NCBI GenBank assembly: GCA_025361145.1
Contig: JANYAV010000015.1
Coordinates: forward strand, 38,699 to 102,698
Length of the DNA stretch: 64,000 nt
From: Dehalococcoidia bacterium
Lineage (GTDB): Bacteria; Chloroflexota; Dehalococcoidia; Dehalococcoidales; UBA3254
Reading direction: 5' to 3'
How positions within the stretch are numbered: position 1 is the first letter of the stretch; every line of letters starts with the position of its first letter. Positions 1-64,000 of this stretch are shown here, piece by piece. The position numbers and the translations under genes are program-made. The notes beneath the pieces were generated by a model. It searched no databases, had not been told where the DNA came from, and saw nothing but the letters and a program-made list of their open reading frames with translations.

Positions 1-1067
1 AGGGTTTCTGCCGCTCCGTAAAACGCCATGTAACGTCCCCGCCAATCGGCGGCAGCCATCTGGCCTATCAACGTTGAACTGGTGGGGGAGAACACCATTT
101 CACCAAAAGTCAGCAGGGTGATGGCCCAGGCTGCCAGGCCGAAGGTTCCTACCCAGCTAAAAACCAGGTAACCAATACCATAAAGGAATGCTCCCAGCGC
201 CAGGGATATGTAGGGGAAACGTCCCAGAAATCTGGTAATTGGATACTGGACAGCGACGATGATCAACCCATTCAGAGTCAGAAGAAGACCGAATTGGGCT
301 TCTGAAAAACCAGCGAAACTAACAGTATAGACGGAGACAGTGGAACCTAATTGTCCCATCACCATAAAGACCAGCAGGCTTAAAAGGGTAAAAATCAATA
401 ATTCACGGTCTTTACCAGCAGCCAGAATACCGGAAAAAGGTATCCTGACCGGGTTGCGTTGCGCTGATTCTTTAAAGAAGAAAATAATGAGCAGCAAAGT
501 AAGAATACCGATAAATCCGGCAAAAGCGAAAAGCCAGGCATAATCAAGAAGCACGATTAAGATACCGCCCAGGGCTGGGCCGGCGGCAAAGCCGATGTTG
601 GTAGAGACCCGCAATAGGCTGTAGGTTTCTGCCAGCCGTTCTGGGGGCGCCAGATCGGCTACGATGGCTTGGATGGCAGGACGCTGCATGGTCAGGACTG
701 CCCTTACTACCGCGAAAGCCAATACTATCTCAATTAGCGGAGCCTGGGAACCGATAAGAGCAGCCATAATCAGATAGAGGAGGATGCCCAGCCCCACTGT
801 GATCAATAAAAAGGGCCGGCGGCCTATTCTATCGGTGATAGTTCCCCCTGCCAGTTGAGTAACCACTGAGACTAGCCCGCAAATTAGAATGATGATCCCT
901 ACCCAAGCCATAGAGACGCCGCGCACCTGATACAGGTAGAGCGTCATGAAGGGCAGGCTCATAGACCAGCTCACCCAGTTTAACAGGCCGATGATGGAGA
1001 TAACCCAAATTCCGGGTTTGAAACGGTGGAAAAAGAGACTAATTAATTGGACGGGTTTATAATTCAT
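1..1067 (-). CDS. MFS transporter (3' end runs off the window edge)
   Basis: Absent from the ORF track because there is no stop in the window. My translation from ATG at 1067..1065 gives MNYKPVQLISLFFHRFKPGIW...GGTITDRIGRRPFL, a hydrophobic multi-TM protein with the MFS D-R-x-G-R-R loop motif. Confidence 0.75.
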   Translation of the reverse strand, partial: MNYKPVQLISLFFHRFKPGIWVISIIGLLNWVSWSMSLPFMTLYLYQVRGVSMAWVGIIILICGLVSVVTQLAGGTITDRIGRRPFLLITVGLGILLYLIMAALIGSQAPLIEIVLAFAVVRAVLTMQRPAIQAIVADLAPPERLAETYSLLRVSTNIGFAAGPALGGILIVLLDYAWLFAFAGFIGILTLLLIIFFFKESAQRNPVRIPFSGILAAGKDRELLIFTLLSLLVFMVMGQLGSTVSVYTVSFAGFSEAQFGLLLTLNGLIIVAVQYPITRFLGRFPYISLALGAFLYGIGYLVFSWVGTFGLAAWAITLLTFGEMVFSPTSSTLIGQMAAADWRGRYMAFYGAAET

Positions 1068-1128
1068 ATTAGTTATGGCTTAAAAGGGGTTGCACAGCAT
1101 ATTTTACTGGAGCTTATAGCAATCGGAA

Positions 1129-1854
1129 TTATTTCTTCGCTGAATAGATTCCTGCTGCCCCGAAGAAGAGCGGTTGATAGTCCGCCTTTTGAAGGCCGTT
1201 TTGAATCAGCAGCTGAGAAAGTTCAGCCGGAGAATAGAACTTGGCGGCAGAATCACCTAGGTAGCGGTAGGCTGCTTTGTTGCCGGACAACCACCCGCCG
1301 ATCCGCGCGACGTATTGGCGCATGTAAAAGTGGTATAGGGCACGGATAAAGCCGTTGGCTGGCTGGCTGGATTCGGCGATTACACAATGCCCGTCTTTTT
1401 TTAAGACCCGCACTATTTCCGCCAGGTGGCTGGCGGCCAGCGGATTTTTATAGGTCAAATTGCGGAAGGCGAAAGAGATGCCAACGCAGTCAAAAAATTC
1501 GTCCGGGAAAGGCATTTTAGAGGCTTCTCCACTGACGAAATTTATATTTTTACCTAAAAGGGTTGAGGCCTTGGATCTAGCGATATCCAGCATGGGCTGA
1601 CTGTAATCCATGCCCCGGATTTCCACCGGGTAATCGGCCAGATAGGCGATATTGATAGCCAGATCCCCAGTTCCACAACAAAGGTCGAGAACTTTCTGGG
1701 GCCTGAAAGCTAAACAACTCAGTGCTGCTTTCTGTCGCCAATTCTTGTCCATACCCCAGGTTATGAGCCGGTTGATTAAATCATATCTGGGTGGAATATC
1801 GGTGAACATCCCATAGAGTGGACGGGAGCCAGAGGTGTTTTTGTTGTTAGTCAA
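1129..1854 (-). CDS. ubiE: Demethylmenaquinone/ubiquinone methyltransferase (UbiE/MenG family, class I SAM MTase)
   Basis: YDLINRLITWGMDKNWR and VLDLCCGTGD SAM-binding motif. Adjacent to a UbiA-family prenyltransferase. Confidence 0.8.
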   Translation of the reverse strand: MTNNKNTSGSRPLYGMFTDIPPRYDLINRLITWGMDKNWRQKAALSCLAFRPQKVLDLCCGTGDLAINIAYLADYPVEIRGMDYSQPMLDIARSKASTLLGKNINFVSGEASKMPFPDEFFDCVGISFAFRNLTYKNPLAASHLAEIVRVLKKDGHCVIAESSQPANGFIRALYHFYMRQYVARIGGWLSGNKAAYRYLGDSAAKFYSPAELSQLLIQNGLQKADYQPLFFGAAGIYSAKK

Positions 1855-1894
1855 ATTCCGACTCGCTTTTCTTCATTCTAAAAATGGTTCATTT

Positions 1895-2857
1895 TTATCG
1901 TAGAACGGGGAAAACAGTAGCCAAAATATAGCCAATGCCCATAAGCAGAGGAATACCCAATACGGTCATAACATTGGCGGCCATAGCGGGTATAAATTTT
2001 CCTAAATTGTTAAAGCCGAACGATCCGCGGATAGCTTTATAAGCCAGGGGAAGTGTCAGCAAGACCAGAAGCTCGATTTTTGGCATTATTCCCGCTATTA
2101 CCATGGCGATAATCCAGACGTAGGTTAATATCGTAAAAATGGAATAGGCTACTGCAGCTTTTCTCTTACCCGCAGTGATTGGCAGAGTTTTCCTGTCGGC
2201 GACTTTGTCGGCTTCGGCATCTGGGAATTCATTCAAGAGTAGTAAATTCAAAACTAGAAAACCAGCCGGAACGGCTGCTGCAAAAGCCGAAAATGTATAT
2301 TGTCCTGTCTGAACGAAATAGGCTCCTAATATTGGCAGTATTCCCAGCCCTAAACCCGGAGACCACTCGGGGAAGTTGGTTTTTAAAATCAGGGGAGTAT
2401 ATAAAATTATACACAACGCGGCGATGATCAGGAGGGGAAGGAGTTCCCAACCTTGAACAATCGAGAAGAAGATGCCGATAGGCACAGCCAGGAACAGGCA
2501 GATCAAACCAAACCATAATACTTGTTTCGGTGTTAATTTTTTTGCAGGCAGGAGTCCGCTACCTCCACTGAATGGAGTCCTTACAGTTTTCAGATCGACT
2601 CCGCTTTTGTAATCTACGTAATCGTTTAAAATATTGACGCTGGCATGACAAAGCAGCAGGCCTATCAAGGCGAGAATGGCATAAAATATATTGAATGAGC
2701 CGTCATACCAGGCCAGGCCTGTGCCGCCTATTATTAGGACTACTGGCAGTAAAAGAAATTGCGGCCGGGTTTCCATGAACCAGGTTTTCAGATCGAGACT
2801 CTTCTTAGTCGGCGAGGCACTTGAAACGGTCACCAAAGTCGTTTCCCTCCAAATCAA
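1895..2857 (-). CDS. UbiA-family prenyltransferase (MenA-like)
   Basis: Polytopic membrane protein with NDYVDYKSGVD (NDxxDxxxD) motif. The start may be the internal METRPQF. Confidence 0.75.
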   Translation of the reverse strand: MIWRETTLVTVSSASPTKKSLDLKTWFMETRPQFLLLPVVLIIGGTGLAWYDGSFNIFYAILALIGLLLCHASVNILNDYVDYKSGVDLKTVRTPFSGGSGLLPAKKLTPKQVLWFGLICLFLAVPIGIFFSIVQGWELLPLLIIAALCIILYTPLILKTNFPEWSPGLGLGILPILGAYFVQTGQYTFSAFAAAVPAGFLVLNLLLLNEFPDAEADKVADRKTLPITAGKRKAAVAYSIFTILTYVWIIAMVIAGIMPKIELLVLLTLPLAYKAIRGSFGFNNLGKFIPAMAANVMTVLGIPLLMGIGYILATVFPVLR

Positions 2858-2920
2858 AATCCTCCCCCTTTTGAAGAGAAGAGGATTCGTATCTATTTTA
2901 GATTGACGATTTCCAGCCTG

Positions 2921-3139
2921 CTATTTTACCACTAAAGCGACTACGGCAAGCGCGATGAATAAAACCGCCAGGATAATGGTCATCCTGAAAAGGGTTTTCT
3001 CTACCCCGCGGCGGGTCCTGTAGACAGTGTCAGCTTGCCCAAAGATACCGCCCAATCCTCCACCTTTGGCTTGAAACAGGATAGAAAGGATCAGACCTAC
3101 AGCGACGATGATTAAAGCAATATCAAAATACAATTTCAT
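2921..3139 (-). CDS. secG: Preprotein translocase subunit SecG
   Basis: 72 aa, two TM segments flanking a Gly-rich loop KGGGLGGIFGQ. Confidence 0.8.
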   Translation of the reverse strand: MKLYFDIALIIVAVGLILSILFQAKGGGLGGIFGQADTVYRTRRGVEKTLFRMTIILAVLFIALAVVALVVK

Positions 3140-3142
3140 TTA

Positions 3143-4600
3143 CTATTTCCCCTCAATCATTTTTATTAACAATTCCTGCGCGGTGTTGGCGTTGGCGCGC
3201 CCTTTAGTGGCCTTCATGACTTGACCGACCAGGAACTTAATTGCCTGTGTTTTACCGGCTTTATAATCCGCTACCGGCTGCGGGTTAGCCGCGATGATCT
3301 GAGAGATGGCAGATTCTATTTCACTGCTATCATTAATCTGGCCCAGTCCTTGTCGTTTTATGATCTCATCGGCCTGCCTGCCGCTCTTGAACATATCTTC
3401 AAAGACCTGTTTGGCACTCGTACCGCTAATATTACCTTTTTGCACTAAATCTATCAAGTGGCAAAGCTCAACGGGAGCGATCTGGCTTGAGGTAATATCC
3501 GTATTATTGGCATTCATCAGCCGGGAGAACTCACCCAGCATCCAGTTGGCCACCGCTTTAGCCTTAGCCGGCGAAGCGTCACCCAGCGTTAGGCAACTTT
3601 CAAAATATTGGGCCGTGGCTTTAGTCTCTGTTAATAGGTTAGCGTCATACAAAGGCAGTCCGTATTGGGTTATGAAGCGGTCGCGCCTGGCTTCCGGCAA
3701 CTCCGGTAATTTAGCCCTGACCGTTTCTACCCAGGCCTTATCGATATTCAAGGGTGGTAAATCAGGCTCTGGGAAATAGCGGTAATCATGGGCATACTCT
3801 TTACTGCGCTGTGAAACGGTTTTACCATCTTCTTCTACCCAACCGCGGGTTTCCTGGACAGGCAACTTGCCTTCATCGAATAGTTTAGTCTGGCGTTTGA
3901 CTTCATATTCCATGGCGCGAAAGACCGCCCGGAAGCTGTTCATATTTTTAACTTCTACTTTGGGCATTAATTCTTTAGTTTCAACCGGACGCAAAGAAAT
4001 ATTGGCATCACAGCGGAAACTGCCTTCTTCCATATTGCCGGTTGACACTCCCAGATACTGGACAATACTACGCAGTTTAATTAAATATTGCCGGGCTTCT
4101 TCCGGGGAACGCAAATCCGGTTCACCGACGATTTCCATGAGGGGAACTCCCGCCCGGTTAACGTCCACCTGGCTGAAGCTTTCTCCCAGCTCTGAAGAAG
4201 TGTGGATCATCTTGGCGGTATCCTCTTCCTGATGCACACGGGTGATGCCCACTTTCCTCTTAACTCCGTCAACCTCGATGGTTATCCAACCCTTGCCGCC
4301 GATAGGGGCGTCAAATTGAGAAATCTGGTAGCCTTTCATCAGGTCGGGGTAGGGATAGTTCTTACGGTCGAATTTGGAGTAGGTTGCCACAGGACAATTC
4401 AAAGCCAGGGCAGTCATCATGGTGAATTCGATGGCCTGACGGTTAATGGTCGGGAGAACGCCCGGCATACCCATACAGACCGGGCAGACATGAGTATTGG
4501 GAGCCGTGCTGGCATAGTCCGCGTTGCAGCGGCAAAACATCTTGCTTTTAGTTAATAGTTGGGCATGCACTTCCAGCCCGATTATCGTCTCGTATTCCAT
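3143..4600 (-). CDS. gatB: Asp/Glu-tRNA amidotransferase subunit B
   Basis: MEYETIIGLEVHAQL...CPVCMGMPGVLP N-terminus and C-terminal YqeY-like tail, 485 aa. Confidence 0.95.
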   Translation of the reverse strand: MEYETIIGLEVHAQLLTKSKMFCRCNADYASTAPNTHVCPVCMGMPGVLPTINRQAIEFTMMTALALNCPVATYSKFDRKNYPYPDLMKGYQISQFDAPIGGKGWITIEVDGVKRKVGITRVHQEEDTAKMIHTSSELGESFSQVDVNRAGVPLMEIVGEPDLRSPEEARQYLIKLRSIVQYLGVSTGNMEEGSFRCDANISLRPVETKELMPKVEVKNMNSFRAVFRAMEYEVKRQTKLFDEGKLPVQETRGWVEEDGKTVSQRSKEYAHDYRYFPEPDLPPLNIDKAWVETVRAKLPELPEARRDRFITQYGLPLYDANLLTETKATAQYFESCLTLGDASPAKAKAVANWMLGEFSRLMNANNTDITSSQIAPVELCHLIDLVQKGNISGTSAKQVFEDMFKSGRQADEIIKRQGLGQINDSSEIESAISQIIAANPQPVADYKAGKTQAIKFLVGQVMKATKGRANANTAQELLIKMIEGK

Positions 4601-4676
4601 TCATCACCTTATGACAAACAACTCTTTAGTATATCAAGATTGGAGCCTTACTGACAAGAAAATAACCTAAAAAGCT

Positions 4677-5111
4677 TTAGGTTGCAGGCATCTCAAGAAG
4701 AAACTTTTGGGCCGCTTGCCAGACCTCTTTTTCACTTTTAAAGCTGACTTTAGCCAGGGCTTCGGCGAAGGGCAGCCAGGCATACCCAATGTGCTCGAAG
4801 GAGAGTTTGACATCGCGTTTGTCAGTTTTTGCCAGGAAAAAAGTCACAGTCTTGTGGGAAAGCAGACCATTTTTTTGGTAGGTATAGTGGTTTTCCAGCT
4901 GAAATCCGGGGATCAAACAGATTTCAGCTAAACCGGTTTCTTCGTGTATTTCCCGCAGGGCGGTTTGTTCCTGAGTTTCGCCCTTTTCAACGTGTCCCTT
5001 GGCAGTCCCCCAGTGACCTTCTTCATAGTGAAGCAGAAGGAAAATGAACTCGTTTTTCTCTTTTCTAAAAATAATCGCCCCGGCAGAATGTTCTATGAGC
5101 ATTGCGACCAA
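4677..5111 (-). CDS. NUDIX hydrolase
   Basis: NUDIX box GHVEKGETQEQTALREIHEETGL. Confidence 0.85.
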   Translation of the reverse strand: MVAMLIEHSAGAIIFRKEKNEFIFLLLHYEEGHWGTAKGHVEKGETQEQTALREIHEETGLAEICLIPGFQLENHYTYQKNGLLSHKTVTFFLAKTDKRDVKLSFEHIGYAWLPFAEALAKVSFKSEKEVWQAAQKFLLEMPAT

Positions 5112-5810
5112 CTACTCAAAATTTGCCCCCGGTCTGGCTCTCCAGAAGGCCACGAAGGGATTGAAATTGGTATGATAGTCATAGACATCTGCTTTTTCGG
5201 TGCGTTTAAGATAGCTAACCACTGCGTAGGTTAAAGGTGTCAGAACTACTTCGAAAGCTACCTTGAAGATGTAGTTAGAAATGACCAGCAACCAGACAAT
5301 GTCCCAACTATAGACACCGGCGAAGGCTACCATGACGAAAATGAGGGTATCCAGGCCTTCACCAACGATAGTGGAGCCGATAGTACGGGAAAAAAGCCAG
5401 CGCCCTTTGGTAAATATTTTCATTTTTGCTAGCACGAAAGAATTGGAAAACTCCCCGGCGAAGAAGGCGATCAAGCTGCCTATAACGATCCGGGGTGTCA
5501 ATCCCAGAATCTTATTATAAGCGTCTTGATTGTCCCAGCCAGAGGCGGAGGGGAGCCAGCCAACAATGATTAAAACCAGCATCATTAACAAAGCGCTGCC
5601 AAAGCCGATCCAGATCACCTGGCGTGATTTATGGTAACCGTAGACCTCGGTCAAGATATCACCGAAAATGTAGCTAATGGGGAATAAAATAGTCCCCCCG
5701 TCGAAGGAAAGGGGGCCGAAAGCCACCAGCTTACTGGAAGCTATATTGGAGATCAATAAGACTGCCACAAACAAACCGGTGATCAGGGTGAAAAAGCGAT
5801 ATTCTTTCAT
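5112..5810 (-). CDS. yhhQ: Queuosine precursor transporter (YhhQ/VUT family)
   Basis: Multi-TM protein with FPISYIFGDILTEVYGY signature. Confidence 0.85.
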   Translation of the reverse strand: MKEYRFFTLITGLFVAVLLISNIASSKLVAFGPLSFDGGTILFPISYIFGDILTEVYGYHKSRQVIWIGFGSALLMMLVLIIVGWLPSASGWDNQDAYNKILGLTPRIVIGSLIAFFAGEFSNSFVLAKMKIFTKGRWLFSRTIGSTIVGEGLDTLIFVMVAFAGVYSWDIVWLLVISNYIFKVAFEVVLTPLTYAVVSYLKRTEKADVYDYHTNFNPFVAFWRARPGANFE

Positions 5811-5874
5811 CGGGTTAATTATAACTTACTAGATCGCGAACACCAAATTAGTAGATAAATAAGTATAATAAAAG

Positions 5875-5883
5875 TGCTATAAT
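5875..5883 (+). promoter_or_regulatory. Extended -10 element (TGcTATAAT) for cca, only 12 nt from the ATG
   Basis: gtgctataat at 5874-5883. No SD between it and ATG 5896. Confidence 0.4.
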
Positions 5884-5895
5884 TAGCGCCAAAAG

Positions 5896-7143
5896 ATGAA
5901 CAACATTAATCTAGCTAAGCAAATCAATCAGCAGTTTCCGGTTGAACTGGTTAAATTCTTACAGTTAGCCGGAGTTACTGCCGCCGGGTTGCAGCAGCGG
6001 CTTTTCCTGGTTGGTGGAGTTGTGCGCGATTTGCTGCTGGAAAGGCCAAATCTGGACCTCGATCTGGTGGTCGAGGGCGATGCCATCCGATTGGCTGAAG
6101 AGATGGCCAGGCTGGAAACCGGCAAAGTGATTGCCCGTTCCCGTTTTAACACGGCCAAAATCCGCTGGGAGCGCTGGACGGTGGATATCGCTGCCGCTCG
6201 GGCTGAATCCTATACACAGCCGGGGGCCTTGCCATCCATCCAATCTTTTTGCGATATCCAAAACGATCTGATCAGGCGTGATTTTTCCGTTAACGCGATG
6301 GCGATTTATCTAGATCCACCGCGTTTTGGCGAATTGATCGACCGCTATGAAGGGCAGGCTGATCTAAAAAGAGGCCTTATCCGCGTCCTGCATGATAAGA
6401 GTTTTCAAGATGATGCCACTCGCATCTGGCGTGCAGTTCGTTACGAACAGCGCTTGAATTTCAAAATTGAGGACCATACGCTTGAGCTAATCAAGCGAGA
6501 TATTGACTATCTTGAGACCATTAGCGGCGACCGTCTTCGTGGAGAACTGGAATTATGTCTGGAAGAGGAAAAACCGGAGAAAAGCCTGCAGAGGGCGGAT
6601 GACCTGGGAATATTGGCCAAACTTCATCCTGACCTTAAATTTGGAGAGTCATCTGCGAGGTTCTTTGTTAAAGCCCGCGGCAGGTTGGAGCCATTTTCAA
6701 TCCCGGAGGAGTTCGAACTGGCCTTGCTGGTATACGGGTTCACTCCTGAACATCTGACAGAATTTAATGTTCTTTTAAAAATTCCGAAAAGCGTGGCGCT
6801 TGTTTTACAGGAAACCCTGCAGTTAAAAAATGAGCTACCTACTCTAGCTGAAAAAGGCTTGACTGACGGTGCTGTCTATAGGCTATTACATCGTTTTCAA
6901 CAGACTGCCATCCTGGTAAATTTGTTGGCTGCTTCCTCCTATGCTGCTAAAAAGAGGATGGAATTATATTTGGCAAAACTCCAGCATGTGCGCACATTTT
7001 TAAACGGGAGAGATCTGATGTCGATGGGAATAACCGCCGGGCCCCGGGTCAAAGAAACCCTGGAGTTACTGCTAGAGGCTCGTCTTGATGGCCGGGCAAA
7101 AACCCGCGAGGAAGAAATCGAAATGGTTAAAAAAGTAGGCTGA
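5896..7143 (+). CDS. cca: CCA-adding enzyme / poly(A) polymerase family tRNA nucleotidyltransferase
   Basis: FLVGGVVRDLLL...DLDLVVEGD pol-beta nucleotidyltransferase head, 415 aa. Confidence 0.85.
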   Translation: MNNINLAKQINQQFPVELVKFLQLAGVTAAGLQQRLFLVGGVVRDLLLERPNLDLDLVVEGDAIRLAEEMARLETGKVIARSRFNTAKIRWERWTVDIAAARAESYTQPGALPSIQSFCDIQNDLIRRDFSVNAMAIYLDPPRFGELIDRYEGQADLKRGLIRVLHDKSFQDDATRIWRAVRYEQRLNFKIEDHTLELIKRDIDYLETISGDRLRGELELCLEEEKPEKSLQRADDLGILAKLHPDLKFGESSARFFVKARGRLEPFSIPEEFELALLVYGFTPEHLTEFNVLLKIPKSVALVLQETLQLKNELPTLAEKGLTDGAVYRLLHRFQQTAILVNLLAASSYAAKKRMELYLAKLQHVRTFLNGRDLMSMGITAGPRVKETLELLLEARLDGRAKTREEEIEMVKKVG

Positions 7144-7167
7144 TTCAGTGCATCAGCCTACTTTTTT
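7131..7167. terminator. Bidirectional intrinsic terminator between cca and rbr
   Basis: aaaaGTAGGCTGAttcagtgcaTCAGCCTACtttttt: 9-bp stem flanked by A-run and T-run. Confidence 0.65.
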
Positions 7168-7199
7168 ATTTGGTTGTTATCCGAATTATGCCTTGCGCT

Positions 7200-7703
7200 T
7201 TACTCTACCTTTTTAAAGGAGTTTTTGGTGGCACCGCAGATTGGGCATCTATCCGGGGCTTCACCCTCTACCGTGTTACCGCACACCTGACAAACATAAT
7301 AGGGTTTAACCGACATCTTTTTCGCGGCTTCAAGGTCTTTTAATGCCTGATGATACAGCCCGTGGTGAACCTTCTCAACTTTATTGGCCAAATCAAAGCT
7401 CGTCTCGGCTTTTTCACTTTTTTCTTTTTTGGCCTGCGCAATAAAATCGGGGTACATTTCTGTCATTTCATGATATTCACCATTAATCGCTGTCTTAAGA
7501 TTCTCGACTGTAGTCCCGATGCCTTGCAGTACCTTTAAATGGTTACGAGCATGTACTGTCTCAGCTTCAGCAGCGGCTCTGAACAATTTGGCAATTTGAG
7601 GTTGACCCTCATTATCGGCCTTTTCCGCGAAATAAGTGTACTTCCGGCTGGCCTGACTCTCACCAGCAAAGGCTGCATTCAAATTATCAATGGTGTTTCC
7701 CAT
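7200..7703 (-). CDS. rbr: Rubrerythrin
   Basis: Ferritin-like ESQASRKYTYFAEKA...AEAETVHA plus C-terminal rubredoxin CQVCG...CPICG. Confidence 0.9.
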   Translation of the reverse strand: MGNTIDNLNAAFAGESQASRKYTYFAEKADNEGQPQIAKLFRAAAEAETVHARNHLKVLQGIGTTVENLKTAINGEYHEMTEMYPDFIAQAKKEKSEKAETSFDLANKVEKVHHGLYHQALKDLEAAKKMSVKPYYVCQVCGNTVEGEAPDRCPICGATKNSFKKVE

Positions 7704-7800
7704 TTTCTCACTCCTTAATATCGATATTACACTAAATATATTATAAACAATTATTAAGTGTTGCGTTACGGTAATCAGTTTAGGGTTAGAATCGAGATTA

Positions 7801-7809
7801 TGTTATAAT
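7801..7809 (+). promoter_or_regulatory. Extended -10 element (TGtTATAAT) upstream of tsaE
   Basis: tgttataat at 7801-7809. Confidence 0.4.
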
Positions 7810-7848
7810 TTTTAACTATGAAAGTCTCTCAAATAAAGAGAATTGACC

Positions 7849-8325
7849 ATGAAATCATTAAAAATAGTTAGTCCTAATCTGGCGGAAACACAAAGCATAG
7901 GTGAAAAATTGGGACAACTGGCCCAACCGGGTGATTTGTTTTTGTTGTGCGGGAATCTGGGCGCTGGCAAGACTACCCTTACTCAGGGCATTGCCCGCGG
8001 TTTGGGCAGTTCGGACTATGCCGTGAGTCCCACCTTTGTTTTGATGCGTGAGTTGAAGGGCCGCCTTCCCCTGTATCACATTGATCTTTATCGGCTGGAT
8101 AGAATCGAAGAAATTTCCGATCTTGGCCTTGATGATTACTTATATGGTAACGGCTTGTGTGTGATCGAGTGGGCGGAAAAGGGATTGACTGTTTTGCCCC
8201 CAGAACATTTATTAATTAAAATTGATTATTTGAGCGATAACGGACGCAGTTTCGAGTTTATCCCACAAGGTAAGCGTTATCAAAAGCTGTTCGCCCAACT
8301 TAAATCGCTTTCAGCAGGTAATTAA
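7849..8325 (+). CDS. tsaE: tRNA t6A biosynthesis ATPase TsaE
   Basis: P-loop GNLGAGKTTLTQGIARGLG. The ORF track starts at TTG 7843; ATG 7849 is preferred. Confidence 0.9.
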   Translation: MKSLKIVSPNLAETQSIGEKLGQLAQPGDLFLLCGNLGAGKTTLTQGIARGLGSSDYAVSPTFVLMRELKGRLPLYHIDLYRLDRIEEISDLGLDDYLYGNGLCVIEWAEKGLTVLPPEHLLIKIDYLSDNGRSFEFIPQGKRYQKLFAQLKSLSAGN

Positions 8326-8326
8326 T

Positions 8327-9013
8327 ATGCAATTAGCTATCGATACCTCAACCGAATATGCAGGACTGGCCCTGGTGCGGGAGAATGAAGCTCTGGCCGA
8401 GATTAACTGGCGCTGCGGGCTTAACCATACCGTTGAACTGTATCCGCACCTGGACTTTTTAATGAAAAGCGCCAGGGTGGAGATGAAAGACCTGGATTGT
8501 ATCATCGTGGCGCTGGGGCCCGGCAGTTTCAACGGACTGAGGGTCGGTGTCAGCGCGGCCAAAGGATTGGCCTTGAATTTGAATATCCCCATCATCGGCG
8601 TCGGGACTCTGGAGGCCACCGCGTATCAGCATGCTGAAACTGGGCTGCCGATCTGTGCGGTGCAAAATGCGGGCAGAGAAGAGATCGCAGCCGCTTTATA
8701 TCAACTCAAGCCGCGCAAAGGTTGGATTGAAATAAAAGAAGAGCATATTACTACTCCTGCCGCACTGGCTGGAACGGTTAAAGAGACTACCCTTTTTTGC
8801 GGTGAAATGAAACCGGCTGTCGCTCTAAAACTGAAGCAATTATTGAAATCTAAAGCTATGATTCCCGCTCCCGCCGCACAAATGAGACGAGCATTTTATC
8901 TGGCCGAAATGGGATTGAAGCGCCGAGCTGCAGGACACTTCGATAACCTGGCTATCTTGCAGCCGGTTTATCTAAGGCGGCCGCCGATTACTGAACGCCG
9001 CAAACCTTTTTAG
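8327..9013 (+). CDS. tsaB: tRNA t6A biosynthesis protein TsaB
   Basis: LAIDTST...GPGSFNGLRVG motif. Translationally coupled to tsaE. Confidence 0.9.
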   Translation: MQLAIDTSTEYAGLALVRENEALAEINWRCGLNHTVELYPHLDFLMKSARVEMKDLDCIIVALGPGSFNGLRVGVSAAKGLALNLNIPIIGVGTLEATAYQHAETGLPICAVQNAGREEIAAALYQLKPRKGWIEIKEEHITTPAALAGTVKETTLFCGEMKPAVALKLKQLLKSKAMIPAPAAQMRRAFYLAEMGLKRRAAGHFDNLAILQPVYLRRPPITERRKPF

Positions 9014-9021
9014 GAGAAGAT

Positions 9022-9465
9022 ATGGAAACCTGGCCTAAGATTGAGATAGACCGACAAGACAGTTACGATATGTGCTTTGGCTGCGGCAAGGCCAATCCGG
9101 CTGGGCTTAAGTTAAAATTCGCCTGGGATGAAAATACCAAAACTGCCAGCGCGGAATTTTTTGCTGCTGAACATCTGCAGGGCTGGCCCGGCTATTTGCA
9201 CGGCGGCATTACTTCCTGTGTGCTGGATGAGGCCATGGGTTGGGCTGCTTTATTAGCTGGTTCGCATTGTGTGACCGCTAAAATGCAGATCAGGTTCCGC
9301 CGCATGGTGCCCATCGGACAAAAATACCTATTGAGCTGCCGCGTTACTAAACAAAATACCCGTTTAATTGAGACTGAAGCTGTAATGGCCGATCTTTCCG
9401 GTAATGTTTTTGCCGAGGGAACAGGGACTCAATTTGTCGTTAAACCCGGAGGAGGGCAGAAATAA
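9022..9465 (+). CDS. PaaI-family hotdog thioesterase
   Basis: FGCGKANPAGLKLKF...YLHGGITSCVLDEAMGWA. Confidence 0.8.
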   Translation: METWPKIEIDRQDSYDMCFGCGKANPAGLKLKFAWDENTKTASAEFFAAEHLQGWPGYLHGGITSCVLDEAMGWAALLAGSHCVTAKMQIRFRRMVPIGQKYLLSCRVTKQNTRLIETEAVMADLSGNVFAEGTGTQFVVKPGGGQK

Positions 9466-10137
9466 ATGACTGAAAAACCTGGCCAGGCCATTATTTGGGA
9501 TATGGATGGGGTTATTGCTGACACGGGCATTTATCACTACCGGTCCTGGCAGTTTGCTTTTAAAAAGCAGGGAATTGACTTCACCGAAGATGATTTCAAG
9601 CGAATTTTCGGCCAAAGGAATGATGCTATTATTGTTCAGACCATGGGAAGAGAAATGACTTCGGCTGAAATCGACAGTATAGCCGGAGACAAAGAAACTT
9701 TTTTCCGTGATGCAGTGAAATCTCAGGTCAGACCCTTTCCGGGGGTAGTGGATTTGCTGAAAATATTGAAAACTCATGGTGTAGGCGCCGCGATTGCTTC
9801 CTCAGCCCCGTTGAAAAATATAGAATTAATTTTAAGTGAGATTGGTATAACTGGCTTTTTTCAGGCCATAGTCTTCGGCCGCGAAGTAGCTGAAGGCAAA
9901 CCCAGTCCACAGGTCTATCTTAAAGCTGCCCAAAAATTGGGGGTGGAACCCAACAATTGTGTTGTTATCGAGGATGCGGTGGCTGGTGTTGAAGGCGCTA
10001 AGCGGGCGGGAATGCGCTGCATCGCCGTTACCAATACTCACGAAGCCGCCGGTTTAAGCCGGGCCGATCTGGTAGTGGATTCATTGGAAAAAGTGGGAAT
10101 TTGTGATTTAGAGCAGTTATTTAATATGAAAAATTAA
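9466..10137 (+). CDS. HAD-superfamily hydrolase (beta-phosphoglucomutase-like)
   Basis: IIWDMDGVIADT motif I, SSAP motif II, EDAVAGVEGAKRAGM motif IV. Confidence 0.85.
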   Translation: MTEKPGQAIIWDMDGVIADTGIYHYRSWQFAFKKQGIDFTEDDFKRIFGQRNDAIIVQTMGREMTSAEIDSIAGDKETFFRDAVKSQVRPFPGVVDLLKILKTHGVGAAIASSAPLKNIELILSEIGITGFFQAIVFGREVAEGKPSPQVYLKAAQKLGVEPNNCVVIEDAVAGVEGAKRAGMRCIAVTNTHEAAGLSRADLVVDSLEKVGICDLEQLFNMKN

Positions 10138-10153
10138 TTAATAAGGAGATCAA

Positions 10154-10573
10154 ATGGAAAGAACCTTGGTATTAGTAAAACCGGACGCTATGGAACGCAA
10201 TTTGGGTGGTGCTATCTTAGACCGACTGGAAAGAGCCGGACTAAAAATCGTGGCATTACGTACGCTCAAGGTGGACGAAGCTTTAGCCAGAAATCATTAC
10301 GCCGTACATGTCGAAAAGCCCTTTTTTAAAGACCTGCTGGCTTATATTACCTCGTATCCCATCATTGCCGCGGTCTTTGAAGGCCCTAACGCGGTAGAGG
10401 TTGCCCGCAAAACCATGGGCGCCACCAATCCTGAAAAAGCCGATAAAGGCACTATTCGTAAGGATTTCGGATTGGATTTGCAGAGGAATGCAGTTCATGG
10501 TTCGGATTCACCGGCCAATGCGGAAATAGAAATCAACCTTTATTTTACCAAGAAGGATTTTATCAGCAGATAG
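10154..10573 (+). CDS. ndk: Nucleoside diphosphate kinase
   Basis: MERTLVLVKPDA...NAVHGSDS active-site His motif. Confidence 0.95.
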   Translation: MERTLVLVKPDAMERNLGGAILDRLERAGLKIVALRTLKVDEALARNHYAVHVEKPFFKDLLAYITSYPIIAAVFEGPNAVEVARKTMGATNPEKADKGTIRKDFGLDLQRNAVHGSDSPANAEIEINLYFTKKDFISR

Positions 10574-10585
10574 TTTTTATTAAAC

Positions 10586-10620
10586 CAAAAAGGTGAGACC
10601 TTCAAAGGTCCACCTTTTTG
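10586..10620. terminator. Bidirectional hairpin terminator (REP-like nested palindrome) between ndk and rsfS
   Basis: cAAAAAGGTGaGACCTTcaAAGGTCCACCTTTTTg. The outer arms resemble the hairpins flanking the RAYT gene at 59.2/59.9 kb. Confidence 0.6.
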
Positions 10621-10648
10621 AGTGTCACTTTTTTAATTCAACAATAGT

Positions 10649-11008
10649 TTAGGGGACTCTGACTTTGGTGGGAGCTGCTTCCCAGAGTTTTTCCAGTTGA
10701 TAGTAGTCGCGCTCAACGGGGCTGAAGATGTGGACGATCACATCTCCGTAGTCCATCAGAATCCAACCGGAATTGGGTTCGCCTTCAATATGGCTCGGTG
10801 TGACTTTCAGTTTTCTTAATTCGCCATTGATGACATCAGTGATAGCGCCCAGTTGGCGGTTGCTTTCACCGCTGCAAATCACGAAGTAATCCGCAAAGCT
10901 GCAGACCTCCCGTGTCTCCAGTAAAACGATATCCGAAGCTAGCTTATCGCCGGCAAGATCCACTATTTTTCGTGCTAATTCGAGTGCTTCCAGTTGATTT
11001 CTCCCCAT
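10649..11008 (-). CDS. rsfS: Ribosome silencing factor RsfS
   Basis: ADYFVICSG...WILMDYGDVIVHIF. Confidence 0.9.
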   Translation of the reverse strand: MGRNQLEALELARKIVDLAGDKLASDIVLLETREVCSFADYFVICSGESNRQLGAITDVINGELRKLKVTPSHIEGEPNSGWILMDYGDVIVHIFSPVERDYYQLEKLWEAAPTKVRVP

Positions 11009-11131
11009 ACTATATTTGATTTCATTATAGCATAACCAGTCTCTGACTTTCTGCCGTGTTTGTTTGCACTCTAAATTTAGAATTGTATCCTGGTTGTTAA
11101 TCCTGTAGTATGATTTTTAAGGAGGGTCGGC

Positions 11132-11965
11132 ATGGCTGGACTGCTCTTCGGAACTGGAGGAATTCCTCTATCTACCGCCAAACCAAAAAATCTGCTTAAC
11201 GGGATTAGACGCATCGCGGAGTTGGGTTTGGGTTGTACCGAGATGGAATTTGTCTATGGGGTGCGCATGACCGAAGCGGATGCCGCTCAAGTGGCGACTT
11301 CAGCTCAAAAATACCACGTTAAACTGACCGCCCATGCTCCCTATTATATCAATCTGAACGCTCACGAAAATGATAAACTGGTAGCCAGCCAGGAACGCCT
11401 GCTGCAGACCGCTCATATCGCTTCTCTTTGCGGGGCTTCGAGCGTAGCTTTTCATGCTGCTTTTTATCTATTAGATCCACCCGAGGAAGTCTACCCAAGA
11501 ATGAAAAAAATTCTTACCGGGTTATTGACTGAGATCAAACGCCGGCATTATTTTATCACGTTACGTCCAGAATTAATGGGCAAACCCTCGCAATTTGGCA
11601 GTCTGGAAGAGCTGCTAAACCTTTGCAGCGAGGTGGAAGGGCTGGCTCCCTGCATCGATTTTGCTCACCTGCATGCCCGTGCCGGTAAGGTCAATTCCTA
11701 TTATGAATTTGTCTCTGTTCTAAAGCAGATCGAAAAAAAACTGGGGCGGTTAGCCCTGGACAACATGCATATCCATCTCTCTGGCATCAAATATAATCCT
11801 AAGGCCGGAGAACTTTCTCATCTCAATGTCCGGGAATCGGACCTGAAGTACACCGATCTCCTGATGGCCTTAAAAGAGCAGGGAGCGCAGGGGATGGTGA
11901 TTTGCGAAAGCCCTAATCTGGAGGAAGACGCCCTTCACCTGCAGGAGACCTTTAACAAGGTCTAA
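11132..11965 (+). CDS. Xylose-isomerase-like TIM barrel protein, endonuclease IV-like
   Basis: LTAHAPYYINLNA and FHAAFY motifs resembling Nfo. Confidence 0.7.
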   Translation: MAGLLFGTGGIPLSTAKPKNLLNGIRRIAELGLGCTEMEFVYGVRMTEADAAQVATSAQKYHVKLTAHAPYYINLNAHENDKLVASQERLLQTAHIASLCGASSVAFHAAFYLLDPPEEVYPRMKKILTGLLTEIKRRHYFITLRPELMGKPSQFGSLEELLNLCSEVEGLAPCIDFAHLHARAGKVNSYYEFVSVLKQIEKKLGRLALDNMHIHLSGIKYNPKAGELSHLNVRESDLKYTDLLMALKEQGAQGMVICESPNLEEDALHLQETFNKV

Positions 11966-12161
11966 AACAAGGAAATCTGACTAATTAATTGATTATGAAA
12001 GATGACAGGGTGTTGATTTAGTCTTAGGAAGCGGAGAGGGAATTTATAATCATGCATCATAAATCATATTTCAGCAACAATGATTTAAGAAACTTGGGAC
12101 AGGATTTAGCCTCGGATTTCCTCCGTAACCTCCCTTTGGTTTTTATCCCACTGTGGTATTC

Positions 12162-12170
12162 TGATATAAT
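12162..12170 (+). promoter_or_regulatory. Extended -10 element (TGaTATAAT) upstream of ftsH
   Basis: ctgatataat at 12161-12170. Confidence 0.4.
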
Positions 12171-12236
12171 GTAGAGGTAGAAACTATCTCCTGATATAGG
12201 AATGTCTGTTATTAGACATAAGGTGTAATAGAACAA

Positions 12237-14159
12237 ATGCGTAATATGTTAATATTCGTCGCTATTATTATCGCCACAATTGTGTTGATATATAGCTTTC
12301 AAGGGAATGCGACCTCCCAGCCGGTGGGGATCTCTTTGAGTGAGGTCATTACTCTTTCCCAGCAGGACCAGATCAGCAAAATCGAAGTCAATCAGGACAA
12401 GCTCACTATTACCAAGGTCGACGGCACCAAGGTGATTACCTATAAAGAGCCCAACTCCAACATTTCCGATCTGAAAGCTGTCGGTTTGAAACTGGATAAT
12501 GTCAATGTGGAGGTCACGACCAATTCGGGTATAGATTGGGGGACCATACTTTCCACCTTTTTACCCCTGGTGATACTGGGCGGTCTGATATTCTTCATTT
12601 TCCGTTCAGCTCGTGGAGCTAATAATCAGGCCATGAAGTTTGGACGCAGCCGCGCGCGCCTTTTCCCGGCCAACAAATCTACGGTGACCTTTGATGATGT
12701 AGCTGGGGTAGAAGAAGCCAAGCAAGAATTACATGAAGTTGTGGAATTTCTTAAAAATAGAGAAAAGTTTCAAAGCCTGGGAGCCAAAATACCTAAAGGT
12801 GTTCTACTCATTGGTTCCCCCGGTACGGGCAAGACCCTGATGGCCAGGGCCGTCGCCGGAGAAGCCGGTGTACCCTTCTTTTCCATCAGCGGCTCTGAAT
12901 TTGTGGAAATGTTTGTGGGTGTGGGCGCTTCCCGTGTGCGCGATTTATTCGATCAGGCCAAGCGCAATGCTCCCTGTATTATCTTTATTGATGAAATTGA
13001 CGCGGTTGGCCGTCAACGCGGTTCCGGGTTGGGCGGCAGTCATGATGAGCGTGAGCAGACCCTTAACCAGATTTTGGTTGAGATGGATGGCTTCGATACC
13101 AATACCAGTGTTATAGTCCTGGCAGCCACTAACCGTCCTGACATCCTCGATCCTGCTCTGCTTCGTCCCGGCCGTTTCGACCGTCGGGTTACCCTGGATG
13201 CACCGGATATCCAGGGACGTTTGGGCATTTTAAAAGTCCATTCCAAGGGCAAGCCCTTCGCCAATATCAATGACCTGGAAGTTATTGCCAGGGCCACACC
13301 CGGTTTTAGCGGCGCTGATCTGGCTAACTTAATCAATGAAGCCGCCATTCTGGCCGCACGCAGAGGTAAAAAAGTCATCGAAATGTCTGAACTAGGTGAA
13401 TCGATAGACCGTGTTATGGCCGGACCTGAGCGCAAAAGCCGCCGTATCAGCCCCAAAGAAAAGGAAATGACTGCCTATCATGAGGGCGGGCACGGTTTGG
13501 TGGCTAAGTTGTCCCCTGATGCTGATCCGGTCCATAAGATTTCGATTATTTCCCGTGGCAGAATGGGCGGGTATACTCGAATGCTACCTACTGAAGATAA
13601 AGGCATGGCGTCTCGGGCAGAACTCAAGGCGTCACTGGCTGTCCTGATGGCTGGTCGTGTAGCTGAAGAGCTGATTTTTAATGAAATGACCACGGGCGCT
13701 TCTCAGGATATGAAACAAGCGACCGATTTGGCCCGTAAGATGGTCACCGTGTGGGGTATGAGTGAAAAGATGGGCCCTCGCACCTTCGGTCAAAAGGAAG
13801 AGATGATTTTCCTGGGCCGCGAAATCTCTGAGCAGCGGGACTACAGTGAAAAAACCGCTCTGCAAATTGATAGCGAAGTCTCCAAATTAATCGATGAGGC
13901 CCATGCTACCGCCCTCAGGTTGTTAACCGAAAATAAAGATAGATTGACCTTGTTGGCTCAGACCTTGATAGCACAAGAAACTTTGGAAGGAGATGCTCTG
14001 GAAGCGGTCTTTAGCGGTAAAGCTCCGCCGCCTCCACCACCCCCAGCCACCAATATCCCTGCGCCGATTGAAACACCGGTAACTGCCCCAGCGCCTGTTT
14101 TAGCTCCCGGGAGTAAACCGGTCACCAAACCGGCAACGAATCCAATGCCGTCAAATTAA
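12237..14159 (+). CDS. ftsH: ATP-dependent zinc metalloprotease FtsH
   Basis: Walker [12 protein letters not shown] region, zinc motif HEGGH. Pro-rich C-terminal tail. Confidence 0.97.
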
Positions 14160-14170
14160 GCCAATTACTG

Positions 14171-14201
14171 AAGCCGGTCTGAAATATGACCGGCTTTTTT
14201 T
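14171..14201 (+). terminator. Intrinsic terminator after ftsH
   Basis: AAGCCGGTCtgaaatatGACCGGCTTttttt. Confidence 0.75.
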
Positions 14202-14266
14202 ATTATAATTGTCAGGTAACTGCCATTTTCTTATTTGTAATTTTTAATTTATGCTTTGAGGTAATT

Positions 14267-14674
14267 ATGTTTGTAAAAATCGTCAACACCCCCATTCAGC
14301 CAGACCAGGTGATCAGCCAGGCCAAAAGCCAGGACAGTGGTTGTGTGGTTACTTATGTTGGCCTTATCAGGGACATCTCACACGATAAGCCCGTAAAGTC
14401 TGTGGAATACCTTGATACTGATGGTCAGGCTGAAAGCCGCCTCAAAAAACTTGCGGAAGAAATCCAACAGAAATTCCCAGTCAATAATCTGGCCATGTGC
14501 CACCGGGTAGGTGAATTGAAAGTGGGCGACATCAATATCGTTTTTGCCTTTGCCTGCGGGCACCGCCAAGAAGGCTTCGCCGCCTGTTCTTATGCGGTGG
14601 ACAAGTTTAAGGAAGCTATGCCAACTGCTAAAAAAGAGGCTTATCTCGATGGCAATGTTAATACCCAGTGGTAA
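14267..14674 (+). CDS. moaE: Molybdopterin synthase catalytic subunit MoaE-like
   Basis: GCVVTYVGLIRD...CHRVGELKVGDINIVFAFACGHRQEGF. Start moved to ATG 14267 because the upstream ORF part covers the ftsH terminator. Confidence 0.7.
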   Translation: MFVKIVNTPIQPDQVISQAKSQDSGCVVTYVGLIRDISHDKPVKSVEYLDTDGQAESRLKKLAEEIQQKFPVNNLAMCHRVGELKVGDINIVFAFACGHRQEGFAACSYAVDKFKEAMPTAKKEAYLDGNVNTQW

Positions 14675-14819
14675 CTACAATTGACTGATCAATTTTAACT
14701 GGATGCTTCTGAAAGCCGGCTTAAACATCGGCTTCCCTAAAACCACCCATTACGAATGATAGTGTTATTTTTTATTTCTTGTTTGTAATTGCGGTGTGAT
14801 TTCTAATTTGCGATTTTGC

Positions 14820-14828
14820 TGATATAAT
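14820..14828 (+). promoter_or_regulatory. Extended -10 element (TGaTATAAT), 8 nt before the hpt ATG (leaderless candidate)
   Basis: tgatataat at 14820-14828; ATG at 14837. Confidence 0.45.
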
Positions 14829-14836
14829 TGCAGTCA

Positions 14837-15370
14837 ATGAATAACTCTCCATCTGAACTCAAAATGCTGATCGATCGCAAGCAAATCGCTGCCACTGTCA
14901 AGAAGCTGGCGGAGGAAATCCGGCGCGACTATGATGGTCTGAATCCTCTGGCAGTAGGAATCTTAAAAGGTTCTTTTGTCTTTCTGGCCGATCTGGTTCG
15001 CGCTATAGAAATCCCCATGCAGGTAGACTTCGTAAAATTAAGCAGCTACGGCAGCGGCACACGCAGCGCTGGGCGGATAACCGTTTTACTGGACCTGAAT
15101 TGCTCGCTGGAAGGTCGCCATGTTCTGGTGGTAGAAGATATTGTGGATACTGGTCTGACCACCTCTTTTCTGTGCAATTACTTGAAGCAGAAAAGTCCAG
15201 CCTCAGTCAGGCTATGCTCATTAACCAGTAAGCCCTCCCGCCGCGTCGTGGATATTAAAATTGATTACCTGGGTTTAGAAGTTCCTGACAAATTTCTGGT
15301 AGGTTATGGCCTGGATTGCGCTGAAAAATACCGCAATTTGCCGGATATCTGCGAGTTTCAGGAGGAATAA
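14837..15370 (+). CDS. hpt: Hypoxanthine phosphoribosyltransferase
   Basis: VLVVEDIVDTGLT PRPP-binding motif. ATG 14837 preferred over the track TTG 14828. Confidence 0.9.
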   Translation: MNNSPSELKMLIDRKQIAATVKKLAEEIRRDYDGLNPLAVGILKGSFVFLADLVRAIEIPMQVDFVKLSSYGSGTRSAGRITVLLDLNCSLEGRHVLVVEDIVDTGLTTSFLCNYLKQKSPASVRLCSLTSKPSRRVVDIKIDYLGLEVPDKFLVGYGLDCAEKYRNLPDICEFQEE

Positions 15371-15371
15371 C

Positions 15372-17075
15372 TTGGCTTCTGATTTAGGGGACATCTTACC
15401 GGCAGCCCGGGGTGACACGCCTGCCGATTTGATATTTAAAAACGCTCGCATCGTGAATGTTTTCAGCGGCTGTATCGAAGAAGCCAATGTGGCTATCTGC
15501 GGTGAACGCATCATAGGCATAGGCGATTATGCGAAGGCCGCAACTGTGATAGATTTGCAGGGCCGTTATATTGCTCCCGGCTTAATTGACGCGCACACCC
15601 ATCTTGAAAGCTCTATGTTGGATGTGGGTGAATATGCCCGCGCCGTGGTGCCGCACGGGACAACCACCGTGGTGACCGATCTGCATGAAATTGCTAACGT
15701 CAGCGGTTTGGCCGGCATCAGGTATGTTATGCACCAAGCTCATCTTCTGCCTTTCGACCTTTTTTTAATGGCGCCTTCCTGCGTACCCGCCACTCATCTA
15801 GAAAGCGCGGGGGCTGTTATCGGTGTTGAGGAAATCCAGCAGCTTCTTCACTGGCCTAATTGTTTGGGACTGGGCGAGGTGATGAACTACCCGGGCGTGA
15901 TCTTTGGCGATCCTACCATGCTGGCTAAAATTGCGCTGGCGGAAGGCAAGATTATTGACGGCCATGCTCCCGGTTTAAGCGGCGCTAAATTGAATGCCTA
16001 TCTTTTAGCTGGTATTATGTCCGATCATGAATCGGTAAGCTATGCTGAGGGTCGGGAAAAACTCGATCGCGGCATGATGTTAATGATTCGCGAAGGCTCT
16101 TCGGAAAAGAACCTGGAAGCTCTGCTGCCGCTGGTGACAGACCAGACTTATAAAAGATGTTGTTTTGTGGTAGATGACCGCAGCAGCACCGATTTGTTGA
16201 AAGACGGTGACATCGACGCCGTGGTGCGGAAAGCCATCCGCCTGGGTTTAGATCCTGTCCGTGCTATCCAACTGGCGACTATCAACCCTGCGGGTTATTT
16301 TCGGCTAGCCGACTCAGGAGCCATTGCTCCCGGTTACCTGGCTAACCTGATTGTTTTGGATGACCTGACCGGTTTAAAAATACAGAGTGTTTATTACCGC
16401 GGCAAAGCCGTCGCCCGTGACGGTAAAGCCCTCTTTAGTGTGCCGGAATGTAAGGACGCGAGCCTGATGCATTCTGTAAAGATCAAGCCCTATGAGGTAG
16501 CAGCTTTGAAGCTGCCGGCTAAAGGTGAGCCCTGCCCAATCATTGAAGTAGTGCCGGGCCAAATCATTACCCGTTCTCGCCGGGAGAAAATGCCGGTCAA
16601 GAACGGATTTATAGAGTCCGACCCGGGACGCGATATTTTAAAACTGGCGGTTATAGAACGGCATAATGCCACCGGACGAATCGGGCTAGGACTGGTCAGC
16701 GGCTTCGGTCTCAAACGGGGTGCTTTGGCCTCTTCTATCGCTCATGATTCCCATAATATCGTAGTGGTTGGCGCTACGGATGCCGATATGTACTCCGCCG
16801 TGAAAGCTATCGAGGCGATGCAGGGTGGCCTGGTAGCGGTATCGGAAGGCAAAGTCCAGGCTTTTTTAGCGGCACCTATTGCCGGATTATTAGCTCAAGA
16901 ACCTTTGGAAAAAGTGGCTGCCCGCATGGAAGAATTGGAGAACTGCGCTCGCAGTCTTGGTTCTAACCTGCAGACTCCCTTTGCGGCCCTATCTTTTCTT
17001 GCCCTGCCGGTTATTCCTGAATTGCGTCTAACCGACCTGGGCTTGGTAGACGTGAACGGGTTTAAACTTATGTAG
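15372..17075 (+). CDS. ade: Adenine deaminase
   Basis: IDAHTHLESS metal motif and amidohydrolase fold length. In-frame TTG 15372 follows AGGAGG by 8 nt and avoids the 65-nt overlap with hpt implied by the track start 15306. Confidence 0.9.
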   Translation: MASDLGDILPAARGDTPADLIFKNARIVNVFSGCIEEANVAICGERIIGIGDYAKAATVIDLQGRYIAPGLIDAHTHLESSMLDVGEYARAVVPHGTTTVVTDLHEIANVSGLAGIRYVMHQAHLLPFDLFLMAPSCVPATHLESAGAVIGVEEIQQLLHWPNCLGLGEVMNYPGVIFGDPTMLAKIALAEGKIIDGHAPGLSGAKLNAYLLAGIMSDHESVSYAEGREKLDRGMMLMIREGSSEKNLEALLPLVTDQTYKRCCFVVDDRSSTDLLKDGDIDAVVRKAIRLGLDPVRAIQLATINPAGYFRLADSGAIAPGYLANLIVLDDLTGLKIQSVYYRGKAVARDGKALFSVPECKDASLMHSVKIKPYEVAALKLPAKGEPCPIIEVVPGQIITRSRREKMPVKNGFIESDPGRDILKLAVIERHNATGRIGLGLVSGFGLKRGALASSIAHDSHNIVVVGATDADMYSAVKAIEAMQGGLVAVSEGKVQAFLAAPIAGLLAQEPLEKVAARMEELENCARSLGSNLQTPFAALSFLALPVIPELRLTDLGLVDVNGFKLM

Positions 17076-17102
17076 AGACAATCACCCGTGATTGCCCTGG
17101 GC

Positions 17103-17170
17103 AGACATAGGGGTCTGCCCCCCTATGTCTCGAAACTCGAAACTGGCAAGTTGAAACTACCTCCTCACCT
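17103..17170 (+). repeat. 3'-intergenic element copy A: 11-bp-stem hairpin plus CT-phased heptads
   Basis: AGACATAGGGGtctgccCCCCTATGTCT, then ctcgaaa ctcgaaa ctggcaa gttgaaa ctacctc ctcacct. Confidence 0.55.
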
Positions 17171-17319
17171 TATGACTTTGTATCTTGCCTCATTTCGTAT
17201 TAAAATAGTAGAGTAATTTTTATCCTTTCAGCAGGAGCGTTTCCACGGAACAACTGACCGATTCCAAGATTCTTTTCGAAAATAGGGCCGATGCAGGACG
17301 TAAGCTGGCAGCGGAACTT

Positions 17320-17922
17320 TTGGGTTATTCTTCCCAGCCCTGTGTTATTCTGGCTATTCCCAATGGCGGAGTACCGTTAGCGATTGAGGTGGCTCAAGCC
17401 CTTAAAGCGGAATTAGATATCATAATTTGCCGCAAACTAGCCTTGCCCATGAATCCGGAAGGTGGATTGGGTGCGGTGGCCGACGACGGTACTACGGTTA
17501 TTAATCAAGACGTGGCTGTCCGCGATGGTATCTCTGGTGAGCAAATAGAGTTTGAAGTCGCTCAAATTAAAGCCAACATCAAACTGAGAACGAAGAAATA
17601 CCGGGGAGAGAGTCTGTCTTCCCGTTTGACCGGCAAGACCGCCATTATTGTGGATGATGGCCTGGCTTCTGGCATTACCATGAGCGTGGCCGTGGAATCG
17701 GTCAAGCACCGATGCCCCCGGCAAATTATCGCAGCTGTTCCTCTATCATCGGCCACTGGTTTCAAACGCGCCTCATCCGCCGCAAACCGAGTGGTGACCT
17801 GCGCGGTTTCTAGCCAATCTAAATTCTACCTGGCTGATTTTTACCGGAACTGGCGTGATGTCAGCGATGAAGAGGTGATGCGTGCTCTGGAGCAATGGAG
17901 GAAGCGCAATACTTTTATCTAA
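17320..17922 (+). CDS. Phosphoribosyltransferase-family protein (true N-terminus probably upstream, non-canonical start)
   Basis: AIIVDDGLASGITM PRPP motif. The frame is open from 17218 and encodes ...KILFENRADAGRKLAAEL upstream of the track TTG. Confidence 0.75.
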   Translation: MGYSSQPCVILAIPNGGVPLAIEVAQALKAELDIIICRKLALPMNPEGGLGAVADDGTTVINQDVAVRDGISGEQIEFEVAQIKANIKLRTKKYRGESLSSRLTGKTAIIVDDGLASGITMSVAVESVKHRCPRQIIAAVPLSSATGFKRASSAANRVVTCAVSSQSKFYLADFYRNWRDVSDEEVMRALEQWRKRNTFI

Positions 17923-17970
17923 TATTTAAAAGAGTGCTAAACTATTAGTTGTTAGACCAAAAGGACTAGA

Positions 17971-18429
17971 ATGTTATCTGATTTTATTCATAATCAAAGT
18001 TTAATCCTCGCCGGTATTACCTGGCTAATTGCCCAAGCGATAAAAACCGGTGTGATTCTGTTTCAGCAAAAACGCCTGGATTGGAACTACATGATATCCA
18101 GCGGGGGCATGCCCAGCGCTCACTCAGCTACCGTTTGTTCTCTGGCAACCTCTATTGCCATGATAGAGGGCATGGGGTCAGTCTATTTTAGTATTGCAGT
18201 GGTGTTAGCCATCATCGTGATGTACGACGCCGCTGGTGTCCGGCAATCGGTCGGCAAGCATTCTGCATTCCTTAATCACTTGATCAGGGAATTAAGTTTT
18301 AAATCTTCTCGTATGGAAAGAGAAGAGGACTTTCGGGAATTTATTGGTCACACTCCCTTCCAGGTACTGATTGGCGCTCTACTGGGTATCTTAATCACCT
18401 GGCTCTGGATTTTCCTTAGATCTCTATAG
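17971..18429 (+). CDS. Divergent PAP2 family membrane protein (DUF212)
   Basis: SGGMPSAHSATV motif, 4 TM. Confidence 0.85.
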   Translation: MLSDFIHNQSLILAGITWLIAQAIKTGVILFQQKRLDWNYMISSGGMPSAHSATVCSLATSIAMIEGMGSVYFSIAVVLAIIVMYDAAGVRQSVGKHSAFLNHLIRELSFKSSRMEREEDFREFIGHTPFQVLIGALLGILITWLWIFLRSL

Positions 18430-18430
18430 T

Positions 18431-19543
18431 ATGAATAAGCAACCGGTTTACCTGCTTGACCTGAATTCTGAAGAGCTTAAAGCGTGGGTTTTATCACTGG
18501 GTGAGAAAGCCTACCGTGCCGCTCAATTAGAGCAATGGATTTACAAGAAATCGGCTGGTTCATTTGAAGAAATGAGCGACCTGCCTCAAAGCTTCCGCAA
18601 TAAATTACAGCAGGCCGCGCTCCTTTTTACTATGACCCCGCTTGAAGACAAAAAGTCCGCCGACGGACAGACCCGCAAAATCCTTTTTAAGCTGGAAGAC
18701 GGACAGACTCTCGAGTCCACCCTCATGTTTTATGAAAACACCAACTCTCACCGGGAAAGACGCACGGTTTGTATATCTACCCAGGTAGGCTGCCCTGTAG
18801 GCTGTTATTTTTGCGCTACAGGTCAACAGGGCTTCGTGCGTAATCTGAGGCAGGGAGAAATCCTGGAACAGGTACTTTACTTTGTGCGGTTGATCAAGAA
18901 TACGGTGACCACCGAAGACCGCGAACTAGCCCGCAAAGCTATAACTAACGTAGTTCTGATGGGCATGGGGGAGCCGCTAGCCAATTATGAAAACGTGCGG
19001 AGGGCAGTGGAAACCCTAAACTCCAAACATGGACTGGAATTGGGGGCGCGCCAGATCACCCTGTCTACCTCCGGGCTGGTTCCGCAGCTCAGGCAACTGG
19101 CCGAGGAAAACCTGCATCTGGAACTAGCGATTTCCTTACACGCAGCCACCGATGAATTGAGAAACCGTTTGATGCCCATCAACCGGAAATATCCGCTGGC
19201 GGAGTTAATTCCAGCCTGTGTGAATTATTTAGAAAAGACTGGACGGCGTCCGACTTTTGAATACGCGTTATTTGAGGGAGTCAATGACTCCCCTCAAAAC
19301 GCCCGGGAAGTAGCTGAACTGCTGAAGGGCATCAATTGCGCGGTCAATATTATTATCGGCAATCCAACCGCCAGTCTGGAGTTCAAATCCTCTTCTTTAG
19401 CCCAAGCTCAGATTTTTCAGAAACACCTTTTTGCCGGCAGCATTTTCAATACTATCCGCATATCTAAGGGTACGGACATAGAAGCGGGCTGCGGGCAGCT
19501 TAAAAGCCGCTGGCTGAAGGAAAAAGATGAGCCGGCTAAATAA
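18431..19543 (+). CDS. rlmN: 23S rRNA/tRNA A2503 C2-methyltransferase RlmN
   Basis: Radical SAM GCPVGCYFCATG...MGMGEPLAN. Confidence 0.92.
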   Translation: MNKQPVYLLDLNSEELKAWVLSLGEKAYRAAQLEQWIYKKSAGSFEEMSDLPQSFRNKLQQAALLFTMTPLEDKKSADGQTRKILFKLEDGQTLESTLMFYENTNSHRERRTVCISTQVGCPVGCYFCATGQQGFVRNLRQGEILEQVLYFVRLIKNTVTTEDRELARKAITNVVLMGMGEPLANYENVRRAVETLNSKHGLELGARQITLSTSGLVPQLRQLAEENLHLELAISLHAATDELRNRLMPINRKYPLAELIPACVNYLEKTGRRPTFEYALFEGVNDSPQNAREVAELLKGINCAVNIIIGNPTASLEFKSSSLAQAQIFQKHLFAGSIFNTIRISKGTDIEAGCGQLKSRWLKEKDEPAK

Positions 19544-20690
19544 TACCCTCCTGGCTCAATCTATCTATATCCTCCTGGCTTAAACCCAGACGGTTGCGGT
19601 AGACTTCGTTATTATACTCTCCAGCAGTCGGTAATTGGGGGTTGACCTGCCAGGGCGAAGCGCTCATTTTAACCGGCGCCCCGGGGAATTTATATTCCTT
19701 ATTGCCTTCTTTTACCATTATGAAATAACCCCGTGCGTTTAATTGAACGTCCTCGACTACCTGCGGAATGGTATTAATCTTGCCCCAGGGGAAATGCATG
19801 GCCTGGCCGGTCTCGACCAGTTCATCTACTCCATGGCTCAAAGTCCATTTTTCCAGAACACTGACGATATGGTCGAGATTTTTACGTCTCTCCTCTTCAT
19901 CCAGATATTTCGGGTCCGCTAAATCCCCAACCATCTTTTCTGAATCCAGCCATTCGACCAGAGTTTCCCACTGGTGAAATAAGGAAAGTAGAATATGTCC
20001 GTCCCGGCAGGGAAAAACCTGCATAGAGCGGTTCCAGTTGAAAGCGCCTGTCCTCTCCGCCGTTTTCCCCAGGTACTTTTGCTGCACCAGGGCGTGGTCC
20101 AGGGCATCGGCGGTGCACTCATGTATCGAGATGTCCAAGTTCTGGCCCTTGCCACTGGTGTGTCTCTGTCTGACGGCCAGCAGGATTTCGGCGACTGCGT
20201 TCAGGCAAGCCAATGAGGAAGCCAGAGGGACAGGAGGCTGCAGTGGAGGTCGTCCGGGTTCGCCGTTAAGATAGACCTGCCCGCCCATGGCGGCGGAAAC
20301 CAGTTCAGAAGATTTAAATTGACTATAAGGGCCGCTCTGCCCAAAAACGCTGATAGACGCCATGATCAAACAGGGGTTCTGCTGACTTAAACGGTCGAAA
20401 CCCAGTCCCAAGCCAGACAAATAGCCGGGCTTAAAGTCCGCAATCAGCACATCGATCTTGGCGATCAAACGCAAAAAGAGATCCTTGCCCGCGAGAGAGG
20501 TATAGTCCAGGCTGCCCGCATGTTTGCCGCGGTCGGCGTAGCAATCAGCTATCGGCTGGCCGGGTTTTTGGAGGCCTATGACTTCAGCCCCCATGTCTGC
20601 CAGGATTTTCCCGCAAAGCAGGCCTTGAGTTTCAGTAAGATCCAGGATATGAAGGCCATCTAACATAGCTGCCGTTTTCAATCTCTCCAA
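19536..20690 (-). CDS. Family III CoA-transferase (CaiB/BaiF)
   Basis: GLHILDLTETQGLLCGKILADMGAEVI N-terminus, 384 aa. Confidence 0.85.
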   Translation of the reverse strand: MERLKTAAMLDGLHILDLTETQGLLCGKILADMGAEVIGLQKPGQPIADCYADRGKHAGSLDYTSLAGKDLFLRLIAKIDVLIADFKPGYLSGLGLGFDRLSQQNPCLIMASISVFGQSGPYSQFKSSELVSAAMGGQVYLNGEPGRPPLQPPVPLASSLACLNAVAEILLAVRQRHTSGKGQNLDISIHECTADALDHALVQQKYLGKTAERTGAFNWNRSMQVFPCRDGHILLSLFHQWETLVEWLDSEKMVGDLADPKYLDEEERRKNLDHIVSVLEKWTLSHGVDELVETGQAMHFPWGKINTIPQVVEDVQLNARGYFIMVKEGNKEYKFPGAPVKMSASPWQVNPQLPTAGEYNNEVYRNRLGLSQEDIDRLSQEGII

Positions 20691-21223
20691 GTCATCCGAT
20701 AGTTTTCAGTCGCGGTCTGTAACGCCGACAGGACAGCTGTCTTATCCAGACTGCTATCTCTGAAGGCTGTCATCAAAGGGACTGCTTTCTCAGCTAATCT
20801 GGGGGCTGTGGGGGCTAGTGAGGGACTATCGAACAGCCCCGTTTTTCGGCTGCCTTGCCGTTCTGCAGCCAGCAGGCTTTCGAGAAAGACGTCCCCGATG
20901 ATCTTGACCTCTTCCTGGTATACCTCGAATTTCTGACAGTAGTGCATCCGGCACAACAAAGGCCGCAAATTATAAGCGGGGCAAAACCCCAGGCCCGGAT
21001 CGTATAACTCGCAGTGTATCAGGGCGCAGCAGCGGTCGCCACATCCTGCGCAGATTCCTTTAGCCTGATCATATTGTCTTAATTGAGCCAGCATTTGGAG
21101 TAATTCAGGGCTGAAAAGGGTCTCTATTTCGGCATCAGATACGAGAGGAAGTCTGATCAGGCGATCATAACCGCTTAAAAAGCGGTCAACCTCGCCTTTG
21201 ATTCCAGGATATCCTCCGCTCAA
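20678..21223 (-). CDS. YkgJ-family cysteine-cluster protein
   Basis: CAGCGDRCCALIHCELY...CPAYNLRPLLCRMHYC. TTG start. Overlaps the CoA-transferase by 13 nt. Confidence 0.7.
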   Translation of the reverse strand: MSGGYPGIKGEVDRFLSGYDRLIRLPLVSDAEIETLFSPELLQMLAQLRQYDQAKGICAGCGDRCCALIHCELYDPGLGFCPAYNLRPLLCRMHYCQKFEVYQEEVKIIGDVFLESLLAAERQGSRKTGLFDSPSLAPTAPRLAEKAVPLMTAFRDSSLDKTAVLSALQTATENYRMTWRD

Positions 21224-21297
21224 CTTCAGCCCTCACAACACCCACCCGGGATATTTTTACACAGGCATGAGATTTAAAAGCCGATTAAGGAAAGGTC

Positions 21298-22989
21298 TTA
21301 TTCCTGTTGTTTTTGTATCTTGGCCCAATCATCCCGTAAAGACACCGTCCGGTTAAAGACGAGTTTTTTCGCAGTAGTATCGGGATCAACACAGAAGTAG
21401 CCTATCCGCTCGAATTGATATCGGCTACCAGGGGCAGCTCCGGCAAGAAAGGGTTCTATCCGGCAGGAGGTTAAGACCTCAAGCGAATTTCGGTTGATAT
21501 TAGACAGGAAATCAGCCCCCTCTGCCACGTCGTTGGGGTTTTCTTTGGTGAAAAGGTTGTCATACAAACGTACCTCGGCTTGCAGTGAGTGCGCGGCTGA
21601 AACCCAGTGGATAGTTGATTTCACTTTGCGGTGGTCTGGGGCATCGCCGCCGCGTGTCGCCGGGTCATAGGTACAATGTACTTCAGTTACCTCGCCGGTT
21701 TGTTGATCTTTTGTGACCCCTGTACAGGTAATCAAATAAGCGTACTTAATCCTGATTTCGCGGCCTGGCGCCAGGCGGAAGTACTTGGGCGGCGGCACTT
21801 CGCGGAAATCGTCCTGTTCAATATAAAGAACCCGGGAAAACGGCACTTTGCGTGTTCCCGAGGTAGGATCTTCTGGATTATTTTGCGCGTCAAACTCTTC
21901 AACCTGATCTTCAGGGTAGTTGTCAATGATCAACCGCAGCGGACGCATCACGCCCATGACCCTCGGTGAGTGTTTATTCAGTTCCTCGCGGACACAATGC
22001 TCCAGCATGGCAAAGTCTGCGGTGCTATTAGTCTTAGCCACCCCCATTATCTTACAGACGTTGAGAAGAGCCTCAGGGGGATAACCGCGCCGGCGTACTC
22101 CCGACAGGGTGGGTAAGCGCGGGTCATCGTATCCGCGCACAATGCCTTCCTCTATCATCCGCCTGAAAAAGCGCTTGCTCATGACGGTATAGGTGAAATT
22201 AAGCCTGGCAAATTCGATTTGCTGCGGATGATAGACTCCGAGAGCATCCAGGAACCAGTCATATAGTGGACGGTGGTCTTCAAATTCCAGCGTACAAAGA
22301 GAATGGGTAACTCCCTCGATGGAGTCCTCCAGGCCGTGAGCCCAGTCATACATTGGGTAGATACACCAGGCATCCCCCGTATGCGGGTGAGAAGCGTGCA
22401 GAATACGGTACATGACCGGGTCACGCAGGTTTATATTGGGGGAAGCCATATCGATCTTTGCCCGTAAAACCCGCAGGCCATCCGGGAATTCCCCGGCGCG
22501 CATTCGTTTGAACAAATCCAGGTTTTCCGCCACCGGGCGATCCCGGTAAGGGCTGGGTTTACCAGGCTGAGTCAGGGTACCGCGGTATTCCCTGATCTGT
22601 TCCGCGGTCAAATCATCAACGTAGGCTTTGCCCGCTTCAATCAGCTGTAAGGCAAATTGATACATTTGCTCGAAATAGCTTGAAGCGTAATACAAACGGT
22701 CTTCCCAATCAAATCCCAACCAGCGGATGTCCCGGATAATAGCATCGATGTATTCCTGTTCTTCCTTGACCGGGTTGGTATCATCGAAACGCAGGTTGCA
22801 CTTCCCTCCGAATTCTGCGGCGATACCGAAATCAATCCAGATAGCCCTGGCGTGGCCGATATGTAAATAACCGTTAGGCTCTGGCGGAAAACGTGTCTGC
22901 ACCCGTCCGTTGTTTTTATTCTTCGCCAGATCCTGGCGGACAATGTCCCGGATAAAATCGCCTGACGTTGTTGAGTTGGTTCCGTCCAT
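21298..22989 (-). CDS. glnS: Glutamine--tRNA ligase
   Basis: [12 protein letters not shown] (HIGH) and VMSKR (KMSKS), 563 aa. Confidence 0.95.
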
Positions 22990-23027
22990 ATTATTTTCCC
23001 TCTATTCCCTTTTTCTCTTCCGCCGGG

Positions 23028-24497
23028 CTAGTTGCCGGCGAGTTTGGTCAGCGCGGCAATGATTCTTTTCAGGCATCTTTCTTTACCCAGGACCGCCATC
23101 GTTTCAAAGAGCGGTGGGGCGGCATCACGCGCGGTTGTAGCTACTCGCAGTGGATTAAAAAGCTCTCCCGTTTTTATCCCCAGATCATCTGCGAGATGGC
23201 GGAGAGTGTCTTCTAAAGAAGCAGTATTAAAGCTTGCCAATGAAGATAATTTATTTTCCGCGCCTTTTAAAGCTTTTAAGGTGGTTTCCTCGGTCATCTT
23301 CTTACCAATAAGTTTCGCTGAATCATATTCCAGCTGATCTAAGAAGAAGAAATCAGCGTAAGCAGCCGCGTCTTTCAGTGTGATTATTCTCTCGCGTATC
23401 AGGGGCACAAGTTGGCGCACATAGTTAATGTCTAGAGGTCGTTTGATTTCAGCCGGTAAATCTTTTTCCATGAAAGGCAGTAGCCTGTCCGTCAAATCTT
23501 CAACCGGTAAGGTGCGAATGTACATGCCATTCAGCCAGTCCAGTTTGTCCTTATTGAAAATGCCGGCAGTGCGGCTGACCCGCTCCAATGAGAAGATATC
23601 AATCAATTGTTGCCGGTTGAAAATCTCGTTCTTATCATCCAGCGACCAACCCAGCAGTGCCAGAAAATTGAGCATGGTCTCCTGCAAGTACCCCTGGTCT
23701 CTGTATTCGGTCAGGGTGGCGGCGCCGTGGCGTTTGCTAAGCTTGCTGCGGTCCGGTCCCAGAATAAGGGGCATATGGGCGAATTGAGGAGCCTCGAATT
23801 TCAAAGCAGCGTAAAGCATAACGTGCTTGGGTGTGCTGGAAAGCCATTCCTCCGCTCTCAGGACATGCGAAATCTCCATCAGGTGGTCGTCAATCACATT
23901 AGCTAGATGGTAAACCGGGAAACCGTCAGTTTTTAACAAGACATAATCATCGATACCGCTGTTTTCAAAGGCGACCTCTCCGCGCAGCATATCCTGAAAC
24001 ACTGTCCGTCCGGTGAGAGGGGTCTTGAAACGGATGATTGAGGGCGCGCCGGAGGCCTCCAATTTATTTCTCTCGTCCGTGCTCAGGTCGCGGCAGTGTC
24101 GGTCATAACCCAGCGGCAGTTTGGCAGCGGTTTGGGCTGCCCGCATATTGTCCAGACGCTCGGAGGTGCAAAAACAGCGGTAAGCGAAGCCGGCTGCGAT
24201 GAGCTGTTCAGCCAGTTTTTGATAGATAGGGAGGCGCTGAGATTGCATATAGGGGCCGTAAGGGCCGCCTACTTCAGGCCCTTCATCCCAATCCAGTCCC
24301 AGCCAGCGCAGGCTGCCTATAATCGCTTCCAGCGATCCTGGCACAGTGCGGGCGGTATCGGTATCTTCGATACGTACGATAAATTTGCCGCCGGTATGCC
24401 TGGCAAACAGCCAGTTAAAAAGAGCGGTGCGGATATTGCCCACATGGGGGAAACCCGTGGGGCTGGGCGCGTAACGTACTCTAACCGGTTTGTCCAT
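23028..24497 (-). CDS. gltX: Glutamate--tRNA ligase
   Basis: RYAPSPTGFPHVGNIRTALFNW, KLSKRHG. Confidence 0.95.
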   Translation of the reverse strand: MDKPVRVRYAPSPTGFPHVGNIRTALFNWLFARHTGGKFIVRIEDTDTARTVPGSLEAIIGSLRWLGLDWDEGPEVGGPYGPYMQSQRLPIYQKLAEQLIAAGFAYRCFCTSERLDNMRAAQTAAKLPLGYDRHCRDLSTDERNKLEASGAPSIIRFKTPLTGRTVFQDMLRGEVAFENSGIDDYVLLKTDGFPVYHLANVIDDHLMEISHVLRAEEWLSSTPKHVMLYAALKFEAPQFAHMPLILGPDRSKLSKRHGAATLTEYRDQGYLQETMLNFLALLGWSLDDKNEIFNRQQLIDIFSLERVSRTAGIFNKDKLDWLNGMYIRTLPVEDLTDRLLPFMEKDLPAEIKRPLDINYVRQLVPLIRERIITLKDAAAYADFFFLDQLEYDSAKLIGKKMTEETTLKALKGAENKLSSLASFNTASLEDTLRHLADDLGIKTGELFNPLRVATTARDAAPPLFETMAVLGKERCLKRIIAALTKLAGN

Positions 24498-24753
24498 TTT
24501 CAGTCCTTTCCCAGTGCTTAAATATTAAGTCTATTATCTCACTTCCGGGAGTAGAGGGAAAGTTAAGAGTTATTATTTTTTAAACATTCGTCAATGGTTT
24601 GGTTAACAACAAGGTCATCCATCAGAATCCAGATTTATATCGAAGCTTTTACGTAGTTTTTCACGCTACGTTTAAGATCGCCCTTTGGATACCTTGAAGG
24701 CGATTATGATTAAATATAGAATAAAAGAATAGACAATAAGAAAGAGGTACGAA

Positions 24754-25206
24754 ATGGTAGATAAAGTCGATCAAGAGATGTTAGAGTCAATCTCGTTTCA
24801 TATTATTAGACCCGAAGACCTGAATCATCATGGCACTATGTTCGCTGCGCAATTATCCAAATGGATGATTGAGGGGGCCCTTATCGCTGCCTGCAGACTG
24901 GTCGGCAAACCTGAGGACGTGGTCTGTGTCCAGGTGGATAAGCTTACCTTTAGAAAACCACTCCGTAATGGTGACTTTATTGGAATCAAGTCCAAAGTAG
25001 CCCATCTTGGTTCCTCGAGCATCACTATTTATACTGAGGTGGGCAGAAGACAGGATGCCGATCCCGTGGTTACCAACCTGGCTATCTTTGTTACTATCGA
25101 TAAGCAAAACAAAACTTATCCGCATGGTTTAAAATTAAGTGAAGAATATATCGCTAACAACCGGGCAATTTACGAAGCGGCACTTAAAATCCAGGGGAAA
25201 AAGTAA
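24754..25206 (+). CDS. Acyl-CoA thioesterase (hotdog fold)
   Basis: LNHHGTMFAAQLSKWMIEGA pattern, 150 aa. Confidence 0.7.
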   Translation: MVDKVDQEMLESISFHIIRPEDLNHHGTMFAAQLSKWMIEGALIAACRLVGKPEDVVCVQVDKLTFRKPLRNGDFIGIKSKVAHLGSSSITIYTEVGRRQDADPVVTNLAIFVTIDKQNKTYPHGLKLSEEYIANNRAIYEAALKIQGKK

Positions 25207-25211
25207 CTTAG

Positions 25212-25266
25212 TCCTGAAGAGAACAGGGCATGGGATTGGGTCTTGTATGGCCTATCCCTTATATTG
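25212..25266 (+). repeat. Degenerate copy (G) of the CAGGG/G-tract intergenic element
   Basis: tcctgaagagaaCAGGGcatGGGattGGGtcttgtat ggcctat cccttat, directly after the thioesterase stop. Confidence 0.3.
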
Positions 25267-25270
25267 CGGT

Positions 25271-25927
25271 TTATCTTTTATGAGCGGAGATGCACCACTC
25301 TTTGGTTTTATCCACGTAGGCCAGGACTTCTTCATCCGTCCTGAATTTAACTGAATCGTCCCAATGGATAAGCTCTTCTTGAGTTCTGATCACTGTCTTG
25401 GGTACAGGTGGGTTGGCCTCATATCCTACGGCTAGCATATCGTAAATGGTCAATGCTTCAGGTATATGCAGGAGTTCCTTTATTTTGCTTTGGGATTCAG
25501 GGGATGAAGAACGCGTAACCCAACATGACGCCAACCCCAGGGTGGAGGCCGCGAGGTTTAAATAGAGAAAAGCACTGGCTAAACTGGAGCAAACGATACT
25601 TTCCATTTGTTTTTCTTGTGCTTGAATCAGAGAGGGCAAACCAACCTTGGTACGTCCATCGCAGAGTAATAAAATAAAAACCGAGGCATCGCTTATACCT
25701 CCGGTCTTTGGCCGCTTGACGGCCTCTACGATTTTGTCTTTTAAGTCTTTTTTCCTGACCACCACAAATTCCCATGGCTGAGTATGAAAGCCAGAGGGAG
25801 CCCAGCGAGCAGCCTCAATCATTTTAAGAAGTAGTTCATCCGGAACTGGATCGGGTTTAAAAAAACGGACGCTGCGTCGGTTTTTCACAATCTCTAACAG
25901 GGTGTCATACTGATTCAGATTGTTCAT
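25271..25927 (-). CDS. Nitroreductase family protein
   Basis: RRSVRFFKPDPVP...AARWAPSGFHTQPW. Confidence 0.8.
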   Translation of the reverse strand: MNNLNQYDTLLEIVKNRRSVRFFKPDPVPDELLLKMIEAARWAPSGFHTQPWEFVVVRKKDLKDKIVEAVKRPKTGGISDASVFILLLCDGRTKVGLPSLIQAQEKQMESIVCSSLASAFLYLNLAASTLGLASCWVTRSSSPESQSKIKELLHIPEALTIYDMLAVGYEANPPVPKTVIRTQEELIHWDDSVKFRTDEEVLAYVDKTKEWCISAHKR

Positions 25928-25960
25928 CGCTGACCTCCGGTGAATTAGTGCTTTGCTACT

Positions 25961-26914
25961 TCAACGCTTTAATTTTTCCAATACCCGTGTCAGGTCTTCA
26001 GGCAGAGGAGATACGAAGTGGCGGCGCTCGCCGCTGGAGGGTAAATTGAATTCTAGCTCCGCTGCATGCAGGAACTGGTGTGAGAGAAGTTCCGATTGCC
26101 CGCCGTAAACCGCGTCACCGACTATCGGAAACCCAATGGCAGCCAGATGGACACGGATTTGATGGGTGCGCCCGGTCTTAGGTCGGATCTCCAGGAGGGT
26201 AAAATCGCCCAGGTATTCAATGACCTTGTAGGCGGTCATCGACGGCCGTCCGTTGCTCACCACGGCCATACGCTGGCGGTGGTGAGGGTCTCTACCGATA
26301 TCGGCGTCAATCGACCCCGAATCGGGAGTTAAATATCCTTTGACCAGTGTAATGTAGACTTTGATGACCTGCCGATTGGTAAATTGGTCGGAAAGCTTCA
26401 TATGTGCAATGGGATTTTTAGCCACGATGATGAGACCAGAGGTGTTCTTGTCCAGGCGGTGCACTATGCCCGGCCTTTCGGGATCTTCGGTATCCATCTC
26501 TGGCACATGAGCCAGGACGGCGTTGGCCAGGGTATGATCATGATTCCCTGCACCCGGATGAACGGTCATGCCGGCCGGTTTATCCACTACCAGGAGGTCA
26601 TTATCTTCATACACGATGTTCAGAGGTATATCCTCTGCTAACATGGCGGTGGGAGCTGAAGCTGGAATAACTACTTTTATTTTTTGTCCTTTTTCTACTT
26701 TAAATCCGGATTTGACGGTTTCCCCGTTTACCGTAATATGCCCGCTCTCGATCAATTTCTGAATTCGCGTGCGGGAGATGTCCGGGCAAGCCTGAGCCAC
26801 GAATTTATCCAGGCGAGTGCCAACCCGGTCTACTGGTAGATCAAAAGTCTTTTCTTCGGTCATATTTCGATTATACTCCGTTATCATTGTCTTGTTGGAA
26901 AGGGCCGATCGCAT
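25961..26914 (-). CDS. rluD: RluA-family 23S rRNA pseudouridine synthase (RluD-like)
   Basis: S4 domain plus HRLDKNTSGLI catalytic motif. The start may be the internal MTEEKTF. Confidence 0.9.
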   Translation of the reverse strand: MRSALSNKTMITEYNRNMTEEKTFDLPVDRVGTRLDKFVAQACPDISRTRIQKLIESGHITVNGETVKSGFKVEKGQKIKVVIPASAPTAMLAEDIPLNIVYEDNDLLVVDKPAGMTVHPGAGNHDHTLANAVLAHVPEMDTEDPERPGIVHRLDKNTSGLIIVAKNPIAHMKLSDQFTNRQVIKVYITLVKGYLTPDSGSIDADIGRDPHHRQRMAVVSNGRPSMTAYKVIEYLGDFTLLEIRPKTGRTHQIRVHLAAIGFPIVGDAVYGGQSELLSHQFLHAAELEFNLPSSGERRHFVSPLPEDLTRVLEKLKR

Positions 26915-26934
26915 GGTCGGGGGATAGATCAGGG

Positions 26935-27435
26935 TTATTTCTCATGGCTGGTTTTGAGGGACACCCGCAGGACGGTTAAAGCGAACATGATCACACCGAC
27001 CACAATGGCAGAATCGGCGATATTAAATACGGGCCAGGGTCCTGCGGAAATGAAGTCACGCACGTAATGCAGTGTGAAACGATCAATAAGGTTACCCACG
27101 GTGCCAGACAGGATGAAACCCAGTGCTACTTTGTTCCAGCGGGTCTGGAAATCGGGGAAATAACGCTCCAGTAAGAAATTATAAACCAGTATCAGAAGAG
27201 TGCCCGATATGGATACATAGGTCAAGATGGCTGCCTTGCCGTAAAATATACTAAAGGCAGCTCCAGTGTTTTGCGCGTAGACAATACGGAAAAAGCCGGT
27301 TTCCGGCACAGATTGACCTGGAACCATATGGTTTTGTAGCCAGGTCTTGGTTACCTGATCCAGGACAATCACTATCGCGGCTACCAGCAGGAAGATGATA
27401 TTCCATTTGAGGTTATAGTATGGGCGTTTTGGCAT
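26935..27435 (-). CDS. lspA: Lipoprotein signal peptidase II
   Basis: NTGAAFS and FNIADS motifs. Confidence 0.9.
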   Translation of the reverse strand: MPKRPYYNLKWNIIFLLVAAIVIVLDQVTKTWLQNHMVPGQSVPETGFFRIVYAQNTGAAFSIFYGKAAILTYVSISGTLLILVYNFLLERYFPDFQTRWNKVALGFILSGTVGNLIDRFTLHYVRDFISAGPWPVFNIADSAIVVGVIMFALTVLRVSLKTSHEK

Positions 27436-27784
27436 TCTTCAACTTTTGACGGCAATCCATGCATAAAATAGCCTGGGGCAGAGCTTCCATGCGGGCAGGA
27501 TCGATGGGGGTATTGCACATATCACAGATACCATAAGTCCCGCTATCCAGCTTCTGAAGCGCTTTTTCCACTTCAGTTAACATTAACTGCAAGCGGTTTT
27601 CCAGTGTCAGGCGTTTTTCCAACTCCATAGATTCTGTAGCCTCTTCTTCACGTTTGCCAAAGGGGCTGCCCTCGCGGCGGTCTTCCATTGATTGAGAACT
27701 TTTTGATATGGCCAGTTCTTCCGCGATGCGTTTTTTTTCTGCTTCCAGATGGGCTCTAATTTGTTTGGCTTTTATGGTAGCCAC
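27413..27784 (-). CDS. DksA/TraR-family C4 zinc-finger protein
   Basis: YGICDMCNTPIDPARMEALPQAILCMDC. Confidence 0.8.
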   Translation of the reverse strand: MATIKAKQIRAHLEAEKKRIAEELAISKSSQSMEDRREGSPFGKREEEATESMELEKRLTLENRLQLMLTEVEKALQKLDSGTYGICDMCNTPIDPARMEALPQAILCMDCRQKLKNAKTPIL

Positions 27785-27900
27785 AGCTTATACCTCCGCT
27801 CCTCCACTATGTTGATTATAAGTCCTAACAGGTACCCTTGTATATATCAGCTAGTAATTCTCACAAATATCAAATTCTTCAAGGGACAGCCGGCTAGATT

Positions 27901-28704
27901 TTACTCCAGCATTTTCCGTATCTGCCTAACGGTAGCTATCGACTGGCCTTTCCAGTGGTTATTGGCAAACACAAAAGTTTTTTCAGTAACGGCGGCCAAT
28001 TTCTTTATTTTTGGCAGCCATTCGGCCAATTCCTCTGGTTTATAGGTATAATCGTAACGTTCATAGGGTTGGTCGTTCTGCCACCACTTATCTTTGTTTC
28101 TGCCGTGAAATCGCACATAACCTATTTTGCTGGTGGCCTCCGCTAGCGGAGGCAGGAGATTGGGCAGTTGCGGTTCATCTACGCAGCAAAAACCTAAATC
28201 CTGTTGCCTCATCCACTGGAAGACATCCACCTTTAACCAGCGGGCATTGCGAAACTCAATTACTACCGGCAACCCTGCCAAATTATCTCTAAGTGTTCCC
28301 AGATACTGCCAGTTCTGACGGTTAAAATCGAAACTATAAGGGAATTGGGCTAAAATACATCCCAGTTTTCCCGCGATTATTATAGGTTCTATAGCGGCCC
28401 GGAAAGACTGGCAGATAGCTGCACTGTCTTCCCGTTGATGGGTCATTTCCTGGTTCGCTTTCACGGCAAATAAAAAATCATCTCTGGTTTTAGCCGCCAT
28501 GGCCTGAAAAACGGCTGGGCCGGGAATAGCATAATAGGTCGAATTTATCTCACAAGTATTAAATTCCCGGGCATAATAGGATAACCAGTCTTTTTGCGGC
28601 AACCCGACCGGATAGAACACTTCCAGCCAATCTTTATAACTGAAACCTGAAGTGCCTATACATATCATTGGCGTAAATTTACCACAAATCGATGCAATAC
28701 ACAA
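27901..28704 (-). CDS. DUF72 (YecE-like) protein
   Basis: IGTSGFSYKDW...EFRNARW. Confidence 0.85.
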   Translation of the reverse strand: MCIASICGKFTPMICIGTSGFSYKDWLEVFYPVGLPQKDWLSYYAREFNTCEINSTYYAIPGPAVFQAMAAKTRDDFLFAVKANQEMTHQREDSAAICQSFRAAIEPIIIAGKLGCILAQFPYSFDFNRQNWQYLGTLRDNLAGLPVVIEFRNARWLKVDVFQWMRQQDLGFCCVDEPQLPNLLPPLAEATSKIGYVRFHGRNKDKWWQNDQPYERYDYTYKPEELAEWLPKIKKLAAVTEKTFVFANNHWKGQSIATVRQIRKMLE

Positions 28705-28841
28705 CTATTATCTTAATTGATTATCCTTTAAATCAATCATACCTTAATAAAATATCATGAATGCGCAGCAGGGTTGTCTTCATTTGTCCTGCCACCCTCA
28801 ATAGAATATAATGTTAATTCGAAACAAGGGGCTCTGAAGGA

Positions 28842-29684
28842 ATGGAGATGGGTATCAGGCTTATTACATTAAGTGAAAACACAGCCTGGCAAACCGGAGT
28901 TCTGGCTGAGTGGGGACTGAGCGTCCTGATAGAAAAGGACGAACACAGCATTTTGTTCGATACAGGAGAATCTATTTCAGCTGTCAAAAATGCTAAAATC
29001 CTGGGCATTGACATGGCAAAAATAGATACCATCGTTCTCAGCCATGGTCATTTCGATCACACCGGAGGGTTACTGTCCCTCTTAGCCTACATCGGTCACG
29101 AGGTCACGATAATCGCTCATCCGGATATCTGGGCCCCTAAATACAGCCGCAAAGCGGGCCACGCTGAGCAATACATTGGCATTCCTTACGCCCGCGAGGA
29201 ATTGGAAGCCCTGGGGGCCAAATTTAATTTGGCAGTGGAACCGGTGAGAATTGATGAGGAGATCCTGACCACTGGTGAAGTGCCCATGCTCACCGATTTT
29301 GAGATTATCGATCCCTCCCTTCTGGTTAAAACAGAAGTAGGCTGGCAGCCTGATAGGCTGCTCGACGATCAGGCCCTCGTCATTAAAACTCCGCAAGGGC
29401 TGGTAGTCATCCCCGGCTGCTCGCACCGGGGATTGATCAATACCCTCTATCAGGCTAGAAAAATCACCGATATTGATAAAATTTATCTGGTGGTGGGTGG
29501 CGCACATCTGATCAATGCTGACGATGAGCAAATCTGGCAGACTATCTCCGCACTCAATGAGATGGGTGTTTCTAAACTGGCCACCTGCCATTGCACCGGG
29601 ACGCGGGCCAATATTCTACTATCTCAGACCTTCGGCAAGAGCTTTATCTTAAACAGCACAGGGACTATAATTGATCTGAGTTAA
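28842..29684 (+). CDS. MBL-fold metallo-hydrolase
   Basis: LSHGHFDHTGG motif. Confidence 0.8.
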   Translation: MEMGIRLITLSENTAWQTGVLAEWGLSVLIEKDEHSILFDTGESISAVKNAKILGIDMAKIDTIVLSHGHFDHTGGLLSLLAYIGHEVTIIAHPDIWAPKYSRKAGHAEQYIGIPYAREELEALGAKFNLAVEPVRIDEEILTTGEVPMLTDFEIIDPSLLVKTEVGWQPDRLLDDQALVIKTPQGLVVIPGCSHRGLINTLYQARKITDIDKIYLVVGGAHLINADDEQIWQTISALNEMGVSKLATCHCTGTRANILLSQTFGKSFILNSTGTIIDLS

Positions 29685-29691
29685 GGAGATA

Positions 29692-30621
29692 TTGATGAAT
29701 CTATCCGTCCAACTGGCCCCTAAAAATTCCCGTGGTCTGCTGCTGGCTAATCCGGTCATGACCGCTTCCGGGACCTTTGGCTACGGTACAGAGTACGATC
29801 ATTTATTTGATATCCAGGGTCTGGGCGCTATTGTCTGCAAAGGCACTACTCTGGAACCGCGCGCGGGTAATCCTTTACCCAGAATTGCCGAATGCCCCGG
29901 AGGGATTTTAAACGCCATCGGTCTGCAAAACATCGGTGTAGAAGCCCTGATTAAAGAAAAGGCCCCAATTTGGGCGGGCTGGCAGGTTCCGGTGATCGTT
30001 AACGTCGCGGGTAATACTGTTGATCAATATGCTCTAATGGCCGCTAAACTGGATCAGGTGCCGGGTATCAGCGGTTTAGAAGTGAACATCAGCTGCCCCA
30101 ACGTGAAATGCGGTGGGGTGGAATTCGGTACCACAGCAGTCAGCGCCGCTCAGGTGACAGCCGCCGTTCGTAAAGCCACCTCTTTACCTGTCTGGGTAAA
30201 ATTAACACCCAATACAGCTGATGTGGTTGGCATCGCCCGGGCTGTGGTTGAATCTGGCGCGGATGCTCTGGTACTGATTAATACCTTAAAAGGTCTGGTC
30301 ATAGACATTAAAACCCGCCGGCCTGTACTGGGTAATATCACGGGCGGGCTTTCCGGGCCTGCCCTTAAACCCGTGGCCCTGCGAATTGTCTACGAAGTAG
30401 CTGCCAGTCTGCCGGGTGTCCCCTTGATCGGGTCCGGCGGAATCCTGACTGCTGAAGATGCGATAGAGTTCTTTATCGCCGGAGCCACTGCCGTTCAGAT
30501 AGGCACCGCCAACCTGATCGATCCCGCTGCTCCAGCCAGAATAATATCTGGTATCAGCGATTATCTGTCAACGCAGGTTTTTGGCGATATACGCGAGCTG
30601 ATCGGCTCCTTGAAAAAATAG
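29692..30621 (+). CDS. pyrD: Dihydroorotate dehydrogenase, class 1B catalytic subunit
   Basis: NPVMTASGTFGYG...NISCPN...GGI. Confidence 0.92.
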   Translation: MMNLSVQLAPKNSRGLLLANPVMTASGTFGYGTEYDHLFDIQGLGAIVCKGTTLEPRAGNPLPRIAECPGGILNAIGLQNIGVEALIKEKAPIWAGWQVPVIVNVAGNTVDQYALMAAKLDQVPGISGLEVNISCPNVKCGGVEFGTTAVSAAQVTAAVRKATSLPVWVKLTPNTADVVGIARAVVESGADALVLINTLKGLVIDIKTRRPVLGNITGGLSGPALKPVALRIVYEVAASLPGVPLIGSGGILTAEDAIEFFIAGATAVQIGTANLIDPAAPARIISGISDYLSTQVFGDIRELIGSLKK

Positions 30622-30874
30622 GTAGCCGTTCTGCCTCATACATTCTTCGTGGTTGGTTAATACTTCTAATTTGAGGGGTACACTTCTAGGGTTTTTTATG
30701 GCGTTTGAAAGCCAGTATCGCGATTATGATACCAGCCATCACCAACGGAATAATCAGTCTGAAAATAATATTTATCCAGAACTTATCCACTATCTGCTTC
30801 CTGCCTGTTAATCCTCTCTCCAAATATTATGATATACCTCGGCAAGAAGGGGCACAATCGCAATCGAAACAAAT

Positions 30875-30903
30875 AAAAAGGCCGGCTATGTACAGCCGGC
30901 CTT
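30875..30903 (-). terminator. Intrinsic terminator after the zinc-ribbon gene
   Basis: On the minus strand: AAGGCCGGCTgtacatAGCCGGCCTTttt. Confidence 0.7.
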
Positions 30904-30925
30904 GATTGTAATTTATTAAATAAGA

Positions 30926-31222
30926 CTATTTACGCTTGTCGAAGCAGTCCCTGCAATAGACGGGTTTATCACCGCGTGGTTGGAAAGGAACTTCAGTGTC
31001 TTTGCCGCATTGAGCGCAGACTGCTGCGAACATCTGGCGGGGACCTCGGCTCATACCACCGCCGCCACCAGTGCCCTCCGATCTGCGGGTTTGTCGGCAG
31101 GCCTGGCAGCGCTTAGGTTCATTAGTGTAACCTCTCGTTGCAAAAAATTCCTGCTCTTCAACAGTGAAGGCGAAAGATTTGCCGCAGTCAGAACATACCA
31201 ATGTTTTTTCCTCGAGTGCCAT
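30926..31222 (-). CDS. CxxC...CxxC double zinc-ribbon protein (paralog 1)
   Basis: LVCSDCGKSFAFTVEEQEFF...CQAC...CAQCGKDTEVPFQPRGDKPVYCRDC. Paralog of 57171..57464. Confidence 0.8.
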   Translation of the reverse strand: MALEEKTLVCSDCGKSFAFTVEEQEFFATRGYTNEPKRCQACRQTRRSEGTGGGGGMSRGPRQMFAAVCAQCGKDTEVPFQPRGDKPVYCRDCFDKRK

Positions 31223-31223
31223 T

Positions 31224-31268
31224 TGGATGACCTCCTAAAACTTTTTCGGGTTCACGGCGGGTCATCCA
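31224..31268 (-). promoter_or_regulatory. SD-sequestering hairpin in the 5' leader of zinc-ribbon paralog 1
   Basis: mRNA: TGGATGACC-27 nt-GGTCATCCAaATG. The 3' arm starts inside aGGAGGT. Confidence 0.5.
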
Positions 31269-31331
31269 TTGCTCGGAGGATTTATGATATCAAACCAAGT
31301 AGGGACAACCTGACCAGAAACCTCTGGCTAC

Positions 31332-31360
31332 ATACTAAAACAACAAAAATAATTTTGCAA
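31332..31360 (-). promoter_or_regulatory. Candidate sigma70-type promoter TTGCAA-17-TAGTAT
   Basis: Read on the minus strand; about 100 nt upstream of the zinc-ribbon ATG. Confidence 0.45.
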
Positions 31361-31363
31361 ATG

Positions 31364-31942
31364 TCACGAATTGGTAATAAATCGGCAGCCTTCCTGATAT
31401 GCTTTTTGCAATGTTTCGGGTTTGTGCAAAATAGCGTCTTTAGCATCAATTTCCGGAATCAGGAGATCGCCGGAATAATTAATATCCAGTGTTTTGAAGA
31501 GGGATTTAATAGTCACCAGTTCAGCCTCAAAAAGGGTGGGAAGGTTATGCCGTCCGCCGACAGAAATAAAAAAACCTTTGCGCATTCTGGCGTCACCCAG
31601 GGGCGGGATTTTTAACACATATTTGCGTACCCATAAAGCCTGGCAGCGGTCTATAAGGGCCTTTAATTGGGCAGAGACACTCATGAATTGCAGGGGAGAG
31701 GCTATTACAAGGCGGTCGGCTGCTTCCATCTCCTTGTATACCATCTGCATATCATCCTGTACTATACACTGCCCTTTTACCAGACAACCATCGCAGTTCC
31801 GGCACCCCTCTATTTTCAGAGAGCAGACCACCAGGGTTTTCGCTTCTGCTCCGGCATACACCGCGCCTTTTATGAATTGCTCAAGCAATGAGTCGGTGTT
31901 GCCGCCGCGGCGGGGGCTTCCGGCGATAGCCAGTAGTCTCAT
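31364..31942 (-). CDS. Iron-sulfur flavoprotein / NADPH-dependent FMN reductase family
   Basis: LLAIAGSPRRGGNT and CRNCDGC. Confidence 0.8.
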   Translation of the reverse strand: MRLLAIAGSPRRGGNTDSLLEQFIKGAVYAGAEAKTLVVCSLKIEGCRNCDGCLVKGQCIVQDDMQMVYKEMEAADRLVIASPLQFMSVSAQLKALIDRCQALWVRKYVLKIPPLGDARMRKGFFISVGGRHNLPTLFEAELVTIKSLFKTLDINYSGDLLIPEIDAKDAILHKPETLQKAYQEGCRFITNS

Positions 31943-32424
31943 AATATCTCCCCCTCAAGCAAAGCCATGATAATCTTTTCTCTGTTGGTCATGGCTGGTT
32001 CCATATCTACTTTTTCATGATCATAACCTAATATGTGCAGGACGCCATGAACAATTAACTCCGCCAGCTCTTTTTTTACTGAATGACCGCCTTCGACGGC
32101 CTGGATCTCCGCCTGGGGATAGGATATTATTATCTCACCCAGATGCAGTAATCCGTCCGGTGCACCGATAAAGGCTTCAGCTTCTCCCTCCTTGTTTTCC
32201 TGGAGGGCAAAAGACAGCACGTCAGTGGGCTGGTCCTTGCCGCGGTAATCGCGGTTTAGTGTCTGTATTTGCTCTTGTCCGGTGATCACCAGGCTGATCT
32301 CGATGGTACTCGGCACGTTTTCCGCCAGCAGGGTTTTTTCCATGATAGCTTGCAGCCAGTCAGCTCCGGCTTCCACCATAAGTTCTTCTTCAATTAAAAC
32401 GTTAATTTCCATCTCTGTACTCAC
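31939..32424 (-). CDS. ybeY: rRNA maturation endoribonuclease YbeY
   Basis: HGVLHILGYDH zinc motif. Confidence 0.9.
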   Translation of the reverse strand: MSTEMEINVLIEEELMVEAGADWLQAIMEKTLLAENVPSTIEISLVITGQEQIQTLNRDYRGKDQPTDVLSFALQENKEGEAEAFIGAPDGLLHLGEIIISYPQAEIQAVEGGHSVKKELAELIVHGVLHILGYDHEKVDMEPAMTNREKIIMALLEGEIL

Positions 32425-32683
32425 ATTAATTTATTTTTAGGGAATCAGATTCTAATTTCACCAGGCTATCTTGTAAGCGTTCAGACCTGATCTCAGATTA
32501 ACAGCCAATTCACCTCCATTATATAACCGTTTAGCCACCATAACAAAGCCCCCGGAATAGACAACTCAGCGCCCCCGGTTTACTTAGATTACCTTTCTTT
32601 CTAGGCTATAATATAAAAATTTATTACTTATAACTTAGAAGTGGTAGAATTTATTAGATTAATTATATCAATGGAGGCAGAAA

Positions 32684-33175
32684 ATGCCATCTTTAGATGT
32701 AGTAAGCACAGTAGACCTTCAATCTTTGGCTAACGCTGTCAATAATACCAAACGTGAAATCGCCACCCGCTACGATTTCCGGGGTGTTAAGACTGAAATC
32801 GATCTCGACCAAAAGGAAAAGAGCATTCATGTTGTCAGTGGAGATGAATGGAAAGTTACGACGGTCAAAGACATGTTGGTCAGTCAATGCATAAGGCAGA
32901 AAGTAGATCCCAAGAGTCTGGAGGTAGGTAAAATTGATACCGTTTCTACCTCTATCGCTAAATTGGATATCAAGGTTAACGAAGGCATTTCCAAGGAGAT
33001 AGGCCAGAAAATAGTTAAATACATCAAAGGTCTCAAGGTCAAGCTACAGCCGGCAATTCTAGATAATAAGATCAGGATTACCGGTAAACAGATCGATGAC
33101 CTTCAAGAAATTATGCGGTTGCTTAATGAACAGGACTGGGGTGTTCCTCTTCAGTTCGTTAACATGAAGAGCTAA
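32684..33175 (+). CDS. yajQ: YajQ-family nucleotide-binding protein (UPF0234)
   Basis: MPSLDVVS...EIATRYDFRG, 163 aa. Confidence 0.9.
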   Translation: MPSLDVVSTVDLQSLANAVNNTKREIATRYDFRGVKTEIDLDQKEKSIHVVSGDEWKVTTVKDMLVSQCIRQKVDPKSLEVGKIDTVSTSIAKLDIKVNEGISKEIGQKIVKYIKGLKVKLQPAILDNKIRITGKQIDDLQEIMRLLNEQDWGVPLQFVNMKS

Positions 33176-33196
33176 CCAATTTCCGGCTAAATTAGA

Positions 33197-33240
33197 TAAA
33201 AAATAGCCCGTTGTAAGGACAATACACGGGCTGTTTTTAT
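33197..33240. terminator. Bidirectional intrinsic terminator between yajQ and the SDR gene
   Basis: aaaaaatAGCCCGTtgtaaggacaatacACGGGCTgttttt. Confidence 0.7.
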
Positions 33241-33255
33241 TAGCGGTTATTTTTA

Positions 33256-34023
33256 TCACTTATTTATTTTGTTAAACGTCTGGTAGAAATCAGCCCTGGA
33301 GCCCTCCACCAACCCCTGGGCCTCTCCAACTGGAATTTCATACTGGTCGCTGGCTAGGGCAGGCAAGACCGCCGCAGCCAGTTCATGCGGAGGCATACGT
33401 TTGGCAAGGGTATTTCCGGGGGCCACGGGTTTAAGCAGGTCTGTATCTACAGTAGGCGGGATTATTTCAAAGACTTTAATGGAACTATCCTTTAGTTGAT
33501 GTCTAAGGGACACCGTAAAGGAATGGACCGCTGCTTTAGAAGCACTATAAACAGGCTTGACCGCCAGAGGAATGAAAGCCAGACCAGAGGAAACGTTGAT
33601 TATGGCCGATTCCTTTTTCTCCAGCAAGAAAGGAATAAAATAGGCGGATAGTCGGACCAAAGCAACCAAGTTGGTCTGTATCTCATCTTCACCACCCAAC
33701 ATGTCTTGAACCCCTCCCTTTAAGCGCATTGTCCGCTGGGCCCCGGCATTATTGATCAAAATATTAAGCTCGCCAAAATTACTCTTAACCCATTCCAACA
33801 GGGCTGCGCGTTCTTTTTCATCCGTTATGTCACAAACCTTGGTTTCCACCCCAGGCAACCTGGCCTTAGCTTCGGCTAGTTTAGCTGGCCGTCTTCCGCA
33901 GATGATCACCTTATTTCCGGCTTTTGTCAGTGCTTCAGCTAGCGCGAAACCGATGCCGGTTGCGCCGCCGGTAATCAGGATAGTATTGTCTTTAATTTTC
34001 ATTTTTCCCTCACTCGCTTCCAT
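33256..34023 (-). CDS. SDR-family oxidoreductase
   Basis: ITGGATGIGFA Rossmann motif and YSASKAAV catalytic motif. Confidence 0.85.
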   Translation of the reverse strand: MEASEGKMKIKDNTILITGGATGIGFALAEALTKAGNKVIICGRRPAKLAEAKARLPGVETKVCDITDEKERAALLEWVKSNFGELNILINNAGAQRTMRLKGGVQDMLGGEDEIQTNLVALVRLSAYFIPFLLEKKESAIINVSSGLAFIPLAVKPVYSASKAAVHSFTVSLRHQLKDSSIKVFEIIPPTVDTDLLKPVAPGNTLAKRMPPHELAAAVLPALASDQYEIPVGEAQGLVEGSRADFYQTFNKINK

Positions 34024-34122
34024 TATAATTCTCTGAAATCAAAAATGTCATTCCCTTTCTGTTTTTTAAACAATTATCTTTTCTGTTATAATAAGCGGCA
34101 ATGTTACAGGAAGAAGTGATCT

Positions 34123-35313
34123 TTGGCTGATCCTCCGAAAACCCAAGAAAAATCCCCCATTCCAAAATATTTTATTTTCGCCCGCAGCTACTTCGGGGAA
34201 GATTTGCTGGATGATTTTCTGGTGGCGGCCGTGGCTTCTGTGCTCTTATTGCGCCTCTATCTCTTTTTGACGGGGTTTCCGCAAGTGAGTTTTGGCAGTC
34301 TCCATATTGCTCATATGCTCTGGGGCGGATTGTTGATGTTGGTCGCTATTTTTATGTCTTTGGGCTTTCTAAGCCGCCCTGCCCACGAATGGGCGGCTGT
34401 ATTGGGAGGAATTGGTTTTGGCGCTTTTATCGATGAATTGGGCAAGTTTTTAACTCACGATAATAATTATTTCTTCCAGCCTACCATCGCCATTATCTAT
34501 GTCCTTTTTGTCTTGATTTATATCTTGATCCGCACCACTTTTAACGGGCGACCTCTTAGCCGGCCTGAAAGGTTAGCCAATGCCTTTGAAATAATGCAGC
34601 AGGGCAGCCTGAATGGTTTGAACGAAGCAGAAGAGCAAGTAATCTTGCGTATGCTGGAGCAGAGCGATCAAGATGACCCACTGGTCGGGCATCTCCGCGA
34701 GATGCTGCCCCACATCAGGATCGTAGCCTCACGCCGACAGAATTGGATGAACCGCTTTAAAGACCGTTTGGACGATATATATCAAACGGTAACTACCCGC
34801 TGGTGGTTCGCCGGAGTGGTGATCGGCTTTTTCATTTTTACGGCCATTACCGGCTTTTCTGCCGCCCTGGGAGCAATTGCCAAACCCTGGTCTTTTATTC
34901 TTGTAGCAGCCGCTCTGGTAATTATCCTTCTGGGTTTGATCCAGGTCTGGAAAGGCAGGCGGCCTACCCTTCAGATTCTGCTTTCGGCCAGTATTATCGC
35001 TATTACGCTGCTAATCATCTGGGTCGCCCTGGCCAACCGTCAGAAGTTTGACCTTCCCTTTGCCGATTGGGCGCTTTTCGTCTGTTCCAGCCTGTCAGCG
35101 GTTTTGATCGTCACCGGTATCGTCCTGATGGGTTGGTCACGCCTTTCCGCCTATGAAATGTTCCATCGCGCTATTTTGGTTGCTCTGTTACTGACCTCGT
35201 TTTTTGCTTTTTACTCCTATCAATTTTTTGCTTTGATAGGAGTTTTTCTGAACACCCTGATACTTTTTGCCTTGCGCTATATGATCACCCGGGAAAAACT
35301 TAAAAGAGCTTAA
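34123..35313 (+). CDS. Polytopic membrane protein, function unknown
   Basis: 396 aa with multiple TM segments. No motif I recognise. TTG start. Confidence 0.55.
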   Translation: MADPPKTQEKSPIPKYFIFARSYFGEDLLDDFLVAAVASVLLLRLYLFLTGFPQVSFGSLHIAHMLWGGLLMLVAIFMSLGFLSRPAHEWAAVLGGIGFGAFIDELGKFLTHDNNYFFQPTIAIIYVLFVLIYILIRTTFNGRPLSRPERLANAFEIMQQGSLNGLNEAEEQVILRMLEQSDQDDPLVGHLREMLPHIRIVASRRQNWMNRFKDRLDDIYQTVTTRWWFAGVVIGFFIFTAITGFSAALGAIAKPWSFILVAAALVIILLGLIQVWKGRRPTLQILLSASIIAITLLIIWVALANRQKFDLPFADWALFVCSSLSAVLIVTGIVLMGWSRLSAYEMFHRAILVALLLTSFFAFYSYQFFALIGVFLNTLILFALRYMITREKLKRA

Positions 35314-36416
35314 TCTCCCAGTAATTCAGATAGGATCGTATTAGAAACCAGGGCGTCCTCCGGTTTTAACCGGTAAATAAAACCATCCCGCAGCAGCCGT
35401 CCTTTCATACTCAATTGGTTCAATCTGGCCGCTAAAGCCATAATGTTATTTTCCCCATATTTTTGAATTAACCCGCTCAAATCCACTCCCTCTTGCAGTA
35501 AGCGCAATCTCAAAATGGCTTCCTCAGCGGCTTTTTCCGGCTTTCTGAGCTTTTCCACTTCATCTTTTTGGCCGCAGGGATCAGCTAAATAGGCATCCAG
35601 GTCAGGCTTGTTCTTGTAGCGGCAGCCCTTGTAGTGAGAAGCGGCCGCAGGTCCGAGTCCCAGGTATTCTCCGCCGTGCCAGTAGTTTAAATTATGCTGG
35701 CATTCGTAACCGGGCAAGCAGAAGTTGGAAATCTCGTATTGCTTGAAACCTCTTTGTCCCAGCAATTCAACAGCCTGCCAATATAGATCAGCTTGCTCAT
35801 CGTCGCAGGGTAAATCACCGGGAAGATTGGCAGCCAGGGGGGTGTGCGGCTCCACCGCCAGGCAATACATGGAAAGGTGCTGTAGTCCCCAGCCTGTCAG
35901 GCATTCCAGTGTAGTCATCAGCGATTGCCAGTTTTGGCCTGGCAGACCCAGAATAACATCGGCCGAGATGTTACGGAAGCCCTCTTTTTGGGCCAGGTCT
36001 ATCGCTTGGACAGCTTGACAGGCATTATGCGCTCGTCCGACTTTTTGCAGTTCAGTATCAGACAGGGATTGGACGCCGATGGAGAGTCGCTTTATCCCCT
36101 GCTTTAAAGCGCTCTGTAAAAAATCCTGGGAAATTGATTCGGGATTAGCTTCGATGGTGGCTTCGACCAGTTTTGGTATCCGGAATATGCCTGTCAGGCC
36201 CGTCATCAGGTCGTTCAGGCCGTTAACCCCCACCAGGCTGGGAGTGCCGCCCCCGATATAAAGCGTTTCAAAACGCAATTGGTCGTATTGAGCAGCTTCT
36301 TGCAGGACAGCCTCTATATAAGCCTTTAGCGAATTTAAACGGTTCGGCAGAGAATAAAAATCGCAATACGAGCACTTTTGAACACAGAAGGGGATATGGA
36401 CGTAAAGTCCCCGCAT
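35310..36416 (-). CDS. hemW: Radical SAM heme chaperone HemW (HemN-like)
   Basis: YVHIPFCVQKCSYCDF. Confidence 0.88.
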   Translation of the reverse strand: MRGLYVHIPFCVQKCSYCDFYSLPNRLNSLKAYIEAVLQEAAQYDQLRFETLYIGGGTPSLVGVNGLNDLMTGLTGIFRIPKLVEATIEANPESISQDFLQSALKQGIKRLSIGVQSLSDTELQKVGRAHNACQAVQAIDLAQKEGFRNISADVILGLPGQNWQSLMTTLECLTGWGLQHLSMYCLAVEPHTPLAANLPGDLPCDDEQADLYWQAVELLGQRGFKQYEISNFCLPGYECQHNLNYWHGGEYLGLGPAAASHYKGCRYKNKPDLDAYLADPCGQKDEVEKLRKPEKAAEEAILRLRLLQEGVDLSGLIQKYGENNIMALAARLNQLSMKGRLLRDGFIYRLKPEDALVSNTILSELLGD

Positions 36417-38240
36417 TTATTCCTCGTCTTCCATTTTGAGCAGGAGTAAGAATGCTTCCTGAGGTACCTCAACTGAACCCACCATCTTCATGCGTTTCTT
36501 GCCCTCTTTCTGCTTTTCCAGTAGCTTCCGTTTACGGGAGATATCGCCGCCGTAGCATTTGGCGATAACATCTTTCCGGACCGGTGCGATGTCCTCGCGA
36601 GCGATGATCTTGCCCCCGATGGCAGCCTGCAGCGGGATAGAGAAGAGATGGCGGGGTATGAGTTTGCGCAGTTTATGAATCAAGCCGCGGGCTTTGGTCA
36701 CCGCGCTGTCTTTATCTGAAATATAGGAGAGGGCATCCACCTGGTTTTCTTTTACCAGAATGTCCACTTTGACCAGCGGCCCGGTTTTGTAACCGGTGAA
36801 CTCATAGTCCATGCTGGCATAACCCCGGCTGACGCTTTTCAACCGGTCGTAATACCCGGTGATGATCTCCGCCAGGGGAAATTCATAAGTTAAAAGCGCG
36901 CGGCGGGTATCGGGATGTTCCATATTCTTCAGCGAGCCGCGGTTCTTCTCTGAAAGTTCCATCACTGAACCGATATAGTCGTTAGGAACGAAAATGCGGG
37001 CCTCTACCATCGGCTCTTCGATGTGTTCGATGAAGTTGGGTTCCGGGAAACGGGAGGGGTTATCGATAAACAGTTCCTCAATCTTTTCGCCCCTGCGGGT
37101 GATGACCTTGTAGATCACGGAGGGCATGGTGGCGATCAGGTCCTGGCCGTATTCCCTCTTGAGCCGCTCAATAGTGATATCCATGTGCAGCATACCCAGA
37201 AAGCCCAGCCTGTAGCCGTGTCCCAGGGCAGCCGAGGTTTCCTTTTCATAGACGATGGATGAATCGTTTAATATGTACTTCTCAAGCGCCATCGTCAATT
37301 TAGGATAATCATTGGTAGAGATGGGGTAAATACCGCAAAAAACCATGGGCAACACTTTCCTGAAGCCCGGCACGGCCGGGGTATCCGGGAAATCAGGTGA
37401 GATGATGGTATCGCCTACGTGAATATCGCCCACCTCACGTATAATGGCCCCCAGGTAGCCCACTTCACCAGCCGTCAGTCGCGCGCTGGGCAGGATCTCC
37501 GGGGTGAAATAACCTACTTCGTCCACCTCAAAGGTTTTGCCCGTGGATTTGAGCATGATTTTGACGCCCTTAGTCAGGGTGCCGGAAAAGACGCGGACAT
37601 GGGGGATAATGCCGCGGTAGGAATCATAATATGAATCAAAAACCAGACAGCGCAGCGGCGCGCTTTCATCAGTTTGCGGAGGCGGGACCCGTTCAACCAC
37701 ACGTTCCAGGAGTTCAGGGACTCCCTGGCCTGACTTGCCTGAGACCAGCAGGGCGTCCTCGCCGGAAAGTCCTAACATATCGCTTATCTGCTTGCGGCAT
37801 TCATCCACCATCGCATTGGGCAGGTCGATTTTGTTAATAACCGGAATAATTTCCAGGCCGGCGTCAATGGCCAGATAGGCGTTGGCGATGGTCTGGGCCT
37901 CTACGCCCTGGGTGGCATCCACCAGCAGGACCGCCCCTTCACAGGCCTTCAGACTGCGGGAAACCTCGTAGTTAAAATCCACATGGCCGGGGGTGTCAAT
38001 GAGATTCAGGATAAAATCCCGGCCGTTTTTAGATTTGTAAGGAATGCGCACCGACTTGGCTTTAATAGTGATGCCTCGTTCGCGTTCCAGGTCCATGCTG
38101 TCCAGCACCTGTTTATTGTCTGTAGTATGCAGCACTCCGGTTAACTCCAGGATGCGGTCAGCCAGAGTGGACTTGCCGTGATCGATGTGGGCGATAATGC
38201 AAAAGTTACGAATGTTGTTCATCTCTTGTGATATTAACAT
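36417..38240 (-). CDS. lepA: Elongation factor 4
   Basis: IIAHIDHGKSTLADR, DTPGHVDF, LepA C-terminal domain. Confidence 0.97.
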   Translation of the reverse strand: MLISQEMNNIRNFCIIAHIDHGKSTLADRILELTGVLHTTDNKQVLDSMDLERERGITIKAKSVRIPYKSKNGRDFILNLIDTPGHVDFNYEVSRSLKACEGAVLLVDATQGVEAQTIANAYLAIDAGLEIIPVINKIDLPNAMVDECRKQISDMLGLSGEDALLVSGKSGQGVPELLERVVERVPPPQTDESAPLRCLVFDSYYDSYRGIIPHVRVFSGTLTKGVKIMLKSTGKTFEVDEVGYFTPEILPSARLTAGEVGYLGAIIREVGDIHVGDTIISPDFPDTPAVPGFRKVLPMVFCGIYPISTNDYPKLTMALEKYILNDSSIVYEKETSAALGHGYRLGFLGMLHMDITIERLKREYGQDLIATMPSVIYKVITRRGEKIEELFIDNPSRFPEPNFIEHIEEPMVEARIFVPNDYIGSVMELSEKNRGSLKNMEHPDTRRALLTYEFPLAEIITGYYDRLKSVSRGYASMDYEFTGYKTGPLVKVDILVKENQVDALSYISDKDSAVTKARGLIHKLRKLIPRHLFSIPLQAAIGGKIIAREDIAPVRKDVIAKCYGGDISRKRKLLEKQKEGKKRMKMVGSVEVPQEAFLLLLKMEDEE

Positions 38241-38273
38241 GGGGTAGTTTTACACGCAAGAAAAGCAGAATCG

Positions 38274-38885
38274 TTATAAGCTGGGTAAGTTGATAATCCC
38301 TATCATGCTCAGCCCTTTCAGGATCATATTGACGGCTATGGCCGCCAGCAGCAGGCTGGCCACTTTGGAAATGGCCTTGATTCCGCCTTTACCCAGAAAA
38401 CGCACAATATAGCGGCTGCCCATGAAAATCAGCCAGACCAGCGCGATATTAATCGTGAAAGAAATCACTACAAAGTAAATCGGGAATTGGGTAGCCAGTA
38501 AAAGCAAAGTTGCTATAGTTGCAGGGCCCGCGGTTAGAGGTGTGCCGATTGGTACTACTGCTACCATTTCCTCTTTGATCATCTCTAGGGCATGCCCGCT
38601 GACCATGTAATTGACTGCCAGGACCAGCAGGATTATGCCACCGCCGATGGCAAATGAACCGACTGAAATACCCATCAAATTTAAGACCCATTGGCCTAAG
38701 AAGAGGAAGGCAAAACCCACAATAGCGGCCGTCAGCACAGCGCTGCGCACCATGCGGTTGCGTTCTGTGTGAGATAATTGCTCGCTCAGAGAAATGACGA
38801 AAGGTAAATTACCCACAGCATCAATAACGATGAAGAGGGGCACAAAGGTTAGTAATATGGACTGCCAGAAGCTATTATTTTCCAT
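38274..38885 (-). CDS. MarC-family membrane protein (UPF0056)
   Basis: 203 aa, 6 TM, FIVIDAVGNLPF N-terminal motif. Confidence 0.8.
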   Translation of the reverse strand: MENNSFWQSILLTFVPLFIVIDAVGNLPFVISLSEQLSHTERNRMVRSAVLTAAIVGFAFLFLGQWVLNLMGISVGSFAIGGGIILLVLAVNYMVSGHALEMIKEEMVAVVPIGTPLTAGPATIATLLLLATQFPIYFVVISFTINIALVWLIFMGSRYIVRFLGKGGIKAISKVASLLLAAIAVNMILKGLSMIGIINLPSL

Positions 38886-39087
38886 AATTTTATTCTAACA
38901 CATCGGCATAGCGGGCGATTATTTCATATTGTATTGAGGTGTTTGAGTTTTTGAAACCTATATGATATACTTATTGCAGTGAAAGTGGGAATTTATGCCC
39001 ACTTTTTTCGTTGTATAAAACCTGCTAAATATAATAAATAATAGAGTCGAAAACCGATTTTACAGGAGCTGGAGGTAAAGTTCAGAA

Positions 39088-40551
39088 ATGAAGAGCGATT
39101 TTCTGCTCGCAATAACTCAACTCTCAGCTGAGAAGAATTTACCTAAAGAGGTAATACTGGGTGCGGTAGAATCCGCCCTGGTATCCGCTTATCGCAAAGA
39201 GCACTTTCATCTCAACCAGAATCTATCCGTGAAAATCAGTCCTGTCACGGGTAAGGTAGAGGTCTGGGCGGAAAAAACGGTTGTAGAAAAAGTGGCAGAC
39301 GACCGTTCCGAAGTCACCTTGAGCCAGGCTAAAAAAGTCAATCCGGAGGCCAAACTGGGTGATCTCCTGATGATTGAGTCAACTCCCGAGAACGCCGGGC
39401 GTATCGCCGCTCAAACTGCCAAGCAGGTTATCTTACAACGTTTACACGAAGCCGAACATACCGCCATTTTTGATGAGTATGCCGGCAAATCCAATGATAT
39501 TATTAACGGCGTGATTCAGCGCCTTGAAGCCAAACAGGTTTTTATCAATCTGGGACGCACAGAGGCCGTATTACCGCCTAATGAACAGACTCCGGGAGAA
39601 AGGTATCGTATCGGCCAGAGGCTGCGCGTCTTCGTTGTAGAAGTCGCCCGCACTCCCAAAGGGCCCAAGGTCATCGTCTCGCGCTCACATCCCCACCTCC
39701 TACGCAGGCTTTTTGAGTTGGAAGTCCCGGAGGTTTTTAACGGGATTGTTGAAATAAAATCTATCGCCCGCGAAGCTGGATTCCGCAGCAAAGTAGCCGT
39801 TGCCGCTCGTCAGGAAGGTATCGACCCTGTCGGCTGTTGCGTAGGTTTGCGTGGTATTCGTATTCAAAATATAGTCAATGAATTGAACGGCGAGAAAATT
39901 GATGTGGTAGCCTGGAATAAGGAAATTCCGACTTTCATCGCTAACTCGCTCAGCCCCGCTCAGGTACTAAAAGTCGAATTAAACAATGATATCGCGACCG
40001 TGGTGGTACCGGATAGGCATCTTTCTCTGGCCATCGGTAAAGACGGACAAAATGCCAGACTGGCAGCCAAACTCACCGGCTGGAGAATTGATATTAAGAG
40101 TGCTTCATCGGTTGAAGCTGAAATTGCTGCTAAAGCACCTCCTCCAACTGAAGTTGTCCCGGCAGAACCAGTAGCTCCTGTTCAGGCAGAGATCCCTGCT
40201 GTCACCAAACACGCCGCTGTCAAAGAACCGGCGCCTCAGCCTGCTCCTGTGGTTGCTGAGAAACCCCTTACCGCTGAAGAGAAAGCTTTACTGGAAGATA
40301 TGATGGCTGAGTCCAGGCAAGAAGCTAAATCCGGTGGGGAAAAGGAAGTAAGTCAGGCTGAAACAGTGCTTAGCAGCACCTTTATCCCTCGCCGTATCAT
40401 TCAACCCAGAGACGAAAGTAAAACTACTATCCGTTTCGCTGAGGACATCTTCACTAATCGGCCAGGCCGTACCGAAGATAAGACGCGTAAGAAAAAGAAG
40501 AAGCATACCAGTAAAGGCAAAGCCACAGGGAGCGGAGATGACGAAGGATAG
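39088..40551 (+). CDS. nusA: Transcription termination/antitermination factor NusA (long low-complexity C-terminal tail)
   Basis: S1 plus two KH domains ([22 protein letters not shown]). Last ~140 aa are Pro/Ala/Lys-rich. Confidence 0.95.
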
Positions 40552-40849
40552 GCCTTCCGCCGCTCCGTCTAAGCATGTCCCGCAGAGGACCTGTATCGCT
40601 TGCCGCAAGACCGGGGTCAAACGGGAGCTGGTACGTTTAGTTAATGTGCCCGGTGTTGCCGTAGTGGTGGATCCAACCGGGAAAAAGTCCGGTCGTGGAG
40701 CTTATTTGTGCCAGTCACGCGTCTGCTGGGAAAATGCCCTCAAAACGGGTCGTCTGGCACAGGCGCTCCGCACCGAAATCAGCCCGGATACTAAAGCTAA
40801 GCTGTTAAATTACACAGCGGCTTTCGATAATATACAACCGCATTTCTGA
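40538..40849 (+). CDS. ylxR: YlxR/RnpM-family RNA-binding protein (DUF448)
   Basis: PQRTCIACRK...GRGAYLC. Confidence 0.85.
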   Translation: MTKDRPSAAPSKHVPQRTCIACRKTGVKRELVRLVNVPGVAVVVDPTGKKSGRGAYLCQSRVCWENALKTGRLAQALRTEISPDTKAKLLNYTAAFDNIQPHF

Positions 40850-40954
40850 CCTAACCTCCAGCTCAACCCTGAACAAGGCTGAGAGATGTCATGGTCAGTG
40901 GCTTTGTGGTATGATGTCCTTCAGAGACAGGGGATATTAAAGGAGTTTAACTGA

Positions 40955-42766
40955 TTGGCGAATGTTGGAAAATCCGGTGAAATTAAAGTGAGCGAGCGCT
41001 CTAGTACCACGAACGCGCCTATCATTGAGCTCCCCGCTTCTATCACTGTCAAAGACCTGGCTGATCTGTTGCATATTACCTCTATTGAAGCCATCAAGCA
41101 ATTGATGCGCAACGGTATTATGGCCAGTATCAATCAGATTGTGAATTATGATGTAGCCTCGTTAGTTGCCAGTGGTTTCGGCTATGAAGTTAAACCCAAA
41201 GCCAAGGCCAAAGTCTCAGCCAGCGCGGCTATTAGAATCAAGAAACAGGTCAAAGAAGATAAAGGTGCGGACATGCAGTCTCGTCCGCCTGTCGTCACTA
41301 TCATGGGACACGTTGACCACGGTAAGACCCGTTTGCTGGACGCCATCCGTCAGGCTAATGTCATGGAGTCGGAAGCCGGCGGTATTACTCAGCATATCGG
41401 AGCCTATCAGGTTGAAATAAATGGCAAAAAAGTCACTTTCCTGGATACTCCCGGCCATGAAGCCTTTACCGCCATGCGCGCCCGTGGTGCCCAGGTTACC
41501 GATATTGCGGTCCTGGTAGTAGCAGCCGATGACGGTGTTATGCCGCAAACTCTGGAAGCTATGAACCACGCTAAAGCAGCTGGCGTACCGATTATCGTGG
41601 CCATTAACAAGATTGATAAACCGGAAGCCACCCCGGAGGTAGTTAAACAACAACTGGCTGCTAACGGTCTAGTGGTTGAAGAATGGGGCGGTGATGTCAT
41701 CGCAGTAGGCGTTTCTGCCAAAGAAAAGACCGGCATTTCCGAGCTTTTAGAGAATATCCTGCTGCTGGCCGAAATGGAAGACCTTAAAGCTAATCCGGAT
41801 AAGCCGGCCACCGGTGTAGTTATTGAAGCTGAGATGGATAAGACTCGCGGTCCTCTGGCCACCGTACTGGTGCAGAATGGTACCTTGAAGCCTGGCGATA
41901 TTCTGGTGGTTGGCACTACCATGGGTAAGATCAAGGCCATGTTTAACGATAAAGGTAAACAGGTCAGAAAAGCTGAGCCTGCGACGCCCGTTTCTATTCT
42001 GGGTCTCAGCGAAGTCCCTGGAGTTGGTGATGCTTTTAATGCCGTGGCTGACGAAGCCCAGGCCAGGATCATGATCCAGAAACGCCAGATTGCTCAAAAA
42101 CTGCCTGAATCGAAAGGTCTCAGGTTGGATACCGTCTTTAAAGATATTACCTCCGGTAAGGTCAAAGAACTGGCCATCATTTTGAAGGCCGATGTACAGG
42201 GCAGCGTGGAGCCTATCCGCAATTCGTTGGAGAAGCTCTCTTCCGCGGAAGTCCAGCTCAAAATCATCCACAGCTCAGTCGGTAAGATCACTGAGGGAGA
42301 TGTGATGCTGGCGGTTGCTTCTAACGGCCTGGTCATCGGTTTTAACACTGAAGTAGATACCGGCGCTCGCCGCCTGGCGGATGCCCAGAATATCGATATT
42401 CGGGTTTACGGTATTATTTATGCCTTGATTGACGATGTTGAAAAAGCCCTAAAGGGTATGCTGGAACCTGTCATTGTTGAAGTTATCGAAGGCCGGGCGG
42501 AAGTCAAACAAATCTTCTCCGGCGGTAAGGGTTTGAAAGCCGGGGGCTGCATGGTGATTGAAGGTAGAATCAGTCGTAACCTGCCCGTTCGCGTCATCCG
42601 CAAAGGTAAAGTAATAGCGGAAGCTCCTATCCTCAGCCTGCGGCGCTTTAAAGATGACGTCAAAGATGTCGAGAAGGGATTCGAATGCGGTATCGGCCTT
42701 AAAGATTTTAACGATTTGGCGGTCGGCGATATTCTTGAATCCTACACCAAGCAGAAAGCCACCTAA
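40955..42766 (+). CDS. infB: Translation initiation factor IF-2
   Basis: [29 protein letters not shown] start 9 nt after aaGGAG. Confidence 0.95.
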
Positions 42767-42822
42767 GGGTTGACTGTCCGGTTATTATATGATGTTTATT
42801 ATTTCCTTTACACGTCCGGGAA

Positions 42823-42851
42823 CTTAATCACTTTTTACTTTTAACTTATCG
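42823..42851 (+). repeat. Weak CTT-phased heptad tract between infB and rbfA
   Basis: CTT recurs at 42823, 42831, 42838, 42845 (spacing 8, 7, 7). Confidence 0.3.
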
Positions 42852-42859
42852 AGGTTTTT

Positions 42860-43234
42860 ATGCCCCAGACCCATCGCATAGATAAAGTTAATCAGCTTAT
42901 ACGCCAGGAATTGGCCGATTTGCTGCTGAGGGAGACTAAAGATCCCAGGTTAAGCGGGTATATTGGCATCAATTCCGTGACCACTACCCCCGATCTGCGT
43001 TACGCCAAGGTAATGGTGAGCTGTGTTTGTGATGAAACCAAACAGAAGGATATTTTAGCCGCTCTCGAACATTCAGCCGGGTTTTTCCGCAGCGAAATGG
43101 CCAAGCATTTCTCGATGCGGCGCGTCCCTGAGTTGAGTTTTGTCTGGGACAAATCCATTGAGCGCGGTGCCGATCTGCTGTCCTATATGGATAAAGTCCT
43201 CGGGCCAGACGCCTCTAAAAAAGAAGAAAAATAG
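42860..43234 (+). CDS. rbfA: Ribosome-binding factor A
   Basis: RIDKVNQLIRQEL...RVPELSFVWD. Confidence 0.9.
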   Translation: MPQTHRIDKVNQLIRQELADLLLRETKDPRLSGYIGINSVTTTPDLRYAKVMVSCVCDETKQKDILAALEHSAGFFRSEMAKHFSMRRVPELSFVWDKSIERGADLLSYMDKVLGPDASKKEEK

Positions 43235-43268
43235 CTATTTACTAAATACTAATAACAACTGGTTGTTT

Positions 43269-44213
43269 ATGGATGGCATCCTCAATATCAACAAACCTCA
43301 GGACCTGACCTCTTTTGATATCGTAGCACGAGTTAAGAGGATTACCGGCGAGCGTCACACCGGTCATGCCGGGACGCTGGACCCCCTGGCTACCGGAGTC
43401 CTCCCCATCTGTTTAGGTAAGGCCACCCGTATCATAGAGTATCTTTTTGATGAGACCAAGACCTATCTGGCTGAGATAGAATTAGGGATCACTACCGACA
43501 CTTACGATTCTACCGGTAAAGTCAACAAGACTGCGGATGCCTCTTCTATTACCCGTGAAAAGGTTGAGTCAGTACTGGCGGCTTTCCGCGGCAGTATTTT
43601 ACAGACTCCCCCCATGTACAGCGCTCTCAAGCATAATGGCACACCCCTCTATAAACTGGCCCGCGAAGGTATTGAGGTGGAAAGGAAGAGCCGTCCGGCT
43701 CAGATCGATAAGTTGGAGATTACAACTTGGAAACCGTGCATTTTCGGTCTGGAGGTGGTTTGCGGCAAGGGTACCTATATCCGCTCCCTGGCCCATGATA
43801 TTGGAGAAGCTCTGGGTTGCGGGGCTATTATGAAGAACCTGGTGCGCAGCAGGGTGGGACCTTTCAATCTGGAGGAATCCATTACCCTCGAGCAGTTGCA
43901 AGAGACCACCAATAAGGGTTACGCGGAGCGCTACCTGTATCCGCTTGATTATGCCCTACAGGCGTTTGATGCCTTGGTGGTAAATCATGAACAGCAATGT
44001 TCTCTAATCCACGGTATGCCCATCAGCCTTGAGACGCATCAACCCGCCGCCATCAGTAGAGTCTACAACCAGGATGGCGGGTTCGTCGGTATGGTGACCT
44101 GGGACGCCGTCAACCTTCGTTGGCAGGCCCATAAAATCTTTATCCAGCAATGCTGCCAGCAAGCGGCCTCTGATCTTGAAAAAACCTCTGACCTCCTCAA
44201 TCCTGAATCCTGA
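43269..44213 (+). CDS. truB: tRNA pseudouridine-55 synthase
   Basis: MDGILNINKP...GHAGTLDPLATGVL. ATG 43269 chosen; the upstream part of the track ORF overlaps rbfA. Confidence 0.92.
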   Translation: MDGILNINKPQDLTSFDIVARVKRITGERHTGHAGTLDPLATGVLPICLGKATRIIEYLFDETKTYLAEIELGITTDTYDSTGKVNKTADASSITREKVESVLAAFRGSILQTPPMYSALKHNGTPLYKLAREGIEVERKSRPAQIDKLEITTWKPCIFGLEVVCGKGTYIRSLAHDIGEALGCGAIMKNLVRSRVGPFNLEESITLEQLQETTNKGYAERYLYPLDYALQAFDALVVNHEQQCSLIHGMPISLETHQPAAISRVYNQDGGFVGMVTWDAVNLRWQAHKIFIQQCCQQAASDLEKTSDLLNPES

Positions 44214-44275
44214 GCATCTCAGGGCGGAGTGGACTAGAAACTCGAAGCTCACCGCTCGTTACTTTTGCCTTTCCC
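44213..44275 (+). repeat. 3'-intergenic element copy B (CAGGG module plus six CT-phased heptads)
   Basis: agcatctcagggcggagtggact, then ctagaaa ctcgaag ctcaccg ctcgtta cttttgc ctttccc. Confidence 0.6.
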
Positions 44276-44300
44276 CCGCTCTTTGTGTTATCCTCAAACC

Positions 44301-44969
44301 ATGATTCAGGATTTTCACACTCATACCTCGTTAAGTGATGGCGAGCTTTCGCCCATGGAGATGATCAGGCGGGCAGCGGTGGCAGGTTATAAAACGCTGG
44401 CGCTCACTGACCACGCCTCGACTGGAGATATGCAGCGGATTGTGCCTGAGATTGTCCAGGTCTGCGCGCTGGCGCGCAAACACTGGGACATTCTGGCTAT
44501 CCCGGGGATTGAGATAACACACGCACCGGCTAAGTCTATCTCTGCTCTCGCTAAAGAAGCTAAAAAACTGGGGGCCTGGATTGTGGTAGTTCACGGCGAG
44601 ACTCCCGTAGAACCTGTTGAAAAAGGCACTAACCTGGCCGCGCTTAAGAGTCCCTATGTTGATGTTCTGGCCCATCCGGGTTTTATTACCTTGGTGGAAG
44701 GCCAACTGGCGGCCAAAAATGGGATTTATCTCGAGATTACCGCACGTAAAGGGCATTCCCTGACCAATGGACATGTAGCTAAAATGGCTTTGCAGACCGG
44801 AGCGAAGATGATCGTGGATTCCGATGCTCATACCGATAGTGATCTGCTGACTCTTGACTTCGCCGGTTTGGTTTTGAGGGGAGCGGGAGTGGAAGGGGCC
44901 GTGGTCTGGGAAGTCCTGACTGCTAACGCGGATCAGCTGGTTAAAAAGATTACCGCCGATAAAAAATAG
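44301..44969 (+). CDS. PHP-domain phosphoesterase (histidinol-phosphatase family)
   Basis: DFHTHTSLSDG, LTDH, VVHGE, DSDAH metal-ligand motifs. Confidence 0.75.
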   Translation: MIQDFHTHTSLSDGELSPMEMIRRAAVAGYKTLALTDHASTGDMQRIVPEIVQVCALARKHWDILAIPGIEITHAPAKSISALAKEAKKLGAWIVVVHGETPVEPVEKGTNLAALKSPYVDVLAHPGFITLVEGQLAAKNGIYLEITARKGHSLTNGHVAKMALQTGAKMIVDSDAHTDSDLLTLDFAGLVLRGAGVEGAVVWEVLTANADQLVKKITADKK

Positions 44970-45030
44970 AGGCTTGAAGGTCCAAACCGACCCATCTCTT
45001 GTCATGCTGGAGGAGGGCTAAGTCCGACGA

Positions 45031-45079
45031 AGCATCTCAGGGTGGGGTGGACTCGAAACTATAAACTATAAACTCGCTT
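45031..45079 (+). repeat. 3'-intergenic element copy C
   Basis: agcatctcagggtggggtggact, then ctcgaaa ctataaa ctataaa ctcgctt. 27/30 identical to copy B over the first 30 nt. Confidence 0.6.
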
Positions 45080-45512
45080 ATTTCTTCTCTACCGTCAGTG
45101 TTAAGCCCTCGACTCCTTTAATAGTGACCTCTTGCTCAGTCAGAATTTTACCTGATGCTGATATCGCTCTCCAGAGTTCTCCCATATAAAGGACCGTCCC
45201 TTCAGGATCCAGCGCTGTTTGGGCTACGGCGGTTTTACCGATTAAATCTTCCTTACCGGTAGCTACCTGGTGATGATAACTATTACGTATTCTGGAGACA
45301 GCGAAAGTTAAAGCTCCTGCTAATATCAGCAATATGAGGATCACCAGCCACCAGTTTACCTGGAGCGGACGCAAATCCGGACTCGTCAAAAATAACACGC
45401 CGATAATTATGAAGATGATGCCCAGGGCAATAAGCAAATGTGAACCGGTGAAAAATTCGCCGATTATCAAGCCTAAACCTAATATCAGTAAAAGAATGCT
45501 TAAAGCTACCAT
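45078..45512 (-). CDS. NfeD-family membrane protein
   Basis: N-terminal TM segments plus C-terminal OB-like GTVLYMGELWRAIS...VTIKGVEGLTLTV. Confidence 0.8.
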   Translation of the reverse strand: MVALSILLLILGLGLIIGEFFTGSHLLIALGIIFIIIGVLFLTSPDLRPLQVNWWLVILILLILAGALTFAVSRIRNSYHHQVATGKEDLIGKTAVAQTALDPEGTVLYMGELWRAISASGKILTEQEVTIKGVEGLTLTVEKK

Positions 45513-45558
45513 CTTTTAGCCTCTTTATTTAAATATTCAGGTTACTTTTATTATAGAT

Positions 45559-45741
45559 TCAATTTAGCCTGTGTTTATTTTTTCCAAATAAATCCACCAG
45601 AATCAATACCAAACATATCGCCAGGAAGATAGCAGGCACAGCCAAAACCACATCACCCCAACCCAATCTGCCGCTAAAAAAAGAAGCAAAGATAAAAGTT
45701 ACAACTCCAATAGCACCTGTTACCCATTTTGCTGTATTCAT
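45559..45741 (-). CDS. Small two-TM membrane protein
   Basis: 60-aa hydrophobic ORF. No homology recognised. Confidence 0.4.
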   Translation of the reverse strand: MNTAKWVTGAIGVVTFIFASFFSGRLGWGDVVLAVPAIFLAICLVLILVDLFGKNKHRLN

Positions 45742-45761
45742 GTTGCCAATTCTACCATAAT

Positions 45762-46184
45762 CTATCTTTTATAATGCTCCAGCTGGAAAATCGCCTGATC
45801 CACCGGCGAGTTGGCGGTGAAATGTTGAGCCAGCTGGGTGATGATGGCTTTGAATTCATCCTCGGAGAGATCGGCCTTCATTTCATGGATCAGGGCGGCG
45901 GTAACGACCAGCACTGCCCCTTTCCTCAGGGCGGTCAGATCGAAGGTGATGTAGCGGGGGTCGCGGACGTTATCATCGTTCAGGCGGATGCCGGAGTAGT
46001 AGCAGCGGAAGCATTTATCTTCTTTGTCCCAGGCCTTGCGCAACGCATTAACGCGGGCGGCCAGTTCCGCTTTTTCGCGGGTTTCCACTCTGGCCATGAT
46101 ATTGCCGCAGCGCCGGCAGTAGGTAGCCAGAGAATTTCTTAAAACGTCGTCGCAAATTATGCATTTAGAAACAGACGGTCCCAT
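45762..46184 (-). CDS. Zinc-ribbon protein with a degenerate HNH-like C-terminal region
   Basis: CIICD...CRRCG ribbon. CFRCYYSGIRL...ITFDLTALRKGA...VVTAALIHEMKADLSEDEF aligns by eye to the HNH template with catalytic and Zn residues replaced. Confidence 0.55.
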   Translation of the reverse strand: MGPSVSKCIICDDVLRNSLATYCRRCGNIMARVETREKAELAARVNALRKAWDKEDKCFRCYYSGIRLNDDNVRDPRYITFDLTALRKGAVLVVTAALIHEMKADLSEDEFKAIITQLAQHFTANSPVDQAIFQLEHYKR

Positions 46185-46272
46185 AAATCTTCACCTCTAC
46201 GTTATTATCTAGTTTAGCAGAAATGGATGATAGGAGCGAGCTTCACCCTTTGAGTAATAGCTTCATTGTCAT

Positions 46273-46386
46273 TTAGCGATAGGGATCTTTGCGATGGCTA
46301 ATATCCATAATAAACACCAGCGTTTTAGCAGAATCAATGGTGTAGAAAACACTGTAATCACTATTCGGTAGCGATAAATTGAATAT
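46273..46386 (-). pseudogene. 5'-truncated RelE/ParE-family toxin remnant
   Basis: Translates to IFNLSLPNSDYSVFYTIDSAKTLVFIMDISHRKDPYR*. It begins at a stop 1 nt from the DUF3883 gene's stop codon. No start codon or N-terminal half is present. Confidence 0.55.
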
Positions 46387-46389
46387 TTA

Positions 46390-47238
46390 CTATTCTATTC
46401 TAGCTAGATATTCCACAGGTTCCAGATTGAACGACTTAGCCAATACTCCATTCTTGGTGAAGAGTTTAGGATCCCGTCTAAAGGTGAAATTTCGGTAGAG
46501 ATAATAACTGGAATCGGCTTTTACAGATTGTTCAATTTCATTCCGAGTTACATAGAAGGGAGTTAAAGAGCCATACGCTGTGGTTTTTACTTCAATCAAT
46601 CGGTCTTGCCCCGATTCCTCAAAAGACAATATATCGAATCCGGCGCTGTCTCCTATGGTTTTAGAGACATGCTCAATTTTAGAAGCCAAACGTTCTTGTT
46701 TGGCTTGTATCAGACGGGCTTGCTCGAACTTGATTACAAATTGTTCCCCGGCTAAACCCAAAGATTGATTTTTAGCTTCTTGTGCCAGATAATCCAGTCC
46801 TGTCCGAAATGGTTTAATCGATTGATGAGTAGCTAATTTATTAGAATCCAAATGATTTGCAACAGGTGGTTTTATCAATCTGGTCAAAATATCATCAACA
46901 CCAATAATTCTAGCTGGCGATTCAACTTGCTGTTTGATGTAGTCTACCAAGGTTTTATCGTTTTCCAGACGGTTGTAAACAATACTAAAAAGCATTTGCT
47001 GATAGTTTCCTAGAGGCTTATATCCATTGATAAACGGGAAGTCAATGTCACGTAAAACCGCGCTTATATTCTGATGTTTACGCTCAATGGCTCCTTCAGA
47101 GCGTTTGTTGAGTAACGCTACTAATTGGTGCCTATGCTCGGTCTTATTATAATCCTGCCCGTGCAATTCCTTGTCTAGCATATTGAAGTAGTCGGCAACT
47201 GTGGCTTCAACTTCTCCTTGGCTCCAATTTTCACCCAT
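46390..47238 (-). CDS. DUF3883 (restriction-endonuclease-like) domain protein with N-terminal helical domain
   Basis: C-terminal GFDILSFEESGQDRLIEVKTT...YYLYR pattern (PD-(D/E)xK-like). N-terminal RSEGAIERKHQNISAVL...GYKPLGNYQ. AT-rich gene. Confidence 0.75.
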   Translation of the reverse strand: MGENWSQGEVEATVADYFNMLDKELHGQDYNKTEHRHQLVALLNKRSEGAIERKHQNISAVLRDIDFPFINGYKPLGNYQQMLFSIVYNRLENDKTLVDYIKQQVESPARIIGVDDILTRLIKPPVANHLDSNKLATHQSIKPFRTGLDYLAQEAKNQSLGLAGEQFVIKFEQARLIQAKQERLASKIEHVSKTIGDSAGFDILSFEESGQDRLIEVKTTAYGSLTPFYVTRNEIEQSVKADSSYYLYRNFTFRRDPKLFTKNGVLAKSFNLEPVEYLARIE

Positions 47239-47350
47239 TTATTACACCTTATAGCATATTTTGCTTGTTAAAAGTATATCATACGATTTAGTTAGTTTCT
47301 TCTTTAAATGACGTCTTTTAACTGAACCTTCGGATGATGATATCAATTAA

Positions 47351-47477
47351 CTACGAGCTTCCAGCTTCGAGAGTCAAGCCCATCCCCTGAGATCCTTCAG
47401 CCTCGCCGATCGAGGCTTCCAGGATGACAGCAAAGCTGTCAGTTTAGAGTTAAGAGCTTCTAGCTACGAGTTTCGAG
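47351..47477 (-). repeat. Composite 3'-intergenic element copy D (two CT-phased heptad arrays flanking two hairpins and a CAGGGG module)
   Basis: Minus strand: ctcgaaa ctcgtag ctagaag ctcttaa ctctaaa ctgacag ctttgct ... CCTCGatcggCGAGG ... gatctcaggggatggg cttgact ctcgaag ctggaag ctcgtag. Confidence 0.65.
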
Positions 47478-47495
47478 AAAAAGGCATGATTACAC

Positions 47496-48290
47496 TCAGC
47501 TTTTATCAACTTGCTTATTGGTCATATCAGTCAGTTTTATCTCCGGATGGTGGTACCTCTCATACCCCGCAGTTTTCTTGCCGTATTGGATGGCCTTCTG
47601 CGGACACCACTGAATGCAGGCTAAACACTGTTCGCAATGATGCTGCCAAGCCGGTTTGCCTGACTCCATCTTGATGTTTTCCGCCGGGCAGACCTGGCGG
47701 CAGATGGCGCAGGAATTGCACCTTTCATCCACCCAGAAGGAGCCGTCCATGGTGCGTACTTGTTTAAAACTGACCCTATAGAGCAGATTAAAGACGATCC
47801 CCGGCCAGAAAGGTCCTTTATCAACCGGTTTTTCTTCCCGATTTTGAATGACAGGCAGGATAGCGGCGATTTTCTGAGCGGCCGCGGCGATGATCTTTTC
47901 CTGCAATTCCTTAGCTACCGCTCCGCCCCACGGAAGATAGTTGGAGGGCAGCTGGACCTCATAGCCGGCCGAGAGTTTGAGTCCGTTCTGCTTACAGAGT
48001 CTCTTGAACTGGACTAGCGTGTTGGCTACCTGGCCGGCGTCTACCGCTACCGCGAAAAGATAGTCAGGAGAGAGAGCTTTCGACTCGCGAATAAAGCGGA
48101 GGATGGGGGCGGGCACGCCCCACATATGGACCGGGAAGACCACTCCGATCACTTTGGAGGTTATGGGTTGCTTGTCCTTAAGCCAGCTTGCAATAGAGAC
48201 TACGTCAGCCTCCCCCAGGGCTTTAGCCAGGGTGCGGGCCACCCATAATGAGTTGCCCGTGCCAGTATAATAAAAGACAGTGGTTTTCAT
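47496..48290 (-). CDS. EFR1-family ferredoxin (flavodoxin-like domain plus 2x[4Fe-4S])
   Basis: FYYTGTGNS N-terminus; CNSCAICRQVCP and CEQCLACIQWCP clusters. Confidence 0.85.
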   Translation of the reverse strand: MKTTVFYYTGTGNSLWVARTLAKALGEADVVSIASWLKDKQPITSKVIGVVFPVHMWGVPAPILRFIRESKALSPDYLFAVAVDAGQVANTLVQFKRLCKQNGLKLSAGYEVQLPSNYLPWGGAVAKELQEKIIAAAAQKIAAILPVIQNREEKPVDKGPFWPGIVFNLLYRVSFKQVRTMDGSFWVDERCNSCAICRQVCPAENIKMESGKPAWQHHCEQCLACIQWCPQKAIQYGKKTAGYERYHHPEIKLTDMTNKQVDKS

Positions 48291-48328
48291 ATAACCTCCG
48301 TGTAACTAAAAAGTATTCGTTAATATTC

Positions 48329-48410
48329 CGGATTTGGGATTATTTTAACCCATTAGTCCTAGAATCTACAACATGAAGTTTTCGGTCGGATTTGGGACTT
48401 CAGGTAATCT
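48329..48410 (+). repeat. Direct repeat of cggatttggga (x2), partial relative of the G-tract element
   Basis: 48329-48339 and 48387-48397. The second copy continues gggacttcaggtaatc, resembling the reverse complement of 54447-54480. Confidence 0.3.
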
Positions 48411-48421
48411 CAAATTAACAA

Positions 48422-48460
48422 TAAAAAGCTCTCCTGTTAAGAGGCCGGAGAGCTTTTTTA
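48422..48460 (-). terminator. Intrinsic terminator after the HicB-like gene
   Basis: aaaaAGCTCTCCtgttaagaggccGGAGAGCTttttt (bidirectional shape). Confidence 0.65.
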
Positions 48461-48483
48461 AAGCTGATGGGCTTAATGCGGTT

Positions 48484-48681
48484 TTAAGCTGTAATTTCGA
48501 TTTTCACCAGTTCCTCGGTTTCCTTTAATTCAACTGGTGACTTCAGCATCATTTCTGCGCAAATAGTTAATGATTCGAGGAGTTTCTTTTTAGTTTTCTC
48601 CTGCGCATTGATACCTGGAACATCGACTAACCAGCCGATCCACCATCCATCGCACTTCTTTATCAGCGCTCTATATTGCAT
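48484..48681 (-). CDS. HicB-like (UPF0150) small protein
   Basis: MQYRALIKKCDGWWIGWLVDVPGINAQEKTKKKLLESL. Start moved to ATG 48681, preceded by GGAGacGAGGAtaaa. Confidence 0.55.
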   Translation of the reverse strand: MQYRALIKKCDGWWIGWLVDVPGINAQEKTKKKLLESLTICAEMMLKSPVELKETEELVKIEITA

Positions 48682-48768
48682 TTTATCCTCGTCTCCCCGC
48701 TTTCGAAATTTATTATATATCGCTAAATCTTTTATTGTCATCTATTTGAAAAACTGGGATCTTCAGGA

Positions 48769-48939
48769 TTATTTTCGGATATTTTCAACGGCTTTGGCGA
48801 TGTCCTGCAACAAGTCTCCATAATAAGGCACTTTGGGCATCGCGTTTTTTATTTCAATTAAATCGTATTGTATATCCCCCAGCTTTTTTTCTATGCGGTT
48901 CAACGCTTCGATTAATTCTTTATTATCACCGTCTGCCAT
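48769..48939 (-). CDS. 56-aa helical protein, unknown function
   Basis: MADGDNKELIEALNRIEKKLGDIQYDL... AAGGAG lies 7 nt upstream of ATG 48939. The longer track ORF is antisense to a neighbouring gene start. Confidence 0.45.
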   Translation of the reverse strand: MADGDNKELIEALNRIEKKLGDIQYDLIEIKNAMPKVPYYGDLLQDIAKAVENIRK

Positions 48940-49051
48940 TTTATTGCTCCTTTTAATGTTATAATAAAACCTATCTACTTCCATTATAGTTCCGTCTGTA
49001 AGCGGCCAGTTTTCATATAATGAAAGAAGAAAGCATAAAAGGAGGCTGGAT

Positions 49052-49243
49052 GTGGATAAGAATAAAAAAATGAACGATACCAAGCCTAAAGTGGCCACCC
49101 AAATTTACAAGAAAGGCGACCATTATCATTGCGCCGTATGTCATTCTGAGGTTTCTGAGAAGCAAAATTGTCCAGACTGCCATGCCGAGATCGACTGGGA
49201 GAGGTCAAACGAAAATCAGACCATACCATTTTTCCCAGGGTAA
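49052..49243 (+). CDS. Small CxxC...CxxC zinc-ribbon protein
   Basis: HCAVCHSEVSEKQNCPDCH. GGAGG lies 6 nt upstream of GTG 49052. Confidence 0.45.
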   Translation: MDKNKKMNDTKPKVATQIYKKGDHYHCAVCHSEVSEKQNCPDCHAEIDWERSNENQTIPFFPG

Positions 49244-49299
49244 ACCGGTCAACTTTTAGCTGAAGCCATATTCCAAATAAATAAATCAAAGGAGCGTGC

Positions 49300-49749
49300 A
49301 TGATGGATACCTCTAAATGGGTACCTCCGGTTTACAATGATTATGGCATTACTCAGTGGGGTTGGAGGGTTAATCACAGGGAAAATTTCAAAGTGAGCAG
49401 CAATGCCTGGATCGGCAGCTTTTCCTGCATACAGGCTAAATACGGCGTAGAAGTACAGGATGATGTGATCATTGGACAAAGTTGCGTGATCACGAGTTAT
49501 TCGATGATCTCAGGTAAGTCGGGTAAAGTAACCTTAAAAAAGGGTTGTAAAATCGGTGCCCAGACTACTATTGCGCCTGGAGTAACTATAGGTGAGAATT
49601 CCATCGTAGGGGCCAACAGCTATGTAGATAAGGACATTCCGGACGGAGAAGTCTGGTTCGGGACGCCTGCCCAACATGTAAACGATATTGCTGACATGAA
49701 GAAAGACAAACCCTCGATTTACCCGGACAATCCCAACGTTCCGATGTGA
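49300..49749 (+). CDS. Hexapeptide-repeat (left-handed beta-helix) acyltransferase
   Basis: Repeating [LIV]G-x4 pattern: IGQSCVITS...IGAQTTIAPGVTIGENSIVGANSYV. Confidence 0.8.
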   Translation: MMDTSKWVPPVYNDYGITQWGWRVNHRENFKVSSNAWIGSFSCIQAKYGVEVQDDVIIGQSCVITSYSMISGKSGKVTLKKGCKIGAQTTIAPGVTIGENSIVGANSYVDKDIPDGEVWFGTPAQHVNDIADMKKDKPSIYPDNPNVPM

Positions 49750-49800
49750 AAACTGATTTAAGATTTATGAATATGCAGACTGGACAAACACTGGATTGGG

Positions 49801-49845
49801 TTGACTATGTACCCAATTAGGGTAAAATAATACCCATTATGGGTA
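49801..49845 (+). promoter_or_regulatory. Candidate promoter TTGACT-16-TAAAAT overlapped by two TACCC-N5-GGGTA palindromes
   Basis: tacccaattagggta (49810-49824) and tacccattatgggta (49831-49845), centres 21 bp apart, about 90 nt upstream of the MBL gene. Confidence 0.5.
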
Positions 49846-49934
49846 ACAGCATTAAAACAGAGATGAATTATCCCGAGTTAACCAGTAAGCTTTAAATTAA
49901 GCTGCTAGCTGATTTATTTCAGAGGGGGGTTAGC

Positions 49935-50759
49935 ATGATAGAGAAACTCTCTGATAATGTTTACGTAGAGACTGGGGTGCGCGGCTGCAACCACAGTTTC
50001 GTGATAACCACCGATGGCGTGGTCATGATCGATACTCCCCAGTACCCGACTGATTCAGTGAAATGGCGGGAAGAAATTGCCAAATTTGGCCCCGTGCGCT
50101 ACATCATCAATACCGAGCCCCATCCCGACCATTGCGCTGGCAATTATTTCTTTGAAGGTACGGTTATCGCGCACGAGGGGACCCGACAGACCATACTGGC
50201 TAATCCGGTGCAGTCTTACCTGGAGATGCTCAAGCAAACCGACCCGCCCAGCCTTTCTTTAGTTCAAAATTACAGCTTCCGGCCACCCACCATCACCCTG
50301 ACTGATAAAATGACGCTGTACCTTGGCAAACACACCTTCCAATTGGCTAACTTCCCCGGCCATACGCCCTTCCAGGTGCCGGTTTATGTGCCCGAAGAAA
50401 AGATACTTTTTTCCTCCGATAACGTTACCAATAACGTGCTGCCTTATATTTCGGCCAACGCCCTGCCCCTGGCCTGGATCGAGTCTCTGGTAAAAATGCA
50501 GAACTTTGACGCCAAAGTACTGGTGCCGGGACATGGCAATCTCTGTGATAAGAGCTATATTCCTCAGATGATTGCCCTGATGAAGCTGTGGCTCAAAGCG
50601 GTGGCCGATGCCATTGAAAAAGGAATGAGTCTGGAAGAGGCCCAGGACACAATCGACCTGCGGGACAAGTACCAGGGCTCGGGGAGATCACCGGAACGGA
50701 TGGCGCAGACCCAGAAAATGAATGTGAAGAAGATCTACGAGATGTTGAAGGGCGGGTAA
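49935..50759 (+). CDS. MBL-fold metallo-hydrolase
   Basis: NTEPHPDHCAGN (HxHxDH variant)...PGHG. Confidence 0.85.
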   Translation: MIEKLSDNVYVETGVRGCNHSFVITTDGVVMIDTPQYPTDSVKWREEIAKFGPVRYIINTEPHPDHCAGNYFFEGTVIAHEGTRQTILANPVQSYLEMLKQTDPPSLSLVQNYSFRPPTITLTDKMTLYLGKHTFQLANFPGHTPFQVPVYVPEEKILFSSDNVTNNVLPYISANALPLAWIESLVKMQNFDAKVLVPGHGNLCDKSYIPQMIALMKLWLKAVADAIEKGMSLEEAQDTIDLRDKYQGSGRSPERMAQTQKMNVKKIYEMLKGG

Positions 50760-50780
50760 GTTCAGCTATAAGCTCCGACT

Positions 50781-51176
50781 CTAGCTCAATCCCTCCACGA
50801 TTTCCACCGCGGATTTAACCAGGTTGGGGCAGAGGTTGTCCTGGCTGGGCTGAGATGCCTTGAGTTCACGGCAGATAAGAGAGCCGTGGCGGGTGAGGAA
50901 CTCTTTATTGAACTCAACGATCTGGGCATTGATCTTTTCCCTGTGCTTTTTCGGCGCGGCCGGATCAAGGGGCAATTTAAGGCCCAGCACCATGTAAGCA
51001 GCAATGACCGCCCCACAGACACTGCCGGAACCTCCCAGGCCTCCCCCGAACCCCAGGGTGATCTTGAGGGCTGTTTCTTTATCTATTCCGAGATCGTCAA
51101 AAGCCGCGATGGTGTTCTGCGCGCAGTTGGCCTGGTGAACAACCATGGCAGCGTAGGCTTTTTGGGATCGGGTCAT
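50781..51176 (-). CDS. C_GCAxxG_C_C family protein
   Basis: NCAQN...GSVCGAVIAA...CRELK...CPNLV. Confidence 0.85.
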   Translation of the reverse strand: MTRSQKAYAAMVVHQANCAQNTIAAFDDLGIDKETALKITLGFGGGLGGSGSVCGAVIAAYMVLGLKLPLDPAAPKKHREKINAQIVEFNKEFLTRHGSLICRELKASQPSQDNLCPNLVKSAVEIVEGLS

Positions 51177-51225
51177 TTTTTCTCCTATGGGCTTTCATTC
51201 TCCCGATGAATTCGGGGCCTTCTCA

Positions 51226-52590
51226 CTATTTTATCCAGACAGTTTTAATGTTTACGAATTCTTTGATTCCGTAATCAGCTAGTTCCCGACCATAGCCGGA
51301 GTTTTTAATTCCGCCAAAGGATAAGCGGGGGTCTGATTTTACGATACCATTAATGAATACCATACCACTTTCAATCCTGTTAGCCAGTATTACGGCTCTT
51401 TTCCTGTCATTAGTCCAGATAGACGCGCCCAGACCAAACGCTGTATCATTGGCTAGATTTACAGCTTCTTCCTCATCTTCAACCTGGATTAAAGCAGCCA
51501 CAGGACCGAACAGCTCTTCATCATAAGCCGGCATGCCTTTATGAACATTGGCCAGTATAGTAGGCTGAAAATAAAATCCCGGGCCGTTTATGCTTTGCCC
51601 GCCGCATAATATCACTGCCCCGTTTTCGCAGGATCGTTTAACCTGTCTTTCCAATTCAATCCGTAAATCCTCACGAGCGAGAGGGCCCAGCTCGGTTTGC
51701 AGGTCGATAGGGTCGCCGACTTTCACCTGCCGCATTAATTTGACCAATTTTTGTTCAAAATCAGTATAAACACTTTTTACGATAATCAAGCGTTTGGCTG
51801 CAATGCAACTCTGGCCGTTATTGATCAGACGGCCGGCTATGGCGGCCCTGGCGGCAGTTTCAAGATCCGCGTCAGGGAGAACAATAAAAGGATCGTTTCC
51901 GCCAAGCTCCAACACGATTTTTTTCAGATATCTGCCGGATATCGCTGCTACCTGACGCCCCGCTGCTTCACTTCCCGTTAGCGTGACCCCTTTAATGGCT
52001 GGAAGGCTGATTATTTCTTCAATATTTTGGGGGCCGGATAATAAGGTGGTGAAGGTACCGGATGGAAAACCGGCCTGAGAGAAGATTTCCTGGATGGCTA
52101 AAGCAGTTAGGGGGACATTAGAGGCGTGTTTAAGAAGTGCTACGTTACCTGCCATTAAGGCCGGAACAGCGAAGCGAAAGACCTGCCAGAAAGGATAATT
52201 CCAGGGCATTATTGCCAGAATAACACCCAGAGGTTCAAACTGCATATAGCTTTCAGAAGCATCCGTAGAGACAACTTCACGCGTAAGTATTTTTTCGGTA
52301 TTCTCAGCATAGTAGTCGCAAACCACGGCACACTTTTCCACTTCCGCAATTGCCTGGGACAAAGGTTTCCCCATCTCCTGTGTAATGAGTCGTCCGTAAA
52401 TATTACTTTTATCGCGCAGAATACCGGCGACCTTTTTCATCAAAATCCCGCGTTCAGGAAAGGCCACGTTTCTCCAGTTTTTAAAAGCCTCACCAGCTTT
52501 TGTGACGATCTTTTCAATTTCTTCCCGGGAAAGTTCAGGAAAAGACTGAATCTCTTTTCCAGTAGCCGGATTGATAGATTTAATTGGCAT
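51226..52590 (-). CDS. NAD(P)-dependent aldehyde dehydrogenase (succinate-semialdehyde dehydrogenase-like)
   Basis: ELGGNDP and GQSCIAAKR catalytic motifs, 454 aa. Confidence 0.9.
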   Translation of the reverse strand: MPIKSINPATGKEIQSFPELSREEIEKIVTKAGEAFKNWRNVAFPERGILMKKVAGILRDKSNIYGRLITQEMGKPLSQAIAEVEKCAVVCDYYAENTEKILTREVVSTDASESYMQFEPLGVILAIMPWNYPFWQVFRFAVPALMAGNVALLKHASNVPLTALAIQEIFSQAGFPSGTFTTLLSGPQNIEEIISLPAIKGVTLTGSEAAGRQVAAISGRYLKKIVLELGGNDPFIVLPDADLETAARAAIAGRLINNGQSCIAAKRLIIVKSVYTDFEQKLVKLMRQVKVGDPIDLQTELGPLAREDLRIELERQVKRSCENGAVILCGGQSINGPGFYFQPTILANVHKGMPAYDEELFGPVAALIQVEDEEEAVNLANDTAFGLGASIWTNDRKRAVILANRIESGMVFINGIVKSDPRLSFGGIKNSGYGRELADYGIKEFVNIKTVWIK

Positions 52591-52621
52591 TTAGCGAAAC
52601 TCCTGAGAGTGGGGTTATAAA

Positions 52622-53425
52622 CTAATCTTGATCGATGGGTGATGGATCCTTCTTCTTCAATCTGACTTTAAAGATGATGATTGGGACAGTGATCAGGAGA
52701 ACGATCAGGCCGATGAACTGGGCCTGGTGCATGCCGAAAATAAAGGGCGTACCTGCGCGTATGTATTCAATACCGAAGCGCCAGGCGCCGTAAAGAGCGA
52801 AATAGACGGTAAATAGCCCACCTTTGGGTTTGAGTCTATCGCGCAGCAGCATCAAGATGCCAAAAACGATTAAATCATAACCGATTTCAAAAACTTGAGT
52901 GGGCAACACCGGAATACCTAAAGGTGCGTAAGAGCCGGGCGAGGTATAGATGACCGCGCAGCCGGAGTTGGACTCCAGCCCATAACAGCAGCCATTTAAA
53001 GTGCAGCCTACCCGGCCGATGGCCTGAGCAATCATAATGCCAGGGGCCATCATATCGCCGAATTCAGGAAAGCGAAATTGTTTAGAAAAATAGCTGTATA
53101 ACCAGATTCCCAGGGTCGCCCCCAGGACGGCACCCCAGATAGTAAGCCCCTGGCCGCTGAATATCTGGCCGAGATTATGCGAATAATATTGCCACTGGTC
53201 GATCACGTGGAGCAGCTTGGAGAAGATGATACCGGAAAAAACAGCCACAATAGACACGTTTAAAGCGGTATCGGTGCTGATAACTTTATACTTACGGTTT
53301 TGCCAGATAACCCAGCTCAGCATAAAAAGCACTGCCAGGGACACCATGACCCCGTACCAGCCCACCGTCAGCGGGCCGATATGGAAAATAATCGGATTGA
53401 CATTGATATAAATAACCTCAGGCAT
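52622..53425 (-). CDS. lgt: Prolipoprotein diacylglyceryl transferase
   Basis: GRVGCTLNGCCYG motif, polytopic. Confidence 0.92.
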   Translation of the reverse strand: MPEVIYINVNPIIFHIGPLTVGWYGVMVSLAVLFMLSWVIWQNRKYKVISTDTALNVSIVAVFSGIIFSKLLHVIDQWQYYSHNLGQIFSGQGLTIWGAVLGATLGIWLYSYFSKQFRFPEFGDMMAPGIMIAQAIGRVGCTLNGCCYGLESNSGCAVIYTSPGSYAPLGIPVLPTQVFEIGYDLIVFGILMLLRDRLKPKGGLFTVYFALYGAWRFGIEYIRAGTPFIFGMHQAQFIGLIVLLITVPIIIFKVRLKKKDPSPIDQD

Positions 53426-53443
53426 AACACCTATCCTCCAGAA

Positions 53444-54346
53444 TTAGCCACTGAGCGCGTCCACGAAAGCCCGGGCGTTAAAGGCGGCAATGTCCTCCAT
53501 GTGCTCTCCCACACCGATATATTTAACCGGGATTTTTAACTGATCGCAAATAGCCAGCGCGATGCCGCCCCGGGCGGTCCCGTCCAGCTTGGCTAGAAAG
53601 ATACCTGTAACTCCGGCGGCCTCGGTGAAATTTTTAGCCTGCAGAAGACCGTTTTGGCCGGTGGTGGCGTCCAGCACCAACAGTACTTCATGAGGGGCGG
53701 TCAGGTCAGTCTTATTAACCACTTTCCTGATTTTTTTCAGCTCTTCCATCAGGTTGAACTTGGTATGCAGGCGTCCGGCGGTATCGATGATTAAAAGCTG
53801 CGAGCCGCGGCTTTTAGCGGCAGCCATAGCGTCATAAACCACCGCTCCCGGATCTGCGCCAGGCTGATGGGCGACGATGTCTACCCCCGCCCTTTCCGCC
53901 CAGGTCCTGAGCTGGTCGATAGCGGCGGCCCTGAAGGTATCTCCCGCGGCCAACAAGACCGATTTGCCTTCACTTTTATAGAGATGGGCCAGCTTGGCGA
54001 TGGAGGTGGTCTTACCGGAGCCGTTGACCCCGATTACCAGAATGACTTCGGGGGGGGCGGCGACTTTGGGCGAAACAGCGGGGAGATCCAGTATAACCAC
54101 CATTTCCTGTTTCAAAGCCTCGCGCACCTGGGGGCCGTCATTAAGCTTTTCCTTTTTAACCCGCTCTTTGGTGCTGGTAATTAATTTTTCGGTGGTATCC
54201 ATACCTACGTCGGCCGCGATCAAGAGTTCTTCCAATTCCAGCCAGATAGACTCATCGATGGTCGAGCGGTCGAAAAGGTGCATGGCTTTAGAAAACCAGC
54301 CTTCTTTGGAGGGCTGGAGGGCTTTTTTAAATAAATTTTTAAACAA
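53444..54346 (-). CDS. ftsY: Signal recognition particle receptor FtsY
   Basis: [31 protein letters not shown]. Confidence 0.95.
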
Positions 54347-54410
54347 TTAACAAAGCTCCAAATCACAAAAATCCACTGCGTATTATCGGGTATATCCCTA
54401 CAATTACACT

Positions 54411-54485
54411 CTAACAGTTACCAGTTTCAAGTTTCAAGTTGAAACAGGCTTTCAGCAATGACCTGAAAGCCAAATCCCAAGATAC
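54411..54485 (-). repeat. 3'-intergenic element copy E (G-tract, 9-bp hairpin, four CT-phased heptads)
   Basis: Minus strand: atcttgggatttGGCTTTCAGgtcattgCTGAAAGCCtgtttcaa cttgaaa cttgaaa ctggtaa ctgttag. Follows the helicase stop. Confidence 0.55.
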
Positions 54486-54533
54486 AAGAGACAATAACCA
54501 AATCAAATTGCAACGCTTTATTAATGACTGCCG

Positions 54534-56834
54534 CTAGGCTTGATGAGGGCCGCGGCCGAGGAGTTCTTCCAGGATGATGACCGCGGCTTTTTTGTCCAGG
54601 GGCTCGTTATTATTTCCGCACTTGGGGGACTGGATGCAGCTGGGACAGCCCTCCTGGCAAGGGCATTCGAGGATAGAATGGTAGGTAGCTTCCCACAGGT
54701 CTTTGATCAATTCATAGCCTTTTTCGGCAATGCCGATACCACCCGGGTGGGCATCATAAATAAAGATCTGACCCTTAGCTGTGTCGACATGGAAGGGAGT
54801 AGAAACGCCGCCGATATCATTGCGGTCACACAGGGCGAATAGCGGCAAAATGCCGATAGCGGCATGCTCGACAGCATGAATCCCTCCGAAAAAGTCCGCA
54901 CCGGCTTCGGCGATGCGGGTGATCGCGGTGGCGGGCAGATCAAACCAGAGCGAGATGGTGTTGAATACCTGGGGAGGCAGGTCGAGAGGCTCCTCCCCCA
55001 ATATCTCTTCCGTTAATTGGGCCTTGCGGCGGTAGCCGATCACGCTGTTATTGACCTCAACCTCTCCCAGACAGACGGTGGCGGGTCCGCTTTTCTGCCG
55101 CTGCTGTTCTTTGATGATCTTGAGGTCGGAAAGCTCGGTGACCCGGGTGTAGTAATTAACCTCAGCCGGTTCGACATAAGCGGTGCGGCCCGCGATATCC
55201 AGTTTAGTGACCAGATAAGTGTCGCCCTGATGCAGGAAAATGGCGCCGGTGTGCACCATGAAAAAGGCCTGAGAGGATTCGATGGTCTCCAGCGGCTGAT
55301 CGGTGGAAGTATCGATAATACTATAGTTCTGGCCGGAAGTAGAGCGGATATTGATGGCCTGGGCCGGGTAGGCAATACCAGATGGAATATACCACAAGCT
55401 GCCGCGCTGTTTGAGCTGGTTTTGCTGTGTCATTGCCTGGATCTCAGGGAGCATAGATGTGCCAAAATAGACAGTGTCCCTCTCGCTGAGGGGTTTTTCC
55501 CAGGAGGCACAGGCCAGGTGCGCCTGCAAGATATAATGGTTCGCGGGATTAATCAGGGCATTTTCAAAATTCCTGGCAAAGAAATTCTCGGGGTGGCGCA
55601 TGAAATACTGGTCCAGTGGATTATCAGTGCCGATCAGGAAGCTGATGGCTTTTTGATTGCTGCGACCGCTGCGGCCAGCCTGCTGCCAGGTGCTGGAGAC
55701 GCTGCCGGGATAGCCGGTCAAAACAGTGGCTTCAAGGTCGCCGATATCTATGCCCACTTCCAGGGCGTTAGTGGCCACCACGCCAATCAATTTGCCGGTG
55801 AAAAGCTCTTTTTCGATCTTGCGGCGATCCTGTGCTAGATAGCCTGCGCGGTATGGCCGGATCTTGTTGGCCAGGAGGTGGTCGATCTTCGCCAATCTCT
55901 GACGGGAATAGTTATAAATAAGCTCGGTGAGACGGCGAGTGCGGGCGAAAGTAAGAGTGCGGATTTCCTTTTCCACAAGTTCGGTAAATATGAAGGTGGC
56001 CTCGCCATTGGCCGAACGGCGGCTCTCTTTCTTATCATCGACCAGGGGCGGGTTCCAGAAAACGAAGTCTTTGCCGCCGTGCGGGGAGCCGTCATTAGAA
56101 ACCACGGTGAAGGGCAGACCGGTTAGCTTTTCGGCATGTTCGCCTGGGTTGGCAATCGTGGCGGAACAGCAAATAAACTGAGGCCTCGTGCCGTAAATCT
56201 CGCATAAGCGGCGCAGCCGGCGCAGGACGAGGGCCACGTGCGAACCGAAAACACCGCGGTACATATGGGCTTCATCGACTATTACGTATCTGAGCCGTCT
56301 CAGGAGGCGTGCCCAGGACTGGTGGTTGGGCAGGATTCCGAGGTGCAGCATGTCTGGATTGGTGATCAGAATCCGGGCGTTCTTTTTGATATCGAAGCGT
56401 TCATTCTGGGGCGTATCCCCGTCGAAGGTGGCGCATTCATCGCTTTCCAAAATGTCCGGGCAAAACTGCTCACGCATTCTGAGCAGCTGGTCCTGGGCCA
56501 AAGCTTTAGTGGGGAACAAATACAGGGCGCGGCTGCTTTTTTCAGTCAGCAGGGCTTCCAGGACCGGAATGTTATAACACAGGCTTTTACCACTGGCGGA
56601 GGAGGTGGCCACCATGACGTTACCACCGTTGCGGGCGGCGTTGACGGCGGTGGCTTGATGCCCATAGAGCGGCCAGAGCGCGTTGTCATCCAGACACTGC
56701 TGCAACTTCCTGGCCAGAGGACGCTCCAGCTCGCCGAAATCAGCGGAGCGGGGCGGGATGTGTTCGATATGGGCGATCTGGTCGCTATATTCGGGCTGGG
56801 CGGTGAGATGGTGCAGAAAGCCTGCAGTATCCAA
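54534..56834 (-). CDS. DEAD/DEAH-box helicase with C-terminal DUF1998 zinc module (YprA/MrfA-like)
   Basis: Walker A TSSASGKS, DEAH in VIVDEAHMYRG, C-terminal CPCQEGCPSCIQSPKCGNNN. Confidence 0.9.
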   Translation of the reverse strand: MDTAGFLHHLTAQPEYSDQIAHIEHIPPRSADFGELERPLARKLQQCLDDNALWPLYGHQATAVNAARNGGNVMVATSSASGKSLCYNIPVLEALLTEKSSRALYLFPTKALAQDQLLRMREQFCPDILESDECATFDGDTPQNERFDIKKNARILITNPDMLHLGILPNHQSWARLLRRLRYVIVDEAHMYRGVFGSHVALVLRRLRRLCEIYGTRPQFICCSATIANPGEHAEKLTGLPFTVVSNDGSPHGGKDFVFWNPPLVDDKKESRRSANGEATFIFTELVEKEIRTLTFARTRRLTELIYNYSRQRLAKIDHLLANKIRPYRAGYLAQDRRKIEKELFTGKLIGVVATNALEVGIDIGDLEATVLTGYPGSVSSTWQQAGRSGRSNQKAISFLIGTDNPLDQYFMRHPENFFARNFENALINPANHYILQAHLACASWEKPLSERDTVYFGTSMLPEIQAMTQQNQLKQRGSLWYIPSGIAYPAQAINIRSTSGQNYSIIDTSTDQPLETIESSQAFFMVHTGAIFLHQGDTYLVTKLDIAGRTAYVEPAEVNYYTRVTELSDLKIIKEQQRQKSGPATVCLGEVEVNNSVIGYRRKAQLTEEILGEEPLDLPPQVFNTISLWFDLPATAITRIAEAGADFFGGIHAVEHAAIGILPLFALCDRNDIGGVSTPFHVDTAKGQIFIYDAHPGGIGIAEKGYELIKDLWEATYHSILECPCQEGCPSCIQSPKCGNNNEPLDKKAAVIILEELLGRGPHQA

Positions 56835-56846
56835 GCCTTGCCTCCC

Positions 56847-57137
56847 TCAGACCGCCAGTATCTCGATTTCGTAGTTCATGAACTCAAAGTCGCCCTGGCT
56901 TTTGACGACCATGTCGACCGCTTTGGATAAGTCCTCGTTGGTGAAGCGCTGATCGTTGCTGACAAAACAAATTCCTATAGTGGCTAGCTGCCACAAATCA
57001 TTATCTTCAACTTCAGCGACTGAGACATTGAATTTGTTTTTCAAACGCGCAGTGACGGATTTAACCACCTGTCTTTTGCCTTTAAGAGAGAGGTTATCCG
57101 GCAGCCCCAGTTTGATTTTACAGATGCCGACATTCAC
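56847..57137 (-). CDS. DUF503 (YlxP-like) protein
   Basis: NVGICKIKLGLPDNLSLKGKRQVVKSV. GTG start. Confidence 0.85.
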   Translation of the reverse strand: MNVGICKIKLGLPDNLSLKGKRQVVKSVTARLKNKFNVSVAEVEDNDLWQLATIGICFVSNDQRFTNEDLSKAVDMVVKSQGDFEFMNYEIEILAV

Positions 57138-57170
57138 CCTTTAATTATAGCTGAAGGGCTTTTAGAATGT

Positions 57171-57464
57171 CTAAACGGGTTTTTTCTGTTTGGTGTAACA
57201 CTCGCGGCAGAAGACCGGGCGGCCTTCGGTGGGTTCGAAGGGGACCTGGGTTTCTGCGCCGCAATCGGCACAGGTTACTGTGTGCATCTCGCGTGGACGG
57301 CTGGCATCGGTTTTCCGACTATGGCGGTGGGTTACCCGGCATTGGGGGCAGCGGCTGGGATCATTTTGCAAACCATGAGTTGAATAGAATTCCTGTTCCC
57401 CAGCGGTAAACAAGAAATCTTGTCCGCAATCACGACAGCGAAGGGTTTTCTCTTCAAACACCAT
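57171..57464 (-). CDS. CxxC...CxxC double zinc-ribbon protein (paralog 2)
   Basis: LRCRDCGQDFLFTAGEQEFY...CPQC...CADCGAETQVPFEPTEGRPVFCREC. Confidence 0.8.
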   Translation of the reverse strand: MVFEEKTLRCRDCGQDFLFTAGEQEFYSTHGLQNDPSRCPQCRVTHRHSRKTDASRPREMHTVTCADCGAETQVPFEPTEGRPVFCRECYTKQKKPV

Positions 57465-57466
57465 CA

Positions 57467-57513
57467 GACTGCACCTCCTTGTCTATACTGTGTCCCTTGA
57501 TTCCGGTGCAGTC
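57467..57513 (-). promoter_or_regulatory. SD-sequestering hairpin in the 5' leader of zinc-ribbon paralog 2
   Basis: mRNA: GACTGCACC-29 nt-GGTGCAGTCtgATG. The 3' arm starts inside aaGGAGGTG. Confidence 0.5.
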
Positions 57514-57592
57514 CGAGTTCCTTAAACCCCTGGTTAGATCAGGTAGAGGATGGAAACCCTGGGCCCAAGCATATATACGGCTGACCAGGATG

Positions 57593-57630
57593 ATTGACAC
57601 TTAGCTATATATTATACACCTTGTGTCAAT
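57593..57630 (-). promoter_or_regulatory. 8-bp inverted repeat ATTGACAC/GTGTCAAT bracketing a TATAAT box
   Basis: Minus strand: ATTGACACaaggtgTATAATatatagctaaGTGTCAAT. Confidence 0.4.
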
Positions 57631-57690
57631 AGAGATATACGCATAGGTGCATACATTGCGGTGAATACCTGGGAAGGCTAGTTAGAGCTT

Positions 57691-59136
57691 TTAGACACGA
57701 GTTTTGGTCATTTTCAGACAGAGGATCTGACGGGTAGAGGGAGTGACCTTGACCCGTTCATCGACGCGGTAACCGGCGATCCAGACGATCTGCTGGGAGG
57801 TGTAAAAGATGGGGACATCGGGCCGCCACAATTTAGGGATGCGGGCATCCAGCATGAAAAGGGCCACTTTCTTTTCCTGATCCATACCCAAAGGTTGAAA
57901 GCGGTCTCCCCTTTTTAAAGGTCTTATGCTGATGCTTTTGCCAACCTTCTGCCAGTCCAGATAGGCAGTGAAGGCATCCAGGTTTTCTGAGGTATTGCCG
58001 ACTTCAGTCAGCGGTTTGACTCTGGCTTCAATCCGCCAGCCGGGTAAATCAGTTTCACCCGGGATTACCAGCTCGCATTCTCCTTGCAATGCGGGGAAGG
58101 GAGACAGCTTCTCAGCCTGGGGCCCCAGCAAAAAGCGGTCGTATTCAATACAAAAAACCAGGCCTTCCGGGAGGTCGATGCTGCGGCCGGCCGGTTTAGT
58201 CAGGCCCTTGAGGACCTCCTCGATATGGCGGGTTTCGATGTCTTTCAAGGTTCCCAGCAGATTTTCAAACGCCTTGCGCAGCAGCTGGCGCTTTAAGGCT
58301 GGCGCCAGGGACAGAAAAGATTTCTTCTCAAAAATAAAAGTGCCTTTTTGTAGATGCACGACGCGCTTCCAGGCTTTTTTGGTCTCGGATTCCAGAAAAG
58401 CCAGATCGTCAGTCGCGATCCGGGAAATGCGGGCAAGTGAGTCTATAATGCCGTTATTATAATCTTTCAAGAGCGGCAGCAATTCATGACGTACCCGGTT
58501 GCGTAGAAAATCAATGGACTGGTTGCTGGAATCTGTTCTGGGCGATAACCTGTGCAGCTTGCAGTATGAGACGGTTTCCGCACGCTCCACTTCCAGCAGC
58601 GGGTGGACAACGGTTAATTTTTGATCTGCGAAGCTCAGGGTTTGAATTGGCTGGAGCCCGCGCAAGCCCCGCGTCCCGGAGCCCCGGATGATATGCAGCA
58701 AGATGGTTTCCGCCTGGTCGTTGAGAGTGTGGCCGGTGGCGACGCACTCCGCCCCGATTGAGTTGGCTGTTTCAGCCAGAAAGGTGTATCTGACCTCACG
58801 CGCAGCTTCTTCCAGGGAAAGGCGGTGGACTTTTTGATAGGCCTTGACTTCTCTTTTTTCGATGGTGGCGGGGATTCCCAGTTTTTGAGCCAGCTTAGCC
58901 ACGTATTCAGCGTCTTGTCTCGCTTCCGCGCCGCGCAGGGCATGGTTTAGATGGGCGATATGCAGTTCGATCTGAAGCTCTTTTTGTAGCTTGAAGAAAA
59001 TATGCAGAAGACAGACAGAATCAGGCCCACCTGAAACGGCCAGCAGGACTTTTTGGCCCTGTTTAATCAAACCGCCTCTCTGGATATTCTTGAGCACGCG
59101 CTGCTCAAGAGGGATACTCTGCTTTCTGCTTGCCAT
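57691..59136 (-). CDS. tilS: tRNA(Ile)-lysidine synthase
   Basis: PP-loop LLAVSGGPDSVCLL. Confidence 0.92.
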   Translation of the reverse strand: MASRKQSIPLEQRVLKNIQRGGLIKQGQKVLLAVSGGPDSVCLLHIFFKLQKELQIELHIAHLNHALRGAEARQDAEYVAKLAQKLGIPATIEKREVKAYQKVHRLSLEEAAREVRYTFLAETANSIGAECVATGHTLNDQAETILLHIIRGSGTRGLRGLQPIQTLSFADQKLTVVHPLLEVERAETVSYCKLHRLSPRTDSSNQSIDFLRNRVRHELLPLLKDYNNGIIDSLARISRIATDDLAFLESETKKAWKRVVHLQKGTFIFEKKSFLSLAPALKRQLLRKAFENLLGTLKDIETRHIEEVLKGLTKPAGRSIDLPEGLVFCIEYDRFLLGPQAEKLSPFPALQGECELVIPGETDLPGWRIEARVKPLTEVGNTSENLDAFTAYLDWQKVGKSISIRPLKRGDRFQPLGMDQEKKVALFMLDARIPKLWRPDVPIFYTSQQIVWIAGYRVDERVKVTPSTRQILCLKMTKTRV

Positions 59137-59199
59137 AATACCTTATCTTAACAAATTAACCGTTTACTTTCATTAACCCCTGATAATCATAAATATAGC

Positions 59200-59937
59200 T
59201 TCAAAAGGTGACACCTTTTTCAAAGAGTAGTATAGTATGTTCTATGCCAGCAAAGAATTCAACCAAAATGTATGTTGAGGATGGTTATTATCATATTTAT
59301 AATCGTGGTGTTGAAAAGAGGAAAATCTTTTTGAATGACCAGGATTATGGGGTGTTCATTAATTATTTAAAAGAGTATCTGTCCCCGAAAGATAAAATGG
59401 AACTCTTGAAATCAGCGGACAAGCCTAATATTTCTTCAAAAGAAAGGGCACGGATAATAAGCAAACTACGCTTAAAAAACTATCATTCAGAGATCACGTT
59501 ATTGGCTTACTGCCTGATGCCAAATCACTTTCATCTATTTTTAAAGCAAAAGACCCCAGATGCTATTGATCGATTGATGAGTTCTCTCTGTACGCGATAT
59601 ACGATGTATTTCAATCGAAACCATAATAGGGTAGGCCCGCTGTACCAGGGTGTCTATAAAGCTGTTTTAATGACCAATGAAGCGCAATTCCTGCATATCA
59701 CGCGTTACATGCACTATCAGACCTTAGGCGATTCATCGAAAACTGGTCAGAGTTATCCTTCTTCTTACCCCGAGTATCTGGGCTTTAGAAAAACGGATTG
59801 GGTCCACCCTGCAGAAATATTAAGCTGTTTTACAAATAAAAATCCCCGGCTTTCCTACCAAACTTTTGTTTCTGAATACCGAGATGATATCGAGTCAAAT
59901 ATCGATATTTAGATTCAAAAGGTGGCACCTTTTTCAA
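59200..59937 (+). mobile_element. RAYT-type Y1 transposase gene bracketed by REP-like hairpins
   Basis: ttcaaaaggtgAcacctttttcaa (59200-59223) and ttcaaaaggtgGcacctttttcaa (59914-59937): 23/24 identical direct copies of an imperfect palindrome. Confidence 0.7.
59244..59912 (+). CDS. IS200/IS605-like Y1 (HUH) transposase, REP-associated (RAYT) type
   Basis: YYHIYNRG...AYCLMPNHFHLFL (HUH)...RVGPLYQGVYKA...RYMH. ATG 59244 preferred; the track GTG 59208 lies inside the hairpin. Confidence 0.85.
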   Translation: MPAKNSTKMYVEDGYYHIYNRGVEKRKIFLNDQDYGVFINYLKEYLSPKDKMELLKSADKPNISSKERARIISKLRLKNYHSEITLLAYCLMPNHFHLFLKQKTPDAIDRLMSSLCTRYTMYFNRNHNRVGPLYQGVYKAVLMTNEAQFLHITRYMHYQTLGDSSKTGQSYPSSYPEYLGFRKTDWVHPAEILSCFTNKNPRLSYQTFVSEYRDDIESNIDI

Positions 59938-60851
59938 GGTAAGGTGCTGGCCAGGAGTATGCCGTTGGCGTAATAGAAACCGGTGGATCCACTGGGCAGC
60001 AGATCAAAAGTGGCTTGGCCATCATAATTCAGAGACTCTATTCCGGTAACCGGACTGCCATTCAGAATATCTCCGATTCGATAATTTGCCAGAGGTTCCA
60101 ATTGGGCACTGGGGTGTCCGGGAGAGGTGGTGATGCTGCGACCGTCAGCCAGAGTAATCCTGACCACCTGAAAGTTAACGGGGACGGGCGTTTGACTGAT
60201 TTTTAAAATATGTTCTGCAACACGTGAACCGCAGCAATCAATCGACCAAACTGCCTGGCCGATTTGTAATTCTTCTACGGGTATTTCGCCGGATGGAGTG
60301 GCAATAAGCGTGCCTCGGGTTAAACAGATGGGGCAAGTATTAAAACTAACAGTCTCTTTAATAACTTTAATAATGCCCGCGGTGGAAATGGTCCCCTCAA
60401 TGGATTTACCCTGGTTTTGGCCTGTTCTGATAGTGAAAGTATAATGGTCACTTTCCGGTGTGAGAGTCAAAGCGCGGCTCAATTTTTTATGTTCGCGGTA
60501 GATAGTTAACTTTTGTTCGTCTGAATAAGTTGCCTGCTGAGCTAGGCCAGTTTGCTTCAAGATAGTTGAGAATTCGGCGGTGTCTGCCTGGATAGCGGCG
60601 AACTGTTCAAGAGCGTTGGCCTGTTCCTGTCCTTGACGGACGACCGGGTAGAAGTCAGGATCGCACCAGAAGTAATCAGGATAAGCCGTCAAAATTTTGT
60701 AAGCCAGGTCATAGCGAGAAAAACCAGTGGGGGATGTTGAACTGGCTGGAAGGGTCGAACTACTGGTGCTCGTGGCACCGCTACAGGCGGAAGGAAAAAA
60801 TGATAAAAAGATGATCAAAAAGAGCACCAGAGCCAGCTTTTTAGTCCACAT
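59934..60851 (-). CDS. Lipoprotein with C-terminal Hint (intein-like) domain
   Basis: MWTKKLALVLFLIIFLSFFPSAC lipobox after AAGGAG. CLTRGTLIATPSGEIPVEEL (block A-like), TTSPGHP (TxxH-like), FYYANGILLAST end. Confidence 0.7.
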   Translation of the reverse strand: MWTKKLALVLFLIIFLSFFPSACSGATSTSSSTLPASSTSPTGFSRYDLAYKILTAYPDYFWCDPDFYPVVRQGQEQANALEQFAAIQADTAEFSTILKQTGLAQQATYSDEQKLTIYREHKKLSRALTLTPESDHYTFTIRTGQNQGKSIEGTISTAGIIKVIKETVSFNTCPICLTRGTLIATPSGEIPVEELQIGQAVWSIDCCGSRVAEHILKISQTPVPVNFQVVRITLADGRSITTSPGHPSAQLEPLANYRIGDILNGSPVTGIESLNYDGQATFDLLPSGSTGFYYANGILLASTLP

Positions 60852-60977
60852 CGATTGCTCCTTGATAGCATTTGGCAGGATTCTCGATTTTATTATAACG
60901 CGAAAAGTCTGCAAATACTGCTTCAGTCAAGTTATGTGGATCAGTTGACACGAGAACAAGGATAATTCAGACGGAGC

Positions 60978-61592
60978 CTAAAGTTTGAGGTTATGGAAAC
61001 CATCATTGAAGAGTTCAAGGCGTGCGCTGACATCGTCTATGGTAAAGGAAGAAATTGTTCCATTGGTCAGTCTCAAGCGGGCCATTCGGTGCAGAGGCAG
61101 GTCTAAGACACGGCAGACCACAGCCATGATGACAAAATAGTGGGTGACCAGTACCAGTGTGCCGTTAGAGTACTGTGCCGTTAGACTGGTTATGGTTTCC
61201 CAGGCTCGCTTCTGGACGTCATCCATCGATTCCCCGCCGGGCGGTGTATGCACTTTCTTATCACGGCCGTTCCCGCAAATATACTCATCGAAACGCGGGG
61301 CAATTTCGGAGGCCAGACGTCCCTCCAGTATCCCGACTCTGATTTCCTTGAGAGAGGGCAGTTCCTGAACTGGCAGTTGATGTGTGGCGGCGATAGCCTG
61401 CGCGGTATTCAGGGCGCGTTGCAGCGGACTGGAAAAAATGGCTGCGATTTTTTCGTCCTTTAACCTGGTCGCCAGCGCCGAGGCCTGACGTTTACCATTA
61501 TCGTTTAAAGGCGTATCGCTTTCACCGCCCTGAATGCGTTTTACCAGATTCCAATCGGTCTCGCCGTGTCTAACCAGTATTATCTTAACCAA
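60978..61592 (-). CDS. Histidine phosphatase family protein (phosphoglycerate mutase-like)
   Basis: ILVRHGETDWN. Confidence 0.85.
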   Translation of the reverse strand: MVKIILVRHGETDWNLVKRIQGGESDTPLNDNGKRQASALATRLKDEKIAAIFSSPLQRALNTAQAIAATHQLPVQELPSLKEIRVGILEGRLASEIAPRFDEYICGNGRDKKVHTPPGGESMDDVQKRAWETITSLTAQYSNGTLVLVTHYFVIMAVVCRVLDLPLHRMARLRLTNGTISSFTIDDVSARLELFNDGFHNLKL

Positions 61593-61605
61593 TAGTGGAT
61601 TCCTT

Positions 61606-62253
61606 TCATTTAGACTGCAAAATCAATTGGGTGCGGTGGATGGATTGGGGGCGTTTAGCAAAGCCCAGAGCGGCGGCCACCTGCTCAGGCCGACCGGATC
61701 CCTGGCTGTTACACTGTAAAAGCATAGATAGCGAGCCTATCGGCGGCTGCCAATCGATCAATTTGAGATCAGCAATCAGTAAGCGGATATCATATTGGTG
61801 AGGGCCGGTGTCACGCATATGCTGCCAGGGTAAATGTTCCAAAGCCAGCATATTATCCAATGCGGCCTGTATATCGGCTGGGCCAGGCGCTGTTTCCACG
61901 TCAACTTTATATTCTGCCTGGTTAACCTGTGATTGCAGAGAGGGCAAATCCGGCGAGATGGGAAAAACTTTGTCCACCCGCAGACCCTGCGGAAGCTGCT
62001 GGTTTAAAGCTGAAACAAAGAATTGGGGAGCCACCCCCTTAGTAATGACGATATCCATCAGCTCTGCTTCGCTGGTTACTCCCAGAGGCAGAGGCGCTGC
62101 CAGAGATATGCGGGGATGGGGAGAAAAGCCGGTTGAATAAGCTATCTCGATTCCAGCCCGGTTAAAAGCCCTTTGCCATAATCTGACGATGTCCAGGTGG
62201 GAGATGAATTTGATTTCCTCTCCGCGGCTAAACTTAATCCGTAGTCGCTGCAT
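61606..62253 (-). CDS. TIGR03936/DUF2344 family protein
   Basis: RIKFSRGEEIKFISHLDIVRLWQRAFNRAGI...FSPHPRISLA. Confidence 0.8.
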   Translation of the reverse strand: MQRLRIKFSRGEEIKFISHLDIVRLWQRAFNRAGIEIAYSTGFSPHPRISLAAPLPLGVTSEAELMDIVITKGVAPQFFVSALNQQLPQGLRVDKVFPISPDLPSLQSQVNQAEYKVDVETAPGPADIQAALDNMLALEHLPWQHMRDTGPHQYDIRLLIADLKLIDWQPPIGSLSMLLQCNSQGSGRPEQVAAALGFAKRPQSIHRTQLILQSK

Positions 62254-63517
62254 TTTTGTCCTTTTTAACTAAAATTTCCTCTATCTTGTTTACATTCATG
62301 CGGGTGATGACCAGTTTAAGGTTCTTATATCTTAATTGCTCGCCGGTCTTGGGTATATGACCCAGGATTTTTAAAATAAAGCCAGCCACGGTCTCATAGT
62401 CTCCCTCAGGTAATATCACATCGGTCTCGTTATTTACATCCTCGATGCGCATATTACCCGAGATCTGGGTGGTGGAGTCATCAATAACCTCAAAGTCTTT
62501 ACCCATCTCGGCTAGCTCATCGTTAACGTCACCCACTATTTCTTCCACTAACTGGGTCAGGGTCACTATTCCGGAAGCCCCGCCGTATTCGTCTATAACC
62601 ACACATAAATGGTAGTTTTTAGCCCGCATTTCGGCCAGAATTTCGCTGATATGTTTGGTCTCAGGAGCGAAATAAGGAGGTCTTACCAGACTATCAATGT
62701 TACGAGTCAAATCACAAGTTCCCTGCCCCTGCGCTAGAGCCATCAGGACGTCTTTTGCTGAAAGGACGCCGATCACATTGTCCCGTCTCTCACTAAAAAC
62801 CGGATAGCGGTTAAGGGGATGTTGCTGATATAGGATAAAGAAATCAGACATGATAGTGCCTTTTTCCACCCAAACCACTTCAGTACGAGGGACCATGATG
62901 TCTTTAGCGGGCCGGTCTCCAAAATCAAAAATCTTGTGCAGCATTTCCGCTTCGGCTGCCTCGACATTTCCATCCCGCTGACCGGCGGTGATCATGAATC
63001 GGATCTCCTCTTCTCCGATTAGAGAATGTCCCACAGGTTTGCCCCCGAAAAGCCTGCCGAAGCCGGTAGTGATCCAACTTAAGACTAAAACGAAAGGTGA
63101 AAATATCCAGGAAACTACTCTAACCGAGTTCGCTACTGCCAGTGAAATTTTTTCAGAATGTACCACAGCAGAAGTTTTGGGAATGGCATCTCCGAAAATT
63201 AAAAGGACGATTGTCAATAATATCGTGGATACCACAACACCCTTGCCTTCTCCCAATAATGAGACCGCTAGTGCTGTGCTTAAAGAGGCGGCGGCAGTGT
63301 TGACCAGGTTGTTGCCAAAGAGGATGGTGGACAGCAGACGCTCGGGATGTGCTTTCAGCCAGGCCACCAGTTTGGCGCCTTTGACGTTTTTTTGCACCAT
63401 GGCCTCCAGTTTGTAGCGCTGCAAAGACATAAAAGCGATCTCGGCGGCCGCAAAATACGCGGATAAAATGACCAGGATCACAATAATGACTATATAAACT
63501 ATCTCATGAGTCTGCAT
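62234..63517 (-). CDS. Hemolysin/CNNM-family protein (DUF21-CBS pair-CorC_HlyC)
   Basis: N-terminal TM domain, CBS pair, VIDEYGGASGIVT. Confidence 0.88.
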   Translation of the reverse strand: MQTHEIVYIVIIVILVILSAYFAAAEIAFMSLQRYKLEAMVQKNVKGAKLVAWLKAHPERLLSTILFGNNLVNTAAASLSTALAVSLLGEGKGVVVSTILLTIVLLIFGDAIPKTSAVVHSEKISLAVANSVRVVSWIFSPFVLVLSWITTGFGRLFGGKPVGHSLIGEEEIRFMITAGQRDGNVEAAEAEMLHKIFDFGDRPAKDIMVPRTEVVWVEKGTIMSDFFILYQQHPLNRYPVFSERRDNVIGVLSAKDVLMALAQGQGTCDLTRNIDSLVRPPYFAPETKHISEILAEMRAKNYHLCVVIDEYGGASGIVTLTQLVEEIVGDVNDELAEMGKDFEVIDDSTTQISGNMRIEDVNNETDVILPEGDYETVAGFILKILGHIPKTGEQLRYKNLKLVITRMNVNKIEEILVKKDKNAATTD

Positions 63518-63673
63518 TGATATGGCTCCTCAAACCATATTTGAATGATAACACCGCCAATAGGGTTAGTAAAGAATTTGAGATCGAGGGTTGTTTCCCC
63601 CTGCGACTATTTATTTTTCCTACGGTTCCTGCTAGTATGGTGATGATTTCTGGCTGATAAAATGTGGAGTAAA

Positions 63674-64000
63674 ATGAAAAAGATAGTCTCATTATTGACC
63701 ATTATATTAGCGATTGCCCTGATTTTACCGGGTTGTACCAGGGTGGGCAGTTCGATGAACGGTTCAGGAGTAATTAAAGATAGCGATCTTAAGCTTACGG
63801 GCTTTTCCGCCCTGCATATCGAAGGCCCCTTTATAGTGGAAGTTGTTCAGGCAGCGGATTATAAAGTCATGTTAAGCGTGGATGAAAATCTGGTAAACCG
63901 CGTAAAAGTCTCAATGGAACGCAAGACCCTGAATTTGAGTATTGAAGCCCCTGCTTCTTTCTTTCCCACCAGCTTGAAATTAAAAGTTGAGACGCCCGAG
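63674..64000 (+). CDS. Lipoprotein (DUF2807-like beta-rich domain), 3' truncated by the window
   Basis: My translation: MKKIVSLLTIILAIALILPGCTRVG... (lipobox LPGC). Open to the window end. Confidence 0.55.
   Translation, partial: MKKIVSLLTIILAIALILPGCTRVGSSMNGSGVIKDSDLKLTGFSALHIEGPFIVEVVQAADYKVMLSVDENLVNRVKVSMERKTLNLSIEAPASFFPTSLKLKVETPE

Follow-up and report, generated by a model that had tools for sequence, protein, structure and literature searches.

The question raised by positions 47351-47477 of this stretch of DNA (64,000 nucleotides in all, hereafter the window) is what kind of element can consist of two sets of CT-initial heptads, seven and then four, with a pair of small hairpins and then a G-rich module in the gap between them. 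The layout had been read from the minus strand in a preliminary description, and direct reading of that strand bears it out:

47429..47477, minus strand: array A, CTCGAAA CTCGTAG CTAGAAG CTCTTAA CTCTAAA CTGACAG CTTTGCT, by direct reading
47426..47440, minus strand: small hairpin GACAGCtttGCTGTC (GACAGC-ttt-GCTGTC), predicted in the minimum-free-energy folds for RNA and DNA
47400..47416, minus strand: small hairpin GCCTCGatcgGCGAGGC (GCCTCG-atcg-GCGAGGC), predicted in the RNA and DNA folds
47379..47398, minus strand: G-rich dispersed module GAAGGATCTCAGGGGATGGG, a diverged copy of the module at 44213 and 45031
47351..47378, minus strand: array B, CTTGACT CTCGAAG CTGGAAG CTCGTAG, by direct reading

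In this exemplar, E1, array A starts 18 nt past the stop codon of an EFR1-type ferredoxin gene (47496-48290), and the first hairpin overlaps its final two heptads. The second array, earlier taken to be in phase with the first, is phased internally but out of step with array A, from which it is offset by 99 nt (1 mod 7). Every one of the 11 heptads has C1 and T2 (11/11) and 9/11 keep A6, a column conservation matched by 0/20000 within-unit shuffles; a CT run of seven at lag 7 arose in 0/500 dinucleotide-preserving shuffles of the spacer. Public assemblies of the same population carry E1 in identical form, with no 7-nt copy-number polymorphism, and a public Logan contig from that population stops at 47416, the edge of the second hairpin; heptad spacers of this kind disrupt short-read assemblies.

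Lag-7 CT phasing extends beyond E1. CT runs of at least four at lag 7 number five in the 64-kb window and all five are intergenic (intergenic fraction 13.7%), while intergenic CT runs at the control lags within 4-11 number zero window-wide. Intergenic self-match in the window peaks at lags 7 (0.288), 14 (0.280) and 21 (0.287) against a level of about 0.265, and Tandem Repeats Finder (TRF) reports period-7 rows of degenerate units at 17129, 45056 and 54423. Head-to-tail 7-nt units beyond chance length are therefore present in the window, as in the class of heptanucleotide simple sequence repeats (SSR) or STRR. Among the array consensus units, 23/56 contain ACT or AGT, compared with 14.1 +/- 3.1 for shuffled units, a hint that either a protein or the generating mechanism imposes a sequence preference. 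The arrays of the window other than E1 are as follows:

17104..17163, plus strand: E2, hairpin GACATAGGGG-tctgcc-CCCCTATGTC (10-bp), then CTCGAAA CTCGAAA CTGGCAA GTTGAAA CTACCTC
44184..44213, plus strand: gene-end heptads CCTCTGA ... TCCTGAA TCCTGAG, making up the last codons and stop codon of truB
44213..44275, plus strand: E3, module AGCATCTCAGGGCGGAGTGGA, then CTAGAAA CTCGAAG CTCACCG CTCGTTA CTTTTGC CTTTCCC (0/500 shuffles; repeat family and nhmmer)
45031..45077, plus strand: E4, module AGCATCTCAGGGTGGGGTGGA, then CTCGAAA CTATAAA CTATAAA CTCGC (TRF, shuffles, nhmmer)
54411..54471, minus strand: E5, hairpin GGCTTTCAG-gtcattg-CTGAAAGCC, then CTTGAAA CTTGAAA CTGGTAA CTGTTAG (0/500 shuffles)
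42828..42850, plus strand: short array CACTTTTT ACTTTTA ACTTATC, immediately 5' of the GAGG and ATG of rbfA
14223..14260, plus strand: T-rich heptads ATTTTCT TATTTGT AATTTTT AATTTAT, leading into an ATG at ~14250

These arrays lie at a variety of gene borders. E2 follows an adenine deaminase gene; the first base of E3 falls inside the stop codon of truB (the ORF ending in the gene-end heptads is TruB by Pfam), with a PHP-domain gene downstream; E4 touches the stop codon of an NfeD gene; and E5 occupies the helicase-ftsY spacer, with a looser TTG-phased stretch 5' of its hairpin. The two arrays that touch a start codon were absent from the earlier list. The one at 42828 belongs to the ACTTTTN heptad family that also fills spacers in a relative, L003, and the one at 14223 is probably intergenic, the listed ORF start at 14186 appearing to be placed too far upstream, so that forward-oriented proximity to a start codon is found at the former and probably at the latter. 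As claimed, each of the five sites originally listed follows a stop codon and shares the orientation of that gene, but four of them can equally be said to precede the next co-directional gene. In seven of seven window arrays the CT strand coincides with the sense strand of the neighbouring genes, and the arrays change strand at ~46 kb in step with gene direction, with no matching switch in GC skew.

A position past a stop codon, in sense, at all five listed copies is what would be expected of a non-canonical termination or 3'-processing signal, for example one in which regular YC dinucleotides load Rho, as had been speculated. Two further features lean that way, namely the hairpins ahead of the heptads in E2 and E5 and an excess of C over G in array A and the E2-E4 heptads (C/G 1.6-3.5). 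A terminator-like site (GC-rich hairpin plus T-run) was found at none of E1-E5, however, in a window where canonical terminators do occur, the positive control being a bidirectional one at 10597-10611. A rut site is a C-rich, G-poor, unstructured tract of roughly 70-80 nt; the arrays, with their stretches of C over G, are far shorter at just 26-49 nt, E1 overall has a C/G of 0.86 with its G-rich block, and G equals or exceeds C in array B and E5, so that on composition and length none of E1-E5 would qualify. Nor does the RNA fold of E1 differ significantly from shuffles (z = -0.9); its DNA fold is modestly better than shuffles (z = -2.5) because of the two local hairpins, and E4 yielded no fold. 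Relatives, in which the heptads themselves are not conserved, either lack an array after the orthologous gene or carry one in antisense. A role in 3'-end formation, termination or Rho loading is on these grounds highly improbable, and in annotation the heptad spacers are not to be read as terminators or as small RNAs.

Other familiar categories fare no better, and the view that the element resembles no REP, CRISPR or canonical intrinsic terminator stood up to the repeat and terminator searches. Rfam 15 gave 0 matches in the whole window at the gathering threshold and, for 44100-47600 at E <= 5, two chance-level matches elsewhere than the element; no tRNA or tmRNA was found in the window. The hairpins of E1, E2 and E5 are mutually unrelated and single-copy, which sets them apart from REP or REPIN families. 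Two Y1_Tnp genes (59208-59912 in the window; 315-1226 in L095, a piece of the same genome past the window end) have as best NCBIfam match the REP-associated tyrosine transposase, below cutoff, and the repeats flanking them are unrelated to the heptad elements and were not found there. A RAYT link is on this evidence unsupported. No generating or mobilising enzyme for the arrays was identified. Repeat searches found no CRISPR-type family (repeats of 25-40 nt with unique spacers of comparable length). The G-rich cores of the window have two or three G-runs, hence no canonical four-run G-quadruplex by reading of their sequence. GANTC methylation sites, as a general explanation, hold for units GAGTC/GACTC of a distant relative, L029, and fail for those of the window.

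Comparison with relatives is more informative. Strong arrays number 6 in the window (64 kb), 14 in L003 (20.7 kb; about 85% gene-level nucleotide identity to the window), 21 in L029 (20.6 kb; a distant Dehalococcoidia MAG) and 3 in L007, while each of the remaining fetched Dehalococcoidia loci has one or none; the outgroup contigs L071, L076 and L083 also bear them. All 14 in L003 lie outside called genes. The arrays are thus strictly of period 7, intergenic, and confined to few lineages, and at the same spacer they are replaced, expanded or lost from one relative to another. The unit of the truB-PHP spacer, for example, is CTNGAAA in the window, ACTTTTN in L003 and TTTCTTA in L093 (93% amino acid identity), while the lepA-marC spacer has 33 nt and no arrays in the window against about 260 nt with arrays in L003. 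L094 (83% amino acid identity) has its ferredoxin gene without an array downstream; upstream it has ACTGNNA x5, then GGAGG, then ATG. Sporadic distribution and fast change at orthologous spacers again match the heptanucleotide SSR or STRR class. The orientation rule, which holds at the five listed window sites, is broken in L003, where ACT-phased arrays in three spacers are antisense to both neighbouring genes and nearly all arrays lie on one strand whatever the gene direction.

Beside some of the arrays stands a second component, a module of ~35 nt made up of GAAGnATCT, a G-rich stretch, and GGACT or GGGCTT. Heptads adjoin each of its copies, of which three are in the window, one is in L095 and one is in L003, the last at a non-orthologous site; with four copies in the genome and a fifth in a relative, the module behaves as a small dispersed repeat. 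The copies at 44213 and 45031 are 84% identical over 37 nt, and that at 47379..47398 scores 52.8 bits (E = 3e-14, nhmmer) with a 4-copy profile that itself includes this copy. The claim that both module and array recur in order at five sites stands for the G-rich module at 44213 and 45031 only; it is absent at 17103 and 54411, where unrelated hairpins precede the heptads. The module is also absent from the truB-PHP spacer in L003 and L093, and the divergence of those spacers is so complete that they offer no clean empty site. A metagenome scan with ATCTCAGGGNGGNGTGGACT returned 9 loci, which are chance or unrelated matches since none continue into heptads. The junction of a G-run, GGACT and ACT-phased heptads is common to the window, L003 and L029, control patterns at lag 6 and lag 8 giving 0 matches.

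In L029 a 59-nt unit, (AGTCAAG)3-GGGGAGGGGG-(ACTCCAG)4, is shared by leuA and rpoB with 100% identity, the sole difference between the two copies being heptad copy number, 4 versus 5. Compared with the L057 orthologues these units are added in frame, and near-identical short elements stand in frame in the essential genes rpoB, rpoC and leuA, at variable surface loops. An example of the peptide that the heptads of these inserts are predicted to encode is SQESRVKGRGTPDSRLQTPDSR. Both L029 and a number of viral contigs carry AGTC-phased and GACT-phased arrays facing each other across a G-rich centre, and in the viral copies the two arrays are complementary (fold z = -6 to -9). Near-identical copies at unrelated loci are therefore a property both of the G-rich module and of the array/G-core/array unit of the distant relative. 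One may tentatively go further and suppose, although we consider this rather doubtful, that G-rich core and ACT/AGT-phased arrays together form a family of self-propagating miniature elements in divergent Dehalococcoidia and viral contigs, copied by a trans-acting activity (possibly through a single-stranded DNA hairpin intermediate) and able to settle in frame in essential genes such as rpoB and rpoC. If so, heptad arrays across many phyla would be the footprint of such a family, not of plain polymerase slippage.

The sense orientation in seven of seven window arrays, the invariant CU plus A6 over 11 heptads, and the enrichment of ACT among array units could also be read at the level of the transcript, as phased sites for a single-stranded RNA-binding protein of ~7-nt footprint (a cold-shock protein, S1 or a HutP-like oligomer) that tunes translation or stability of the neighbouring gene; the hypothesis and its candidate proteins were proposed by MacGregor for TAACTGA repeats (PMC4679880). 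Arrays that stop right at a Shine-Dalgarno sequence or start codon, at 42828 and 14223 as well as in L094, L007 and several viral contigs, would fit such a role. It is harder to reconcile with a unit sequence that is wholly different in close relatives at the same spacer, with the three antisense spacers of L003, with the placement of E4 between the convergent PHP-domain and NfeD genes, with the 60-160 nt that separate E1, E2 and E5 from the next start codon, and with the tolerance of the same units within L029 coding sequence. We regard it as unlikely.

A protein might instead recognise the arrays as DNA, either as heptad operators for a multimeric protein, in the way that the omega repressor binds 7-bp heptads on pSM19035, or as promoter blocks in which a -35-like TTGAAA, TTGACT or TTGCCT returns every 7 bp. 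The promoter scan places the E5 heptad TTGAAA as a -35 with an extended -10 (TG-TAGAGT) just past the array; the L003 and L007 arrays are mostly TTTGACT or TTTGCCT; and the AGTC/GACT arrays about the G-rich centre in L029 and the viral contigs have an operator-like symmetry. The E5 promoter is a consensus match only, however, and over 42.7-48.4 kb promoter-like sites occur at the shuffled expectation (8 observed, 7.9 expected). Units such as CTCGAAA and CTATAAA contain no -35-like hexamer, the window arrays are direct rather than inverted, and no single protein specificity fits because unit sequences are not conserved between relatives. Sites of this kind seem very unlikely to account for the arrays.

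The observations are most easily reconciled with a degenerate heptanucleotide tandem repeat patch of the STRR or long-SSR class, with small non-periodic inserts (the two hairpins and the ~35-nt G-rich module) nested in it or adjacent to it, and without a dedicated 3'-end or termination signal; we consider this description probably correct. Arrays would be born and altered through 7-bp slippage or unequal exchange in DNA, modules would be copied between loci by some copy-and-paste or conversion process, and arrays would be retained at places that tolerate them, namely spacers, gene ends and protein surface loops. Effects on expression, possibly through promoter-element spacing, through -35-like TTGAAA or TTGACT, or through unstructured A/U-rich leaders before start codons, would be secondary to origin. 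Several observations sit uneasily with the repeat-patch description: C1 and T2 are invariant while other columns vary, and if a single amplified unit simply decayed neutrally, two of its columns would not be favoured; the ACT/AGT enrichment, the uniform sense orientation of the window arrays and the constancy of copy number at E1 likewise count against it. Among the earlier speculations, that of a lineage-specific miniature repeat comes closest to the evidence. The in-frame units in the RNA polymerase genes of L029, together with the hairpin versions on viral contigs, offer a handle on the choice between slippage product and mobile element.

The suggestion that the element had not been described does not survive comparison with known systems. 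Intergenic heptanucleotide arrays are included, according to two later accounts, among the long simple sequence repeats of Mrazek, Guo and Shah 2007 (PMC4679880, PMC4692102). In many genomes the heptanucleotide class outnumbers every other class of long SSR; its repeats are sporadic in distribution, with close strains differing by 7-nt indels and slippage as the proposed origin (PMC4679880; PMC4692102). The window agrees with the SSR/STRR class in its head-to-tail 7-nt units, almost all intergenic, in having several unit families per genome, and in a patchy phylogeny in which close relatives differ. Cyanobacterial STRR units were reportedly given by Mazel as CCCCAGT, TTGGTCA and CAACAGT; the G-run-plus-ACT junction, GGGGACT, is the reverse complement of STRR1, and ACTGGTA and ACTGTTA resemble that of STRR3 (ACTGTTG). 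The window arrays differ from STRR in being short (2-7 units) and strongly degenerate, with CT (and A6) alone fixed, and in their host lineage. A literature search found no report of such heptad repeats in Dehalococcoidales.

TAACTGA direct repeats, known from marine Beggiatoaceae, some Cyanobacteria and Bacteroidetes (MacGregor 2015, PMC4679880), provide a second parallel. They too are ACT-containing heptads in sets of 2-6, intergenic, sense-oriented and mixed with other heptamers, some of them overlapping a stop codon or touching a start codon, with an occasional copy within an ORF, one such ORF being an RNA polymerase beta-prime-like gene, and with relatives that keep the gene order without the repeats. 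The ACTGATA of L094 is a cyclic permutation of TAACTGA, carried by no other locus; the window units are CTCGAAA, CTATAAA, CTTGAAA and CTTTTNN instead, most window arrays are closer to the upstream stop than to the downstream start, and a G-rich module or hairpin is attached to them.

The nested module has its own counterparts. Small dispersed repeats (SDR) of 21-27 nt are said by Elhai and colleagues to lie within the tandem heptameric repeats of Nostoc punctiforme, and a short non-periodic module, sometimes hairpin-forming, that is embedded in heptad arrays or borders them and recurs at unrelated loci in the genome and a relative is likewise what is found here; the module differs in its modest number (4-5 copies in about 95 kb examined), and its sequence is not known to be related to the Nostoc repeats. 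Rickettsia palindromic elements, reportedly described by Ogata as in-frame selfish insertions in protein genes and as palindromes of 100-150 bp, resemble only the near-identical in-frame elements of L029; they are palindromes rather than heptad arrays, and window genes have no such inserts except at the 3' end of truB. The heptads described here are a Dehalococcoidales example of the known but poorly understood heptanucleotide repeats of bacteria, and they add a host lineage at the level of a phylum, Chloroflexota; they have in common with the cyanobacterial and Beggiatoaceae repeats the GGGG-ACT junction and ACT phasing, and they travel with small dispersed modules.

E1, the element at 47351-47477 on the minus strand, lies in a 257-nt spacer running from an EFR1-type ferredoxin gene to a NOV_C-domain gene, and direct reading confirmed its minus-strand sequence as given in the preliminary description. 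The spacer and its flanks are organized as follows.

47496-48290, minus strand: EFR1-type ferredoxin gene
47477-47429, minus strand: array A, seven CT-initial heptads
47440-47426 and 47416-47400, minus strand: two hairpins
47398-47379, minus strand: GAAGGATCTCAGGGGATGGG, the G-rich module of E1
47378-47351, minus strand: array B, four CT-initial heptads
46390-47238, minus strand: NOV_C-domain gene

The window is DNA of an uncultured member of the Dehalococcoidales. The surrounding 6.8-kb stretch recurs at 100% identity in contig JAYSNM010000015.1 (MAG GCA_043723745.1) and in Logan contigs, and homologues of the neighbouring PHP-domain protein, where named, are from Dehalococcoidales or Dehalococcoidia. 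One Logan contig from the same population (SRR22198307) terminates at 47416, in the second hairpin inside E1, consistent with the breaking of short-read assemblies by repeats.

E1 is a real, non-random feature. A run of seven CT dinucleotides at lag 7 arose in 0 of 500 dinucleotide-preserving shuffles of its spacer, and the regularity of its 11 heptads (C1 and T2 invariant, A6 in 9) was reached in none of 20000 within-unit shuffles. The whole window holds five CT runs of at least four at this lag, all in the intergenic DNA that makes up 13.7% of it; at the other lags reported between 4 and 11, intergenic CT runs in the window numbered zero. ACT runs of at least three follow the same pattern there, and intergenic DNA shows self-match maxima at lags 7, 14 and 21. 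Array B had been described as in-phase; its offset of 99 nt from array A, equal to 1 mod 7, shows that it is out of phase with that array.

Roles of these arrays in termination or Rho recognition are not supported. No hairpin followed by a T-run coincides with any of the five described copies (E1-E5), the predicted RNA fold of E1 is no better than that of shuffles (z = -0.9), and its overall C/G ratio is 0.86, a G-rich block included; stretches in which C exceeds G extend for just 26-49 nt. Rfam, searched over the whole window and more permissively around E1, yielded nothing relevant. Elsewhere in the window a canonical bidirectional terminator was detected at 10597-10611, and a comparable one can be seen near 33200.

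The claim that the same modules recur at all five sites holds in part. The G-rich module, a non-periodic stretch adjoining the heptads, is present at 44213 and 45031 (37 nt, 84% identical) and at no other described copy beside E1; at 17104 and 54447 the heptads are preceded instead by unrelated single-copy hairpins. It can be counted as a small dispersed repeat. When a profile covering it and its first heptads was built from four copies, the search recovered just those four, three in the window (47419-47354, 44196-44258 and 45012-45076) and one at a non-orthologous site, between lepA and marC (3561-3625), in L003, a related locus. A fifth copy, GCTGAAGCATCTGGAGGTTGGGCTTTTCTCTCG, adjoins further heptads in L095, a locus of the same genome, about 8 kb past the window end; a metagenome scan for the module gave unrelated matches only. 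A second dispersed module in L003, GGTCCCGCATGAAT..TGAATCGGGA, is about 30 nt long, forms a hairpin and adjoins heptad arrays at 9962-9992, 14115-14143 and, in reverse, about 12548-12580. A block, AAAGGTCTCATCTTGCG, is common to the unrelated loci L003 9876 and L095 1505.

All five described copies had been placed downstream of a stop codon, in the orientation of that gene. Two short arrays overlooked at that stage, at 42828 and 14223, each extend to a start codon, and in all seven window arrays the CT or ACT strand is the sense strand of adjacent genes; most of these spacers separate co-directional genes, so that a position downstream of a stop and one upstream of a start are inseparable. In L003, ACT-phased arrays lie nearly all on a single DNA strand, and in three spacers (lepA/marC, methyltransferase/M48 peptidase and M48/HicB) they run antisense to the genes on either side, which reduces the orientation rule to a tendency at best. 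That arrays act in leaders as sites of RNA-protein binding is a live, though rather improbable, reading; in its favour are the co-orientation with genes throughout the window, the CU that never varies among the heptads of E1, and the abutment of some arrays on start codons. Near one array, TGTGTTATCCT (44278-44303) ends 6-7 nt 5' of the PHP-domain gene ATG, where a Shine-Dalgarno sequence is absent; the stretch is kept in L003 and looks like an extended -10 box of a leaderless transcript.

The distribution of arrays was surveyed at 80 loci, each surrounding the orthologue of the PHP gene in a species-representative genome, and in closer relatives from metagenome assemblies, a strong array being defined by at least four units and at least 70% self-match. 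Strong arrays are distributed very unevenly, and their units vary from genome to genome.

Strong period-7 arrays and heptad units by locus
Window, 64 kb: 6 arrays; CTCGAAA, CTATAAA, CTTGAAA, ACTTTTN
L003, 20.7 kb, about 85% nucleotide identity in genes: 14 arrays; GAAACTN, TTTGACT, TTTGCCT, ATTTGAG
L029, Dehalococcoidia MAG CedChl2, 20.6 kb: 21 arrays; GACTCCA, CAGTTGG, CCCCTGA, GAACCTT
L007: 3 arrays
Other Dehalococcoidia loci: 0 or 1 array each

A few outgroup contigs (L071, L076, L083) also carry arrays, and the identical detector found almost none at lags 8-11 at any fetched locus. Arrays are not conserved in orthologous spacers. Between truB and the PHP gene the window has CTNGAAA heptads; L003 has ACTTTTN there, and L093, whose PHP protein is 93% identical to that of the window, has TTTCTTA. 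The lepA-marC spacer measures 33 nt and is array-free in the window, versus about 260 nt, filled with arrays, in L003. L094 (ferredoxin 83% identical) lacks an array in the orthologue of the E1 spacer, which follows the ferredoxin gene; five ACTGNNA heptads (407-452) stand immediately 5' of the Shine-Dalgarno sequence (GGAGG) and ATG of that gene. The window and L003 (44970-45077 versus 10706-10853) are syntenic up to a point right after the PHP gene, at the copy E4 (45031), beyond which lie a convergent NfeD gene in the window and a TauE gene in L003. We think it probable that these elements originated at the DNA level: arrays would arise by 7-bp slippage and modules would be copied from locus to locus, with effects on expression at most secondary.

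Two transposase genes were also observed in this genome. The ORF at 59208-59912 (plus strand) encodes a Y1 transposase (PF01797), with REP-associated tyrosine transposase as its top NCBIfam match, below cutoff; on its two sides lie 31-nt direct repeats with the hairpin AAAAGGTGnCACCTTTTT (59193-59223 and 59907-59937), and a related hairpin makes up the terminator at 10589-10625. A second Y1, RAYT-like gene (L095 315-1226, 303 aa), about 8-9 kb past the window end, lies between two 26-nt inverted repeats (270-295 and 1314-1339, 92% identical), of which the window holds no copy.

In L029 (12020-20653; JBLYPS010000004) arrays lie inside intact ORFs, identified by Pfam as rpoC, rpoB and a leuA-like gene, as units in which a G-rich core stands between two heptad arrays. 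A 59-nt unit, (AGTCAAG)3-GGGGAGGGGG-(ACTCCAG)4, is 100% identical between leuA and rpoB, the sole difference being one extra heptad in rpoB, and related copies occur in rpoC. From their sequence the units read in frame with the host ORF (e.g. SQESRVKGRGTPDSRLQTPD); compared with the L057 orthologues (81-83% identical) they are extra segments in variable loops. Stop codons that the reverse orientation would bring in (CTTGACT includes a TGA) probably account for their uniform sense orientation. A separate 13-residue insertion relative to L057, SCHCERSEAISIV at about residues 1112-1126 of rpoC, is not made of heptads and looks like another small inserted repeat.

A G-run leading through GGACT into ACT-phased heptads is present in the window, L003 and L029, where lag-6 and lag-8 control patterns gave no matches. 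A search for GGGGACT(N4ACT)3 in viral contigs gave 19 stretches, of which about two-thirds are genuine arrays. Several join an AGT-phased array, a G-rich centre and an ACT-phased array (IMG/VR contigs L098, L099, L100, L103, L105, L107, L109 and L115), and several composites stop just 5' of a Shine-Dalgarno sequence and start codon. Strong hairpins (z -5.9 to -9.0) form in L098, L105 and L115, where one array is complementary to the other; window elements lack this array-to-array fold. The composite of G-rich core and heptads may be a mobile mini-element, shared with viruses, that can insert in frame in essential genes.

E1 belongs to a known class, heptanucleotide tandem repeats in which small dispersed modules are nested. 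Such modules reportedly lie within the heptamer arrays of Nostoc (Elhai 2008), and the unit set of L029 resembles cyanobacterial STRR units. On the opposite strand cyanobacterial STRR1 (CCCCAGT) reads GGGGACT, the junction found here. Among the 15 top-ranked matches of a literature search, none pairs Dehalococcoidia with such repeats; what is new about E1 is only its host lineage and its unit sequences. In many prokaryotic genomes, long simple sequence repeats are most often heptanucleotide repeats, which are phylogenetically scattered and proposed to originate by polymerase slippage (Mrazek 2007, via PMC4679880 and PMC4692102). The TAACTGA repeats of Beggiatoaceae, Cyanobacteria and Bacteroidetes form short intergenic sets, frequently right before start codons, sometimes overlap stop codons or sit within ORFs, differ by 7-nt indels between strains, and are absent in close relatives of the same gene order (PMC4679880). 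The L094 heptad ACTGATA is a cyclic permutation of this Beggiatoaceae repeat.

Follow-up and report, generated by a model that had tools for sequence, protein, structure and literature searches.

A conserved leader with two mutually exclusive predicted folds at the ribosome-binding sites of paralogous zf_Tbcl zinc-finger genes in Chloroflexota

Several kinds of leader RNA adjust the access of ribosomes to a start site by changing their fold. In ribosomal-protein leaders, the binding of a protein shifts the conformation of the RNA. RNA thermometers of the ROSE type are recognized by an anti-Shine-Dalgarno (anti-SD) motif with a bulged G, and those of the FourU type by four U's opposite AGGA. 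The hok mRNA of plasmid R1 is a type I toxin mRNA with metastable hairpins that sequester the SD sequence. Concerning Chloroflexota, we know of almost no characterised RNA regulation. Metastable SD-sequestering hairpins are also described in the type I toxin mRNA aapA3 of Helicobacter pylori (PMC6733600). The cspA mRNA of Escherichia coli, according to the account of Giuliodori et al. (2010) given in PMC6386945, adopts two temperature-dependent conformations which differ in the accessibility of the ribosome-binding site (RBS). In the leader of the maturation gene of the levivirus MS2, the RBS is closed by an upstream complement, with a metastable hairpin that retards the closure (PMC4615214).

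The DNA analyzed here, called the window, is a single stretch of 64 kb that carries two paralogous genes for small zinc-finger proteins:

57171..57464, minus strand: gene of paralog 2 (P2), encoding a 97-aa protein with zf_Tbcl and zf_Tbcl_2 domains and the CxxC-x17-CxxC pattern (ORF list, Pfam, TIGR04272)
30926..31222, minus strand: gene of paralog 1 (P1), encoding a 98-aa zf_Tbcl plus zf_Tbcl_2 protein

The two proteins are 46% identical, and both are members of the family: with PF13451 and PF23477 (gathering cut-offs 24 and 27 bits) the scores were 71.8 and 71.9 bits for P2 (E-values of 4.5e-20 and 3.4e-20) and 65.1 and 72.9 bits for P1, while the NCBIfam model of the CxxC-x17-CxxC pattern, TIGR04272, gave 72.3 and 73 bits for the two paralogs versus a cut-off of 36. 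The products are basic, with an Arg/Gly-rich linker between the two zinc-binding modules. Two homolog searches returned 768 and 3265 zf_Tbcl matches, and the closest relatives of the zinc-finger genes were those of Dehalococcoidales. A profile search of the PDB with the zinc-finger protein returned only generic C2H2 and LIM zinc fingers, with no RNA-binding precedent, and a Foldseek search with the AF2 model (pLDDT 85.6, pTM 0.44) was uninformative, its best match having E = 0.097 and offering no RNA-binding precedent either. We know of no function beyond zinc binding for the zf_Tbcl / CxxC-x17-CxxC proteins. Zinc binding itself has been shown in archaeal relatives (PMC12704099). In the literature searched, no paper was found to mention PF13451, zf-trcl or PF23477, and the papers that name CxxC-x17-CxxC do not describe the regulation of the family.

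Immediately upstream of each gene, the end of the RBS faces a complementary segment of the same mRNA:

57467..57475, minus strand: RBS arm (3' arm) of P2, GGUGCAGUC, comprising the spacer and the two final G's of the SD (sequence, fold)
57474..57478, minus strand: SD core GGAGG of P2, of which only 57474-57475 lie in the helix
57505..57516, minus strand: anti-RBS arm (5' arm) of P2, UCGGACUGCACC, the predicted partner of the RBS arm (closed) or of an upstream element (open)
31224..31232, minus strand: RBS arm of P1, GGUCAUCCA (sequence, fold)
31260..31268, minus strand: anti-RBS arm of P1, UGGAUGACC (sequence, fold, alignment)

The P2 mRNA reads ...cuCGGACUGCACCggaaucaagggacacaguauagacaaGGAGGUGCAGUCUGAUG, and the 3' end of its leader, written as mRNA, is ...CUCGGACUGCACCggaaucaagggacacaguauagacaaGGAGGUGCAGUCUGAUG. 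An exact complementarity of 9 nt upstream of P2 had been claimed in the initial annotation, and both the sequence and the fold bear it out: GACUGCACC (57505-57513) is the perfect complement of GGUGCAGUC (57467-57475), and a loop of 29 nt separates them. In the minimum free energy fold, the helix was lengthened to 12 bp (UCGGACUGCACC/GGUGCAGUCUGA) and included the A of the AUG (57464). The predicted stability of this hairpin was -20.9 kcal/mol (z = -2.75), and no dinucleotide shuffle out of 200 was as stable. In P1, UGGAUGACC and GGUCAUCCA form a 9-bp helix around a 27-nt loop, also with -20.9 kcal/mol (z = -3.14; 0/200 shuffles). The same annotation was right in that P1 has the same architecture (a 9-bp stem, with a loop of 27 versus 29 nt) built from unrelated arm sequences, and in that P1 and P2 differ at six of the nine positions of the arms, with compensation at all six. 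A scan of the window for perfect stems covering the RBS, run on 67 crudely called genes and with P1 masked by an overlapping spurious ORF, gave for the other genes a longest stem usually of 4-5 bp and never of more than 8 bp, the perfect 9-bp stem of P2 and the stem of P1 being the two longest in the window.

The description of the hairpin as SD-sequestering stood only in part. The helix does cover the end of the SD, but of GGAGG the stem takes in no more than the two final G's. It lies mainly on the spacer and the start codon, not on the SD core and, accordingly, the pairing of the GGAGG core of P2 was not above that of shuffled controls. As the mean unpaired probability of the core was uninformative, tests based on the stem and on swapping of arms were used in its place. 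So, it can be said that the helix occludes the SD less than it does the spacer and the start codon, the latter being covered in many orthologs, and that a helix in this position is predicted to necessarily impede the binding of the 30S subunit.

Concerning the selection acting on the closed helix, 184 related loci were gathered, which for the comparison of leaders amounted to about 45 independent ones. The leaders of the Chloroflexota and Dormibacterota homologs form classes with class-specific arm sequences, and about 28 independent orthologous leaders keep the closed helix with wobble or compensated changes. In class A, the P2 type, the arms GACUGCA(C/U)C / GGUGCAGU(C) occur in every close ortholog; the variants are U-G wobbles and, in the locus L089, a compensated change from G-C to A-U, and 90.7% of the inner helix is paired. 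In class B, the P1 type (16 independent leaders, with the arms aligned by MAFFT without structural input), 95.5% of the cells are paired, the nine core pairs show no mismatch, and each substitution is either a wobble or compensated. When the partner was slid out of register, pairing in class B dropped to 48% or less. Double-sided changes were found at three pairs of class B, a number matched by only 3 of 500 shuffles, and unguided RNAalifold of the full class B leaders found the closed helix. Read on the sense strand, the wobbles are G-U pairs, whereas the antisense strand would have C-A mismatches at these places, so the structure is that of the mRNA itself.

Aligning classes A, B and C together with MAFFT placed the arms out of register and, since arms of different classes could not be registered in this manner, upstream regions were grafted between classes. 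Native stems had a mean length of 8.9 bp in class A and 11.1 bp in class B, versus about 6 bp in the grafts, and in 24 of 28 leaders no graft reached the native length. The closed helix is under selection as a structure of the sense-strand RNA, as had been proposed from the compensated arms of the two paralogs; the wobble and compensated changes in about 28 leaders, the 3/500 shuffles and the swap test agree on this point. The covariation expected among orthologous leaders was found to a lesser extent: class B contains compensated pairs, but the arms are almost invariant within a class and nearly all of the compensation is between deep paralog classes.

The helix is not kept everywhere. In eight diverged orthologs with 51-57% identity, in which the synteny with DUF503 and a helicase is maintained, the homology of the leader is recognisable, the inner helix is weakened, and the predicted RBS pairing is not above that of shuffles. 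Two leaders (L082 and L003) carry uncompensated mismatches in the helix; in one locus (L084) the promoter adjoins the RBS directly, with no leader; and in another (L001) the loop is interrupted by a terminator-like hairpin. In Dormibacterota (class D), the swap test gave marginal support to a local hairpin. In Bacillota homologs no stem was present, the complementarity being at chance level (3-5 bp). A contiguous local hairpin considered in Ktedonobacteria (class C) was discarded, as it failed the swap test and the consensus there was a different, long-range helix at the RBS. Orthologs without a complementary arm, which had been named beforehand as evidence against a selected structure, were thus encountered in part, with diverged orthologs weakening or losing the helix and close ones keeping it. 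The weakened or lost helix of the diverged orthologs means that the gate is not universal, even within Dehalococcoidia.

Farther upstream, each leader is preceded by a promoter-like block:

57611..57629, minus strand: promoter-like block of P2, TTGACA-N7-TATAAT, with the -10 at 57611-57616; position conserved in five orthologs
31332..31360, minus strand: promoter-like block of P1, TTGCAA-17-TAGTAT, scoring 8/12; position conserved in orthologs

Such boxes are common to the orthologs at 100-150 nt upstream of the start codon, reading TTGACA-N7/8-TATAAT in the P2 subgroup, TTGACT-17/18-TATAGT in distant class A, TTGCAA-17-TAnnAT in the P1 subgroup, and a TATAAT-like -10 in other class B leaders. 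The boxes of P1 and P2 are below the threshold of the promoter scan, and the transcription starts are for this reason only inferred; judged from the sequence, that of P2 would be at about 57600-57606 and that of P1 at about 31322-31326. Counted from such putative starts, each paralog would have a leader of some 110-140 nt. Three other explanations of this region were tried and rejected. A 48-codon upstream ORF beginning with GTG (57454-57600) has no SD and is reduced to 13 codons in L161. An intrinsic terminator or attenuator does not suit a loop of 27-30 nt with no U-run after the stem, and the terminator scan found none at either leader. A DNA palindrome or operator does not suit the G-U wobbles of the sense strand and the 27-30-nt spacing, which point to RNA.

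In every leader, a conserved competitor element that imperfectly copies the RBS arm of that leader is located directly downstream of the promoter-like boxes. The elements of the two paralogs, and the loop motifs complementary to parts of them, are the following:

57578..57600, minus strand: 5'-proximal competitor element of P2, GUGUCaaucauCCUGGUCAGCCG, a block conserved in the window leader (W_P2) and in L161, L162, L166 and L168
57490..57496, minus strand: loop motif of P2, GGGACAC, complementary to the upstream GUGUC and conserved in five P2-type orthologs
31303..31322, minus strand: 5'-proximal competitor element of P1, GGUUUCuggucaGGUUGUCC, conserved at this position in class B
31272..31299, minus strand: P0 hairpin of P1, CUUGG...CCGAG, located after the competitor element and before the anti-RBS arm
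31248..31253, minus strand: loop motif of P1, GAACCC, complementary to the upstream GGUUUC

The competitor of P2 contains GGU-CAG(Y)C, which repeats the RBS arm GGUGCAGUC imperfectly, and its consensus in the subgroup is GUGUC-N6-CCUGGUCAG(U/C)CG, the region between competitor and arm being variable in sequence and in length. RNAduplex selected the competitor as the best partner of the 5' arm in 5/5 P2-type leaders. Unguided RNAalifold of the full P2-subgroup leaders returned a consensus in which the upstream element takes up the 5' arm together with the first half of the loop, i.e. an open fold of 10 + 6 bp in which CUGGUCAGUC pairs with GACUG(C)ACCGG and GUGUCU with GGGACAC. In P1, GGUUGUCC of the competitor is complementary to GGAUGACC of the 5' arm over 8 bp, including two G-U. 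All 16 class B leaders have GGUUU..AGGUURUYA at the position of the competitor, and the class B copy AGGUUAUCA resembles AGGUCAUCCA. The unguided consensus of the full P1-subgroup leaders paired GGUUACCGAU with AUUGG(A)UGACC, stacked on a small hairpin, and also GGUUUC with GAACC.

When the leaders were truncated before the RBS arm, the pairing of the copy with the 5' arm was the sole consensus helix of class B (n = 16), and distant class A gave CCUUG...GUGU.GUUUCY paired with GGAGAC.(G/A)CAU...CAAGG, which again engages the arm and the loop motif. Consensus folding thus recovered the open fold in four subgroups of different sequence, and classes C and D have competing complementary segments around the RBS too. 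In a structure-blind alignment of class B, the 7-bp core of the open fold had 109 of 112 cells paired, with 16 wobble-compatible variants, and slid registers gave 35-45%. The conservation of the class-specific loop motifs (GGGACAC, CAAGG, GAACC/UAACC) is explained by their pairing in this fold. Other tests were less clear. Native open pairings had -19 to -21 kcal/mol versus -14 to -18 in grafts, a moderate separation that was unconvincing for the distant class A group; comparison of the duplexes of arm and upstream region with those of shuffled arms was individually weak (RNAduplex, p = 0.03-0.7); and no double compensatory change was found within a class in the open helix, the shuffle control not being significant. 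The competitor element exists, is conserved and is complementary, in register, to the 5' arm, and a bistable gate as such is well supported.

From these data, the structured leader probably gates the access of ribosomes to the zinc-finger protein in Chloroflexota. Concerning when and how fast the folds would form, what they would do to translation and what would trigger a change in the cell, we infer a gate that closes by itself, open at first and closed later, as in the maturation-gene leader of MS2; we assign to this reading a probability of roughly 45%. The leader of each paralog would consist of three mutually complementary segments, namely an imperfect copy of the RBS arm near the 5' end (segment 1), the anti-RBS arm with the first half of the 'loop' (segment 2), and the RBS arm proper, which runs from the end of the SD through the spacer to the start codon (segment 3). 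Segment 2 could hold one partner at a time. Its pairing with segment 1 would leave the RBS free (open state), and its pairing with segment 3, in the perfect 9-12-bp hairpin, would block the binding of 30S (closed state). The open fold would form first because segments 1 and 2 are transcribed first, and segment 3 would then displace the copy because the RBS arm matches perfectly while the copy pairs with a bulge and wobble pairs. If transcription started downstream of segment 1, the open fold could not form. Translation would be confined to an interval after the synthesis of the mRNA, and that interval could be tuned, via the balance of the folds or the rate of refolding, by temperature, helicases, chaperones, 5' processing and possibly the encoded protein. 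A broader form of this proposal, in which the gate would operate lineage-wide in Chloroflexota and the mRNA would be translatable only while the 5'-proximal RBS decoy holds the anti-RBS arm, longer in the cold or whenever refolding is slowed, is possible but doubtful.

The energy models give to this proposal the following basis. With the RBS forced open, the competitor fold was the best state in 9/9 leaders, at +3 to +12 kcal/mol above the closed state. For 22 of 27 leaders, the models gave the 5' arm of the nascent RNA a probability of 0.7-0.9 of being paired upstream, versus 0.1-0.5 with shuffled upstream sequences. At the equilibrium of the full leader (n = 27), 16 leaders were closed, 7 open and 4 intermediate, a bimodal distribution across orthologs. 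In the window, P1 was closed and P2 near balance at 37 °C, with P(closed) from 0.48 to 0.82 according to the ends assumed for the transcript, to which such thermodynamic predictions are sensitive. The idea of an ON/OFF switch, contained in the initial annotation, is therefore sustained in so far as the leaders conserve, upstream, a copy of the RBS arm as a rival for pairing with the 5' arm, while the effect on translation is a matter of model prediction.

Two further readings accept the competing folds and place the control elsewhere. An equilibrium thermosensor similar to that of cspA would make the protein in the cold, the imperfect open fold winning at low temperature and the short perfect hairpin at high temperature. 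Every switch predicted by the models had this sense: at 20 °C and lower, W_P2 was open with a probability of 0.75, and at 37 °C it was closed with a probability of 0.82, the midpoint being near 30 °C; L172 and L166, which likewise closed on warming, had midpoints at about 43 and 68 °C. Some family members, moreover, adjoin genes for S21 (4 loci), an RRM protein or Csp (2 loci), genes that are cold-induced in other bacteria. Yet 6 of 9 leaders were modelled as closed at every temperature, the energy gap between the RBS-open and closed states mostly narrowed with heating, which is the opposite trend to that of a cold-open switch, Rfam gave no cspA match, and the gene context is anecdotal, being dominated by DUF503 with an MrfA-like helicase (30-32 loci) or by DHO dehydrogenase; all this makes the thermosensor unlikely. 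Improbable as well is that the switch is moved by a protein, perhaps autogenously, with the encoded zinc-finger protein or another RNA-binding protein or helicase binding one of the modelled conformations. A short motif present twice per leader (RBS arm and copy) would suit a protein with two sites, and so would the two zinc-binding modules and the Arg/Gly-rich linker of the product; the neighbours include S21, the RRM protein, helicases and a 23S rRNA gene, and genes of the P2 type apparently share a transcript with DUF503 and a DEAH helicase. On the other hand, the sequence and fold searches returned a generic zinc-finger resemblance and no evidence of RNA binding, the conservation of the loop and arm motifs is already explained by RNA-RNA pairing, and motifs wholly different between paralogs of one genome would demand a recognition specific to each paralog.

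The remaining readings fit the data worse. A conventional thermometer, with a hairpin that melts on heating and frees the RBS, was one of the forms of switch suggested for this leader, and it is consistent with the inclusion of part of the SD and the spacer in the helix and with the lower cost of opening the RBS at higher temperature in most leaders. But the helix is perfect, rich in G+C, 9-12 bp long and of -20.9 kcal/mol, with none of the mismatches typical of thermometers; where it forms, the models kept it closed with P of at least 0.8, mostly at least 0.95, up to 75 °C; Rfam gave no ROSE or FourU match; the downstream gene is neither a heat-shock nor a virulence gene; and the conserved upstream competitor would be left without explanation. 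So, a thermometer that opens by melting is very unlikely. The ligand-responsive leader suggested with it fares no better. The layout of sequestor and anti-sequestor in three segments is typical both of small-molecule riboswitches and of leaders opened by an sRNA, as that of rpoS, but Rfam had no match even at E <= 10, a conserved multi-helix aptamer is missing, and the unpaired sequences, loops included, are not conserved between classes. As to an sRNA, no additional copy of either arm stands out in the window, where the 9-mer of the P2 arm has 10 matches versus 9.3 expected. We regard both variants as highly improbable. The least probable reading is a static structure, acting as a stabiliser of the mRNA or as a constitutive damper of translation, with an incidental upstream complementarity. 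It would agree with the closed equilibrium predicted for most leaders and with evidence for the open fold that, within a class, consists of conservation and wobble changes only; but a 5'-proximal element complementary to the arm and the loop motif is present in four subgroups of unrelated sequence, the conservation of the loop motif would otherwise have no reason, and the predicted equilibria are bimodal across orthologs. It seems reasonable, thus, to retain the self-closing gate as the preferred reading.

Concerning the novelty of the leader, Rfam 15 gave no match across the 64-kb window, none to the leaders of 20 related loci, and none on 57440-57700 at E <= 10, in agreement with the earlier statement that no cis-regulator is described for this protein family. 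A covariance model of class B, run on both strands of 607,851 nt, matched only leaders of class B zf_Tbcl genes, the P1 leader of the window with 74.5 bits. An extra match of this model, in L114, was a decayed duplicate of the leader, followed only by a 23-codon ORF. The leader family, its arrangement on two paralogs and its lineage are absent from Rfam and from the literature searched; the class of mechanism is already known. The conservation of so elaborate a gate on both paralogs suggests that the dosage or the timing of the product is tightly controlled. Mutants of the leader should deregulate expression and would provide an experimental handle on the zf_Tbcl proteins. The two paralogs of one genome, with the same architecture and different sequences, are a natural experiment on how such a switch can be constructed, and the family, lacking in Rfam, would join the few cellular mRNAs that are controlled by rival folds and have no dedicated aptamer. 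If the broader, lineage-wide form of the self-closing gate is true, the leader would be a new kind of timer responsive to cold or stress, and zf_Tbcl a candidate factor of stress or of RNA metabolism.

Compared with the known systems, the leaders share with the ROSE and FourU thermometers a hairpin of the 5'-UTR that includes SD nucleotides. They differ in that the anti-RBS arms GACUGCACC and UGGAUGACC lack the signature motifs, and in that the helix is perfect, very stable, located on the spacer and start codon, closed by a loop of 27-30 nt and accompanied by a conserved competitor. As in the expression platforms of riboswitches, a middle segment would choose between an upstream partner and the RBS; unlike in riboswitches, there is no conserved ligand-binding aptamer and no Rfam match, and the sequences differ completely between paralog classes. 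The likeness to cspA consists in a long 5' UTR with two alternative conformations, one of which sequesters the SD and the AUG, while the downstream gene is zf_Tbcl and not a cold-shock-domain gene, no match to cspA was obtained in Rfam, and a dependence on temperature is not consistently predicted. With the type I toxin mRNAs, the leaders have in common that successive, mutually exclusive folds would set the access to the RBS and that the order of transcription would matter. In those mRNAs, however, the transient folds block early translation and activation needs processing, whereas here the first fold would be permissive and the product is not known as toxic.

The comparison with the maturation-gene leader of MS2 is the one that corresponds to the preferred reading. 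There, the RNA is a phage genome, with no homology of sequence or structure to the present leader, and the kinetic control has been shown experimentally, while here it is proposed. In both cases, an upstream complement closes the RBS at equilibrium, as predicted here in 16 of 27 leaders, and the pairings are mutually exclusive with no ligand involved; here, according to the models, an early competitor would likewise hold the complement and allow a brief loading of ribosomes. The geometry is inverted: in MS2, the closing helix is long-range and the opening one local, whereas in the zf_Tbcl leaders the closing helix is local, with a loop of 27-30 nt, and the opening one long-range.

The gene of the second zf_Tbcl zinc-finger paralog (P2) belongs to a cluster that is also found at the related loci L161-L171 from other genomes and at 20 further loci:

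window 54534-57464, minus strand: P2-type cluster

The order is conserved and runs from tilS, across a gap of 250-400 nt, to zf_Tbcl, then DUF503 and then a MrfA-like DEAH helicase, the latter being of the TIGR03817 type with an MZB domain. In 32 sources DUF503 adjoins the P2-type gene, and in 30 the helicase is found beside it; this arrangement suggests a functional tie to nucleic-acid metabolism.

Concerning other members of the zf_Tbcl family, RNA- or ribosome-related neighbours were seen at L179, L183, L184 and L092, at L180-L182, at L088 and L097, and at L029:1-494. The gene of ribosomal protein S21 lies directly 3′ of some members, others have as neighbours either an RNA-binding RRM protein together with helicase fragments or a CspA-like gene, and a further one is found about 200 nt beyond the 3′ end of a 23S rRNA gene. 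These neighbours, in cases too few to count as evidence, hint at a ribosome- or RNA-related role of the family.

Three further sites were noted around P2 and the first paralog (P1):

window 57594-57630, minus strand: inverted repeat TTGACAC-N22-GTGTCAA, spanning the -10 box in the promoter-like block of P2
window 57144-57173, minus strand: promoter-like site TAGACA-18-TATAAT, 11/12 matches
window 30878-30903: G+C-rich hairpin of 10-11 bp, just 3′ of the P1 stop codon

The downstream half of the inverted repeat is the GUGUC of the P2 competitor element (the 5′-proximal imperfect copy of the RBS arm), and its symmetry is weaker in the orthologs; the repeat could also be an operator. The promoter-like site covers the last P2 codons and the gap before DUF503, so that DUF503 and the helicase may also be transcribed independently. 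The hairpin is followed by a U-run on the minus strand, which is consistent with a monocistronic P1. On the plus strand, the scan gave a weaker terminator-like site as well.

In the whole window, 9-mers like GGTCATCCA (at most one mismatch) number 24 versus 12.6 expected, a count attained in 0 of 100 shuffles; the excess may reflect coding or codon bias.

Three loci in other genomes deviate from the common arrangement:

L084:1426-1509: leaderless ortholog, a natural variant
L001:1426-1509: ortholog leader whose 5′ arm is truncated and whose loop holds an inserted terminator-like hairpin
L114:1066-1181: second, decayed copy of a class B (P1-type) leader, 46 bits, E = 1e-6

In L084 the conserved promoter, TTGACT-17-TATAGT, is joined almost directly to the RBS, and thus this ortholog lacks both the anti-RBS arm and the competitor element. 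The hairpin that interrupts the L001 loop is strong (CCCAGAAAAAUCGAAGAUUUUUCUGGG), and this ortholog may be under a different mode of control. The second L114 leader is located 3′ of the zf_Tbcl gene, with nothing but an ORF of 23 codons after it, and is probably what remains of a paralog that has been lost.
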